This document shows, piece by piece, positions 1 to 64,000 of a stretch of DNA of 64,000 bases. Both the position numbers and the translations under genes were made by a program. Position 1 is the first letter of the stretch; every line of letters starts with the position of its first letter. This stretch comes from Octopus bimaculoides (taxonomy: Eukaryota): NCBI RefSeq assembly GCF_001194135.2, contig NC_068998.1, forward strand, positions 25,601,696 to 25,665,695, in the 5' to 3' direction. The notes beneath the pieces were generated by a model. The model worked only from the letters and a program-made list of their open reading frames with translations, did no database searches and was not told the DNA's origin.

Positions 1-635
1 ACCATCCACGTTTAAGTGGGGATAAACTTTCATTCCAAATCGACGAAGTTAATGTAAACTATAAATTGAATAATATTTACAGAAGTCCCTTCTAATTAGT
101 GTCTATAAAGTGACATCGCAAATTTTACTGATTTCCCAGCAAAATCTGAGTTATATATTTTTCGTCTATGTGATTGGAGTCACCCAGCAAAAACAATTAT
201 TTCTGGTTTGGAAAACATTGTTACATACATTGAGTTTCAGTCACTGGAAAAAAATTCAATTTAAAACAATTAAAGAGAATTAATTCTGTGTATAAATCAT
301 ACATCTTTTAAATTAAATTATACAGTTAATGAATTGGTAAAAATCGTTTACCGTGCAAAATAGGAGGTACTTGACGCTTCGGTGCTGGACTTTCGCCTAA
401 GAAGAAATTTGATAGGCGTTTTGGCAACAGGGGATATATAAATACAGAGTATGTTTAGAGAGTTTGTTCCAAAACTTTACGTTCACACACACATACATAC
501 ACACACATACACGCATACACATTAACTATTAACGCACCAATTTAGCAAACGAATGAAAGAGGAGTGCTCTTTTGGAAATTAATTTTTTATCTTGCGACTA
601 TCTATTAATGCTGTTTTATATATACTCTTTTACTC

Positions 636-679
636 TTACTCTTTTACTTGTTTCAGTCAATTGACTGCGGCCATGCTGG
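636..679 (-). mobile_element. SINE family 2, 3' tail fragment (truncated by gap)
   Basis: ctcttttacttgtttcagtcaattgactgcggccatgctgg matches the tail of copies at 11068-11130 and 29775-29820. Confidence 0.7.
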
Positions 680-1168
680 NNNNNNNNNNNNNNNNNNNNN
701 NNNNNNNNNNNNNNNNNNNNNNNNNNNNNNNNNNNNNNNNNNNNNNNNNNNNNNNNNNNNNNNNNNNNNNNNNNNNNNNACTTAATCTTAGGCACCAGAA
801 TTAAGTATGATACTATCCATACAATTCCAATATAAGGGGATTAAAATCAAAATAAGCAACAAGGATATTCAAAGTTAATGCAGTGCGATCGTTTCATGCG
901 ACTCCATTTATTTTAGCAATGTGTACATTACATTAAATGTAAAATGCAGAGCAATCCTCAGCTGCACAAATATATAGAAATTTACTGAAATGTCATTTCA
1001 ACAGAAGGACATATTGTTGTAACTACATTTAAACTCTGCAAATGGAAAGGAAGAATACAAAAAAAAAACATTTTGACTCAGCCAGACCATACAGGCTAGT
1101 AATTAATTCCAAGCAGATTTTAACTGTCACTCATTTTATTTGATTTTCTTTTTGTTTCATCTTATCAG

Positions 1169-1228
1169 ACCTAGTGATCAAAAGCTTAAGAGGGCGCCAG
1201 CCTTTTCCTTACAGGGAAAAGGAAAGGG
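1169..1228 (+). CDS. Candidate 60-nt internal exon, xPSDQKLKRAPAFSLQGKGK, resembling SHIPPO/ODF3-type repeat proteins
   Basis: Strong polypyrimidine acceptor (ttttctttttgtttcatcttatcag), donor GG|gtaaac, open phase 2-2 frame; KRAPAFSL resembles the RAPAYS motif of ODF3-family proteins; no partner exon found. Confidence 0.35.
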
Positions 1229-1979
1229 GTAAACAATATACATGGATGATATGGTTATAATGATTCTTTTGGTTTTAGTGACAAACTACTATAGGTTTNN
1301 NNNNNNNNNNNNNNNNNNNNNNNNNNNNNNNTAGCAGACCAGTTTGTGATGGAGCAGGGGAAGTTTAACATAAGGCACCTAGGTCCAAAGTATATAAAAT
1401 AAAGTTGCTATATGTGTTCAGATACCGTATATATCTATTCATAGTTTTCATTAAACAGAATAATGTATCAGTATTGTTTTACATATGCTAAGTTTGGAAA
1501 ATTTGAGATACCAATATTTGCTTAATTAATATGTGAATAAATAACAACTAATTATAAATTCATAAATTAATAAATTAATAATGAAATAAGAAATAAAAAG
1601 AAATCGTGTGTAATAATGTAACTAATCAATACATTCATATGCAAAAACCATGAAGTAGTATTAATTTAAAATGCACTGGTAAAGTACATTTAGACTTATT
1701 TACACCAATATAAAGAACCATAGATAAGATGTGAAATAAAAAATCTTTTATATATATTGGACTAAAAATTATTTCTAGATTAAAATTAAAGTTATATATC
1801 TAATATTATCTAAAGGACAAAAAAGAGATAGAATTTACTTTATAACTACTATAAAGAATTGATACATAGGATTTACATGGTTTATAATGATGGACTCATC
1901 AAGGTTTAAGAAACTGATAAAATGAATACTTGGAATTAACATAGAATACAATGGTGGACTAGACAACTAATAGAGGACA

Positions 1980-3200
1980 TTGGGTCATCCCGGATATAAC
2001 GCGTTTTTTTTACCAATTGCATCAACTAAAAGTCATAGGTGGGGGCGGCATAAACTACCTGCATNNNNNNNNNNTTCAGATCAGGTAATAATTAATTGTA
2101 CCTTGTCCTTATTCTTAGTGTAAGATTTGATTGCGGCAGTTCGATTTTAACACTTATTTTCTCAAAGCTATAATGGAAGTGATAAAGGAGCATATTCGGC
2201 ATATTTTGTTTTATGAGTTCAATATAGGCAACAACGCAACGGAAAGTGTGAGGAATATTAATGCAGTATATGGGGATCGGGCAATAAGCGTAAGCCAGTG
2301 TGAATGGTGGTTTCAGAAATTCCGAGCCATAAGCTATTTGCTAGAAAACGAGCCTTGTCCTAAAAAATTTGTAGAGCTCGACGAGGGCGTCTGCAAACTT
2401 TGGCGGGGCAAAATCTCATCGTAACTGTTGTGGAACTATCAAAGAAGCTTGGATTTAATCATTCAGCCATTCATCGACACATGCGTACCATCGGAACAGT
2501 CAGCAAAGTGGGTCAATTGGTTCCTCACAAACTTTTTCAGCTTTATCACGCACAAAGAGCGAATGTGTACTTATCGTTGCTGTCATATCTCACGAATGAA
2601 CCTTTTTTGCACCGAATAGTGAGTTGTGACGAGAAACAGGTTCTATAAAAGTGTCATTCACCGAAAATAGTGGGTAGGGAAAAGAGAAACACTGACACTC
2701 CAGTCTAAGGACTGTCTTCACCCACCTAATGTGTTCATTTCTGTTTGGTGGGATATGAAAGGTTTAGTCCACTTCAAACGATAATAAATGAGATTTAATG
2801 CGAGCAGTTTGAGCAGTTTAAGTCAGCGCTAGAAGAAAAACGACTATCCTTGGTTTCAAGACGGAAGATGTTCTTCCATCAGGATAATGCTCGGCTACAT
2901 ACAGCGCGGATGACATTCAAAAGACTGGAACAGTTTCAATGGGATACGATGCCCCGCCCACCATATTTGCCAGACATTGTCCCATCTGCTTATCATTTAT
3001 TCCGCAGTATTCAAAATCATTTGAACGGAAAAATATGAATTCTGTAGACGAGGTCACAACAGTGCTCGAGGAGTAATTTTCGTCACGGACAAGTGAATTT
3101 TGGAAGAGGGGATTTGCTAGTCTACTAGATAGATAGAAAAACATTGTAGAAAATGACGGAGAGTATATTTTAGATTTTAAAAAAACTTTCCTAAATTTAG
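1980..3200 (+). mobile_element. Mariner (DD34D) transposon, decayed
   Basis: EHIRHILFYEF..NATESVRNINAVYG (HTH), GQLVPHKL (WVPHEL-like), IVSCDEK, HQDNARLH, PPYLPDIVPSAYHLF, C-terminal ENDGEYILD; frameshifts and stops; left TIR-like ttgggtcatcc. Confidence 0.95.
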
Positions 3201-3475
3201 CTGCCCGATCTTGCACAGTTGATAAAGCTGGAGAGTCATCATTTGATGTAGCGACTATTTGAGTATGAATGTCCAGTTGCGCTACACCGTTTTTCTATAG
3301 GTACATGATAACACCACGATGCCAAATGTTGTCCAAAGACAAGAGACGTCACTAGTAGTTACATTTGAAGTCGCTTTTGCTCAGGTAGAAGTCAGTTTAC
3401 CTGGAAAGAAGCAATGTCCTCATTAATCAATTCATACATTAATTAATTGTCTGTAGTTATAAATATACGATACAC

Positions 3476-3715
3476 TTCACTTTTGCCGAATCATAACAAG
3501 CCGAAGCCAGGAAGCTGAACGGACACAAGGCCGAACGAAGAAGATGTTTAAAAGACATACAAGGATTAAAATATATGATAATCATTTTATTCATTCAATA
3601 TGACCATTTGACAGACGAAAATGGTCATTAAATTATGTAGGTAGGAATGTTTATTTTTATTATTGTGTCCGTTCGGCTACTTGGCTTCGGTTACTTGTCC
3701 TTCGGCAAAAGTGAA
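3476..3715. mobile_element. MITE-like fold-back element with ~53-bp imperfect TIRs
   Basis: 3476-3528 (ttcacttttgccgaa...gctgaacggacacaa) is the inverted complement of 3663-3715; central palindrome tgaccattt/aaatggtca. Confidence 0.8.
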
Positions 3716-3809
3716 TTCAGCATCCTGTCCGCGTACGATGNNNNNNNNNNNNNNNNNNNNNNNNNNNNNNNNNNNNNNNNNNNNNNNNNNNNNNNNNNNN
3801 NNNNNNNNA

Positions 3810-3891
3810 TATAAATACATAGATAGGTAGATAGATAGACAGACAGACATACAGACAGACAGACAAACAAACAGACAGACAGACAGACAGC

Positions 3892-3943
<52 letters not shown>

Positions 3944-3951
3944 CAGATAGA
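3810..3951. repeat. (GATA)n/(GACA)n compound microsatellite
   Basis: Direct inspection. Confidence 0.97.
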
Positions 3952-4106
3952 TATCTGTATCATATTTCCATATATATTTTCTAAATTTAATGTGTTGACG
4001 TTCTGGTATGTTTCAGAATCCTACATCGTTTCTGAAATGTGTGCAATCCACAAATTCATCGCTTTTCTATCTATAAAAGAAATATTGTTATTTTTTTTTG
4101 TTATAC

Positions 4107-4161
<55 letters not shown>

Positions 4162-4330
4162 ACCATCATTATCATTATTATTATTATTAAGAAGAAGAAA
4201 AGAAGAAACAGAAGAAGAACAAGAACAACAACAGCAACAACAACAAAAGCAGCAGCAGCAGCAGCAAAGATTACAACAGCAGCACCAAGACCAACAACAA
4301 TTTCAACAGCAGCAGCAGCAACAACAACTA
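4107..4330. repeat. Compound trinucleotide microsatellite (TAT)n-(AGA)n-(ACA/GCA)n
   Basis: Direct inspection; explains the polyL/polyQ and polyI pseudo-ORFs. Confidence 0.95.
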
Positions 4331-4604
4331 CAACATATTTTCTCTAACACTGTCAAGTTGCCGAATTTTGAGTTGATAAATAACTTTTCTTAAGTTCCTT
4401 TCAGGCATTTCTTCACATTTTGCGATGATTTGGTGTGTGAAAAATCGAATATTTGCTCAAACATATGAAGGAACAATACATTTCTAGCATCCGTAATTTC
4501 TTTTAAACTGAGAAAAAATTTCGAAATCCACAGGATGCCTTCAGCGGAAAATATCAAAGCATATAAGCGAGAGCTGGAATATGATAAAATGTAACCTAAA
4601 CACC

Positions 4605-5389
4605 TAAATATATACATGTGTACGTATATACATACGTAAATATATATATATATGTATATACATATACACATACAAATGCATATATATATATATATAACCA
4701 CACACATATACATGCATACATGCGTATACATACATATATATACATATACATACATATATATATATATANNNNNNNNNNNNNNNNNNNNNNNNNNNNNNNN
4801 NNNNNNNNNNNNNNNNNNNNNNNNNNNNNNNNNNNNNNNNNNNNNNNNNNNNNNNNNNNNNNNNNNNNNNNNNNNNNNNNNNNNNNNNNNNNNNNNNNNN
4901 NNNNNNNNNNNNNNNNNNNNNNNNNNNNNNNNNNNNNNNNNNNNNNNNNNNNNNNNNNNNNNNNNNNNNNNNNNNNNNNNNNNNNNNNNNNNNNNNNNNN
5001 NNNNNNNNNNNNNNNNNNNNNNNNNNNNNNNNNNNNNNNNNNNNNNNNNNNNNNNNNNNNNNNNNNNNNNNNNNNNNNNNNNNNNNNNNNNNNNNNNNNN
5101 NNNNNNNNNNNNNNNNNNNNNNNNNNNNNNNNNNNNNNNNNNNNNNNNNNNNNNNNNNNNNNNNNNNNNNNNNNNNNNNNNNNNNNNNNNNNNNNNNNNN
5201 NNNNNNNNNNNNNNNNNNNNNNNNNNNNNNNNNNNNNNNNNNNNNNNNNNNNNNNNNNNNNNNNNNNNNNNNNNNNNNNNNNNNNNNNNNNNNNNNNNNN
5301 NNNNNNNNNNNNNNNNNNNNNNNNNNNNNNNNNNNNNNNNNNNNNNNNNNNNNNNNNNNNNNNNNNNNNNNNNNNNNNNNNNNNNNNNN

Positions 5390-5436
<47 letters not shown>
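4605..5436. repeat. (TA)n/(TACA)n microsatellite spanning an assembly gap
   Basis: Direct inspection. Confidence 0.95.
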
Positions 5437-5437
<1 letters not shown>

Positions 5438-6299
5438 TCATATATCCATGAGAAAATATAACAGAAACATGTACCTTCAAGTGTGTGTTTGTTTAAGTGC
5501 TTTCCAAAATAGGTACGTTAAATGTGCGACAAATAAGCGTATTAATGCAGGGGTTCTGTATTATAGCTATAGTTAAACTCCTGCAGCGTTTGAATGCAGT
5601 CACTAAATTCTTCTTTTTGCAAGGATAACCTGTTTTAATCGATGTTTCTCAACTCATTATATATATATCTATGCCTAACTCAACTAACTAACACCTCCTT
5701 TGTGCATAAATGTGTGCGTGTATGTATATTTGTGTATAAATGTGTGTGTATGTTTACGTAATTTGAAATCCAAATTAGACATTGCTCCAGTTTTGCCTGG
5801 CTGTGAGACATAAATATATTACATAAACAAGAATACTGTCATTTCTTATCGTTCTCATAGGCAGAACCAAAAACTTTATTTAACTGGTATCAAATTTTGA
5901 GAATGCTATTTATGGAAATGTGGTAGGCATATAACCCATCTCTTTGTAAACTGGTGGGTTACTGATCCCTACTGAAAGCTTAATAAATCCAGAACCTAAT
6001 TAGATAGCTCCATTCCCTATCAACGGTGACAAACAGATTCTAACCATTTCATTAGTTTTCTCATCTAGGCTTTAAAAGTGATCTGAACAAAGTCATAAAT
6101 ACAGAAAATACACATTCTATCTAAAATAACCCCTTAAAATCTCCACTAATGAGTGAACTATCAAGTGCCTTTTATTGCTAAGTATTTAATTTTTTGTAAT
6201 ACCATTCGTACATTCTAAAGTCAGGCTTTGCTAGACCGATCGCTTACATGCCACCAATGACAATTTTTAGTAGTTAGAAACGGACAGTTACAAAAAAGG

Positions 6300-7260
6300 A
6301 GAAATAATTACAAGTTCATGGCGAGAACTCCAATTAACTGATGTTGTAAAAGTAGAGCGGGATCAGTCAATGGAAAAATGAGTCGGTAATACCCGTGCAG
6401 AATTAGCTCGAAAGCAGACAGTTCCGATGTACCCATGAGTAGAAATGGCGGACAGTATATCGTTAGAACAGGTGTTAGATTATAATGCAGATCCTTATCA
6501 TTATAATATCTTGCTTGGCTTCTCTTTGAACGCAGTGTAAGGTATTTGTATGTTTATCAACTATGTATTATCACTGAAATGTGTTAGTACACATCTGGGG
6601 TTCTGAATTGGGTCTCTTATCGAGTTTTCTAATTTTCTAGTTCTAACGTGCAATATTTTGAGAATAGGAAGCGATTATCTTTCATTGATATGGATAGATG
6701 TTGTCTTCAAAAACCCTAGCTTTCCATGTTGCAGTCTCTCTTCATTGAATCGTTATAGATTTTGTGGTAAGTGCTTGAGTTGCTTATGGAGCGTACCTGA
6801 ATGCAGAAACTTGCGAAAGAATAAATTTATTGTCCACTTACAGAAGTGGGTTATTTGCAGTGAAGGATAGTTGCTCATAACAAACCAAACAGCAACGGAG
6901 AACCGAGTGAGCCAAGTATGGAACAGTTAGTGTTTTATCAATACACATTAAAATTATGAGATCCAACAACATTAAAGACATCTAAGAGACGAGAAATGAA
7001 TTCCATAGGCATGCAGCTCAGCTAGGACATTTTAACGCAGGATGTGGCCGGAATCATTGATAATGCAAAGGACATCGTGATTATTTTCAACAACAATCTT
7101 GGCAGTGTGATTCCGCAAGTGATTGACATATGGAGTACGTATACCGATAATCTATGTGAAAGAAATCCGTAATGTTTACTATTTAAAAGGAAATAGGTTT
7201 GTAGAGACGGATAAGGTGGGTTGTCAATACGTGTTTCTGTCACACTTGAGAAGTCGTAAG
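6300..7260 (+). mobile_element. Possible highly degraded LINE (AP-endonuclease region)
   Basis: QLGHFNAG (LGDFNA-like) at ~7020-7045, ELARK near 6400 and WVVNTCF near 7215; many stops. Confidence 0.3.
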
Positions 7261-9129
7261 TGAATGCTGAATAACAATGTACATAATTTCTTCTCTGTGT
7301 ATCTTTGTCTGTCTCGCCAGTTTCTCTTTCCTGTAATTCTTACTTCATGACAACTCCAATATCTCTTCTACTGAATATATATTTAAGACCGATATTTTGG
7401 GGATTAAATACAATGTTTGTATGTAGTACATGTTTGTGTGTCTGTCTGTGTGTGTGAGAGAGATAGACAGACAGAAAGAGAGAGAGAGAAATATCTTAAT
7501 TTGCTACAGATAATCTCGTAAATACAAATTTCTTTCTCTTCCCAAACGACTTTCTTCCTCCGAACCACTTCTTTCAACAATGAACGCTTTTGATTTCTCT
7601 TGGGTAATCACAATTGTCGCCTGCATCTGTTCTACGTTTCTTCACCTGGCCACATTGTAGAGTTTTAATGTATTTTTTATTTATAGATTATTTCAATTCA
7701 CCGCGTATATAAACTGAGCAAACATTTTCTAACTTTCTACCAACTTTACAGAAATATAATTTATAACACAATTCGCTTCCTCACAGATCCTTTGCTGACT
7801 ATCTTTTAATCAAATTTTCTATTCAATTTACTCTTCGTTTACAGCGGTATATTTAAGCATCGATCTTAACTTTCAGTTAATAATATTTTTTCTTCTAAGT
7901 TATCAGTATACGCACAGACCCAATCTGTTTTTCTTGACACTTTTCTCATTCATTATCTATCGTTTATTCATGCTTTTATTAAACTTTCCATTGGAAGTTC
8001 AAGCCTTACTCCTACTTACGACATCTTATTTACATTTAGTATTTGACATTGCGAATAACAACGATTGAATATAAAATATAATCAAACATGCCTAGCTGCA
8101 TCCACTAACAATTTCTGAAAACTATGCATCGTTCCAACTGTCAGTGAGCTCCGAAGAACGGAACAATGACGTTGTAGTAACGATTTTCTATTTCCAGTTC
8201 CAACAAAATACAATATTACATTCTAACCTCAGTATGGTGTTTGAAATGTTATCTTAACACACAAACAAATGTTTAACCACTACCACTATAAACTATGTAT
8301 GTGTATGAAATTATATTTATTTATATATACATCTACACATGCGTATGTTGCTTGTTGAATTATGTGTAGTACATATCTTGTATTAATGTTTCTTCTACGT
8401 TATCGTAGAGATTAGAAATCCAAAAGGCCTCTGGACAAACAAACAAAATAACAAATACAGGTGTGAAAATATTTGGTTACCCTATGATGAAGAAAGATTA
8501 GGAAAACCCATGATTTCCGACAATAAACTATCGCGGGGACGTAGAAGTGAGTAGATTGCATTACATGCAACAAAAATGAAAGTGAAAGTGAAAGTCAGCA
8601 ACATAAAGGGCGAAAATGAGTCGAACGAGGCTCTGTTAGACGTCGGCATGTCTTCTACATGTAGCCCACCGTCTTTACTATACCATAAATATATCACGCC
8701 TTCGGCAGTTTTTCTACACTATAAACATGTTGTCTCTTAAAGTGGATGACACCATTATTTGGCAATGCTGTTGGAATATTTTGTACATCATACAACTGAC
8801 ATAGTGCTCTCGGTGACGTTGGAGGAAATAAAGATTGAGTTTCTTGAGACGATCCCAAAAATCAAGACTTATTATGCCCTCTAGTTTTTTTGTGATTGAT
8901 CACAGTGGTGCTTCAATTTTTTATAATATTCTCTCTCAGGTAGAAAGACGACAGTGGATGACAGTATTCAAGGTGAGGACGGGTGAAGATTGAGAAAGGA
9001 AAAAAAATGGTGGGGGCGTCTCTAAACAGAAAAGGCAAGGGGGCCAGGAACACGACTTGTAGATTGTGTTGACTTTGCTGTTTATCTGGACACTCCAGCT
9101 TAAATTGTTGTTAGCTTTTACTTTTAGAT

Positions 9130-10120
9130 GCCGAGCGGTGTTCGCCTGTGGGAAGAATGTATGGTAGTGTAGCCACTTCAGTAAAGTTGACTGATTCGAA
9201 TTTATTCTCTTTTACTTGCATATTTTGCTTTAATGTTTATCGGATAACAGCGAACAGATCCAATTGTAGATTCGTCCAGTCTCCTGTTTTTACGATGACC
9301 TTCAGAAGCTTAGAGTCTTTCGCAAAAATTCTAAAATTAGCTATGTTTGAAGACGTCAATGATGTCATTGGTGTAAATAATAAAAAGGAATGGACCCAAT
9401 ACTGTGCCTTGTGGGGCTCTACTGATGATTCTCGCCGAGCATGATCGACCCCTGTCTATCGCCATATGCTGAGTTTCTGTTCACCAGAAAACATTCAATA
9501 CCATTTAATAGCTTCCTTCGGACTCCACTCTTCGATAGATCTTTTAACAGGATGCGATGGCCAACTTTGTCGAAGGCCTTGTTCACGCAGATGGCACCTG
9601 CATTGGAGCCTTCTCCCAGAATCTTTAGGATACCATCAAAATGATGCATGATCTATGTTTGGTAGTCTCTGTCACTGCGGAAATCATCCTAGTTCGGAAT
9701 AAGTGAGGTGCTACCTTACAGGAGCTGAGTTACTCGAGATCTCACCACTCTCTCGAATAATAAGAAGTAGGTGATTCGGTCATTATTCACTACCAACGGT
9801 TTGTTGCCATTTTTGAAAAATGGGCCACTCGTTTGGAATTTTCAGGAATATAGCTAGCTTCCAGTGTTTTCTTTCAAAGAATAGCTAAAAGGAAAGCCAG
9901 TTGATGACGGCACACCTTCACGACTCTGACTAGGAACTTGCTGGGATTTGTAGCTGAGTTCTTTGTTGCAATTTCATTAATAGCTACTATGATATCCGAG
10001 GCGTTACATGATTCATCGGTGAGAGTGATATGATGTGGATTGTTCGTTCTGGCAACTGGTATATATTACGTTACTAAAAGAGTAGTTGTTATTTGCTCAA
10101 AAATTTCGTGCGTTGAATAG
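9130..10120 (-). mobile_element. CR1-type LINE reverse-transcriptase fragment
   Basis: NKAFDKVGHRILLKDLSKSGVRRKLLNGIECFLVNR (FAKAFDKVDH..LL.KL motif), followed by a PQG.VLGP-like region (gagccccacaaggcacagtattgggtcca). Confidence 0.9.
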
Positions 10121-10359
10121 TTTTTATTGCATTTACTTGTCTCTCTACATAATTAGTAGTAAATAATATTCAGATTTTGTATGTGGTGTGTTTGAGGAAC
10201 ATGCTTACACTTTATATAATTCAAATAGACGTATATTCAAAACTGCCACTCCCTATCTCTATTCTCATAAATTATCTCACCCAGATAACTATGACTGTAC
10301 GTATGTCAGTCTGTAGTGTACAGACACAGAAAGGTAGATATATAGATATAGACAAACAG

Positions 10360-10404
10360 ACGGACCGGCGGACGGACGGACAGACAGACAGACAGACAAA
10401 CAGT

Positions 10405-10462
<58 letters not shown>
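10360..10462. repeat. (GACA)n/(GATA)n microsatellite
   Basis: Direct inspection. Confidence 0.97.
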
Positions 10463-10464
<2 letters not shown>

Positions 10465-10994
10465 GGTGACTGAAATACTATTAATACAAATATCTTTGAT
10501 TTGTCTACCGTTTTAGACGGAAGTTTTGTTAGACCACAGAATATTGCGTTGTTTGCCATTATAGTACTTCTCGTGTGGACTCATGAATCATTAAAACACG
10601 AGTATTTATAACGCTGACGAGTGATAAGCCCCCTCTATGGCTGCCGGAACTGTCAGATCCTATGATGTCGTCCTTCGTTGGTGTCGTTAGTGACTGACGT
10701 CCATCGGAGATATAACATCCGATTCCCCTGTCAAAGATATATAGAGTATTAGATTCTATTCAGGAACACGTATTGCAAATAGCCGGTGGACTTGTTAAGG
10801 TGTGTTAATACCAATATGAAATATTTATCTCTAACTTTACGTGGAAATTATGTTACAAAACAGAATACTGCATCATTTACCATCAATGATATAAACACGA
10901 TTGTTTTTAATGCACAACGAGTCCATATGAGAGATACTCTCAAGGTATATAACGGACTATTCTATATTCTAACACACATCCAAGGAAAGTGGTA

Positions 10995-11067
<73 letters not shown>
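10995..11067. repeat. (TA)n microsatellite
   Basis: Direct inspection. Confidence 0.97.
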
Positions 11068-11070
<3 letters not shown>

Positions 11071-11465
11071 TTTATTCTTTTAAATGTTTTACTTGTTTCA
11101 GTCATTTCACTGCGCCATACTGGAGCACCGACTCGAAGGGTTTTAGCTGACCAAATCGATCCCAGGATTTCATTCTTACGCCTAGTACTTATTCTATCGG
11201 AATTTTTGCTGAGCCGTTAAGTTACGGAGACGTAAACACACTAACATCGTTTGTCAAGTGGTGAACAAAGGACAAACACACACACATTCACGCACGCACG
11301 CACACACACCAACACACACATATATATATATACATTTATATATACGACATGATTCATTCAGTTTCCATCCACCATATCCAGTCACAATGCTTTGGTCGGC
11401 TCAGTTGGACTGAAACGGAAACCATGTGGTTGGAAAGCAAGCTTCTTACAGCACAGTTACACCAT
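11068..11465 (-). mobile_element. SINE family 2, full-length: tRNA-like head + internal microsatellite + tail
   Basis: Head rc (gctgtaagaagcttgctttccaaccacatggtttccgtttcagtcc) 11345-11465; (CA)/(TA)n 11275-11345; tail 11068-11270; same order as the copy at 25248-25680. Confidence 0.85.
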
Positions 11466-11494
11466 ATATGTGTATATGTGTGTGTATTTGTATG

Positions 11495-11525
<31 letters not shown>

Positions 11526-11699
11526 TGAATACTGCAATCTTGATTTCTCTTGTGTACAGAATAAATTAACTACCGTATTTTCATATGGCCTACATTGTTT
11601 TATTTCATTTTCTTCGGATAATTACGATAATGTAGTTTTAGAATTTAGTTATAGAATTATGCAAGTTTATCATATGCATATGTGTGTGCTCTGTGTAAG

Positions 11700-11924
11700 C
11701 ATATCTATCTATCTGACCATCTATCTACTTATCTAGCTCTCTTTCTCTTTCTCTCTCTCTCTCTCACTCTCTCTTGCTCTCTGTTGTTACCAAGGGATAC
11801 ATACATACAGTCTCGTACACGCGCGCGCAGACACGCACGCAAGCACACAGACACACATACATACATGCATACATACATACATACATGCATGCATATATAT
11901 ATACATACAAACATATATACATAT

Positions 11925-11955
<31 letters not shown>

Positions 11956-11956
11956 N
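11700..11956. repeat. Compound (CT)n/(CA)n/(TACA)n/(TA)n microsatellite
   Basis: Direct inspection. Confidence 0.95.
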
Positions 11957-12499
11957 NNNNNNNNNNNNNNNNNNNNNNNNNNNNNNNNNNNNNNNNNNNN
12001 NNNNNNNNNNNNNNNNNNNNNNNNNNNNNNNNNNNNNNNNNNNNNNNNNNNNNNNNNNNNNNNNNNNNNNNNNNNNNNNNNNNNNNNNNNNNNNNNNNNN
12101 NNNNNNNNNNNNNNNNNNNNNNNNNNNNNNNNNNNNNNNNNNNNNNNNNNNNNNNNNNNNNNNNNNNNNNNNNNNNTATAATAAATGGATTGGAGAAAGT
12201 TCAAATCAGGCAAACTACAATGAACACATATGTATACGGATTTAATTAAGATAAATAATTGTCCAGAAAACATATATTGGTATATCAAAAATTACATATA
12301 AGAATACATATGAAAATATAAAAATATATGAATATCAAAAATATAAATGGACATATAAACAGATGAATATATAAACATAGTAGTAATTTAATGAAGTATA
12401 CCATTGCAGATAAAAACTTTAAAAAAAAAGAATTAAAAACATAATGAAGGGAAAATAATAAGCGGCAAAAAAATGTTAAGCTTTAATTTAAAAGAAAAT

Positions 12500-14760
12500 A
12501 TTCCTACGGCTCTTTCAGGGGTTCGATCCTGCAAGTAAAAAATGAAGTGAGTGAACGTCTCCTTCATCAGAGAAAAGGTAATGTTTACAGTAGAAATGCA
12601 TTCGGTTCATTGCTAAGGTAGAGGTAACTGGAAGTTTTATGGACAAACAGGTATATCTATGCAAATGGTGGATGTCTATATGAGGACTAATGGGAGTAAA
12701 ATTACATTACTTACTGTCTTTATGAAAATGTATATTCATATTTGTAATATGGTTTTATAGGCAATATGGTTTTATAGGCAATATGGTGTTAGGCTGTGTG
12801 ACGTAACTTAGTAAGGCTATTATTGAGTACATTTCGATTAAAAAAGTCTTATGAAAGTTGAGTAATATATGTGGGTACACGAATGAATAGCATCGGAAAA
12901 CTTGTTTAATACAGTAAAATCATACAGGTGGAGGATAGTTTATAATTCTTTTATGCAGATTCTACATCGGCCTATAATCGTTGTGTAAGTTGGTGGGGGG
13001 GGGGGCATATCTACAATGGGCCAGGATAATTTATAATTGATGTTCTGTAATTTGTATTCATGTATGTACCTAGCTAGTGCCCTTGAGTTTTGTTTAAATA
13101 TTTTAGCCTACCGAATGAATTTTTATTGGGGTCTATATCGTGTTTTAAAATCTATAGTGCTTCCTATGTATACTCTTATTTGATGTTGTTCATTTCTCAC
13201 ACTGGATTTATAAATTACATTTTTTCGTAAACAAAATCCAGCGAGTAGACATATTTCGGGGATCCTACAATTATAAGTTTTTGCATTCCTGTCTTTAATT
13301 TTACTCAGATCTATTAAGGTTGTGTCGAGTTGGCAAATGTTTACTTAGGATTGATTGCGTTTAGATTTTCTTTTTTTGTTTCATTGATTTTAATTTGGAC
13401 ATATATGGGGTACCATATGGTGATCTAAGCTTTTAGTCATTTTAAGTTGGAGCTTATTTCTATTTGTGGATGCAATTATATATCCCAAATCTGGCGAAGT
13501 AGAGTAAGATATCTTTGTAGAGTGTTTGCTAAATATAGCGTAATATTTGTGGTGCTTAGTAAAATTTAATTTCAAGATCTTAAAGAGCAGTTTTGGTAAT
13601 TTTTTTTTACTCTGAGAGTAAATGGGGTCGGGGCAACCAGACAATTTTTGTATTTCTAGATCTAGAGTGGGTTACCACATTAGGGTGTTCAAATACAGGG
13701 GGACTACATTTATTACGGTTAGTAAAATGAAGATTATGAAGTTTAGTGTGGTTAGCAAAAGGTTTTCTGATACGTTTATAATTCAAGGAAGAAATTGTAT
13801 TAGTAATTTCAAGAATAATATCCCATAAGAGATTAGTTAATTTAGCATTGAGTTTGGTATCACGGATATAGAAAATATGATCATGAAGGCTGCTTAATTT
13901 TAGAGCTTGATTATAAAATGGAGAATGTGTATTATACATGTATATCTACTACATATGTGGGAAATTCTGTCTGTGAGTGTATTTATGGAGTTGTTAGCTA
14001 ACTCCTCCTACATCGTTTTATCTATTTTGATGAAACGTGACACGTGAGTAGAACGCATGTCTGAAAAACTCATAGCATATTCAGATTGTTGAAAAAATCT
14101 GTAGTAGTGCCGCTGGAAGAGACCCTTATATATAATATATTTTATTTTAAAAACCAAGGGAAATAACCTATTCGTCCCTGGAAGGGATCCTTATATATAG
14201 CCAAGGGAAATAACCCATTCATTTTCCTAAATTATTTGGGAAAAATGAAATTGAGTATGCTTATTTCTTAGTATTTGAAAAGTTAGAGCTATCTTCGCAT
14301 TTTATCCAGTACAACCCTTAAACAAGTAAATAGTATTTTCCTAACCAACATATCCACCTATTTCAGTAAGTGACTTATTCACGAATATACCAACACTAGC
14401 ACCCTTGAGGGTAATATTCTCTGGGAATGCACAACAGCCCTTTTCAGAGTTATTTACTTTGAATTGTTATTATCTCATATTTGATTAGCCTGTTATTACA
14501 TAACACGCTTCACGGTTTTAGTATACATACCTTATTAGTATTTATTGGAATTTCCTCCTATGTCCTATATACTCTGGGAACGCATTAAAGCCCTTTTCCG
14601 GGTTCTTTATTTGAATTCTTACTATCGGGTAACTGACTTCACAATTTGGGTATTCATAACTTATTGGGAATTCCTAAAAACAAGATCCTGTGTAAGACGG
14701 TTCGATATTCTCTGTAAATGCACAAAAACTGTTTTAAGGGCAACATGCTTTGTGTTGTTG
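12500..14760 (-). mobile_element. Penelope-like element with GIY-YIG endonuclease, no recognisable RT
   Basis: RNTKIVWL/DPIYSQ..FTKHHKYYAIFSKHSTKISYSTSPDLGYIIASTNRNKL; then YNCRIPEICLLAGFCLRKNVIYKSSV..VYIGST.DFKTRY..ALARYIHEYK..YKLSW..GRCRICIKE (GIY-YIG); frameshifted. Confidence 0.85.
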
Positions 14761-14842
14761 TTATTGGATTAGCGAAACAATTATGAGAACGGCACCAAGG
14801 AATAAGCTCCGCTTTCCTGTGAATTACCGGGTACATCAGCGA

Positions 14843-14990
14843 GTATGTGTGTGTGTGTGTGTGCGTGTGTGTGTGCCTGTGTGTGTGTGTGTGCGTGTGT
14901 GTCTGTGTGTGTCTGTGTGTCTGTCTGTGTGTGTGTATGTACGTATGTATGTATGCATGTATGTATGCATGGATGCATGCATGCATGGAT
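14843..14990. repeat. (TG)n/(TCTG)/(TATG) microsatellite
   Basis: Direct inspection. Confidence 0.95.
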
Positions 14991-16343
14991 ACAGAGATGT
15001 AGACTGGTAGTAGCTGGATAGATAAATACCTAAAGTTATAACTTTACTATGCAAAACAAAATATATTCTTTTGCACTCATTAGTTTTAGAAATAGAGTAT
15101 ACGCAATCAGGTTATTAGTTGAAAACAGGGTTATTAGTTTTGTAAACACATCAGTCGTTACTATGTAATGAAGTCTTGTGTGACATGAATTATATTCATT
15201 TTATAAAGTAAGTTATAATACCAGAAGTATTGCCGTCATTAAAAAAAGTATGAAAGAGCAATTGTCCTGATTTTATATAAGAATGCTGGTATTGCAACAT
15301 TATTAAATAAATTAGAGATAGTAATTTTATTGAGTAAGTATCATCTAATTCTAGTAGCTTTCGATCAGAAAATACTGAGTTTCTGATACAGAGAAAAAAG
15401 TGTGTTAAACTGTGGAGCACAAAATAACGAAAATAATTTCTGCACCGTTGCCAATGTTGAAGAAGAGCAGACTGATTTTATTTTCGCTATATCTAAAAAC
15501 TGTTCACATGGAAGACAAATAAACATTCTTTCTCTAATCGAAAGTAAACGTTCTTAAATTAACCATAGAGATAATGTATTGCATTGGTCCGACATATGCA
15601 TCCACTTTCCATATAAGAAAGAAATATAAAGAACGTCAGTTCATGACAAAAATGTTATATCTACCTTCATTCGCGAGTGCCAATGGTTTGGTAACTTATA
15701 GCATGCCACTGCTTATTGTTTTAGTTGACTACGTTGTTACGAGCAGATTTGAGCAGCCTCTCAGCCTCCAAATTTTAGACTCAAGGGTACATACTATATA
15801 TGACCGCTAGAGCGAAAAAGTGCCACACGAGCGGGCGGTTGCTGCATATCTGCAGCTTTGTAGACGAGAGCATCTTAAAAGGAAGTGGCTTAACCATTTA
15901 GCATTTGAACCGGCCATATCAGGCACAAAGATTTTACATGTTTTATGTTCAAAATTACTAGATCCAATATCTGATACCTACCCGACAGAATCATTCAAAC
16001 CTCAAAGCTACACGATAATGCTTGATTATTTCAAAACAATGTGAATATATATACATTACATTTGAATGAGTAATCTAAACGCCAAAGGTTTATTACAGCA
16101 CACAACACACATTCGAAAATAAGTTAACTTTGTCAATATTACAATAAAAGAAATCATACTACTTGTTTGGAAAGAAAGTTAGTTCGACAAATATTTGCTT
16201 TCGACTACAATTCCTCATCTGAGATGTTTAAAACAAGAATTCAAGGAATTCAATGGCATTTTATTAAATGAATAAGAAGTTGCACAATTTTTAAAATAAT
16301 TTTCACAACATAATCATTATATGTTTCTCTCTTTTATTGTCAG

Positions 16344-16398
16344 GTTTGTAAAATATGCAAATGAGGATGGAAAGCTTTTTATGAAAAGACATTTTTGA
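16344..16398 (+). CDS. Candidate terminal exon xFVKYANEDGKLFMKRHF*
   Basis: Strong acceptor tgtttctctcttttattgtcag, 18 codons to TGA; no homology recognised. Confidence 0.25.
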
Positions 16399-17019
16399 AA
16401 ATTAATGATCCCCCTTCTCTTTATTCCTGACCAATTTTGTCCAATTTCTTTTTGCAATACACACTTTAAAACAATGATAGTCGCCTTTTCTGTAAAAAAG
16501 AAAAGTTAAATATTTTTTTGACAACACACTTAAAAACGATGGAAATCGGCGATCACCATTATAATCCACACTTCCTTTATTTTCAAACCGTAAATGTATC
16601 GTAATTTAGACACAATAGTGTAATTTTTAAAATGTTTTCATTAACTCGCACCTACAAGTTCTAAAATTTCGGCGTTTTTTCGAATATTTTCAGATAATTT
16701 TAAAATACGGGAGTCAGAATCTGCAATTTGCTTCTATTTATAAATTCAAAATAATTTTTGTTTGTAATTTCAAAATAATTTTCAGACGAAGAGATTTGTG
16801 ATTTAAGGAAGATTTAGCTGTGGTTTCTAGCACATCTCACCTAGTACCTTCCTCGCTTCTTTGTGACTGTAACGTGTATCGATGTGTTTTGATATTTCTT
16901 ACCCCACAATCACATTTTATGATAATGTGGTGGTTCATTGTTGGGATATAAGCAACATCAAATATTTGTAATGTAAATTTTTAACCCCACGCTGCAGCAA
17001 GTGAGTCAGTATCTATGTA

Positions 17020-17021
<2 letters not shown>

Positions 17022-17110
<89 letters not shown>
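17022..17110. repeat. (TG)n microsatellite
   Basis: Direct inspection. Confidence 0.98.
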
Positions 17111-17113
<3 letters not shown>

Positions 17114-17139
17114 AGCACTCACAGAGAGCCGTCTGTGAG

Positions 17140-17315
17140 TGCTCAGTTTACTTCATCACTACGCTCTCGTAACTTAGCGGTTCGGCAAAAAAAAAAACAT
17201 AGAAAAATTACTCGGCTTAATAAATAAGTCCTGGGGTAAATGAGTTCGTCTAATAAAATACCTTCCAGATGGTGCTCCGGTATGGCGGCAGTGACTGAAA
17301 CAAATAAAAGAATAA
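17140..17315 (+). mobile_element. SINE family 2 tail
   Basis: cgtaacttagcggttcggcaaaa...ggtgctccggtatggcggcagtgactgaaacaaataaaagaataaa. Confidence 0.85.
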
Positions 17316-17334
17316 ACGAATACACACACACACA

Positions 17335-17367
17335 CAGATAAATAGATAGACAGACAGGCAGACAGGC

Positions 17368-17438
<71 letters not shown>

Positions 17439-17475
17439 AAGATAGATAGATAGAAAGATAGATAGATAGATATGT
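17335..17475. repeat. (GACA)n/(GATA)n microsatellite
   Basis: Direct inspection. Confidence 0.97.
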
Positions 17476-18183
17476 AAGTATATAAGGATATATATGGGCT
17501 TGTGAGTGTGTGAGTGCTCATTTGTTCGTGCATAAGCACATATACATATATTCTTAGATATATGAGCTTACGTATGTGTCGTATACATCGCTTTATATTC
17601 CATTTACGTAGATATAAATAGTAATACAGAATCCATTCGCGGAATTCAAAGATTTTATCACCACAATAAATCTTCCTATTAAGAAAGATCTAAATTTATA
17701 ATAGTTTAAAAAGAATATTTTCAATTAGATTTAAACTATTATATATTTGTTAGTCTCTAATGTAATAACAAATCAACTTTTCTTCCTTTTCAAAGGAAGT
17801 GTTAACTTTGTAGTGACATCCTTCTGAGACACATCACAAGTGGAGTTTACTCTGATGTGACAGCTAAACAATGGAATGTGGTTATTAACTGAGCTGATGT
17901 TAGCGATAAGAGAAACAGTGAATGACAATAGACTTTCAATGCAATATGGAAATGAATTTGATATCGTGATATCATTAAAACCATGGAATAAATCATCTAT
18001 TAATAACTATGAACAGAAAAGTATTTTTGTAACTATCAGAGTTATAGATTTCTTCCGTGATTAACTGCGATCCTGAGAATTGATTTTTATATTTATAACT
18101 ATTTTATGCGGATATAAAGATTTAAATTATACTATGTTGTTTGCAGGAATTATAGATATATAATGTTTTACCATTCACTGCAG

Positions 18184-18285
18184 TAACATGTAATGTAGAC
18201 GTCAGTAATTCTGTAAAATTTGATGATGAATGGTCATGTTCATGCTTAATATATGACATATCAAAAGAAAACGTGATCACTACAG
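18184..18285 (+). CDS. Candidate 102-nt phase 1-1 exon xTCNVDVSNSVKFDDEWSCSCLIYDISKENVITT
   Basis: Acceptor ttttaccattcactgcag, weak donor AG|gttata, open Cys-containing frame. Confidence 0.25.
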
Positions 18286-18836
18286 GTTATACGGCCATTT
18301 AAAATAGCAACTAATTCTCCTTGAAATCATCAGCTGCAGACTTCCAAATAATAAGAAGCACTGGATATTGTAGATCTAATTAAGATAGAATACATTCAAG
18401 CAGTAGGCGATTGTCAGTGGGGTACAAAGCTCTGACAAAAGCAGATGCCTTTAGTAATATTGGAATCCCAAATAACAATAAATGCAGCAACATAAAATTT
18501 ACTGTTTTCTTCTGCATTGTTGCAGTAACTCCGTACGTATATTATCAAACATGAACCTTACTCTATTACCCTATATANNNNNNNNNNNNNNNNNNNNNNN
18601 NNNNNNNNNNNNNNNNNNNNNNNNNNNNNNNNNNNNNNNNNNNNNNNNNNNNNNNNNNNNNNNNNNNNNNNNNNNNNNNNNNNNNNNNNNNNNNNNNNNN
18701 NNNNNNNNNNNNNNNNNNNNNNNNNNNNNNNNNNNNNNNNNNNNNNNNNNNNNNNNNNNNNNNNNNNNNNNNNNNNNNNNNNNNNNNNNNNNNNNNNNNN
18801 NNNNNNNNNNNNNNNNNNNNNNNNNNNNNNNNNNNN

Positions 18837-18893
<57 letters not shown>

Positions 18894-19309
18894 TATGTAT
18901 ATACATATATGTAATTATATGGGCATACACGTCAACACATACGCACGCACGCGCGCAAATTTATATATATTTAAATATGTATGCATGCGTTTGAGTGTGT
19001 GGGCCTGTATGTATATATGCACGTGTGTTCGTATGTTTCTTGAAGGCATGGGTTTATGATTTGAGATCATGTTTGTGTCTTCTCTCAACTATACAGTCAT
19101 CAAAAATAATTACTGAACGCGTGGTGCACGTTAGGAGATCCTACTCGTTCCACGACTTAGAAACCTGTCCGGCGTCACTAAGGCCCCTAGAACTGCAGTG
19201 TAATACCGGATATACGCAAATAATACTGCTACTTCAGTTTACCGTTTAGTACTGAACCCGGGTGTGCACCAAATAAACAAAAATCTCTGAATATCTTGAA
19301 TCACACCTT

Positions 19310-19329
19310 CTTCTATCTCTCTCGCTATC

Positions 19330-19382
<53 letters not shown>

Positions 19383-19546
19383 CTCTCTCACTCTCTTTCT
19401 CTCTCTCTTTCTCTCTCTCTCTTTCTCTCTCTCTCTTTCTCTCTCTCTCTCTTGCCCTCACTCACACTCTCAATTTTTCCATCTCGCTCCCCCTCTCCCA
19501 TTTCCCTCTTTCCGTCTCCTCCTCTCTCTCTCTCTCTCTCTCTCTC
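19310..19546. repeat. (CT)n polypyrimidine microsatellite running into a gap
   Basis: Direct inspection. Confidence 0.97.
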
Positions 19547-20171
19547 NNNNNNNNNNNNNNNNNNNNNNNNNNNNNNNNNNNNNNNNNNNNNNNNNNNNNN
19601 NNNNNNNNNNNNNNNNNNNNNNNNNNNNNNNNNNNNNNNNNNNNNNNNNNNNNNNNNNNNNNNNNNNNNNNNNNNNNNNNNNNNNNNNNNNNNNNNNNNN
19701 NNNNNNNNNNNNNNNNNNNNNNNNNNNNNNNNNNNNNNNNNNNNNNNNNNNNNNNNNNNNNNNNNNNNNNNNNNNNNNNNNNNNNNNNNNNNNNNNNNNN
19801 NNNNNNNNNNNNNNNNNNNNNNNNNNNNNNNNNNNNNNNNNNNNNNNNNNNNNNNNNNNNNNNNNNNNNNNNNNNNNNNNNNNNNNNNNNNNNNNNNNNN
19901 NNNNNNNNNNNNNNNNNNNNNNNNNNNNNNNNNNNNNNNNNNNNNNNNNNNNNNNNNNNNNNNNNNNNNNNNNNNNNNNNNNNNNNNNNNNNNNNNNNNN
20001 NNNNNNNNNNNNNNNNNNNNNNNNNNNNNNNNNNNNNNNNNNNNNNNNNNNNNNNNNNNNNNNNNNNNNNNNNNNNNNNNNNNNNNNNNNNNNNNNNNAC
20101 GAAATATCATTAATCGCTTCTATTGTATTCAGGTAGCTTTATCCGGCAGTCAACCCAAAACACATATATTT

Positions 20172-20225
<54 letters not shown>

Positions 20226-21643
20226 TTATATATATATATATTGACACAGTATGGCGGTTTAGTTGAGTATTCAGTGCAGAACAAAGCAATACAAAGACGT
20301 GAAGTCAGGCAGACAAAAGATGAATATTGACTGAGTAGTATATAAAATGACTTTCTAAGTTTTCTCCTCTATACACAGCTTTTTTTTCTTTTCTGGCATA
20401 TGTATAACTCAATAAAAATATTCAGCTTCTCTAGTTGAAGCAGTGTTTGTTATGAGAAAGAAAAATTCATTAGCACAAGATATTTTTTCTCGATTCTGGA
20501 AGACTTACTAGTTTTATGATATAATAGATGTAGTACTGTATTGTCCTAATCAGATAATTCCATTGTGATATTAATGTGATAGACTTGACTATGAAATATG
20601 AAAATTTCTGTGAAGAATATTTAGATGAGGTTAATTTGTAATTATAACTAAAGATGTATTCGATCACATGTTTAACGTCGAAACTCCTAGGTTTACGCAC
20701 ATTAATATTAAAATACCCTGTTGCAGAAGGAGAAGATAGTATATATGGTTAGCTATCATTCTTTGAATATCAGAAGCAGCGGTCTCTAAACCAAGCAAAT
20801 ACAACATTTGATAAGCACGTCATAGGATGAAAGAAGGTGAGAAACTTGAGGACGGAGCAATTAATTATTTACAAATATAATGTCGTTAGTTAACAAGCAA
20901 AAGTATTAGCAGTGACCCTCGGACACAAGATATGATTAGCAAGAAAATCTAAACCACGAACATTCAGTTGTCTATGGGATGATATCGTTCAGTAGTTTTG
21001 CTCTCTACTGAGTGTGCCTATGTATCATAAATGTATTTACACAAACAGATGGATTCTGTGGAAGAAGTAAAATTGAATTTATTATTTCAAACAATGGAGA
21101 GAGGTATTTTGAGGGAGAGTTTTCAATATTTGAATGAAATTTGTTAAAGCATCTCTTGAACAAACCGGACAGAATTCTAAGCTCGAGAGACTTTCGTATA
21201 AATCTGTCTTCATTTGATTCAGATGTAAAGCACATATCGCAAATAATGTAGGTAACAAAAAAGTAGGTGAAAGGAATATATTTACATTACATTAACAAAT
21301 TATATTACAGACATGCTGCATTTCCTACTAAAGTGTTTTTTCGATATATTGTTGGTTATTTGATTTGATTTTTTTCTCTGCAAATATACAAACGCACACA
21401 CACGTACACATACACACATACGTCCACAAACACAAACAGACACACGCACGCATGCAGATATACACACATATACGTGTGTGGGTGTTTGTTTGTGTGTGTA
21501 GCGTATACATGCACATGTGAGAGGACAAACGAAAGAAAGACGCCGTATACTGACGAAATAAGTTTCTGAGACGAGCCTATGGAGACGAATCAAGCCTATA
21601 GAGAAGAATAACAACAGCATAAATAATACATGTATATAAATAT

Positions 21644-21676
<33 letters not shown>

Positions 21677-22019
21677 NNNNNNNNNNNNNNNNNNNNNNNN
21701 NNNNNNNNNNNNNNNNNNNNNNNNNNNNNNNNNNNNNNNNNNNNNNNNNNNNNNNNNNNNNNNNNNNNNNNNNNNNNNNNNNNNNNNNNNNNNNNNNNNN
21801 NNNNNNNNNNNNNNNNNNNNNNNNNNNNNNNNNNNNNNNNNNNNNNNNNNNNNNNNNNATATGTGTGTGTATATATATGTATACATATACAAGCGAAACA
21901 GGAATTTTACGATAATATTTAATTTTCTTGACTTAGTTTTGCATGTTTATATTTTATCGCCTTGAAAATATTCTCTATTTGAAGCAATGCAGCTGTCAGA
22001 CGCGTTTTCCACAGTTCTA

Positions 22020-22667
22020 AGTAGAGCTGATACACTTGCAAAGTGATGACTTTGAAAGCCTCCATCGTTGTTTTGTTTTTTTATTCATCTTTTACAAATC
22101 TACAAATTCCGAAGAACCAGTTTTCTTCACCAGTAGGGACCTTCGAAAAAAGGTCCGGATCAATTTCAAGCTTCAGGACACACCACTTATATCAACACAT
22201 TGGTCAATTGTTCAGTGATTGTCCTCCAATATCCATTCATGAATTTGCATGATGTTCTCCTTCGTTCGGGGTCGACAGAAGCCCTGAACTAGCTTGGTCT
22301 TCAAGCGACAAATGACCATTCCGAAAGGATGAAAACCACCCGTAAACTTGTGTTTTGCTCATGGCAGCGTCTTTGTAAGCTGTTTGAAGCATGACAACTG
22401 TTTCGGCCGTCGTTTTCCCCAGCAAAAAACATAACTTTACGGAAGCACGCTGGTCTTTCGGTTCAGCCATCACAAAAATCTTAGAACATGGGAGAAGCAC
22501 TGCAAACCGAAGACGAAACACGTGTTGCAATAGGACTTCACTCGATGATTCCGGTCGGCATACTGATGCCAGAGGGTCGCATCAAATTGCTTCTAGCAGT
22601 ACAAGCCTGAACTACAACAGGCTTGTACCATAGAGAACATTTCCGGTTACTTTTGGATAAATCTACT
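22020..22667 (-). mobile_element. Mariner 5' fragment
   Basis: MAEPKDQRASVKLCFLLGKTTAETVVMLQTAYKDAAMSKTQVYGWFSSFRNGHLSLEDQ (mariner HTH); TIR-like tatccaaaagtaaccggaa near 22640-22667. Confidence 0.92.
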
Positions 22668-23489
22668 ATATATTTATATGATGCGTTTGTATATATATAT
22701 NNNNNNNNNNCTAAATGAGAAAACAAGCCAGCTGTTGTGACTCAATTTGAATTCAGAGTTTTATTCTCCTATACTGGTTGTCATAATCACCTCCTCGTTT
22801 CAACAGGAGCCCAGAGTTCCCCCATCAACAGTCATGGTTTTGATAGTGCAGCCAGTTAAGGGACTGCCATGACAGAGTGTCCTTCTCCTTAAAGAGTTAC
22901 CTTCACCACGGCTAATGAGCCTCATCACCCCCCTACACACACAGTATATATATACATATANNNNNNNNNNACTCCGGTTTAAAACCTACAGTGAACTTAG
23001 TACTAATCATCTTGCTTTGCTTGTCACTGGAATCCAATATTTTGACCTAGAGAGTGGCAAAAACTGTTGTACAAGCGTTTGTTACTGAAATGCAGTGAGG
23101 TACAGAGGTCCCCGACAATCCCAATCATCGTACAGTCATCACTTTTTAGAAGTCCTATTGCAATAGAGGCGCGGTGACGTATGCAGACTTGATCGGTTGG
23201 AAGCATACAGTTACAAATCTACATAAAAGGCGGCAAGGTTCTCATCTTAACATCGCTAACATGTTTTCATGGATAAGAACTGTTTTCGGTGGAGAATCCT
23301 GTGTCTGAGAAGCATTTTTTATGGCGAACACTGCTCTCCTGGATATATTGGGAAGATACTAGAAAATGTGCACTAAAAATTGTATGTCCTTTCTCTGCTG
23401 GTTAGTTTACTGCAGTGGTTCAATTTAGCAGGAATGAACAAATAATTGATAAACAATGATAACAAGTATGCAAGTATTAAGGTTTCTCT

Positions 23490-24930
23490 TAATCAGGCCT
23501 GTTGGAATGTGAGAACCCTTTACATTGAGCAGATGGCACCTTTGTTTACCTTGGAAGCACACTGTCGGGAGATGGTGGCCTTGATGTAGAGATACACTAT
23601 CGAATAGTGAAGGAAAGTGTTACATTTGGAAAGATTTTAGCACGGTAATCGGTATCAGATTTTGGAGATCTGGTCGCATTTTCAATTTGTCGCGGTTTAA
23701 CTGCAAAGCAAAGACTTTCAAAACACTTGTTACAGAATTAATTTATACTGATGATACTGATTTGTTGGCACAATCACAGAGGAATATGGACATATAATGG
23801 GCGGGTTTTCCACTAAATGTGTACATTTCGGACTCACGCTTCGTCTGGGGAAAACCAAAGTAATGTTTACTCCCGTGCGACGACAAATATATTCTGAACC
23901 AAACATGTTTGTGAATTGAAAAAGGTTAGAAATCGTTGGCACCTTTGTTTACCTTGAAAGCACACTGTCAGGAGATGGTGGCCTTTATGCAAAGATATAC
24001 TATCGAATAGGGAAGGGAAGTGTTACATTTGGATGGCTCGAAAAGCGAGTATGGGCGGATAGAGGTATTTTACTGCAGACAAAAATCAGTGTCTATAAAG
24101 TGTGTATTGACTGCACTTCTTTATTCAAGTGAGACGTGGGCAACTTACAAGCTCATATAGGAATGCTGGAGAAATTTCATCAAAAATGCCTCACACGTAT
24201 CTTAGGAGTCAAGTGCGAATGCTCCATATCAGATACAGAAGTTTGGGGTATGGCATGATGTAGCTCATGTGAATAACATGTTAGCTTGGCTCAAATGAGA
24301 TGGACTGGATGTGTTATTAAAATGAAAGGCGAGCGATTGCCAAAGCGGCCACAACATAAGCGGAGGAAAAGGTACAATGGTTGTGTGAAGGAAAACATGC
24401 AGAAACTATATTTGATCAAAAGGGATTGGGAAATTGATGTTCTAGATCGGAACAAGTGGAGAGGTGCTGTTAGGAGCGGCTGCAATACCCGACAGGAAAT
24501 GATGATTCAGCACTCTGAGCTTAAAAGGGCCTATCGCGAAGGAACAATTGAAACTCAGTCAACAGAGAACATTGGATGTGTATTATAGATGATCGTTTTC
24601 TGTTGTCAAAAGTAGGATACGTGAATCATATGAAGTCACACGAAAATCGAAATACCCAGCTGGATAATAATCTTGGACACCAACCGCCTCTTATGACTTG
24701 TGTCATATGTCACAAAACTTGTAAGACAATATCTGGACTTAAAAGGCATATGCTAGTTCACAAAGACATTTCTTCAGAATCAGATTCCAATGGGCAAAGA
24801 TTTAGAAGAAATCGAATATCTGTCAATTGTGTTTTAAACCCTATCAGTCAACAGCTGATCTTAAAAGTCATCTGCGGACTCATGAAGGGAGGGATTGTGC
24901 TGTGTGATAGGATGTGGTGTGTGTGTTGAT
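23490..24930 (+). mobile_element. RTE-clade LINE, internally deleted/rearranged, with C-terminal C2H2 fingers
   Basis: ACWNVRTL (EN start), FGLTLRLGKTKVM, FVYLESTLSGDG, KFHQKCLTRILGVK, MRWTGCVIKMKGERLPK, DRNKWRGAV; then CVICHKTCKTISGLKRHMLVH and CQLCFKPYQSTADLKSHLRTH. Confidence 0.92.
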
Positions 24931-24989
24931 GGGACCGCTAACGTTTGTCAAGATAAAGCAATCATACATTGATTGACCGTTGACTGAAT

Positions 24990-25150
24990 ACTATTCAATT
25001 TTTTCTCTCCGTGATTTTCTCCTTGTCTCCGTATTCTTTCTGTTGAAGAGCGTAGCTCGAAACGTAAAAGACTTTCCGTATTCCCGAGCGTCATAATAAT
25101 ACATCCTTTTGTTATTTACACCACCTGTCCTCGTCTGTTGTTTTTTCGTA
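24990..25150 (+). mobile_element. Penelope-type terminal repeat with a minimal hammerhead-like motif (copy 1)
   Basis: TCTTT-CTGTTGA-A-GAGC-GTA-GCTC-GAAAC-GTA-AAAGA at 25035-25071; flanks homologous to 48060-48230 and 57060-57200. Confidence 0.7.
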
Positions 25151-25247
25151 CATTCTCCCATATATATATATATATATCCAGAGAGAGAAAGAGTGAGAGA
25201 GAAAGAGAGAGTTAGTGAGAGAAAGAGAGAGTTAGAGAGAGAGATAG

Positions 25248-25421
25248 GTACCGGCGCGGCTATGGGTAAGAAATTTGGCTGCCAATCATATTGTTCAGGG
25301 TTCAGCCCGACTACGTGACGTGGCGCCTCGGGGCGACCAAAGCTCTCAGGTAGATTTCGTAGACAGAAACTGAAAGAACCCCAACAATTGTACATACACA
25401 CGCTATGTGTGTGTTTGTGCT

Positions 25422-25455
<34 letters not shown>

Positions 25456-25680
25456 TGTGCGTGTGTGTCTGTGTGTCTGTGTCTGTGTTTACCTATGTTC
25501 TTTGGGTTTTTGTGTATACTCTTCTATTGATTAACAATGGGTGCTGATGTATTTACGTCATCGTAACAAAGTAGTTCGGCAAAAGACACCGATATAATAA
25601 GTACCAGGCTTAAAACGTATAAATACTGGGGTCGATTCGTTCGACTAAAACGTTTGAGCCGCTGCTCTTTGCTGGTGCAC
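25248..25680 (+). mobile_element. SINE family 2, full-length with internal (TG)n
   Basis: Head ccggcgcggctatgggtaagaaatttgg..gggttcagccc; (TG)n 25405-25490; tail gttcggcaaaagacaccgatataataagtaccagg..ggggtcgattcgttcgactaaaa. Confidence 0.85.
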
Positions 25681-28600
25681 CCGAGTGAAAGTTAAAAGAT
25701 ACATATCACGAGTAATTCTTATTTCCGAAATACATTTATAATATGCATTGAACCTCTTTGACATTATAGAAGTAAAGATATGTATAGCGAAGTAATTCAA
25801 TCATAAAATTTAAATGTTCCATTTTTATCTTTCATTTGATTTATCGATTAAATTTTTGATTAATTATTACATCAAAGATGAATTTGTAAATGAATCGTTA
25901 TACTTTCTAGCAATATCTTAACAAAATTTTAATTGTTTTGTATATTTCATTAATTTATTTCTTTGATTTCGGTAATGATATTCTCCCGGTCGTAAGAAGA
26001 GCAAGAATCAATAAAAGACATATTTATCGTATTAATCATTGGATTGCGCCATATTATGCGGTTGGTATCAGCCTTTGTAACAAAATAGTGCAAAATGCGC
26101 CAGTGTCATTGAATCTAATAACAGTGACAGCGCAGCAGAAAGCTAACGATACAAGATAATGTTTGCCGTTTAGATCACTGCGTTGGATGTTTTCATTCAG
26201 ATACGACAATGAAATCTATTAAAAAAAAATGCATAATAGCAAAGAATAACGCCTTTATCGTAGTATATTTGTAGTTTGCGCGAGCTAGTTCAATGAGATA
26301 GTGTCCTGTTGAAGTTGTTTGCTTCAACGACATTAAATTCGTATAAGGAACCATAAACTACAGCATGTATGATTCTCCTCTCCTGCTTGAATTAAGAGTC
26401 AAACTGAACCAGTTGTCCAATCAGAACCTAGAACATTACTTTGGTGAACTGTATCCATATCCAGGTTTCGATTCTGAGGTTGACTGAATACACGACAGTT
26501 TATTTATGTTCATTATAATTGCATATACCAATGGGCAGTAATAGCCCAATTCCCATGTACCTTCCTATATACACTAGTTTTCTATGAGTGCCGAATCCGG
26601 TATAACAGGTTAGTGGAGAAGTAATAATATTAAAAGTATTTGAATCATATGAACCAACTGTTGTTGAATTCCTGACCAAATGGCATTATTAATCTTTGCT
26701 TATGTAGAAATCGATCAGTAATGGCCCGACAGAAATCATTAATGGATATATAAACTTAGACTATTCATAAGTAAATACACATCTGGTGATAGTATCTCTT
26801 TTATTTGCTATTAAAGTACTCACAGAACATTCTTTTCCGGCAGTTTTAAAGATTATTAAATGTTCCACTAATCGCTCTGCTGAATACAACATGGCGCAAA
26901 GTAAAAATATCAGATGCTAGCTCTCAATGCAGTAATCATTTACCGAATACTAAGAATCAAAATTACGGAAAGAATAAAGAAAATAAAACATATTGCGAAA
27001 ATAGATATTACAATTCAAAGGCAATCGCACACACTAAAAGAAGTATTGGAAATTGTCAGTGAACTGAATAGATGCATGTGTGTGTGTGTTTGTGAGTGTG
27101 TGTGTGTATGTGTGTGTGTGTGTGTTTGTGAGCGGGTGTGTGGGTGTGGGTGTGTGTGAGAGAGAGAGAGAGAGTGTGTGTGTATGGATGTATGTATGTA
27201 TCTAAAGTATAATTATTTGCTGAAAAACATAACAAAAACCAGATATATTTATCCAGGCAAATATTTAACTATTTGTTTTAAATCATTATTATTGGCTATG
27301 TTCTATGCTTATATATAGATTTCATTTAAAGTAATGTTTACTTGCAATTGCTGTCGCTTTGACTTGATCGCTCCAATCCCGTTAGGTATCTAACAAATGC
27401 ATTAAGTGAATAGAATCTATGCAAAAGCTATAGAAGTACACTTAGCAGGTGTGTGTGTGTATGGATGTATGTATGTATNNNNNNNNNNNNNNNNNNNNNN
27501 NNNNNNNNNNNNNNNNNNNNNNNNNNNATATACAAATAAATTTATATACACATGAATAAAGCTTTGCACTTGTATGTATGTATGTATGTATGTATGCATG
27601 CATGCATGTATGTATGTATGTATGTATGTATGTATATACTTTTAACAGCGACTGCATTCCACGAAAACTAAACGTTTTAGTAGAATTTTCGTATTAACCA
27701 ATGAACGCTGAATCTCTTCGACGTTTATGCAAATATTTCACAGGATATAATTCAAATAGTTTTCTTTTGCTGTCTGAATGAAAAGAAAAATTGAGTGATA
27801 CTGAATAATGTTTTGTGAATTTGTCATACCATTAGTGCAAATACACGCACTCGATGTGGAGCATCCACTTTACACCTCAGCTTTGAACTTGAAATCAATT
27901 CTACTTCATTTACACTATTGATAATCAAGCAAGATTCTATAGGCAATCGTCAGCACAAGTACGTTGTTATTTCACTGAAGAGTGTCACTATTGGGACTTA
28001 AATAAATTCCAGAAATAAGTTAGGTATACTTACCAAATGTATTTCTAGTTAACATAATGACGTTTTTGTAAGAAGGTTAATAGAACACTATCGAAAAATG
28101 GTATATTCTAGAGTCAAGAGAGGCAAAAGGGAAATAGAGTTTTACATCATTACTTGAACTCCATAACTGAAAATAGTTCTTAAATCTGTGATGGCTTTAT
28201 TCCTATAAATGCCCTCAACCTAGACTATATGCAAGATCAATATATATCATCCGGCTTGTAGGAAAACGAGTACCACTTGATCCATAGAGGGATCTCTCCA
28301 GTCTAGAGAAATTTGATAAACACTAGACTTCCCTTGCAATAACTAAATGTATTGAAAACCGATTGTATATGAAACTATTAGTTAGCAGAATTCAGAATTC
28401 GTACTTCTGACATCCCTAAATAAACCTAAGTGGCAGTTAAAAGTATCATCGTAGCTATTAAACTTTCAGTACAAATCCCTGAGGGTTGACTTTAATGATA
28501 ATGATGTCGATAAAGTGTGTATTAGTCATTCAATCAAGAGGATTCAGGCGAATGATTGGCATCTAAAATATGAGATTAGAAGCTATCATATTAGTAATAA

Positions 28601-29769
28601 TTTAAAATTAGAATGATCGAATGGCAGTAACTGCACAATTTCCGATTAAATATTTAAAACTATTTACTTTATGCCTTCTAAGATATATGTCCAAAACTCT
28701 GAGTACATTGCATTTAATGCCTTTGGCATCTATCATCTACGTAATATGTAATTTCCAAGTTGTAAAGTAAGTTTGACTAACTGCATCATCCATCATACGC
28801 TTGTGACAACGTTCATAAATAAAAAATAAAAGTATCATTATTTACAAATATATTTCGGAACGTAACAATAGTAAAACTGCTATTTCTCTCATTAGGATAT
28901 TCATATTCTTATACTGTGATTCTTTTCGACACGTTTTGCTATCGTAATATCATAAATATTTTCTCTTGTAAATATAATAAAGTGTATTTTACTGAAATTG
29001 CTTTATCGTGTTACAAATTACTATATATTTTCTTTTGCCTTCGCACGGATTACATTTTACGTTTGAAATGGATTTCTTTGATTTCCTATTTTATATATTG
29101 ATTTCCATGTGATATTTTATATTCTTTGTTTTCAGTTTAATACTTGCAATTGATTCGTGTTTATTTTGATTCATACTTATCTTTATTGCAACGCAGTTAC
29201 ACATTCGCTGTAGTTCAATGATTGGCAGAATTACTAGTTTGGCATTAATTCCAAATGTTACTGCTTGTGTTGCTGCTTATATAACATATGATTGATAATA
29301 GTAATGTGACTCTGTTACACTGGAAATATTTCTCTGAATGCTTGATTTATATGTCTTATTGTTATCGAAACCACCCACGGACAGAAAATCTTATATACGT
29401 GGAACCAGTATACAACTGCAGATACTTTTATCTTTTATTCAGAGATTCCATTTAAAATAGCATTCTTTTCAGTATTTTAGTCTTTTTCTTTTTGACTTAA
29501 AGGGCATTTCGAATCTCATCAATCCCCGTATGTTATCTGCAAAGAGAAATTGTACAACTAGAATAGTGTCATACTTCTATGCAATAGAGTTTATATGACA
29601 AAGAATTATCCTTAAACAGAATACAGTGACACAACACTTACCCATATACTTACCCGTTATACTGCAAGATTGGTTTATTCGAATTGCTTCTATTGTTCAG
29701 GACTATGTGTATGACTGAGAAATATGTATAATAAAACTCAGAATTTGAATATATATATATATATATTAT

Positions 29770-29945
29770 TTCTTAAATATTTCAGTCATTAGATTGCAGA
29801 CATGTTGGGGCACCGCCTTGAATGTTATCTGAACGAATCGACCTCAGTACATTTTTTAAAACCTATCACTTATTCTATCGGCCGCTAAATTACGGGGAAG
29901 TAAACACACAAGCACCGCTTGACAACCAGTGCCGGGCCACAACAT
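29770..29945 (-). mobile_element. SINE family 2 tail
   Basis: tttcagtcattagattgcagacatgttggggcaccgccttgaa..ttattctatcgg..cgctaaattacggggaagtaaacac. Confidence 0.85.
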
Positions 29946-29951
29946 ATCTTT

Positions 29952-30553
29952 ATGCACCTTTATAGTTGATGCTATCCTCGTCACATGATCAAAGTTTGAT
30001 CCGGATCGCACCATTTTTCTATCTGGCTTTACAGTGTAAGCATGGCCGTTCCACTAGCAATGTGCACAAAAGAACAAAGAGCAGTGATCCGATTACTATG
30101 GTCGGAAAGTTTATCAAGTGCTGGAAAAAGGGTGTACGATCAACAGCGCAAGTGTCAGTGTTTTGCTGGCCAAGAAACTAAAGCGAGCAATTCACACCAA
30201 ATGCCGATGCCTACTGTCAAAGAACGTTTTCCTGCTGCATGATAATGACCGCCTACACAATTGAAACCATGAACGAATTGTGCTAAACGCCTCCGATGAA
30301 TTTCAGCACTTGACACACCTTCCGACTAAAGATATTGGATCACTGCTCTTTGTTCTTTTTTGGTGCACATTGCTTGTGTAGAAGCCATGCTTACACTGTA
30401 AAGACTGGGAGAGAAAAACTGTGAGATCAGGCCCAAACTTCGATCAAGTGACTAAAATAGTATCAACTATAAGTAGGCATGCGCAGAAGGCAGTGCAACA
30501 ATAATAAAGATATATTATAGCGAAAGTGGGGATAATTTTTGACTTTCTCTCGA
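29952..30553. mobile_element. Fold-back (palindromic) mariner derivative
   Basis: Arm 29952-30130 (MAVPLAMCTKEQRAVIRLLWSE) is inverted relative to 30300-30480; centre encodes KRAIHTK..VFLLHDND; TIR-like tttttgactttctctcga at ~30536-30553. Confidence 0.85.
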
Positions 30554-32639
30554 ATATATGTGTTCCACTGTTCTACAGAGAGTAACGCAAGACTGGATGT
30601 GGTTAGCAAGCTACTTACCACACAACCACTCCTGTGCCCTTTGTTTATTNNNNNNNNNNNNNNNNNNNNNNNNNNNNNNNNNNNNNNNNNNNNNNNNNNN
30701 NNNNNNNNNNNNNNNNNNNNNNNNNNNNNNNNNNNNNNNNNNNNNNNNNNNNNNNNNNNNNNNNNNNNNNNNNNNNNNNNNNNNNNNNNNNNNNNNNNNN
30801 NNNNNNNNNNNNNNNNNNNNNNNNNNNNNNNNNNNNNNNNNNNNNNNNNNNNNNNNNNNNNNNNNNNNNNNNNNNNNNNNNNNNNNNNNNNNNNNNNNNN
30901 NNNNNNNNNNNNNNNNNNNNNNNNNNNNNNNNNNNNNNNNNNNNNNNNNNNNNNNNNNNNNNNNNNNNNNNNNNNNNNNNNNNNNNNNNNNNNNNNNNNN
31001 NNNNNNNNNNNNNNNNNNNNNNNNNNNNNNNNNNNNNNNNNNNNNNNNNNNNNNNNNNNNNNNNNNNNNNNNNNNNNNNNNNNNNNNNNNNNNNTATATA
31101 TATATATATTCAGAGGCCGCCTGTCAACACTTTTAATAATGAAATTTGAATTTCTATCATAGATGTCAGTAAATTTAGTAAGGATGAAAACAGAAAATTT
31201 CAAATGTCACAGTCTTAGGTCTCATGAGTGAGTAGTAAAGTATGTTATGAATAACTGAAACAAAGTAGAAATTATGGGATAATATGCAGAGACATAATAC
31301 TGAAAAGTCGTTCATGATAGATGGCGCCTGATAATATATGTAACATATTGTTTGATCTCTGCGAATATGCGCTCCTCACTCCCAAAAATGATATAGTGCC
31401 TAATATTTGATACACGCTAATACAATACGAACTTAAAAGTTAGTTCCAACTAATATTTTGATGTTAATGATAATGGCAAGTATTCCAAATAGCTTCTCAA
31501 TTTTTTTCAACCAATTGCTGTTTCCCCGCATATTCTGCGACTATTAATTGAGCTGGTGGAAAGTAACTAACGGCGATAGTTTTCTCCAAGATGTATAACA
31601 AATATAAGCACGATCATAAATTATATAATCAGTATTTTCTGTGGTTGAAAGTATCTATTTCTAAAATAAATATCCATAGAAATAACCGTTCTCATGTTTA
31701 CAAGGCCGATATTTCGATTCCTGTCCACTATCATGAATTATTTTTTATTCGGTGCAGGATTCAAGATTGGCGAAACGAGAAGATTAAGATTATTTGTATG
31801 GTTAGTTAAACGAAAAGTTAAGGAAAAGTAAATCAGGCAACAAATTATGGCTACCTGTTCGAAATGCATACATCATGGTATTACGCTGTTTTGTCGTTAC
31901 TAGATCTATTAGTCGAGTATTTCAATCAAATATAATCTCATCTGTTATGACATTAAAATTATGTCTTAACATGATTACATCTGTATTTCCACCGAACAAC
32001 TACAATAATTATTTTACTTAAATTGCATTATCGTTTTCACGAATAGTTTCCAATGCCTATTATTTTACTTTATAATAACAATGATCAATGACTAAATCAT
32101 TTCACATACGTATAATTTTAAATATATTGCTTCTCTTGCAAATTCGTAATTTTGCCAGTTTCTTCTAAGCAATTAGATTTAGGCAATTTCCGTTTGATCA
32201 TTTGGAGCATAAGCGTGTATTTTGAAAGTGTATTCATATAATATTGATTTCCTTTTCATAGCTCGTCAGTCAATCACCAATTATTATATTTACATGGACT
32301 ATTGTATATAGTTTATTAAATACGTGGATTATATTGTATAATAAACTGCAGTAATATGCGGAAATCAGATGAAGCAATTTTGTGTATAGACATAAACATA
32401 TTATATTTCGGTATTTCTTTAGCTAATCTCATACATGGATTTTCATTGCTTAAAAATGTACATAAAAACACATACAAACACGTACACATGCAAACGCATA
32501 AACAGCACTCAAGCAAACACAGTACACACAGACATTCACACGTAATTAGTTTTAATTATTTGAGTATGGCTATACTAAAGCACTACCATGCATGGTGCTT
32601 GTACAATTTTTGAACCCTAGTCTATATTTCAGCTTGTAT

Positions 32640-33700
32640 TATATTTAATGAAACACATTTTGTTGTACCACTTTGATAGAGATCTGTTTAGTACAAGGAG
32701 TGTTTCATTTCTGAGGACGTACTCCTGTATTTGTCTGATTGTTGCGTCCTGCTGGTATATGGATAAAATGTTGATGTCCAGTCGACCCAGTGGGCCTCCA
32801 TGTTGGTCTTTGTCATGTTGTAGAGTGTGGAGGATTGATTTTTGTCGTCATATTGTTTCAAATGTCCATTTAATCTCCACGTAATGCTTCTACACGTCTC
32901 ACCAATGTATGTCATGCTCTTGTCTTTAAAAGCACCCTCTGTGCACCTTATGCTGTACACTACATTTCTAGTTCTACAGTTAATGCCAGGGTTGATCTTA
33001 CATGCCATGTAGTTCTGACTGGTGCATGCAGTATTCGTAAATGGGTACGCCGTACCTAACTGTGAGATATGATGGAGTTTTTCAACGTTTTTAATGTTGA
33101 GTTTGGTCTCTTTCAAAGCTTTCTTAAATCTTCGAGTTAGTTCTCCATAGGCTGTGCCCTCTACAAACATCACTCCTTAATATCTGCCGGCCTTGTTTGC
33201 CTTGTCACAAACTCCCTCTATCTTATTCCAGTCTTTACTTCTATATCCATGACAGGTACCACTGGTTTCATAACACATAGTGCTATCTAACTTATTTCTA
33301 GCTCTCCTGTATACACGAATCCAATCTTTCTGGTAATATCTAGAGAATTTCATGCTGTGCAAGAAGTTCTGTAAATAATACCTTGCTTTATAGGGTTCGG
33401 ATAAGGGGAACACATTATTCATTATCTTAACTAAGTCTGCCATCAGTATGTTGTTTGTCATGTTGTGTAACAAAGCTGGGTTCTTGTGCACAACATATTT
33501 AGAAGCTATAGGTATCATATAATAGGCGTGGAGGAGCTGCACTGTTAGTCTGTGACCAAAGTTCAGTTATAAGGACAGGGAATATATTGTTAGGATGCCC
33601 AGTGGGGTAATCTATAGTTACCATGATTCTTTGGTGGGTGGAGTTAGCAACGAGCTGGATGCTCTTCATTCAACAGCATTTCGTTCTCAGCCGAGGCCCA
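32640..33700 (-). mobile_element. Penelope-like element (RT-thumb region + GIY-YIG), 5' truncated
   Basis: ILMADLVKIMNN..NFLHSMKFSRYY; MFVEGTAYGELTRRF; NCRTRNVVYSIRC..TYIGETCRSITWRLNGH..QSSTLY. Confidence 0.9.
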
Positions 33701-33807
33701 CAAAATAAGTACCAGTCTATCATTGGGGTCCAAGTAATCGATTTATCTCCTGCTCCGAAATCGCTGGTGTTATGCCACAATTTTAAAATCAATACTTTCA
33801 AGTATAT

Positions 33808-33900
33808 TAAGGCAGCGAGCTGGCTGAAACGTTGGCGCACTGGGAGAAATGCTTAGCGGCATTTCGTCTTTACTTTTCATCCTTTACCCTTCATCGATTT
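33808..33900 (+). mobile_element. SINE family 1, 5' fragment
   Basis: ggcagcgagctggctgaaacgttggcgcactgggagaaatgcttagcggcatttcgtc matches the head at 50761. Confidence 0.8.
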
Positions 33901-34339
33901 TAACTTTCATCCTTTACCTTTGACTTTATCTTTCATCGATTTTACTTTTCCTCGTTTAGTGCTATTTTCACTTACGAGTTTATTTCGATTTACTCGTTTT
34001 ACATATCAATTTTCCTCATTGAAAAAAATTAGAATATAATTAATCCGTTCCAGACCCACAAAACTACCCCAAAACAATTTTTATGGGTTTTAAAACAGAA
34101 AAGGTGCAGTTTCAAAGAAAATGGCAATTATATAAACATAATATAAGAGAATGCTAAAGAAATATCTAAACTGGTTTTCTTAATTTAAGTACCTCAAAGA
34201 TAGGGAGAGAAGGATTATTGTTTGGAAGGAGAAACTTTCATTAAGAATTCAAGAAGAAGAATACCTAGAGTTTTCGCTCTCACTTCGCTTAATTTAGGCT
34301 TTTTGCATTTACTGTCTTCACTTTTCACACTTGCAGGGC

Positions 34340-35955
34340 ATTTCATTAGAAATATATGAAGAGAAGACTGCTCTTTCCTGCCTTTCAAAATGTTACGAAA
34401 ATGTACCAGAGCAATGACATTAAATAAGGCAGCAGCACGAACTGTAGATACTTTTTCAGGATGATTTTGTTCAACAGATTCAGAAACATACTGCCACCCT
34501 TGACAACCCTACCTTCCCCTCCGGGGAACCAATCTCTTCTACCGCATCCGAATACTGCTGCTCCTGAAGCTGCATGAATCCAACTGTCGTCACCTACTCT
34601 GAGTGTTCTTCGGCGCAATCGTTAATATGCCCATCGTCAAGCTCGAGGCCTATGGGCTTGCCAAGAGACACTATCCCCTCGACTACAGGTGTCTCAGACT
34701 TAAACCCCTCGAAGTTTCTTCCTGATACATAGTCAGACCACATTTTCGAACATGCAGAATTGAGCGTTCTCCTCGTTACACCTTGTAAGGCCATATTGAT
34801 GCTTTTCAGGCAGTTAGCAATATCGTAGAGCTCCTTCTAAAACACACGAAGAGTTAGATTTGTATTTTCGGTGACTTCAAAGCGTCGAGGAAACAGATGT
34901 TTGGTGTACCATTCGGTGAAGAATTGCCTGGTGACCGAGGCCTTAACGTTTGCTCTCCATATAACTTGTAGCCGCTCCTTCAGGATTTTGTGCGACTTAG
35001 ATGCTCGTGGGTTTTCGGAATACTAGACAAGGAGCAGCTTAACTTCTAAGTCTGTACTCGCTTTGGAACAAAGGGTGAGTTAGTTTATCTTTCATAGACT
35101 TGTGGCTTGGTATTTTCCTCTCCTTTAAAGTTGCGTGGGTTTTTCTGGGTATTTTCTTTTTTCAAAACAGGCCAGTTTCATCACAGTTGAATACTTGTGA
35201 AATGTACCGCTCTGCTGTGGTGAGCTCACGGCATTCAAACATGAGTTCCTCAAGTGCCATCGTGTCAGTATTCGTTGTTTTTCTATACTTCACGGCGATT
35301 TGGACACCAGTCCTCTTCTTGAAATTGTCGAACCGGCTGCCTCTGGCCTTAAATACGTCTGCTGATGTCTCCTCCGTCGATGTTTCAGGGTTCTGCTTCA
35401 GGGGATTTCCATGCAGTGCTCCTACGTCCTTGCAGTTGATGGTTTCGTAGCCGTATGCCCCACGAGTTGACTCTCTGTGATCCACAAGAGAAGTAATTTT
35501 TCCATCACTTCGTGGACAGATGTGTATTACTTGGAGAGCCTGGAGACACCCGTTGCTATTGTAACGTCCTTGATTTCGTCCTTTTTTTTCAGGATCGTGC
35601 AGATCGTCGAAGTCTTTCAGTCGTATTAACATGCTATGTCCACTATACGCACTTCTCTCTCTCATGTTTCTCAATGATTTCGTTCATCAATTCTGTCCAA
35701 ATCAGCTTTTTCTTCTTTTCAGCACTGTCCTTTGCACTACCTTTCTTGGGACCCATGGCTAACACAAATATTTATTATAAAATGATAGCAAAAAACGCGC
35801 AAAACTAAAAAGAAATACTAGGAAAAACACAATAAGAATGCTGTCACAACGAAATAAACACGTGAAATGAGCGAGCGGAGGCTGTGTTTGTTGGGAGAGT
35901 GTATGCGATCTCAGCGCTGAGTAGCAATCGCTTGTATGAAACTTCCACATACTGA
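34340..35955 (-). mobile_element. pogo/Tigger DNA transposon, decayed
   Basis: MGPKKGSAKDSAEKKK; FKARGSRFDNFKKRTG; QVFNCDETGLF; downstream SENPRA-like and ELQEQQYSD motifs. Confidence 0.93.
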
Positions 35956-36059
35956 TAGTTTCCACTCGTACTCTAACGAAAAAATTACCGCTCTACAACA
36001 AATTACTTGTACAATGTTGCAAACATGCTGCGAGGATATACTATGTATTGAGACAGTGA

Positions 36060-36093
36060 GAGAGATGACAGACAGACAGACAGACAGACAGAC

Positions 36094-36149
<56 letters not shown>

Positions 36150-36165
36150 GGATGGACGGATAGAA
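36060..36165. repeat. (GACA)n/(GATA)n microsatellite
   Basis: Direct inspection. Confidence 0.97.
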
Positions 36166-37149
36166 AAATAGATAAATGGGTACCACCTTACAATTTCAGA
36201 ATATAAGTTACATTTGCTATAGGTTTTGTTTGTACATTCGCATATACACTAAATATATGCACATACACTGAACCGGAAAAGAAACGCGAGATTTGTGTGA
36301 CTGTGAAATATGTTTTAATTTCATTATGTCAGAGATAAATTTTGATAAATCTGATGAAGTCAAGTCCTTGCATGCAGTTTGACTACAGTCTATGGATTCT
36401 TGTCGTGTGTTCTGGTAGTGGGTGGATCCAGCACATCCTGATTGTAAGGCGTGACATGTTCAATACTGTGTAATGCCCTCCCTATGTTCAAAACGGCTAT
36501 ACACCGTCGGAACATGGAATGCATGAGGTGGTTCACAAACGCCATTTGCATCTGTGCCCACACCCTGAGGAAAGCAGTCTCCAGTTCCACATGAGTTGTC
36601 GGCTTTGAGGCCACCTAGTTTAGCCGTCTCTGGATTTCATCCCTCAGGTGTTCAATTGGGTTCAAATCCGGACTGAGAGCCGGCCACGGTATCGTTCTAA
36701 TGTTGTGCTGACGCAGAAAGTCCATGGTGACCCTGGCCGTGTGGAAAGGAGCATTGTCCTGCTGGAGCATTGTTCTACTGGCTCTGGTTACACGTGAAGA
36801 AGGGCACGATGTGCGGTTTTAGGATCGGGCCAACGTAACGCAGTTCAGTGATGCCATTCTCTCTGCCTGGACCAATATTTTGGAACACATGGAACCCAAT
36901 TCTCTGTTTCAGGTCTATAGGACCCACAAACCATAATGTTTGGGCCACCCCACGCGTCTCTCTGCGAGCACGATCTGCAGTGCGTGCTGTTGGTGTAATT
37001 GTATCGCTGTTGCAGGCGATAGATGGTGCTGACATGGACATTGTAAGCTTTCGCAATATCCAGACCACGCTACTCCGCTTGCAATCAGCCGATAGCTTGT
37101 TCTCTAGGCGCTGCTGACAATCGGGTCATACATGATGCCTCCAAATTAC

Positions 37150-38926
37150 GAATGAATTCTTTATTGTCCACAGGGGATTAAATATAGAGGGGACAGTACA
37201 AATACAAACAGAACAGTACAAAAAAAAAAAAGAAACACAAATGTGGGGAAAAAAACGAATGAAAAACAATAAGAGAAAATTAATGAAGGGGTGGAATGAC
37301 CACCACTCGAAACACCCCACTCCGAATGACAAGATTAAACTCTTTTACAACCAATTACATAAATAAAGTTTTTATATCATTTCTTTTTAAATATCTAGAA
37401 GACTCACCGATATCGGCTTCAATGTTCGTAAGGTACACACTTTCCTCGAACTTCTCCTGCAGTCTGCGAAATTACCCTCCGCCAACAAAAACACATCTAA
37501 TATTTGAGGGATACTTCATACAAGCAGGAATATCAACTTTCACAATGTCTTTTAAACTGTTTATTTCCTTCGTCAGCTCATTAAACAGTTCATTGAAAGC
37601 TATAACACAGCTCTTTTCACAGGGTGTGGGCTGGGGGATTTGGGGCTCCTGCAATTCTGCTTTTGTGTCTGTAGGGTCAGGGTCGATGTCAGTGATTGGT
37701 GGAGTAGGTCGAGGACTGGTGCCTGCAGGGGTAGGGTTGGTGGCACGGGGTAGGGAAGGGCGGGTGTATGGTTGGGGTCATCATCACTTGTGTGGTTTCG
37801 CTTCTTCTTCTTTCTGTTTCTTTTGGTGATTTATTACATCCATTTGCTGTTTCTTCTTCCACTTATTTGTCATTTCTTTTCCGTTGCAAATGGCTCTTCT
37901 TCGCATATTCCTTCATTCAACGCTGCAATAGTTGGAAGTGCAGTTTCCCTCACTACCGTTATGACCACCGGTGCCTTTGCGGGAGGGGGAGGGCAATCCG
38001 CTCTTATGTAGCCCTTCTGGCCACACTTGTAGTAGCGCGGATTTCTGTCCTCTACTACAACTCTCAATCTTTTATCATCCATCACAATGGGATCGATGAT
38101 GTTTTCCAAATATTTCGGGGCAGCCTGGATGATCATTTCCAGTCCCTGCGCCAGCCAGTTCCGCGTTCGTGTTTTCATAGATTGGAGGATCAATATTTTC
38201 TCCTCTAAGCCCATCATTAACACTGCCACCAGCCAGGCAACATCCGCCTCAGGTGGTATCTCCTCTACCCTTACTCTGGAAGCACGTATTCCAAGGTAAG
38301 TTGGTAGTAATATACTTTCCTCTGCTTTCAGGGAGGACACAGAGTGTTGCCTGGCCAATTCTTCTGTTGGGAATCGTACTTCCACTGGAGCGTATTCGGC
38401 CAGGTTACAATATTTCCGGCCAGACGGGTGCCAAGCACTTTTCAGTTTGTACCTTGGTTGCCATTTCAATTTTCTTCTCCTTTATCACATATGTCTTAGA
38501 TATCATCGTTTTCTTGCAAATGTCCCTCGTAATTTCGTTAGGAGGGGTCAATTCTACCTCGAACCCCTCTCCTTGATATTTTACCAAGTCCTACCTTTCA
38601 AACTCCATATTTTTCTTCGACACGCCCGCTGCTGTCCCATGACTTTCGATACTTTTTCCGGTTTCTTTTTCTTTTCCTCCTCTTACCAGCTCTCCCTCCT
38701 TGCCACTCGCGTAATACATCAATTCACTGTCCGACAACGCCACGCTGGACGAACTTACATCGTGTTTCCTCATAACACCTCTCCTTCAAACAAGGTGGGA
38801 ACGACAACTAGACCACCGCAAAGCAGTGAAACATGAGTGTCTGACAAGCACAAGCAATAACAAAGTAACAACTGTAATAAAACAAGTGATACGGACTGTA
38901 ATTCACGATACTAACTCTAGGTGTCA
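37150..38926 (-). mobile_element. ORF1-only non-LTR retroelement, copy 1 (gag-like, CCHC knuckle, no RT)
   Basis: Broken ORF 38773 to ~37355 incl. VEVRFPTEELARQHS..RVRVEEIPPE..RNPRYYKCGQKGYIRADC; ~200-nt 3' UTR ending in an aataaagaattcattc tail; candidate TSD aaattac at 37143-37149 and 38927-38933. Confidence 0.75.
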
Positions 38927-38933
38927 AAATTAC

Positions 38934-40620
38934 AAATGAATTTATTCTGGCCATGAAGGCCTTACATAGAGGGGACAGCACAAATACAAACATAAAAGTG
39001 GGGGGGAAAAAGTTTTAAAACCAGTGCAAAAGATGTAAAATAATTAAATGAGAGGATGAAATGACTGCCGCTCGAAACCCAACGCTCCGAGCAACCTCAT
39101 TGAATATTATTACAAACAATTACATTAATTAAATTTATCTTTCTTCTTTTTCTGTTAGACTTTAATCGTGCAAACTTACAAATTTTTAATCGACTGCACG
39201 GTCGATTTCTATCGTCCGCCCATCACTGATCGATTCATACTTCCTTTTTAGTTCTTTAAGATGCTCTTTACTAATAACTATGCCACTCGCGTTATCAAAG
39301 TAGTTATCAGCTTTGCACAGATTCACGCCCTTGTCAATTTTCTCCATCTCCTCCGCCAACTTTTTAGTCGACCTACAGAATATTGCAATGTAGCACTTTA
39401 CATGGGGTGAAGGCTGGGGTTTTTCGATTCATGTCTGCTTGTTTTTTTTTTGTAGGAGTAGGGTCAGGGTCAGTGTTTCGTGGTGCAAGGCAGGGGCTGG
39501 TGCATGGAGGAGAAGGGTGGGGAGGAAAGGGTGGGGAGGGATGAGGTGGGATCGGGTCGGGGATCTTGTTCACTGGTAGGTTGTCTCTTCCTTCGTTTCC
39601 TTATTTTAGGTTCGGCCGTCCATTCTTTCATTGCTTGCTCTTGTTCACATGGATACTCCATTTGTATTTCCATCGCCTTTGGTGCCATAGTGGGTGGAAG
39701 TACGGTTTCCACTGGTTGAGCAACTGGAATCTCTACAAGGTGGGACGGCACTCAGCTCTTATATGGCCCATCTGGTCGCACTTAAAACACCGGGGTTTCT
39801 GCCCTCCACCATAACCCTCAGCTTTTTCCCCCACTACAATGGTGTTCATTATCGTGTCCAAGTGTCTGGGGCAGCCTGGATGACCATTTTCAGGCTTTGG
39901 TCTATTCAGTTCCGTGCTGGTACTCTCGCGGCCTGATGGATTGTTACTTTCTCCTCCAGGCCCAATACTATGGCCGCAATCAGCCAGGCAGCATCCACCT
40001 CCGGTGGTATCTCCTCCATCCTCACCCTGGAAGACCGTCTTCCGACGAAGACGGTAGGAGGATTGTATTCTCTGTTGCTAACGAGGTCATGGAGTGTTGC
40101 CTGGCCTTCTTTTCAGCGGGAAGCCTCACTTCCACTGTTGCGAATTTGCTCCCCCCGCCCAGGTATGTTATACCTGACCAGAAGGGAGCCTAAAACTTCT
40201 CGATTTCCCTTCTATCAGCCACGTTGATGGATTTTTCTTTTCTATTAAAACTTTTGAATGTTACCGTTTTCCTGGTTACACTCTGAGCCACTTCACCGGG
40301 AGGGGACTATCTTATTTTCTGTCCTTCCCTATACAACCTGCTTTTGTATTTATTTAATTCGTTCGTTACCACTGCCAAATGTTTCCTTTCTAAACCGGCC
40401 GCAGCCGAAAAATTCTTCTTTTCACTCGCCGTATTTCTATCCCTCAGTTCCTCCCCCATGCTTTTCACACATTGTAGGAGCTCGTTCTCCAACGAATCTA
40501 TGTGGGAAGAGCCAATCTCCTCGAAGTTGATCTTCATGATAAATATCAAACTTTCCCTCCTTCAAACAAGGTGGATACAACGTCGACAAATCCGCTCGCA
40601 CGGGAGAAACAAGGTGTTTT
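38934..40620 (-). mobile_element. ORF1-only non-LTR retroelement, copy 2 (divergent paralogue)
   Basis: VEVRLPAEKKARQHS..RVRMEEIPPEVDAAWL..RCFKCDQMGHIRAEC (CX2CX4HX4C at 39748-39789); same 5' motif and 3' tail as copy 1. Confidence 0.75.
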
Positions 40621-43600
40621 AAGCCACAACAACTAATTTAAGAAACGCAGCAGCTTGAGACAAAAGCAATTAAGCTTACAAACCTTGAAACTTTGAAACA
40701 CCACGTCCGAACTCAAAAAGTGTGAAATTTTGAATGCCAGGAACGCGGTTCAAGTTGATATTTATACTCATAATCTCAATGAGATGCACGTGCATTTTGG
40801 TTTTCATGACAATGTTTTGGCGACTGCCACTCGCAGCATTCAATGCAGCTGCGTTTTGGCGTCTCGTTTCTGAGAAAGTTGAAAGGTTAACTTCAATTTG
40901 GACCTCAGCCATAAACCAGCATGTCTTGGAATATTTACACTTACATCCCCGAAATAAGTTTTCAGAATTTACCATATAAAAATGACATCTGAAGAAATCG
41001 CGTTTCTTTAGCGGTTCAGTTTACGCTTGTACTCACACAAACACACATACAGAAGTTTCTCTATCTCTTACACACTCTTATGTTTATCTATATTTTACTG
41101 TTTATTTGTGTCTCCTTTTGACCATGTCCTTCTTTACAGCTAAATACACTTCTGCCCCAAATCATATACACGCACAAGCCTTGCTGCCACATATTTTGTA
41201 GTTTAATAATGTAATATTTGTGCAACTCGCAGCTGGGTAAAACTTCTAAGACTTGACAAGAATAATATATTTGTGGATACAATATTTAAAACGAAATATC
41301 AGAAATGTATATCGGAGTCTTTAAATGATTAAAGTTACAAGGAAATGAAAGACTTTTAATTCCCTTGCTTTTTGGCTTTCGGCTACTATCGTGATTACAA
41401 CTCCACTTGTTGTATTTGTTTGCTCTAGTCATCAATCTTGAAGAATTGAATTCATCTAGACAGAGCAGATATTATTTTCAACATTTGCTATACGACTTAG
41501 CCATTACGTGAACTGAGAAGAGGATTTTTCTATATATGTCATTTAGATAAATATCAATTTATCTCCCTGATATTTTCCCTCCAATTTTCACACATTATAC
41601 AATCTCAAATTACTTGTTACTTTATATATAACTTTCATCACACACTTTTTTAATCTTTGCTACTATTCTAAATTATTAACTCAACTTTCATTTTCATTAG
41701 AACAATGACAGAAATATTTTCGATGAAAGTAAAAACAAAGTCGGAAAGCTAAATAGTTTTCAGAATTAATTTGTATTTACGTGATTCTGTACATTAAGGG
41801 ATATTACGGGTTTGCATTAAAGCACTTCTCTTTATGTTTCTTATAAATTATAGATACGACTTTTCATATATTCTACATCTGAATATAATCATTAAACATC
41901 ACGATGGAAATGATAAAGGTTAAATATACTTAATCTTCTCAATAAATGTCTATACATACTACACACTCTTAAACACGTGAATATAATCCACACATACATA
42001 TACAAACATTCTAAAGGCGTCTAGTCATTATGTCGTACGACAGAAATATATGACTTATGTAGTCATTCAATTGCAGCTGCTTATGAGTTGTTCTGATAAA
42101 TTAAACAACTAAACTTAATACAGTTCTAATGTTTATAATGTTACTTTTCATATCCTATTTGTCATGAATATTTCCACCTGCCCCAGTGAGCAATAACGCT
42201 TTATGTTTGCCTCATAGACATTATTCTGGTGCTTACATTTTTAATGTTTTAGATTTTTATACTTTATATATAAAATATATTCAACATAAGATTCAAAGAC
42301 ACTTATGCACACAAGTACCTGTATTTATGTATTTGTATGTATATATTCGTATATGTGTATATTTCTATGTATTATTATGCGCATATATATATATATGTAT
42401 ATATACACACACACACATATACACATATATATATATATACATACATGCATACATATTTATAAATGTATATGTGGGGGGAGGGTCGGGTTTAGTAGTGCGT
42501 GTGTGGGTGTATAGATCTACGTACAATGTAGCTACTATATACTCATAGGCTTCAATGTATGCATGTGATACACACATAAGTATATGTGATACACAAATAA
42601 GTATATAAGAATAAATAAGTATTTACTATGTCAGTATTTTAGCACGAACAGCTAAGTTAGGAGAATGCAAACACACCACCACCGGTGGCCAAGCAGTGGA
42701 GGGGAACACAGACACACGAACACACACACATACAAATATATACACACAACACACAGGCTCAAGCATACACACACACAGACATACACACACAGATATATAC
42801 ACATACCTGTTTATCTGCTATATATTGCACTTTCAGGTACCTGCGTGAATTATCCTAGATCTAATGATGGACAGATCTGAGTTTTATCGGAAGTATTTAT
42901 CTCTAATATTAGCTGAAATAATCGAGGAAATTAATGTAGAAAAATTGAATACATATACTGGGGAAATATTAACTAAAAACATTCGATTTACGAAAAGTCA
43001 GAATTTTAAACAAATGAATGTTGTTCTGACGCAATTGAAGTAAGCTGTTGCATATTAGCTTCGAGGATGAATGGAAACTAAATATGTACAAATTGAAGAG
43101 AACTGCAACTTTGAAACGAAACACTTAAAGGAATAAGAAACATTGAGACATTTAATAGGGTGTTGAAAGTTTCTAAGTGGATTCATGAACATAAAAAGTT
43201 GAAAAAGACAGATACAATGACGTGAGAGATGTTTCCCTGGCTCCACTGACACCCAAGGAAACAGAGATAAAACACGAATGTTAGATTTGTCAGGAAAGGA
43301 GACACGAGCTCTAATGGCCCTGCAACCACAAATGTGAACACCAAGGAGATGAACAAGCTAAAATAGGAAACGAAAAGAAAGAAGAAAAGAAAGCAAAGCC
43401 TCTGAAAACAAACAGGAAAATGACGATGCGGACACAAAAAAGTAGAAACGCAAAATAGAAGAACCAAGGAAAGATTGACCATGCGCGAAAGTACGAATAG
43501 TTAAAAGAAAGTAAACGCTGTAACAAGAAAGACCCCACACAATAGAAATGGGATGAGAGATCACATACAAGCGTATAAATTCTACCTACGCGGTGTCTGC

Positions 43601-44339
43601 TGGCATGGAGTCAATGGAGCAAACTGTCGTTTCCCACATCCAAATCCCTGCCAAAGCTGCATGTGACAGAAGAAACAGATCTGTTATTGGGTGTCTTTCT
43701 TGTGGTGGTGGTGGTGGTGGCTGAGGAGGAGGAGGAGGAAATGTTCGTGGTGGTGGTGCCTATGGTGGTAGCGATGGAGGCGGCAGTGTTCTTGCTANNN
43801 NNNNNNNNNNNNNNNNNNNNNNNNNNNNNNNNNNNNNNNNNNNNNNNNNNNNNNNNNNNNNNNNNNNNNNNNNNNNNNNNNNNNNNNNNNNNNNNNNNNN
43901 NNNNNNNNNNNNNNNNNTCCTGATTCTCGTTGTCGTTTTTCTTTTTTGATTCCGTGGTTTTGGTGAAGGTCTTGAAATTACGGTCATGGGTTTCCTCTGC
44001 TGTGTTGTCGCTACTGTTGCTGTTATCATTGTTACTACTTCTGCTGCTGTCACTGCCTTGTTCTCTCCCCCCCCCCATCGGACACATAAACGTCGTTCGC
44101 CACCTTTTACTTTTCAAACAAAAATTGGGGAGGTGTGTCTTTGCTAATCAAACCCCATTTTAGCTCCTAAGTATTACAGATTGAGAAAAGTAACCAGCGC
44201 TCTAACGGCCTGGTTAATTTATGTAGAAAACTATAACAATTGTTCAGTATATGTCTTCGTTTAAAAATAGAAATAATAACAAACTTACAATGTGCAATAC
44301 GTGTCTATAAAAATAATAATAATAATCGTTTCTACTACA

Positions 44340-44535
44340 TACACAAGGCCCGAAATTGGGGGGGGGGGTAGTTGATTAGGTTGTCCTCAGTACTCGACTG
44401 GTACGTTTTGCATCGACTACGAGATGATGAAAGAAAAAGTCTACATCGGCGAAAAATGAACTGAGAGCGTAGCGACGGATGACGTACCGCTAAGAATTTT
44501 CCTGGCTTGCTAACGATTCTGCCAGCTTGCCGCCT
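44340..44535 (-). mobile_element. SINE family 1 with tail type B
   Basis: rc of the ggcggcaagctggcagaatcgttagc head, core, and aggcccgaaattgggg tail. Confidence 0.85.
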
Positions 44536-44538
44536 TAA

Positions 44539-44641
44539 AGAAGAAGAAGAAGAAGAAGAAGAAGAAGAAGAAGAAGAAGAAGAAGAAGAAGAAGAAGAAG
44601 AAGAAGAAGAAGAAGAAGAAGAAGAAGAATAAGAAGAAGAA
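44539..44641. repeat. (GAA)n microsatellite, ~33 units
   Basis: Direct inspection. Confidence 0.98.
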
Positions 44642-46830
44642 GGCGTATGTCAGTCAAATCTTGGCCTTCGCGTGGCTCAGCTGTTCAGAACTTGCAGTAG
44701 AAAGGAAATGAAAGGGTGAGTGTCTGGCATCTTCAAATAACCAGTGCTCCGGGTAGGTTGAGTTCCTTAGACCTGGATAGCACTCAGCCCAGAAGTAAGA
44801 CCACTCTGATTCCAAAACCACGGGTGGAAGGCCTCGATGAGCAACCTTTTTAGAGATAGTATCTCGTTAAAAATATTGCTTGGCGACACCCCCTAAGAAC
44901 GTTCCTCATTTATGAGTGAAAATATCAAACAAAATCGCTAACTATAAACGGTGTGATCGGGTATGGAACAGTGAAGATGCTGGACCAGGCAAGCATCTTA
45001 AGGGGCAGCAGGTTGGGTCCGGTTGTAATACAGCCACTGCCAGCTATGCTGCAAGACAAAAGTGGATTAAACAAGTAAACATGATGGTTATGCTGTGTTA
45101 CTATCGGAGCATTTCTGTAGATACAAATGGTGTACCAGTCACAGGATACAGACAACGAATGTACAGAGAATGGAAAAGGATTGAACTGTTTGAAGCCACA
45201 GAGCAGGCAGAGATTATGTGGTCAGACAAGAGCAATACGAAAGAATGTGTGGTTATCGGGTTGGAGGTAGAAGCTATCATAGAAGAATATCTGAGAATTC
45301 TGAGATGATACGAAATGAAAGGGGTATAATAGAAGAAATGGACAATTTCTCACGAGAATATAGTGTTGTGATTGGTGAAAGAATCGAGATCAGAGACAAT
45401 TTAAACGATAAAGATTAGATGATAATCAACAGAGGTTTGAATCTACTAAATAGGAACAGACAGCATTTATGTGTGCTTTCAAGAAAGCTGATCAATGATG
45501 GCTAAATCAAGAGATTATTTAGGGTGATAATGTATTGAAAGATATTGAAATAATGAACACCACTAAAACAGATAAACTCCTCAAGGCTACAAGTAGGATT
45601 GCTGCAGAAAGGATACGACTGAAAATTAGTGAGAACAGAAGCTTGTAAAGTAAATAAACAACCTTGGTGAAAAAGGAGAATATCAGAAGATATAAGCTCT
45701 TTGAAAAGTGCAGCGTCAATACTTGACTGGAAAAGGAAAGGGGAACTGAAGGATGATCTGAAAGACTAAACAAACAAAAGGACTGAATATTGTAAATGAA
45801 GAGCTGAAACAACGCATACTTGCCAAGAAGTCCAAAGTAACGAGGTTTGAGCAAACGATTAAACAATATCGGTTTAGAATCGACCTGAAAAATTTTATCA
45901 AGAAATGATTTAGCACGCGTAAGATTAATACCTGGCGCAGGTGATACTCGACAGTTTTGAGTGCAATATGGAATATGAAAGAACAACATACTACTGGAGC
46001 TGAATGGCCCTGCAGTCTAAAGCAAACATCCTCGCTACCGAGGACATTCAGAAACATGAGCAAAAGTAAGAGCAAAAACATGAGCAATCGGAAAGCAGCA
46101 GGACCTGTTGTTCAGGGATTCTGGATTAAAAAAAATTCAGGAGGTGCCATAAATTGATTAAAGAGAATTTAATGTATTGATTGTTGGGGCAGAAGAAATT
46201 CCAGGGTGATTAACCAAAGGACGAACAGTGTTGTGTTTGAATGATATATAGAAAGGAAATGCCGCAGGCAATTAAAGGCCTATTTCTTGCCTTCCATTAA
46301 TTTGGTGGTTACTGCCGGGGGTGGGGGATTGCAGACATGTACAAATTTCTTGATGGTAATGACATTGTACCAATGGTACCACAAGGATTGTAAAAAGAAA
46401 TGCAGTGGTGCCAAAGACTAATTGATACATGAAATGGTAATAAAAGATTGTAAACAAAGGAAGACAAATTTAGTAATGGCTGGATTGATTACGGCAACAC
46501 TTACGATATGATTCCCAATTGGTGGAGTTCTTCGATATCTTTGGAATTGTAAGGACTGTAACATGCTTTCTGAAGAAAAATATGGAGGGCTTCAAATCTG
46601 AGTTGTTACCGTACAGACAAAGCTTGGGCACTCTGGGAATGACGACAGGGATTTTACACGGAGGTAGCTTATCGCCATGCATTTTGGACAATGCATGAAC
46701 CTCTGACATTGGTGCTGACGAAAATAGACCAGGAATATCATTTCAAGGGAAAAATACAGAGTGCCAATCATCCTTGATAATTTAAAGCTGTGGCAAGAAT
46801 ACGATACAAGTAAGATACTTGGTGAATATT
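44642..46830 (+). mobile_element. R4/Dong-like non-LTR retrotransposon (5' UTR, N-terminus, RT domains 0-3), 3' truncated, decayed
   Basis: RQKWIKQVNMMVMLCYYRS..GYRQRMYREWK..EATEQ; RKAAGPVVQGFWIKK; WLTKGRTVL..GN.RPISCLP; AWIDY-like (aatggctggattgattac). Confidence 0.88.
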
Positions 46831-46938
46831 CCCCACTGTTTTATTGCTGATGTTAAGATGGAATTCGGACACACGACCAGCAGTTTTAGGGGAGGCGGTT
46901 CTCAGTGTGCAACAAGTATTTATGTTATCGACCACGAA

Positions 46939-46939
<1 letters not shown>

Positions 46940-46995
<56 letters not shown>

Positions 46996-47008
46996 GAGTA
47001 GTAGTAGT
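46940..47008. repeat. (TAG)n microsatellite
   Basis: Direct inspection. Confidence 0.97.
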
Positions 47009-47438
47009 CGTATAGCTGTGAAAGCGATTGTAAAACTTAGTTACTAGTGTAAAAATGTAAGGATATAATTAGAGTAAGATTAAAACAATTCGAAAATAAT
47101 AAAAAGAAATAAAAATAAGATAAATATTCCCAAATAGAAATTAGATGGGATGTGCGTAGAAATAGCGTTAATGTGTCGATCAAAATAGAACTCGGGTTAT
47201 CTGGGTGAGAATAATAGTGATTGTTAAAATTTAAATGCAATTAAAAAAAACAACTGTTGCAAATTTTACCTGGTAGGATAGTGAGAAGCTGTGTTACTAA
47301 AGGGTTACATGGTCATAATGTGCTTAACGGTTAGTGTATATATACATGTATATATATTTATACACAGAGACAGACACACACACACACATACACACACACA
47401 AAAACACATACACACTCACATATGTATGTATATGTATG

Positions 47439-47483
<45 letters not shown>

Positions 47484-48049
47484 CGGAAAGACGATTCGTC
47501 ACATTCCTGGCCAGCCACATGTGACGCCTCTAGCATGAAGGAACCCCATACGATATCAAGTGAAGAATTCATAGAACGGCCGGAAACCCTTCGTTACCGA
47601 AAGCTGATGTTGCAAGCTTTGTATTGCTAAACGAGTTAGGAACCTCAAAGAATCACTGAAAGCTGGATCACTGAAAGCTGGACTACTGAATGCTCGTGAG
47701 GAAAGTTACAGCCCCTGCATCCATCTCCGTTCTCTGATTAGACCCGGAAAAGACCTTACGAAATGAAAGCAGCCCAAACGCAAAATGCCCTTTTCCCCAC
47801 CTTTTGGCTGAAATAAACTGTTCTAAGGGAGGTAACCCATCCTCTCCGATCCGAGTGTTTATTCTTTGGTGATTTACTAACCACCTGACTGTAACGGATT
47901 GCTGCTTCATCCAGATGAAGAGTTACATTTGTCTTCGACTTTAGAATCTGGCGAGCCGTCCACGGGGCTAAGCCCTTTGTGGATGCGAAACCATTGGTCA
48001 CTTTATAACCAGACATAGATTTAATTACATATAAATGTATGTATATATA

Positions 48050-48540
48050 TAGGGGGAGAATTCACAAAAAAAAACAAAAGACGAAGACAAGCGGTATAGA
48101 CGACAAACACATGTATTAGTATAACGCTCGGGAAATGAAAAAGTCTTTAACGTTTCGAGCCTACGCTCTTCAACAGAAAGGAACACAGAATGAAACAAGG
48201 AGAGAAAATAAAGAATGTGTAGTGGCTACCGATCTATCATGGCCTCCTTGTTTCTTTATGTTTTCCTTTCTCGGCTTCCAAGTGGAGATTATTGAGATGG
48301 ATCTCTGTGAGGACGAAAAAACGGATATGGCGTGGATGGTCATTAACCTAGTCCTCAATAAATTGGGCTGATGCCTGGTGCATTGAGCAAAAATGTTGAG
48401 GCGTAGTTGTGACTGATTTTGACTGTTTTGATGATTTGCTTGTTAATGGCAGCAATAGGAGTTTCTGCGATAGGACGCTGGTGGGAGTTGTCTTCTGTGA
48501 TCGCTAGAATGTTCTTTTGTAGCTCTTTTGCCAGATTCAT
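48050..48540 (-). mobile_element. Probable Penelope 3' remnant with hammerhead-like motif (copy 2, 48144-48181)
   Basis: rc CCTTT-CTGTTGA-A-GAGC-GTAG-GCTC-GAAAC-GTT-AAAGA; flanks homologous to 24990-25150. Confidence 0.65.
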
Positions 48541-48636
48541 TCTGGCTAAAAAAGGATTCTGCTTGGAGAATTGGAAATATTTGTAGTTGTGTGTTTTATA
48601 TTAGTTAGGGTTCCCGCGTGCGCATTTTGTTTCTTT

Positions 48637-48827
48637 CATATTCGTTTACAGCAAGTTGTTTTACACCTATTACACTATTTTTCTCTTTATTTTGGCTGTA
48701 GTGAGACGACTCGGAACATTCATGAGGTGATTTTTCCGAGTCCTCTCCCCCACCCACTGTTCGCGAACGCGCAATTATTTTTCCATATTCGTTTACAGCA
48801 AGTTGTTTTATACTTATTACACTATTT
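48637..48827. repeat. 44-bp direct repeat, period 147
   Basis: catattcgtttacagcaagttgtttta(c/t)ac(c/t)tattacactattt at 48637-48680 and 48784-48827. Confidence 0.9.
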
Positions 48828-50075
48828 CTCTTCTTTTCTTTTCTTTTGCTTTGATGAAGAAATTTGTAGTTCGAAAGTGAAGGGTGTTTAAGTTTTACGA
48901 AATTCTGTGATAGTTTGATACGTATAGTCTTGTATATGTGGCCGTTAGTTTTAATGGGAGAGTTTTCAACAGAGATATAGGAGTGGGAAGTGAAAAGTCT
49001 GCGGTTAAATTCTGAGTGCTCTATGAATTTAATAAAATCGCAGGATGCATGTGTACGTGCATATATATCCAATAGAATCACAGGAGAAATTTATACTGTA
49101 CTCACGAGAACTCATATCTTTTTCCACACGTTACTGCAGGCAGTATGAGGTCAAAATTAAACTTCGGTTGATTTTTTTATCGTAGTTTTCGCAAGAATTA
49201 GGAATTAAANNNNNNNNNNNNNNNNNNNNNNNNNNNNNNNNNNNNNNNNNNNNNNNNNNNNNNNNNNNNNNNNNNNNNNNNNNNNNNNNNNNNNNNNNNN
49301 NNNNNNNNNNNNNNNNNNNNNNNNNNNNNNNNNNNNNNNNNNNNNNNNNNNNNNNNNNNNNNNNNNNNNNNNNNNNNNNNNNNNNNNNNNNNNNNNNNNN
49401 NNNNNNNNNNNNNNNNNNNNNNNNNNNNNNNNNNNNNNNNNNNNNNNNNNNNNNNNNNNNNNNNNNNNNNNNNNNNNNNNNNNNNNNNNNNNNNNNNNNN
49501 NNNNNNNNNNNNNNNNNNNNNNNNNNNNNNNNNNNNNNNNNNNNNNNNNNNNNNNNNNNNNNNNNNNNNNNNNNNNNNNNNNNNNNNNNNNNNNNNNNNN
49601 NNNNNNNNNNNNNNNNNNNNNNNNNNNNNNNNNNNNNNNNNNNNNNNGGGAGAAGAGGGGGAGAGAGAGGGGGAGAGAGAGACATGTACTTTTGTATATA
49701 TCTCTCTCAGGAACACATACTTGCACATACCAAGTAATACTATAATAAACTTATATTATATACGTTCGTTGGTGATTAATACTTACTCTAATTCAAGAAC
49801 TTCTAAACTATTTCGGAATGAATAGGGACAGAGATACGTGATTGTTCATATTAAGAAAACAATAACACCTGCTACATCAAATATAGAAGCGACAAAAGGA
49901 TCGTTAGAAATGAAAAAACAATTTCTTTAGTTTTAAAGTCTAGATAAAACTATCTCCAAACAGAATCTGAAATTATATAGGATGCTGTGAGAAGGAAGAA
50001 TATTCTGAAGATGTCAATTACCGTTCTTATTTCATAATCACTTCCCTCTCTGTAGCTATTCCTAATTTTCACTAG

Positions 50076-50197
50076 GTTATGGGGAAGTGTATCGATATTA
50101 TCTGTTCCTGGATCTTATACAAGAGACAGCCATGCATACTATACGCTTAGAACTGCATACCACCAAAACTTACACCTGGGAATTATTGAACACGAAG
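50076..50197 (+). CDS. Candidate 122-nt internal exon (two open frames)
   Basis: Acceptor ttcctaattttcactag, donor AAG|gtaaaa; frames GYGEVYRYYLFLDLIQETAMHTIRLELHTTKTYTWELLNTK or LWGSVSILSVPGSYTRDSHAYYTLRTAYHQNLHLGIIEHE. Confidence 0.35.
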
Positions 50198-50760
50198 GTA
50201 AAAGTAGATAGAGTTTATAGATTTATTAACAGCTTGAGACTACAGGAAATTATTTATCATTAAATGACTGAAAAGAGAAAACAGTTATCATGATGCCTCG
50301 GTGATCGAATATTTATAGTCTATAGAACGCACAGAATAAAAAAGTATTCGAAAACTACTAAAAGTTCAGGGAGACGATACAAAATTTTAATGAGAATAAA
50401 TAGCACATTCACGATAATTTCTTTAGCGTCGTCAATAAGTTTTCCTATTTGCATAAATAATATATTTTATTTTACCAATTACTCTTTTCATTAAATAATT
50501 TCATTTTTTATTGATTATTATATCTCATTTAACTATTCTGTGATGTATTGATCGAATATTGCAAGGCTATTATATCCGTTTGTAACATTGAGATATGTCT
50601 CGAAACCCCTGTAAAATAGTTATATTTCAGAAATTAGAAGCGCAATAATTATATTTTTATTTCTGTAGTCTGCCAAATTTCCATATGTTTTAAATACAAG
50701 AAGAACCTATAAATTACTTTCTAAGTTAGTGAAAGAATCGTTAGTGTAAACCGATGCTAA

Positions 50761-50993
50761 GGCGGCGAGCTGGCAGAAACGTTAGCACGCCGGGCGAAAT
50801 GCTTAGCAGTATTTCGTCTGCGTTTACGTACTGAGTTCAAATTCCGCCGAGGTCGACTTAGCCTTTCATCCATTCTCACTCGATTAAATAAGTACCAGTT
50901 ACGCACTGGTGTCGATGTAATTGATTTAATCCCTTTGTTTGTCCTTGTTTGTCCCCTCTATGTTTAGCCCCTTGTGGGTAATAAAGAAATAAG
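50761..50993 (+). mobile_element. SINE family 1, full-length, tail type A
   Basis: tRNA-like head ggcggcgagctggcagaaacgttagc..gagttcaaattcc, core gcctttcatcc..aagtaccag, tail gtcccctctatgtttagccccttgtgggtaataaagaaat. Confidence 0.9.
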
Positions 50994-51190
50994 AAACATT
51001 AGCACGCCGGGCGAAATGCTCAGCGGTATTTCATCTATCTTTACATTTCGAGTTCAAATTCTGTCGAGGTCGACTTTGCCTTTCATCCTTTCGGGGTTGA
51101 TAAATTAAGTACAAGTTGCGTACTGGTGTCCATCTAATCGACTGGTGCTCTTCCCCAAAATTTCAGGCCTTGTGCCTAGAGTAGAAGAGA
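50994..51190 (+). mobile_element. SINE family 1, head-clipped tandem copy, tail type B
   Basis: Same head/core; tail ccccaaaatttcaggccttgtgcctagagtagaa. Confidence 0.9.
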
Positions 51191-52880
51191 ATATTTTATG
51201 AAGAAACCTGTGTGAATCAATGCTTTGCAGATTTATGTTAAGATTCAAAACGTATATCAGCCGACTTGAAGAGACACAAAATATGTGCCATCAATATGCT
51301 GAGCGCATTGCTATTAGCTTTTCCCATTCGATCTGAACTTGTGACCTGTAACAGCTTTACAAATCATTACAGCCAGATCACGCTAATGATGGAAACTCAA
51401 AGGCTTTGCAGTCTATAGTTTCGTTGGTTCTCACAATGGTTGAAATAAAGTGAACATTTAATATGAATATCTGATAAGATATTCGATTAAATTTAGCCAC
51501 ACTCCTACAACGGTAACATAAAATTATATTAGTTATCAAATAAAATACACTATACGTTTTATTTGTAATGAGGTGTATAGTTTAATATTCCACGTAATTG
51601 CTTCAAATTTTTATTGTTTTGGGTCGATACACCTGGTTTGTTTATAACATCATTTAATATTTTCAGGGATGATAGATTTTCATTTAACATTATAGACTTA
51701 ATAGCCCAACATCAGACGAATTGAAATAGAGATATTTTAATTGGTTACCTTTGTAAATATGTTTTTTTAACTTTTATCACCTATCACGTATCAGTTGATG
51801 TTCTCAGATTTCATTGTTAGTAAAATTAATCGTAATAGTGTTTATAGCCGCCTTATTAATATATTTTAAAAAAATAAGCTTTAAATATTTGCGTTTTTTT
51901 CTTCTCGCGTGTAACGTAAATGTTTTTCTATCCAATTGGCGTCGTTTAGATTGCTGGAACATATGAAATATATCTTGTAAACGCTATTTCAATTTCCTGT
52001 AGCACTAATTCACCATAGAAAAACCATGGGCGTTACAAGTGTCCTATCGCAAATCCTTTAACTTTTTTTTTTGTATATAATCACCAGAAAACAATGTTTA
52101 GGAGAAAACCTTTAAATAACTGGAAAGGAGCTATTTTAATAAACAAATGGTTTACATTGCAACGAAACCGATGAGGGAGCCAGTTTAATATCCTGGGTAA
52201 CTTTTTTTAAATGTTGCAAGCTATCAAACGGTCGATCATATAAATCGACTTCCAGCAACTTGAAGAAAGAAAATCCAAAGGAATTATTTAAGTTGTAGTC
52301 ACTTTCGTGAATTTTATATTAATGACGAATGACGAATATATATGTAAAAACTTAAAGGGAATTGTTGAATTGAAACGAACTGTTTATCACTAACTTCACA
52401 TCTCAAAAATAGCCAACTGACATGTATTAGCTGTGACAAATATTTGAGAACATAATTTGAAGCGGAGTCATCTAAGGTTTCTAACAGCAAATTTACATTG
52501 GTCATAGCACCGTTTTTCACACACTCTTTCTTTACTTCATATAACACGCAAACATAAAGTCTAAAAGATTTTTCCTTAAATATTAGGCTCTGTTATTGCC
52601 AATTATAATGATTAGTCTATTATTATTTTTTTAAAGAAAGAAGATTGAGATTGGTACGAGGATTCATTTTAAGTAGAAACCTAACATTTTTCTACTATGT
52701 ACACATTTATTGACAACAATGTTACTCTTATAAAATCTATGTAAGTAATGCTTTGAATATGCGTTATCTTAGTTCTGAAGCCGAATCTAAAACAATTATT
52801 ATTATCTTATAATGTTCTATAAAACTTTATGTACACACACATACACATACACACAAACCCACGCACATACATATATACAA

Positions 52881-52912
<32 letters not shown>

Positions 52913-53029
52913 NNNNNNNNNNNNNNNNNNNNNNNNNNNNNNNNNNNNNNNNNNNNNNNNNNNNNNNNNNNNNNNNNNNNNNNNNNNNNNNATATACACA
53001 CATTATATGTATGTACGTATATGTATATA

Positions 53030-54288
53030 CAGGGTGCGTAAGACATTTAACGACAGATTTATATTTATATAATAATAGATAATAACTTTATTTATCAAAA
53101 AATGCTATGAGGATAAAAGTAAATCTTCTTCTTTCAAATGTTATTCAATTAAATCACCTTCAGCTTCAACAACTGCCTTTGTATGAAATCTATATCATCT
53201 ACATGCTCGAATCAAGTGGTCCTGGTTCATTTTGGACATTACTTTGACTATGGCAGCTTTCAAAGAATCTTTGCTATTATGGGTGTATTCATTGACCTAT
53301 CTCTCTCCCTCCCCCTCTCTCCCCCTCTCTCTCTCTCGACAACAACATTCCACATGTAATAGTTCAATGGATTGAAATCTGGGGAATTAGGAGACCAAAT
53401 GTGAGGGGTTCTGTGATCATGAACATTTTCAGCCTTCTATCCCTGTGTTACTAGAGCCATGTGTGATAGTGCAGCGTCTTACTGAAACACATACGGCCTT
53501 CCATTGCATACACTGTTTATCTAGGGCTTAACAATTATATCAAGTAACTCAATCTAGGCATCAGAGTTAATTCTAAGGTCTTGTAGAAAGAAGTAAGGAG
53601 GTATCACATGTCCTTCATAGCTGTCAGATTCTAAAACTATGACAGTCGCAGGAAATTTTGTAGGCATAACACATGGAACTTCAGAACGGTCTTCACATAA
53701 CCATCTGTCATTTCTTCTGTTAACTTTTTTGATCTTGGTCGAAGGTTTTCTCGTTTGAGAAAAGCCAAATAAAATCTTTTTCTGCTGGATTTTTCAGTTT
53801 TTTTAAGAGCCGTTTGGATCTGATGTAATAATTTTCTTTTGCTTTGTTTAACAAATTAACTTTTCCTTATCATATAAGACTTAAATCTGATGTCTTCAAA
53901 GATAACATTTCTGAATGTTCCTTCTAACACTTGGAGACTTTTGCAATTGACCTCATGGATTTTCTGGGATTGTAATCAATGGTCTGTTGAACTTGCTGGA
54001 TAAATTCAGGTGTTCAGGTGTTCTGATGATTTCAAAGCGTTTAGAATGCTATTTTTGTTTTGATTCTCGTGACATGTTTCCATCTTCTGTTTCTAGCTCC
54101 TTACAAAGATGTAGACTAAAGATCTGGACACATTTAAAAACCGAGATTTTTCTAAATCGCTATGCTCAGCCTTTATAACCACAATAATGGCATGCATCTT
54201 CATTTCTTGAGTAAGCTGAGAGTCCGCGGTTACTATTTTCTGAAACAAAGATTATACAGATTTAGCAAAAGATGCCTTACGTACCCCA
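53030..54288 (-). mobile_element. maT/DD37D-like Tc1/mariner transposon, near full length, decayed
   Basis: TIR cagggtgcgtaagacat (53030) vs atgccttacgtacccca (to 54288), TA flanks; HAIIVVIKAEHSDLE..FLNVSRSLV; HIWSPNSPDFNPLNYYMW; NSKDSLKAAIVKVM. Confidence 0.88.
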
Positions 54289-54296
54289 TATATAAA

Positions 54297-55725
54297 GGTG
54301 CAGGCGTGTCTGTGTGGAAGGAAGTTTGCTTCGTAACCACATGGTTCCTTGTTTAGTCCTACTTCTTAGCACCTTGGGCAAGTGTTTTTTATTATAACCC
54401 CGGATCGAACAAACCGTTGTGAGTGGAGTTGGTAGACAGAGACTAAAACAAGCTTGTCGCATAAATATATATATATATATATATATANNNNNNNNNNNNN
54501 NNNNNNNNNNNNNNNNNNNNNNNNNNNNNNNNNNNNNNNNNNNNNNNNNNNNNNNNNNNNNNNNNNNNNNNNNNNNNNNNNNNNNNNNNNNNNNNNNNNN
54601 NNNNNNNNNNNNNNNNNNNAAGAAAGCTCATGCGGTTTTTAATCTTTAAATTCAGGTGCACATATCTCGGCCGTAATGGTTTCGCCTGGATCAAAAAAAC
54701 TGTGATGGATGAGACCGCCCGCAGACCACCGAACCGTCAGTAGGACCTTGTTTAGGTGCCACTTCGGCTTCGGGAAGTGCCGTGGAGATTCGTCAGCGTC
54801 CAACCACTGAGCTGAGCCTCACCAGATGTCGTAAAGTATCCACTTTTCATCGCAAGTCACAATCCGGTCGAGAAACAGGTCGCTCTTTTTGCGTAAAAGA
54901 AGGGAAGACGACACCCAAAATGTTTTTTTTTTATTTTTATTTTTTGGTTGTCGTTCAATTCATGCAGCACCCATTTCTGAAGTATTTTTTGATTTTCCAA
55001 ATTTTTTCAAGTGGTTGGAAATTGTTGTATACGTTAAGTCTAATTCAGGAGCTTACTCTCGAACAGTTGTGCGTGGATTGGCTTCTACTAAGGCTCTTAG
55101 TTGATCGTTGTCAACATCCAATAGCCGACCACTACGCTTATCATCTTCAGGAATCTCATCACCGCTACAAAATTTCTTGAACCACCATTGTGCTGTACAT
55201 TCATTAGTGGTTCCTGGACCAAACGCATCGTTGATATCGCGAGCTGTTTCAGCAGTTTTTCAGCCTAGCTTGAACTGGAATAAGAATATTGTGCGAATTT
55301 GCCTTTTATCTATGTTGTATTCAACGTTCCAGAAAAAATGGTCTAATTATTCAAAAAGAAAAAGAGTAACACGCGTAGATAGAGCGAAGAACGGGCTTTT
55401 AAATGGTATATCAAGTTAAAGTAATCTAACAACAATTAATTTCAAAATACATCATTTAAAACCAAAATAAAAAATTCCGCAAGAACTTTCTAGACAACCT
55501 AATATATATATGTAAATGTTTGTGTGTCTGTGTTTGTCCCCCACTTCACCATCGCTTCACAACCGATGTTGGCTGTTTATGTCCCTGTAAATTAGCTCTT
55601 TGGCAAAAGAGACGGATAGAATAAGTACTAGGGTTACAAAGAATAAGTCCTGAGGTCAATTTGTACGACTAAAGGTGGTGCTCTTGCATGGCAGCAGTCA
55701 AATGAATGAAATAATAAAAGAATGA
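54297..55725 (+). mobile_element. SINE family 2 split by a mariner insertion in its internal (TA)n
   Basis: Head 54297-54460 (ggtgcaggcgtgtctgtgtgg..gcaccttgggcaagtg), (TA)n, insert, (TA)n, tail 55510-55725 (ggcaaaagagacggatagaataagtactagg..gcatggcagcagtcaaatga). Confidence 0.75.
54608..55503 (-). mobile_element. Mariner, internally deleted, both TIRs
   Basis: DKRQIRTIFLFQFKLG.KTAETARDINDAFGPGTTNECTAQWWFKKF..RSGRLLDVDNDQLRALVEANPRTTVRE; TIR tattaggttgtctagaaagttcttgcgg (rc, to 55503) vs agaaagctcatgcgg at 54621 (left end in gap). Confidence 0.92.
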
Positions 55726-56529
55726 TATATATATTCATGTATATTATAAATACATATGTGTGTATGTGTTTATACATATATATACTATAAATATATAGTA
55801 TACTATCAATACATGCTATACAATATGGCTTTACAATATAACTAGGCAAAAGTGTTTGTATATATAGACGACTATACAACGTGTTTATAACTCCTACTTC
55901 CGTCCACAAAATATTCCTCATTTAGACAGATTGCTTACAGCTGCCTCAAAACAGAACATTGCCAAAACATGAGAAATACATTGATTGAACTACCTGCCAA
56001 CACTTACACACACACACANNNNNNNNNNNNNNNNNNNNNNNNNNNNNNNNNNNNNNNNNNNNNNNNNNNNNNNNNNNNNNNNNNNNNNNNNNNNNNNNNN
56101 NNNNNNNNNNNNNNNNNNNNNNNNNNNNNNNNNNNNNNNNNNNNNNNNNNNNNNNNNNNNNNNNNNNNNNNNNNNNNNNNNNNNNNNNNNNNNNNNNNNN
56201 NNNNNNNNNNNNNNNNNNNNNNNNNNNNNNNNNNNNNNNNNNNNNNNNNNNNNNNNNNNNNNNNNNNNNNNNNNNNNNNNNNNNNNNNNNNNNNNNNNNN
56301 NNNNNNNNNNNNNNNNNNNNNNNNNNNNNNNNNNNNNNNNNNNNNNNNNNNNNNNNNNNNNNNNNNNNNNNNNNNTATATGGCGAATGTTTTTTAAGCAG
56401 TGTCGATTTTTACAATCCTGTAAAGAACCTACCTTCTTTCTGTCGCGGGTTTATATGCCCCACTATTAGACTAGTTTCTTTAGTCATAGCACGGTGATCG
56501 CTATAAGCTTTAAGCTTATGAAATACTAT

Positions 56530-57200
56530 TATTATTATTTACATCTGACACTTGCATCCTATCTTTACTCCTAACCACCTTCTCTCTTCATCGATACTCC
56601 CCTCTACCCACACTCCACTCCCACATACCCCACTCCTACCCCTACATATCCACCCTACATATCCACCCTACATCCCCACCCTACACCTAACCCCCACATC
56701 TCCATACAACACTCCTACATCACACACCACCATACACCACTCCACACACACTAGCACTGACCACTTCCCAGTACCCAAACCACCATCTGCACACCTACAC
56801 ACCATCATCCGCACACTCACACACGCACACATTACAGATTCATACATACCCTTACACACGCACATATTCACACGACAAAGTCGGTAGCTCCTATCCACAC
56901 GCATTTACACATCCTCAGATATACACACGTGCGCGCTTCTTCGTTTTGGGATCACCAATCCTTCATTATGTACCCTTCTTACTATCTCTTCTGTCAAACT
57001 TTTTTTCCAAACCAGTCGCAATGCTTGATCGCTAAATCCACAAGTTTTTTTTTTCTTTTTAATTCGTTCTCTCCTTATTTTCTCTTCTTCCTTTCTGTTG
57101 AAGAGCGAAGGCTCGAAACGTAAAAGACTTTCTCACTTTCCCGAGCGTCAAACTATTACACATGCCTGTTGGTCACAAACCTGTCTTCGTCTTTTTTTCA
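56530..57200 (+). mobile_element. C/A-rich tract plus Penelope-type terminal repeat with hammerhead-like motif (copy 3, 57090-57127)
   Basis: CCTTT-CTGTTGA-A-GAGC-GAAG-GCTC-GAAAC-GTA-AAAGA; downstream ttcccgagcgtcaaacta..cacctgtcttcgtctttt-like flank shared with the other copies. Confidence 0.65.
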
Positions 57201-58184
57201 GTAAATTTCAACTATATATATATGTATGTATGTATATAAATATATATATATATAAATACACTCTGCAATAGGTAAATTGTCACTATTTAATACTTTCAAT
57301 TCCACGTATGCGCGTTGTTTGTTTTTGATTTTGTCGACTACACAGTATAGTAGAGTCAGTTGAGCACCGTGTGTGAGAAAAACAGCACCATGACCCAATA
57401 CATTCTACCAGAAATTTAGAAACTATTTCTGATACCGCTTCATTTTGAGGAATACAAGACTGGGTGATCAGTGAGAATTTTCTGTTTATCTTGAAAATAG
57501 TAATAGGGTGATTAAAAAGACGTGAAAAATATGATTCATCTTTTTGAGCAACAGTTTATCTCATGCTCCACAGCCATCACGATATTATTTATAAATATTG
57601 ATTTTTAATTTCGGCTCTCAAACATAAGAGAGAGAAATATGGGGTGACATTCTTTCCTTCATGGCATTTCTTGCCTATTATGGTTATCTCAGACCATAAA
57701 TGAAAACACATTTTATGGATTTGCTGTTGCGATGTTTAGCTGTTGTTCTATACATTTGATCATCCTAGTTGAAAATTAGTGTTTTAATTACAATGACAAT
57801 TGAGATATAAAAACGTTTTGGTTGATTTAACTGACTGCGAAGCAGACGAAAGGAAACATTTTCAGCATCATTCTCGCTTCATACCTTCTCGTTGTCTATG
57901 TTGCTCTATATTCTTTGGGTTATGATAAATTAAATACCATTAGTTTATTGAAGCTTATGTTTTTGATTCTAAATATTCCTCTCGTTTCTAATTAATACTC
58001 TCAATATGGTCCTTTATAGTCTCCATTTGGAAAGTAGAAATATATATCTGTATGTAGAGATTAACGATTTATCGCATTCAGGGTTTTAAAAATCCTGATT
58101 AATTGTTTTCTCGGCGCCCCCAAGCGAAGAAGTAGGTCACCCAAGATATATAAATAAAGGTAGTCTAGCCGTGGTAGAGGGGTT

Positions 58185-58280
58185 GAGTAGCTGACGAGGA
58201 GCAGTCGAGTAGCTGACGAGGAGCAGTCGAGTAGCTGACGAGGAGCAGTCGAGTAGCTGTTGAGTAGCAGTCGAGTAGAG
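58185..58280. repeat. GC-rich minisatellite, 22-bp unit built of two 11-bp variants
   Basis: (gagtagctgacgaggagcagtc)x3 followed by gagtagctgtt gagtagcagtc gagtagag. Confidence 0.95.
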
Positions 58281-59329
58281 ATCATCCGAAGGTGCTAGAT
58301 AGCAGTAGTTTGAGACATAACATTAATACAATTTAATCTTTGCTAAAAGGCCGAGAAGTGAAACAAATCCTGATAATAAAAAATATATTGACATTTTTTA
58401 TTTGTTATTTAACTGCATTCAGTGTTTTCAATCCTTTGAAAGAATATGCTGAATATTTTTGTAGAATGCAGATTAATATATATCCCTTGACTGTTCAATT
58501 TTCAGTCATTCATCTATTTGAAATCTTTTAAGAAATATTTTCATCTGCAACGTCAAAAACCACTATCACTGGGCGAGAATTCAAACGAAGCTAATATGAG
58601 ACAATATTTTAATTTATTTTGTTTTGAAACATATAATTCAACAATGGTTAACATGTTAATAATGTCTGATATCTTATTTTCTTAAGATGTAATGATTTTG
58701 TCTCTTACGTTTTTTACTATTCAGAGACTATACATACTTTTGTTAATCTTTTGTTCAAAGCGATTTCTGTACTTGTAAAAGAAAAATCATTTTGAAGAAA
58801 ACGTTCCTTGTAGAAGCACTTGAAATATGGTAATGTCAAAAACTGTAATTTCTGTATCAAAATTATGTGTACTAATTAGACACTAACAATTTGTAAATAA
58901 ATAATGGTTAACTTAAGTGGATATCATTCGGTTGCCAAATTCAAAACGGGTTTCATGACAAAATACATATTCATCTCCTCCTACCAAAAGTGTCAAAAGT
59001 TCGGAAAAGGATAACGTGACTGCATTTTCTTTTCTATTTTTAGTCCATATACAAAGTAACGGTTTTTATTTCACTCCCGATAAAATGAGTGCAAAGTGTC
59101 AGTAAATCATTGACAATGCTTTTGAGCACGTGCAATAGTGTCTAATTCAGATCGGAGGAAAATGTAAAAATACATCTTCAAACTGTTTACTTAACTGCAT
59201 TTCAGTACAATGAAAGTTTTAATTTAATGTTGTTGCCATTGTTGGAAATATCCGAATTGACAGTTCCTTCACAAATTAAACGTGAGCGCAGTTGTTTTCA
59301 TGGCACCGCAAAACCTAAAAATATTTATA

Positions 59330-59385
59330 CATATATACATACATATATACACACATGCACACACACACACGCACGCACGCACGCA

Positions 59386-59467
<82 letters not shown>

Positions 59468-59510
59468 TATGTATATGCATACATATGCATATGCATATGT
59501 ATATATATAC
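59330..59510. repeat. Compound (CA)n/(TA)n microsatellite
   Basis: Direct inspection. Confidence 0.97.
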
Positions 59511-60249
59511 AAAATTGATTAATAAAAAAAACAGCAAAAGGTCAACANNNNNNNNNNNNNNNNNNNNNNNNNNNNNNNNNNNNNNNNNNNNNNNNNNNNN
59601 NNNNNNNNNNNNNNNNNNNNNNNNNNNNNNNNNNNNNNNNNNNNNNNNNNNNNNNNNNNNNNNNNNNNNNNNNNNNNNNNNNNNNNNNNNNNNNNNNNNN
59701 NNNNNNNNNNNNNNNNNNNNNNNNNNNNNNNNNNNNNNNNNNNNNNNNNNNNNNNNNNNNNNNNNNNNNNNNNNNNNNNNNNNNNNNNNNNNNNNNNNNN
59801 NNNNNNNNNNNNNNNNNNNNNNNNNNNNNNNNNNNNNNNNNNNNNNNNNNNNNNNNNNNNNNNNNNNNNNNNNNNNNNNNNNNNNNNNNNNNNNNNNNNT
59901 ATATATATATATATATATATATATGCCCGAGCGCTATATATATACAGTTTTTTTCAATTTTTTTCCTCGAGTACGAAAATAATAAGCAGATTATGAAATG
60001 CACACCTTTTGTATATATACAGTTTTCTTTAGGTTCTCATCAGCATGTCAATTTTCAGCTGAAATTTTAAATTTTCGTACAGATTCGAAAATCACAGCAC
60101 TTTGGCGTTATCATCTCAAAGATATGCTTTGCAACACGAAAGTTTGGTTATGTTTCTAGCTTGGATCATCCTCTACTTTCGTCAACTTTCTTTCAATATA
60201 TGAACAAACCATACATTTTCATTATGGATTTCATAGTTAATGGAACCCA

Positions 60250-60345
60250 TTACAGTTTATTAATTGCCTTTTATTTATCAAAGAGACTAAAAGGTAAAGT
60301 CAACTCCAGTTAAATTTGAAATCACATTAGGAACAGACGCTCTAA
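60250..60345 (-). mobile_element. SINE family 1, degraded fragment
   Basis: ttttatttatcaaagagactaaaaggtaaagtcaactccagttaaatttgaaatc resembles the rc of the core and B-box. Confidence 0.55.
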
Positions 60346-60799
60346 ATAAATGTCTCCCACTATTTTTCCATGGTCATGATAAATACCATATTTCATTTTA
60401 TACGCAAAATGAGGCGTTTGCGGGTGAAGTGAAACGTGAGTCTTATACACTATATTCATCTCAATATATTACTGATAATCATTTCATGACATAAGCGTTA
60501 TTGAACAGAAAATATTCTTTTATACAATATATCAGATGCAATCGGCAACTCTTATTAAGTTACATATTAATTTGATGCATTTGATGTAGTTTTACAGTAA
60601 TATTTAGAATAACGGACACAGATATGTTGAGTTCGACAAGGAGATGATAAAATGCTAACTATAAAATTGTAAACAATTTAAGACAAGCAAATATCTGAGT
60701 TGTCTCTCACAAATGCTACCTAAAGTTAATTTCTGCTTCTCGAGGTACCGAACTTGATTTTAAATATGTGTTTGTGCGCGCGCGTGGGTATGTAAATAT

Positions 60800-60825
60800 A
60801 TATACATACATACAAACACACACAA

Positions 60826-60860
<35 letters not shown>

Positions 60861-60866
60861 CAGACA

Positions 60867-60931
<65 letters not shown>

Positions 60932-60945
60932 TTATATATATATGC
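60800..60945. repeat. (CA)n microsatellite
   Basis: Direct inspection. Confidence 0.97.
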
Positions 60946-61266
60946 GCGTACATATAATTTGCAAATCGTTAACTGCAAGATGTACACCTGATATTACTTA
61001 AAATATACTTTTCTTACCACTATTGCTGCTATTCTTTTACAACTTCACTGCTTATGCTGAAATTTCCTATACTTGTTAATTCTCTGCATGAAATACCCGA
61101 TGTACCTCATGTAATGTTTCCTATTTTAAATGTGTTTTCTTGCTCTTTTTATAGTTTTGTATCTATGGTGTATGTTTTTAATGTTTGAGTTGCTCCTTTA
61201 CAATTTATCGATTTCCCTCTCGTTATCTATAACTATAAAAGAGAGTTTGTGTGAGTGTGGGTGTGT

Positions 61267-61315
<49 letters not shown>

Positions 61316-62519
61316 AGCGCGTATGTTCCTTATGCATTCCAAAACCGATTTGCCGATTTTGACGTAAAGGTATCAAAAGATTCAGTAAGCTTTTGGCTAC
61401 CAACTAAACTAAACTTTCATTCACATATTGGCATTACAAACATTTAACATTATCCTTTTTCTTTTAGTCACCTATCGTAAACGACATTTCATATCACCAC
61501 CACAATGACGATGACGTCACATTTTCAATATGAGTGTGTTTTCACGTTCGTTATCTACGTTAGGCCGATAACTGACAAGTATATGTGTGTGACGGTGTAT
61601 GTGTCTGTCAGTACACATACAATTTTGTGATGACTGACACACACACACATACACATGCATCGAAAGACAGAGACAAACACCCTCAGGGAGAGAGAGAGGC
61701 TTCAGGTGTGCATTCATGTACGTATGTGTGTGTGTGTCTTAGTCTATGTACGTAACTATCCCACCCCCAGTGAAACGCGCCGCACTTCAAACAAACAACA
61801 ACGTTCACTTTCAAGTACTACAAACATACAGATTTGGCCGAATTAACACCTAATCCTCGCAAATATATCTGACAAAAAAATATTATTGTGGTTATTATAA
61901 CAAATTCGGAAACTTGGCTAAGTAGAGAGCCTCAGCGGCTCTTTCAATATAATTACAGAGATCTTATTTCACTCCTTCTAACCAGTTTTAAGGTAATGCT
62001 CTTTTAAAAGTCCTTGTATTCTTCATCACAGTGAGTATCAACGTCACACAACTATTTTACTGCATTATTCAGTATTTATTCTACAGCATATAATGTTACA
62101 CAGTTCAAAAACATCATCTTCTTTTTTATGCACTTGGTTCAGCGTTCGTTTCAAAATTGTAAAATAAATAATTTTTTAATGAAAAATTGAACTATTCCTT
62201 CTGAATTTTCTTGAACTTTCACTTTCTTCACCGTGACATTCATTCAATCGTAAATTTTATAACATTTAGTACATTTTTCAAATAAATGTTGATTTCCTGT
62301 ACTTTCTTACATTGGTGACGCATACTAACTTTTGCTAAATTGGTGACTTTCATTTTTTATAAAATAACTATGATACAGAAAGTATTGAATACTTTTCATT
62401 TCGCTTGAACTTTGTGTGTGTACGTTTTGCTGTTTTCAATATTATCACGTCTATGAGTGTGTATGTGTGTGTGTTTCTGCGTTCGTTACGTGTATAGTAA
62501 ACCATAATAAAGAACATTT

Positions 62520-62815
62520 TATGCTGTTTTAATGAGCCCATATCTAATAACGTAGCCATTCTTATGGTTGGTAATTCCATTGAAAATCATGATATTCTCA
62601 TTCGTGTTCAAGATAGCAACCTTAAACGTGTTTCACAGATTTATACATCTTATGATGCTCTCCAGTATAATTATATTTTATGGAATGGATAAGATGGGTG
62701 TTATTTCATTATTCGTCGGATTGAACCTGCAACAGAATACCCAATTACAAAGAAAAGGATGTCGTCATATGACTTCTATTCTTAACAACTGATGCTAATA
62801 CCAGAAAATCCAAAT
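62520..62815 (+). mobile_element. Helitron Rep-Hel coding fragment
   Basis: FNEPISNNVAILMVGNSIENHDILIRVQDSNLKRVSQIYTSYDALQY..LWNG*DG..KKRMSSYDFYS*QLM, matching the Helitron FNAP.SNEVA / SYDALQYP / FYSYRLM region. Confidence 0.85.
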
Positions 62816-62827
62816 CATTTCTAATAT

Positions 62828-63030
62828 AGGTACAAGGCCTGAAATTTCGGGGGAGGGGACCAGTCGAAGACATAGAACCCATTGTTTCACTGGTACTTAA
62901 TTTATCGAACTCGAAAAAGATGAAAATCAAAGTTCACCCCGGCAGCATTTGAAATCAGAGCGTAAAGACGGGCGAAATACCGCTCAAGCATTTAGCCCGG
63001 CATGCTAAAGGTTCTGCCAGCGTACCGCCT
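62828..63030 (-). mobile_element. SINE family 1, tail type B
   Basis: tacaaggcctgaaatttcggggg..ggtacttaatttatcga..gaaataccgctcaagcatttagcccggcatgctaaaggttctgccagcgtaccgcc. Confidence 0.88.
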
Positions 63031-64000
63031 TCCAGACAAATTAAATCAGTTACACATGTCAAATAAACTTTATTTTCATTTACATATGTTCTACGTTATC
63101 TCGATAACCAGCTATAGTTATTTCAAATACCCTTCTCTACAACGACCAGGTTTCATTACAAAATGAAAAGAGTTTCACAATTTCAATTTGTACCAAAATT
63201 ACAAAGTGTTGCATTACTGCAGTGACGATGTGGGAATAATGACAGTAAAGTTTCTCCGAATTACTCACATGTGTATTATAATAAAGTTGCATATTATCTA
63301 TCTACCAAATAAGCTTTGTTTTTGACTTAATAACTCTTTTTTACAACAAAAATAACCTCGGCAGCTACGTTGGGTCGCACAATTTTGAAGTCATTTTCGG
63401 ACAATATTTTGATTTGTTTCTAATGTATCACTTTAGTCCGATGTTTCTTCTTTTTAGCATGTCCGATGTGACATTTCCGTCCTCTATTTATTTTTTTCCT
63501 AAATATCTTCCGATTCCTATCTTCGCCACACAGGAGATTAGGATTTCTCACACAAAACATGTTCTCAATATTTTATTTTTCTCCCTCTCCGCACCAAATT
63601 AATTTTTTTACTTTTTTCAAATTTTTATTCTTGGTAATCCATGGAGGAAAAAAAACAGAGAGTGCGAATCTTTAAGAATTTTACCCGTTACTTCACCACT
63701 TTCAAAAATCTACATACTCCCAATGTTCACCTTTAACATTTTGGAACGCAGTGAAGTTTCTTCAGAAATAATGTCGTTTACTTGTTGTTTCTAGCATGTT
63801 GGGTTTTCTGGTGGTGGTCTGGTATTTTTAAGTCTTCTATTTCAGTAGTATTCTACGCATGTGGGAAACATCAGACAAAAGTGAAAGATGGGGAAATTTT
63901 AGCTTTTGACAGCTGGTAGGTGATGGCTGGGCGAGGTCGAGGAAGGGGCATTGAATGGTTCTTTAAGAAAAATTAAACTATAACACACACACACACAAGA

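What the first reader, a model, noticed from the sequence alone, without database searches (positions are those of the whole stretch)
37150..40620. Two divergent ORF1-only (gag/CCHC) retroelements: a candidate undescribed half-LINE family
Seen: two ~1.7 kb units with identical architecture (short 5' UTR, one gag/ORF1-like ORF with an RRM-like VEVR.P.E..AR segment and CX2CX4HX4C knuckle, Pro-rich linker, ~200-nt 3' UTR, conserved tail, short ATTC-like end). The proteins are clearly homologous but well diverged (e.g. RVRVEEIPPEADVAWLVAVLMMGLEEK vs RVRMEEIPPEVDAAWLIAAIVLGLEEK). Neither has any RT or endonuclease sequence. Known: ORF1-only non-autonomous LINE derivatives exist in mammals (HAL1). 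Inference: an old, diversified cephalopod analogue that makes its own RNA chaperone and borrows RT via the shared tail.
Basis: partly seen in the sequence, partly recalled or inferred. Interest (0 to 1): 0.82.

Follow-up and report, generated by a model that had tools for sequence, protein, structure and literature searches.

The report
Octopus half-LINEs that keep only ORF1
Two decayed copies of a 1.7-kb octopus jumping gene that keeps a LINE's RNA-binding gene but has lost its copying enzyme, and probably borrows that enzyme from full-length relatives through a shared 3' tail; it resembles mammalian HAL1 and fly HeT-A.

Summary
The two units are real, lie on the minus strand, and are retroelements without ORF2. 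Unit A (37157-38923) has a 17-bp target-site duplication, and a related contig (L012) shows the site empty. Unit B (38941-40724) is older. Both are nested in a Tc1-like DNA transposon, and both are dead: A has 2 frameshifts and 5 stops, B has 4 frameshifts and at least 8 stops. The CCHC knuckle is intact only in B.

The ORF has 323 relatives, and every named one is octopod. In Argonauta hians, Octopus sinensis and O. vulgaris, homologous ORF1s are followed by an L1-type ORF2 (endonuclease, RT, zf-RVT) and end in the same tail as A, B and a SINE.

Three more ORF2-less copies were found. Two are TSD-flanked, and one has an intact 460-aa ORF.

ORF1 evolved under purifying selection:
- A vs B: pN/pS 0.53.
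- Two ORF2-less sister elements, core: 0.35.
- Neutral control: 0.89.

The kind is already known (HAL1 in mammals, HeT-A in flies), so this is a new member of a known kind. I could not check Repbase or Dfam.

The parts
37157..38923 (-). Unit A: a complete ORF2-less element of 1767 nt. 5' UTR 38774-38923, broken ORF1 38773-37355, 3' UTR 37157-37354.
   Evidence: Boundaries are set by the TSD and by the empty site in L012. There is no EN/RT match.
38924..38940 (-). Upstream copy of unit A's target-site duplication (TTCATTTGTAATTTTGA).
   Evidence: It matches the downstream copy at 15 of 17 positions. The repeat finder family D7 picks up its core. L012 has this sequence only once.
37140..37156 (-). 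Downstream copy of unit A's target-site duplication (TTCATTCGTAATTTGGA).
38941..40724 (-). Unit B: an older ORF2-less element of about 1784 nt. ATG at 40535-40537, ORF end at 39186-39188, 3' UTR 38941-39185. The 5' end is tentative.
   Evidence: Aligned with A. It is 72-75% identical to L012 across the whole unit and its flank. Divergence from L012 is neutral. The 5' start CACACTTTTTGAGTTCGGACG resembles A's 5' start, and a candidate TSD lies at 40725-40736.
39748..39789 (-). Intact CCHC zinc knuckle of unit B (CFKCDQMGHIRAEC).
   Evidence: Pfam zf-CCHC, E=3e-4, 21.2 bits against a cutoff of 20.8. Coordinates derive.
37981..38037 (-). Degenerate knuckle region of unit A (RYYKCGQKGYIRADCPPPP). 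The first Cys and the His are replaced by Tyr.
   Evidence: (no Pfam hit).
37873..38469 (-). Longest open stretch of unit A (199 aa). It covers the end of RRM-like module 1, all of module 2 and the knuckle.
   Evidence: The AlphaFold model has a confident beta-alpha-beta-beta-alpha-beta core.
37159..37195 (-). Terminal tail box of unit A (TGTCCCCTCTATATTTAATCCCCTGTGGACAATAAAG), containing the hairpin at 37166-37178.
   Evidence: Shared with the SINE and with full-length LINEs.
38941..38977 (-). Terminal tail box of unit B (TGTCCCCTCTATGTAAGGCCTTCATGGCCAGAATAAA), containing the hairpin GGCC/GGCC at 38949-38961.
38781..38798 (-). Conserved 5' UTR box CCACCTTGTTTGAAGGAG just upstream of unit A's ATG. 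The identical box in unit B is at 40557-40574.
   Evidence: (family D10).
36264..41023 (-). Host Tc1/mariner-like DNA transposon remnant in which B and then A are nested. TIRs at 36264-36289 and 40998-41023; transposase ATG at 37127-37129.
   Evidence: Inverted repeat I2, 26 nt, 88% complementary. Pfam DDE_3 E=3.6e-10 plus an HTH. Translation.
50761..50990 (+). SINE-like repeat whose last 55-60 nt are the same tail as units A and B.
   Evidence: 81% identity over 54 nt. Alignment. nhmmer E=2.6e-10. A tRNA-like head was not detected by ARAGORN or Rfam.

Best explanation
Units A and B are two fossil insertions from diverged subfamilies of an ORF1-only, non-autonomous derivative of an octopod two-ORF LINE.

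The parent LINE encodes two proteins. ORF1p has two RRM-like domains, a CCHC knuckle, a disordered linker and a small C-terminal domain. ORF2p is L1-type, with an APE endonuclease, a reverse transcriptase and a zf-RVT domain. The parent ends in a specific 3' UTR whose last 40 nt or so hold a small hairpin followed by AAUAAAGAA.

The half-elements have lost ORF2 cleanly. They keep the 5' UTR, the whole of ORF1 and the whole 3' UTR.

Proposed mechanism:
1. The 1.7-kb RNA is translated into ORF1p, which coats its own RNA in cis.
2. ORF2p supplied by a full-length relative recognises the shared 3' tail.
3. ORF2p inserts the RNA by target-primed reverse transcription, leaving 16-19-bp target-site duplications.
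4. The same tail lets a SINE use the same enzyme. The result is three tiers sharing one tail: LINE, half-LINE and SINE.

In this window, B inserted into a Tc1-like DNA transposon first. A inserted later, directly behind B's tail, which gives the tandem appearance.

Shown: the anatomy, the TSDs, the empty site, the partner LINE, the shared tail, and selection on ORF1.
Inferred: cis action of ORF1p, trans use of ORF2p, and recognition of the tail.
For: **Retroelement insertions that lack ORF2**
- A has a 17-bp TSD, and L012 shows the empty site.
- L010 unit 0 (2495-4185) has a 16-bp perfect TSD and an intact 460-aa ORF.
- The L011 element (9458-11055) has a 19-bp TSD inside a SINE.
- L022 has only about 780 nt between the knuckle and the tail.
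- There is no EN/RT match in the window, and none in L011 over 20.7 kb.

**Partner LINE**
- In L001 (Argonauta), ORF1 is followed 39 nt later by an ORF2 with Exo_endo_phos 1e-8, RVT_1 8e-30 and zf-RVT 7e-8.
- That ORF2 is collinear with human L1 ORF2p, E=4e-42.
- L002, L009, L010 and L017 also have ORF1 followed by ORF2.

**Shared tail**
- 17 tails from 4 genomes were recovered with one profile.
- The whole 3' UTR is collinear between half-elements and full-length elements.
- RNAalifold predicts a 4-bp hairpin. 89% of cells pair against 77.5% in shuffles (0/500) and 14-45% when the partner is slid. One pair switches CG (6) / GC (5) / UA (1).

**Selection on ORF1**
- A vs B core: pN/pS 0.53 (0.41-0.70), codon-position differences 0.35/0.26/0.47.
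- Unit 0 vs L011 element core: 0.35 (0.26-0.47) with pS 0.70.
- Neutral control, B vs L012: 0.89 (0.64-1.26), positions 0.21/0.22/0.20.

**Lineage**
- A+B group at 72% bootstrap and unit 0 + L011 element at 99%, apart from the full-length L009/L010 clade at 84%.
- A, B, L012 and L022 share one ORF1-to-3'UTR junction.

**Protein**
- 323 relatives were found, and the named ones are all octopod.
- The P0001 model has pLDDT 83.5 with two beta-alpha-beta-beta-alpha-beta modules. Foldseek's top hits are tandem-RRM proteins, E from 8e-5.
Against: - Both window copies are dead, so nothing here shows current activity in this genome.
- Trans-mobilisation, tail recognition and cis action of ORF1p are inferred by analogy, not tested.
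- Sampling is thin: five independent ORF2-less insertions, plus L012, which carries the same insertion as B, and about ten full-length units.
- The node joining the two ORF2-less pairs has under 60% bootstrap support. One protein in that part of the tree (P0006, contig L017) does have an ORF2. So I cannot separate a single origin of ORF2 loss from repeated origins, and full-length elements nested inside each pair cannot be excluded.
- The hairpin has only 4 bp, and the sequences are related, so shuffles overstate its significance.
- Copy number could not be estimated.
- Pfam finds no RRM at the sequence level.
Confidence: 0.78

Rival explanations
1. There is no self-sustaining half-LINE lineage. 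Each ORF2-less copy is a dead-on-arrival by-product of a different full-length LINE. It would arise from splicing of the LINE RNA (as with spliced L1 insertions), from RT template switching, or from internal deletion at a structurally favoured place. The selection signal would then reflect the evolution of the full-length masters.
For: - ORF1s of full-length and ORF2-less elements are interleaved at the resolution available. P0006 (L017) carries an ORF2 yet falls near the ORF2-less group, and the deep nodes have under 60% support.
- A is barely closer to B (50%) than to the ORF1 of a full-length element (45%).
- The two ORF2-less pairs have different junction details.
- HAL1 itself arose several times (PMC5753468).
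Against: - Within each pair, deeply diverged members share the same junction, the same 3' UTR start and the same 5' UTR features. A and B share CCACCTTGTTTGAAGGAG. A, B, L012 and L022 share TTCAAyGArGTyrCTyGGAG.
- Unit 0 and the L011 element are sisters at 99% bootstrap and share their ORF end.
- No sampled full-length element is closer to any half-element than its half-element sister is.
- Unit 0 keeps an intact ORF.
- No splice-junction signature was identified.
Confidence: 0.15
2. A and B are a local tandem duplication of a single internally deleted LINE copy, and the two halves then drifted apart.
For: The units are adjacent, head to tail, in the same orientation, and have the same architecture.
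Against: - A has its own 17-bp TSD.
- L012 carries B but has an empty site exactly where A sits.
- A-B divergence shows coding constraint (third position 0.47 against second position 0.26; pN/pS 0.53). True neutral decay, B vs L012, gives 0.89 with equal positions.
- Identity ranges from 43% to 76% along the unit, which neutral drift does not predict.
Confidence: 0.02
3. The units are decayed copies of a host gene, meaning a domesticated gag-like or CCHC RNA-binding protein, and not transposable elements.
For: Database homologs are annotated only as uncharacterized or CCHC-type domain proteins in Octopus gene sets.
Against: - TSDs flank the copies, and they are nested inside a DNA transposon and inside a SINE.
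- The 3' tail is shared with LINEs and SINEs.
- Homologs sit directly upstream of EN-RT ORFs.
- There are hundreds of diverged copies.
Confidence: 0.01

Closest known systems
HAL1 (half-L1) of mammals
   Same: Both are non-autonomous LINE derivatives that keep ORF1 and the LINE termini, have lost ORF2, and amplify as such. Diverged subfamilies exist, and ORF2 loss may have happened more than once. HAL1 encodes only ORF1p and arose independently several times (PMC5753468, citing Smit 1999 and Bao & Jurka 2010).
   Different: - HAL1 derives from mammalian L1, with a Type II ORF1p (coiled coil, one RRM, CTD; Pfam Transposase_22) and a poly(A) end.
- Here ORF1p is Type I-like (two RRM-like modules plus CCHC), with no Transposase_22 hit.
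- The 3' end here is a specific conserved tail with a hairpin, and a SINE shares it.
- The host is an octopod.
HeT-A and other ORF1-only telomeric Jockey-clade elements of Drosophilids
   Same: These are non-LTR elements that encode only ORF1/Gag and depend on an RT supplied in trans. ORF2 loss is frequent in that group: about 40% of telomeric families are ORF1-only (PMC13534243). They also occur in head-to-tail arrays with RT-encoding relatives. That arrangement is seen here in the window and in L009 and L010.
   Different: - HeT-A-type elements are telomere-specialised and belong to the Jockey clade.
- The octopod arrays sampled are chromosome-internal: about 31.9 of 40.2 Mb and about 71.0 of 109.7 Mb.
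- The partner ORF2 here is collinear with L1 ORF2p.
- There is no evidence of any host function.
LINE/SINE pairs with a common 3' tail (stringent-type recognition; Ohshima & Okada 2005, as cited in PMC4824008)
   Same: A short conserved 3' tail with a small stem-loop is shared between an autonomous LINE and non-autonomous passengers. The SINE at 50761-50990 carries it.
   Different: One of the passengers here is not a pol III SINE. It is a 1.7-kb protein-coding element that keeps the LINE's own ORF1 and its complete 3' UTR.
Type I ORF1p LINEs of the L1/Tx1 group
   Same: ORF1p has RRM and CCHC domains (definition in PMC5203782). ORF2p has APE, RT and a C-terminal zinc-binding domain.
   Different: - Clade membership was not tested by an RT phylogeny.
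- The elements end in a specific tail, not in poly(A).
- ORF1p carries an extra conserved C-terminal domain (Y..LK..FP.DVG) with no Pfam match.

Membership tests
Non-LTR retroelement inserted by target-primed reverse transcription | Target-site duplication flanking a complete copy | tested here: met
   A: 17 bp, 15/17 identical. L010 unit 0: 16 bp, perfect. L011 element: 19 bp, 18/19. B: only a tentative 12-nt candidate.
Non-LTR retroelement inserted by target-primed reverse transcription | Unoccupied (empty) site in a related sequence | tested here: met
   L012 and L013 run from B's tail straight into the sequence that follows A in the window. Whether L012 is an orthologue or a paralogue is unknown, because its flanks lie inside the Tc1-like element.
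ORF1-only non-autonomous LINE derivative (HAL1-like kind) | ORF homologous to the ORF1 of an autonomous LINE | tested here: met
   tblastn hits of 27-40% identity to ORF1s that directly precede EN-RT ORFs in L001, L002, L009, L010 and L017. phmmer E-values reach 3.7e-34.
ORF1-only non-autonomous LINE derivative (HAL1-like kind) | No ORF2 (EN/RT) between ORF1 and the 3' end | tested here: met
   Only 198 nt (A) and 245 nt (B) separate the ORF1 stop from the element's end. No tblastn hit to ORF2 in the window.
ORF1-only non-autonomous LINE derivative (HAL1-like kind) | Several independent copies share the same ORF2-less structure | tested here: met
   A, B (which is the same insertion as L012) and L022 share one junction. 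Unit 0 and the L011 element share another. That makes five independent insertions. No genome-wide count was possible.
ORF1-only non-autonomous LINE derivative (HAL1-like kind) | ORF1 maintained by purifying selection within the ORF2-less lineage | tested here: met
   Unit 0 vs L011 element core: pN/pS 0.35 (0.26-0.47). A vs B: 0.53 (0.41-0.70). Neutral control: 0.89. This rests on each pair's common ancestor already lacking ORF2.
ORF1-only non-autonomous LINE derivative (HAL1-like kind) | Mobilised in trans by the ORF2p of the autonomous partner | not testable with these tools
   Inferred from the shared 3' UTR and tail. It needs a retrotransposition assay.
HAL1 in the strict sense (mammalian L1 derivative) | L1 Type II ORF1p (Transposase_22) and a poly(A) 3' end | tested here: not met
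   Pfam finds only zf-CCHC. The elements end in a specific tail...CCCTTGTGGnnAATAAAGAA. So it works like HAL1 but is not a member of HAL1.
Type I LINE ORF1p (RRM + CCHC) | CCHC zinc knuckle | tested here: met
   Pfam zf-CCHC in B (E=3e-4) and in homolog P0005 (E=4.7e-5). It is degenerate in A.
Type I LINE ORF1p (RRM + CCHC) | At least one RRM domain | tested here: met
   Met at the fold level for the intact homolog P0001: two beta-alpha-beta-beta-alpha-beta modules, and 23 PDB hits with E<=1e-3 led by tandem-RRM proteins. The window's own 199-aa ORF gave no significant hit. There is no Pfam RRM hit at the sequence level.
L1/Tx1-group LINE (the autonomous partner) | APE endonuclease, RT and a C-terminal zinc-binding domain in one ORF2 | tested here: met
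   Exo_endo_phos, RVT_1 and zf-RVT in L001. Collinear with human L1 ORF2p, E=4e-42, against about 1e-19 for R2, which matches over the RT only.
L1/Tx1-group LINE (the autonomous partner) | RT phylogeny places it inside the L1/Tx1 clade | not tested
   No reference set of LINE RTs (Repbase) was available. The PDB holds only L1 and R2 for comparison.
HeT-A-type telomeric ORF1-only elements | Telomere-specific location | tested here: not met
   The arrays sampled lie at about 31.9 of 40.2 Mb (L009) and about 71.0 of 109.7 Mb (L010). The window units sit inside a DNA transposon.
SINE | Short, non-coding, with a pol III-type head | tested here: not met
   A and B are about 1.77 kb and carry an ORF of about 470 codons. 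Only the last 55-60 nt are shared with the SINE.

The most novel reading that the evidence does not exclude
This octopod LINE family, both full-length and ORF1-only members, may build head-to-tail arrays at chromosome-internal sites. It could do so by integrating preferentially at the ends of resident copies, or by RT template jumping. That would be a HeT-A/TART-like array-forming habit outside telomeres and outside insects.

The ORF1-only lineages may also have persisted as independent parasites of the full-length elements since early in the octopod radiation. The tail is conserved between Argonauta and Octopus, and synonymous sites are saturated within an ORF2-less pair.
Probability: 0.3. 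Interest if true: 0.6.

Novelty: new member of a known kind. Interest (0 to 1): 0.45.

Why it matters
ORF1-only LINE parasites are documented in mammals (HAL1) and in Drosophilid telomeric elements (HeT-A type). A third, independent case in cephalopods would show that keeping ORF1 while borrowing the RT is a recurrent and stable strategy.

It also bears on an open question: why a non-autonomous element gains from making its own ORF1p, that is, cis preference and RNP formation.

The octopod system has useful features for experiments:
- One conserved tail and hairpin is shared by a LINE, a half-LINE and a SINE.
- At least one half-element in O. sinensis has an intact ORF.
- Young full-length partners exist (99% identical copies in O. 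vulgaris).

Together these make the requirement for the tail and for ORF1p directly testable. The result also matters for annotation, because octopus gene sets currently list these ORF1s as uncharacterized host proteins.

Tried and rejected
- **The search for homologous proteins** returned 0, 1 and 0 hits in three searches: conceptual A, the family profile, and unit 0 residues 1-272. Low-complexity linker words probably saturate its word index. The exhaustive HMMER search found 323 relatives. Copy number therefore could not be estimated.
- **Pfam** recognises only the knuckle.
- **Rfam** finds nothing relevant in 36000-41500, and no tRNA-like head in the SINE. ARAGORN finds no tRNA.
- **Foldseek on the window's own 199-aa ORF** gave no significant hit. 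The intact homolog was needed.
- **A blastn of A/B against the loci** came back empty only because the query file was missing. It was redone.
- **An idea I dropped:** that A's last codons (TLFM*) are a remnant of the ORF2 C-terminus. The ORF1s of P0043 and P0005 end the same way.
- **B's own TSD** stays tentative, because no uninterrupted copy of the host Tc1-like element was found.
- **The species behind runs SRR11869384-94** could not be identified.
- **P0005** could not be placed on a contig. L018 is too short to show whether an ORF2 follows.
- **Tandem-duplication and host-gene explanations** were considered and rejected (see rivals).
Full report
**1. What is in the window**

The feature lies on the minus strand. 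Two homologous units sit head to tail.

| | Unit B (upstream) | Unit A (downstream) |
|---|---|---|
| Coordinates | 38941-40724 | 37157-38923 |
| Length | about 1784 nt | 1767 nt |
| 5' UTR | 187 nt | 150 nt |
| 3' UTR | 245 nt | 198 nt |

Each unit also has a reading frame of about 470 codons and a conserved terminal box.

Nucleotide identity between them is very uneven:
- 43-54% in the N-terminal third and after the linker.
- 63-76% in the core, in the 18 nt just before the ATG (CCACCTTGTTTGAAGGAG, identical in both), and in the distal 3' UTR and tail.

Neither reading frame is open:
- A needs two frameshifts and carries five in-frame stops.
- B needs four frameshifts and carries at least eight stops.
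- The CCHC knuckle is intact in B (CFKCDQMGHIRAEC, Pfam zf-CCHC E=3e-4). It is degenerate in A (YYKCGQKGYIRADC).
- The frame does not end at the Pro-rich linker. It runs into a further conserved domain found in homologs (Y..LK..FP.DVG).

A tblastn with a complete LINE ORF2 finds nothing anywhere in the window.

**2. Unit A is a discrete retrotransposition event**

- A is flanked by a 17-bp direct repeat: TTCATTTGTAATTTTGA at 38924-38940 and TTCATTCGTAATTTGGA at 37140-37156. Fifteen of 17 positions match, and the repeat finder picks up the core as family D7.
- Contigs L012 and L013 come from another cephalopod read set. They align with the window through about 270 nt upstream of B and through all of B (72-75% identity). 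They then jump from B's tail directly to window 37158-37077, the sequence that follows A.
- A base-level alignment shows one copy of the duplicated sequence at that point, so this is an empty site for A.

Both units are nested in a Tc1/mariner-like DNA transposon:
- 26-nt terminal inverted repeats at 36264-36289 and 40998-41023, 88% complementary.
- Transposase remnant with Pfam DDE_3 E=3.6e-10.
- Transposase start codon at 37127-37129, ten bases beyond A's duplication.

The order of events is: B inserted first, then A inserted directly behind B's tail.

**3. The protein family and the autonomous partner**

The word-indexed protein search found nothing. An exhaustive HMMER search found 323 relatives at E<=1e-3, the best at 3.7e-34. 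All those with names are octopod: Octopus sinensis, O. vulgaris, O. bimaculoides and Argonauta hians. They are annotated only as uncharacterized or CCHC-type proteins.

Genomic context settles what they are:
- **Argonauta (L001).** The homologous ORF1 is followed 39 nt later by an ORF2 with Exo_endo_phos (1e-8), RVT_1 (8e-30) and zf-RVT (7e-8). That ORF2 is collinear with human L1 ORF2p (residues 8-812 against 12-829, E=4e-42). R2 proteins match only over the RT, at about 1e-19.
- **O. sinensis L002 and contig L017.** Both have the same ORF1-then-ORF2 order.
- **O. vulgaris L009.** Three complete units, 99% identical, head to tail with a 5.28-kb period.
- **O. sinensis L010.** At least four full-length units, 75-88% identical, also head to tail.

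A model of the intact homolog P0001 has mean pLDDT 83.5. It shows two consecutive beta-alpha-beta-beta-alpha-beta modules ahead of the knuckle. Its best PDB matches are tandem-RRM proteins: IMP3 RRM12 at 8e-5, then Raver1, NONO/SFPQ, U2AF65 and hnRNP A1 UP1. There are 23 hits at E<=1e-3. This fits the published Type I ORF1p definition of RRM plus CCHC (PMC5203782). The window's own 199-aa open stretch gave a confident core but no significant match.

**4. The shared tail**

Every full-length element ends in ...TGTCCCCTCTnTGTTnGCCCCTTGTGGGTAATAAAGAA or a recognisable variant of it, including the Argonauta element. So do A, B and a SINE-like repeat at 50761-50990. One nhmmer profile recovers 17 such tails in four genomes.

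The half-elements carry the whole LINE 3' UTR. The SINEs carry only the last 55-70 nt.

RNAalifold predicts a 4-bp hairpin immediately before AAUAAAG. Pair counts give it moderate support:
- 89% of cells pair, against 77.5% in shuffles (0 of 500 reach the observed value).
- 14-45% pair when the 3' partner is slid.
- One pair switches among C-G (6), G-C (5) and U-A (1).

Because the sequences are related and the stem is short, I treat this as supportive, not conclusive.

**5. More ORF2-less elements**

| Element | Coordinates | Length | TSD | ORF status |
|---|---|---|---|---|
| L010 unit 0 | 2495-4185 | 1691 nt | 16 bp, perfect (GGATGTGATATAATGA) | intact, 460 aa |
| L011 element | 9458-11055 | 1598 nt | 19 bp, 18/19 | open for 378 codons |
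| L022 | contig, 5' end missing | - | not determinable | decayed |

- L010 unit 0 has a 3' UTR of about 140 nt and the family tail. It lies about 30 nt inside the 5' end of a full-length unit.
- The L011 element is inserted in a SINE. No EN/RT occurs anywhere in the 20.7-kb locus.
- L022 has about 780 nt between the knuckle and the tail. Its 3' UTR start matches those of A and B.

Five independent ORF2-less insertions are therefore documented, in two pairs or groups. Members within each group are deeply diverged but share one junction.

**6. Selection**

| Comparison | pN/pS (bootstrap interval) | Differences at codon positions 1/2/3 |
|---|---|---|
| A vs B, core (141 codons) | 0.53 (0.41-0.70); dN/dS about 0.36 | 0.35 / 0.26 / 0.47 |
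| B vs L012 counterpart (control) | 0.89 (0.64-1.26) | 0.21 / 0.22 / 0.20 |
| Unit 0 vs L011 element, overall | 0.48 | - |
| Unit 0 vs L011 element, core | 0.35 (0.26-0.47); pS = 0.70 | 0.30 / 0.22 / 0.53 |

The control pair shares flanks and should have decayed neutrally after insertion, and it does. Unit 0 and the L011 element are sisters at 99% bootstrap. The protein was therefore maintained while synonymous sites saturated. The most parsimonious reading is that this happened within a lineage that already lacked ORF2.

**7. What remains uncertain**

- In a neighbour-joining tree of ORF1 cores, the ORF2-less elements (A+B 72%, unit 0 + L011 element 99%) fall outside the full-length L009/L010 clade (84%). 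The deeper nodes are unsupported, and P0006, which is nearby, belongs to an element with ORF2.
- A is only slightly closer to B (50%) than to full-length ORF1s (45%).
- So I cannot separate one ancient ORF2 loss from repeated losses. I also cannot fully exclude that half-elements are regenerated repeatedly from unsampled full-length masters.
- Trans-mobilisation and tail recognition are inferred.
- Copy number is unknown.
- Repbase and Dfam could not be consulted.

**8. Comparison with known systems**

The element works like HAL1, a non-autonomous L1 derivative that encodes only ORF1p and arose several times (PMC5753468). It also works like HeT-A-type elements. About 40% of Drosophilid telomeric Jockey families are ORF1-only, and they form head-to-tail arrays (PMC13534243).

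It is not a member of either:
- Its ORF1p is Type I-like, not Transposase_22.
- Its 3' end is a specific tail, not poly(A).
- The arrays seen are chromosome-internal.

Published octopus LINE work deals with single-ORF RTE and Dong elements (PMC9115989). Octopus tRNA-derived SINEs have been known since Ohshima & Okada 1994 (cited in PMC4824008). I found no description of this half-LINE in the searchable literature.

**9. Verdict**

The finding is a new member of a known kind, and it is of moderate interest.

Noticed in passing
L009:4438-19184 and L010:4186-20850: Full-length LINEs of this family sit in exact head-to-tail arrays at chromosome-internal sites. L009 has three units 99% identical with a 5.28-kb period. 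L010 has at least four units 75-88% identical. In each, the tail abuts a conserved 5' terminus (CAACTGAATACTCG / CACTGATAAGGACG). The mechanism is unknown; self-targeting, template jumping and unequal crossing-over are all possible.
   Followed up: partly
window 38924-38954; L010:2464-2494 and 4186-4201: Half-elements tend to land next to relatives. Unit A inserted directly after unit B's tail. L010 unit 0 inserted about 30 nt inside the 5' end of a full-length unit. The numbers are small, so this may be chance or a preference for A/T-rich targets.
   Followed up: partly
window 36264-41023: The host of both units is a Tc1/mariner-like DNA transposon remnant with 26-nt TIRs and a decayed DDE_3 transposase. 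Without the two insertions it would be about 1.2 kb.
   Followed up: yes
window 50761-51141, 62870-63031, 44397-44537, 33808-33869: There are several copies of a SINE-like repeat. The copy at 50761-50990 ends in the LINE-family tail. The adjacent copy, starting at 50992, has the same head but a different 3' end. The tRNA-like head was not detected by ARAGORN or Rfam.
   Followed up: partly
window 32688-33173 (-): An ORF containing ...VVYSIRCTEG...YIGETCRSITWRLNGH... looks like a GIY-YIG endonuclease remnant of a Penelope-like element.
   Followed up: no
window 35162-35674 (-): An ORF ending ...VFNCDETGLF looks like the start of a pogo/Tigger-type DDE transposase remnant.
   Followed up: no
L010:4020-4050 and L011:10890-10925: Both O. 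sinensis half-elements have a consensus 5' splice-donor-like sequence (AAG|GTAAGT and CAG|GTAAGC) where ORF1 meets the 3' UTR. Its significance is unknown.
   Followed up: no
ORF1 C-termini: window 37355-37636 and 39186-39440; P0002, P0005, P0021, P0043: After the disordered linker, the family ORF1p has a conserved small C-terminal domain (Y..LK..FP.DVG) that has no Pfam match and no known function.
   Followed up: partly
whole window: The window is a gap-rich draft scaffold with 6.3% N and 36% GC. It has many (TA)n, (GATA)n and (CT)n microsatellites bordering the gaps.
   Followed up: no
tools: The word-indexed protein search returned 0-1 hits for this family in three attempts, while the exhaustive HMMER search found 323 relatives. 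Low-complexity linkers probably saturate the candidate list.
   Followed up: partly
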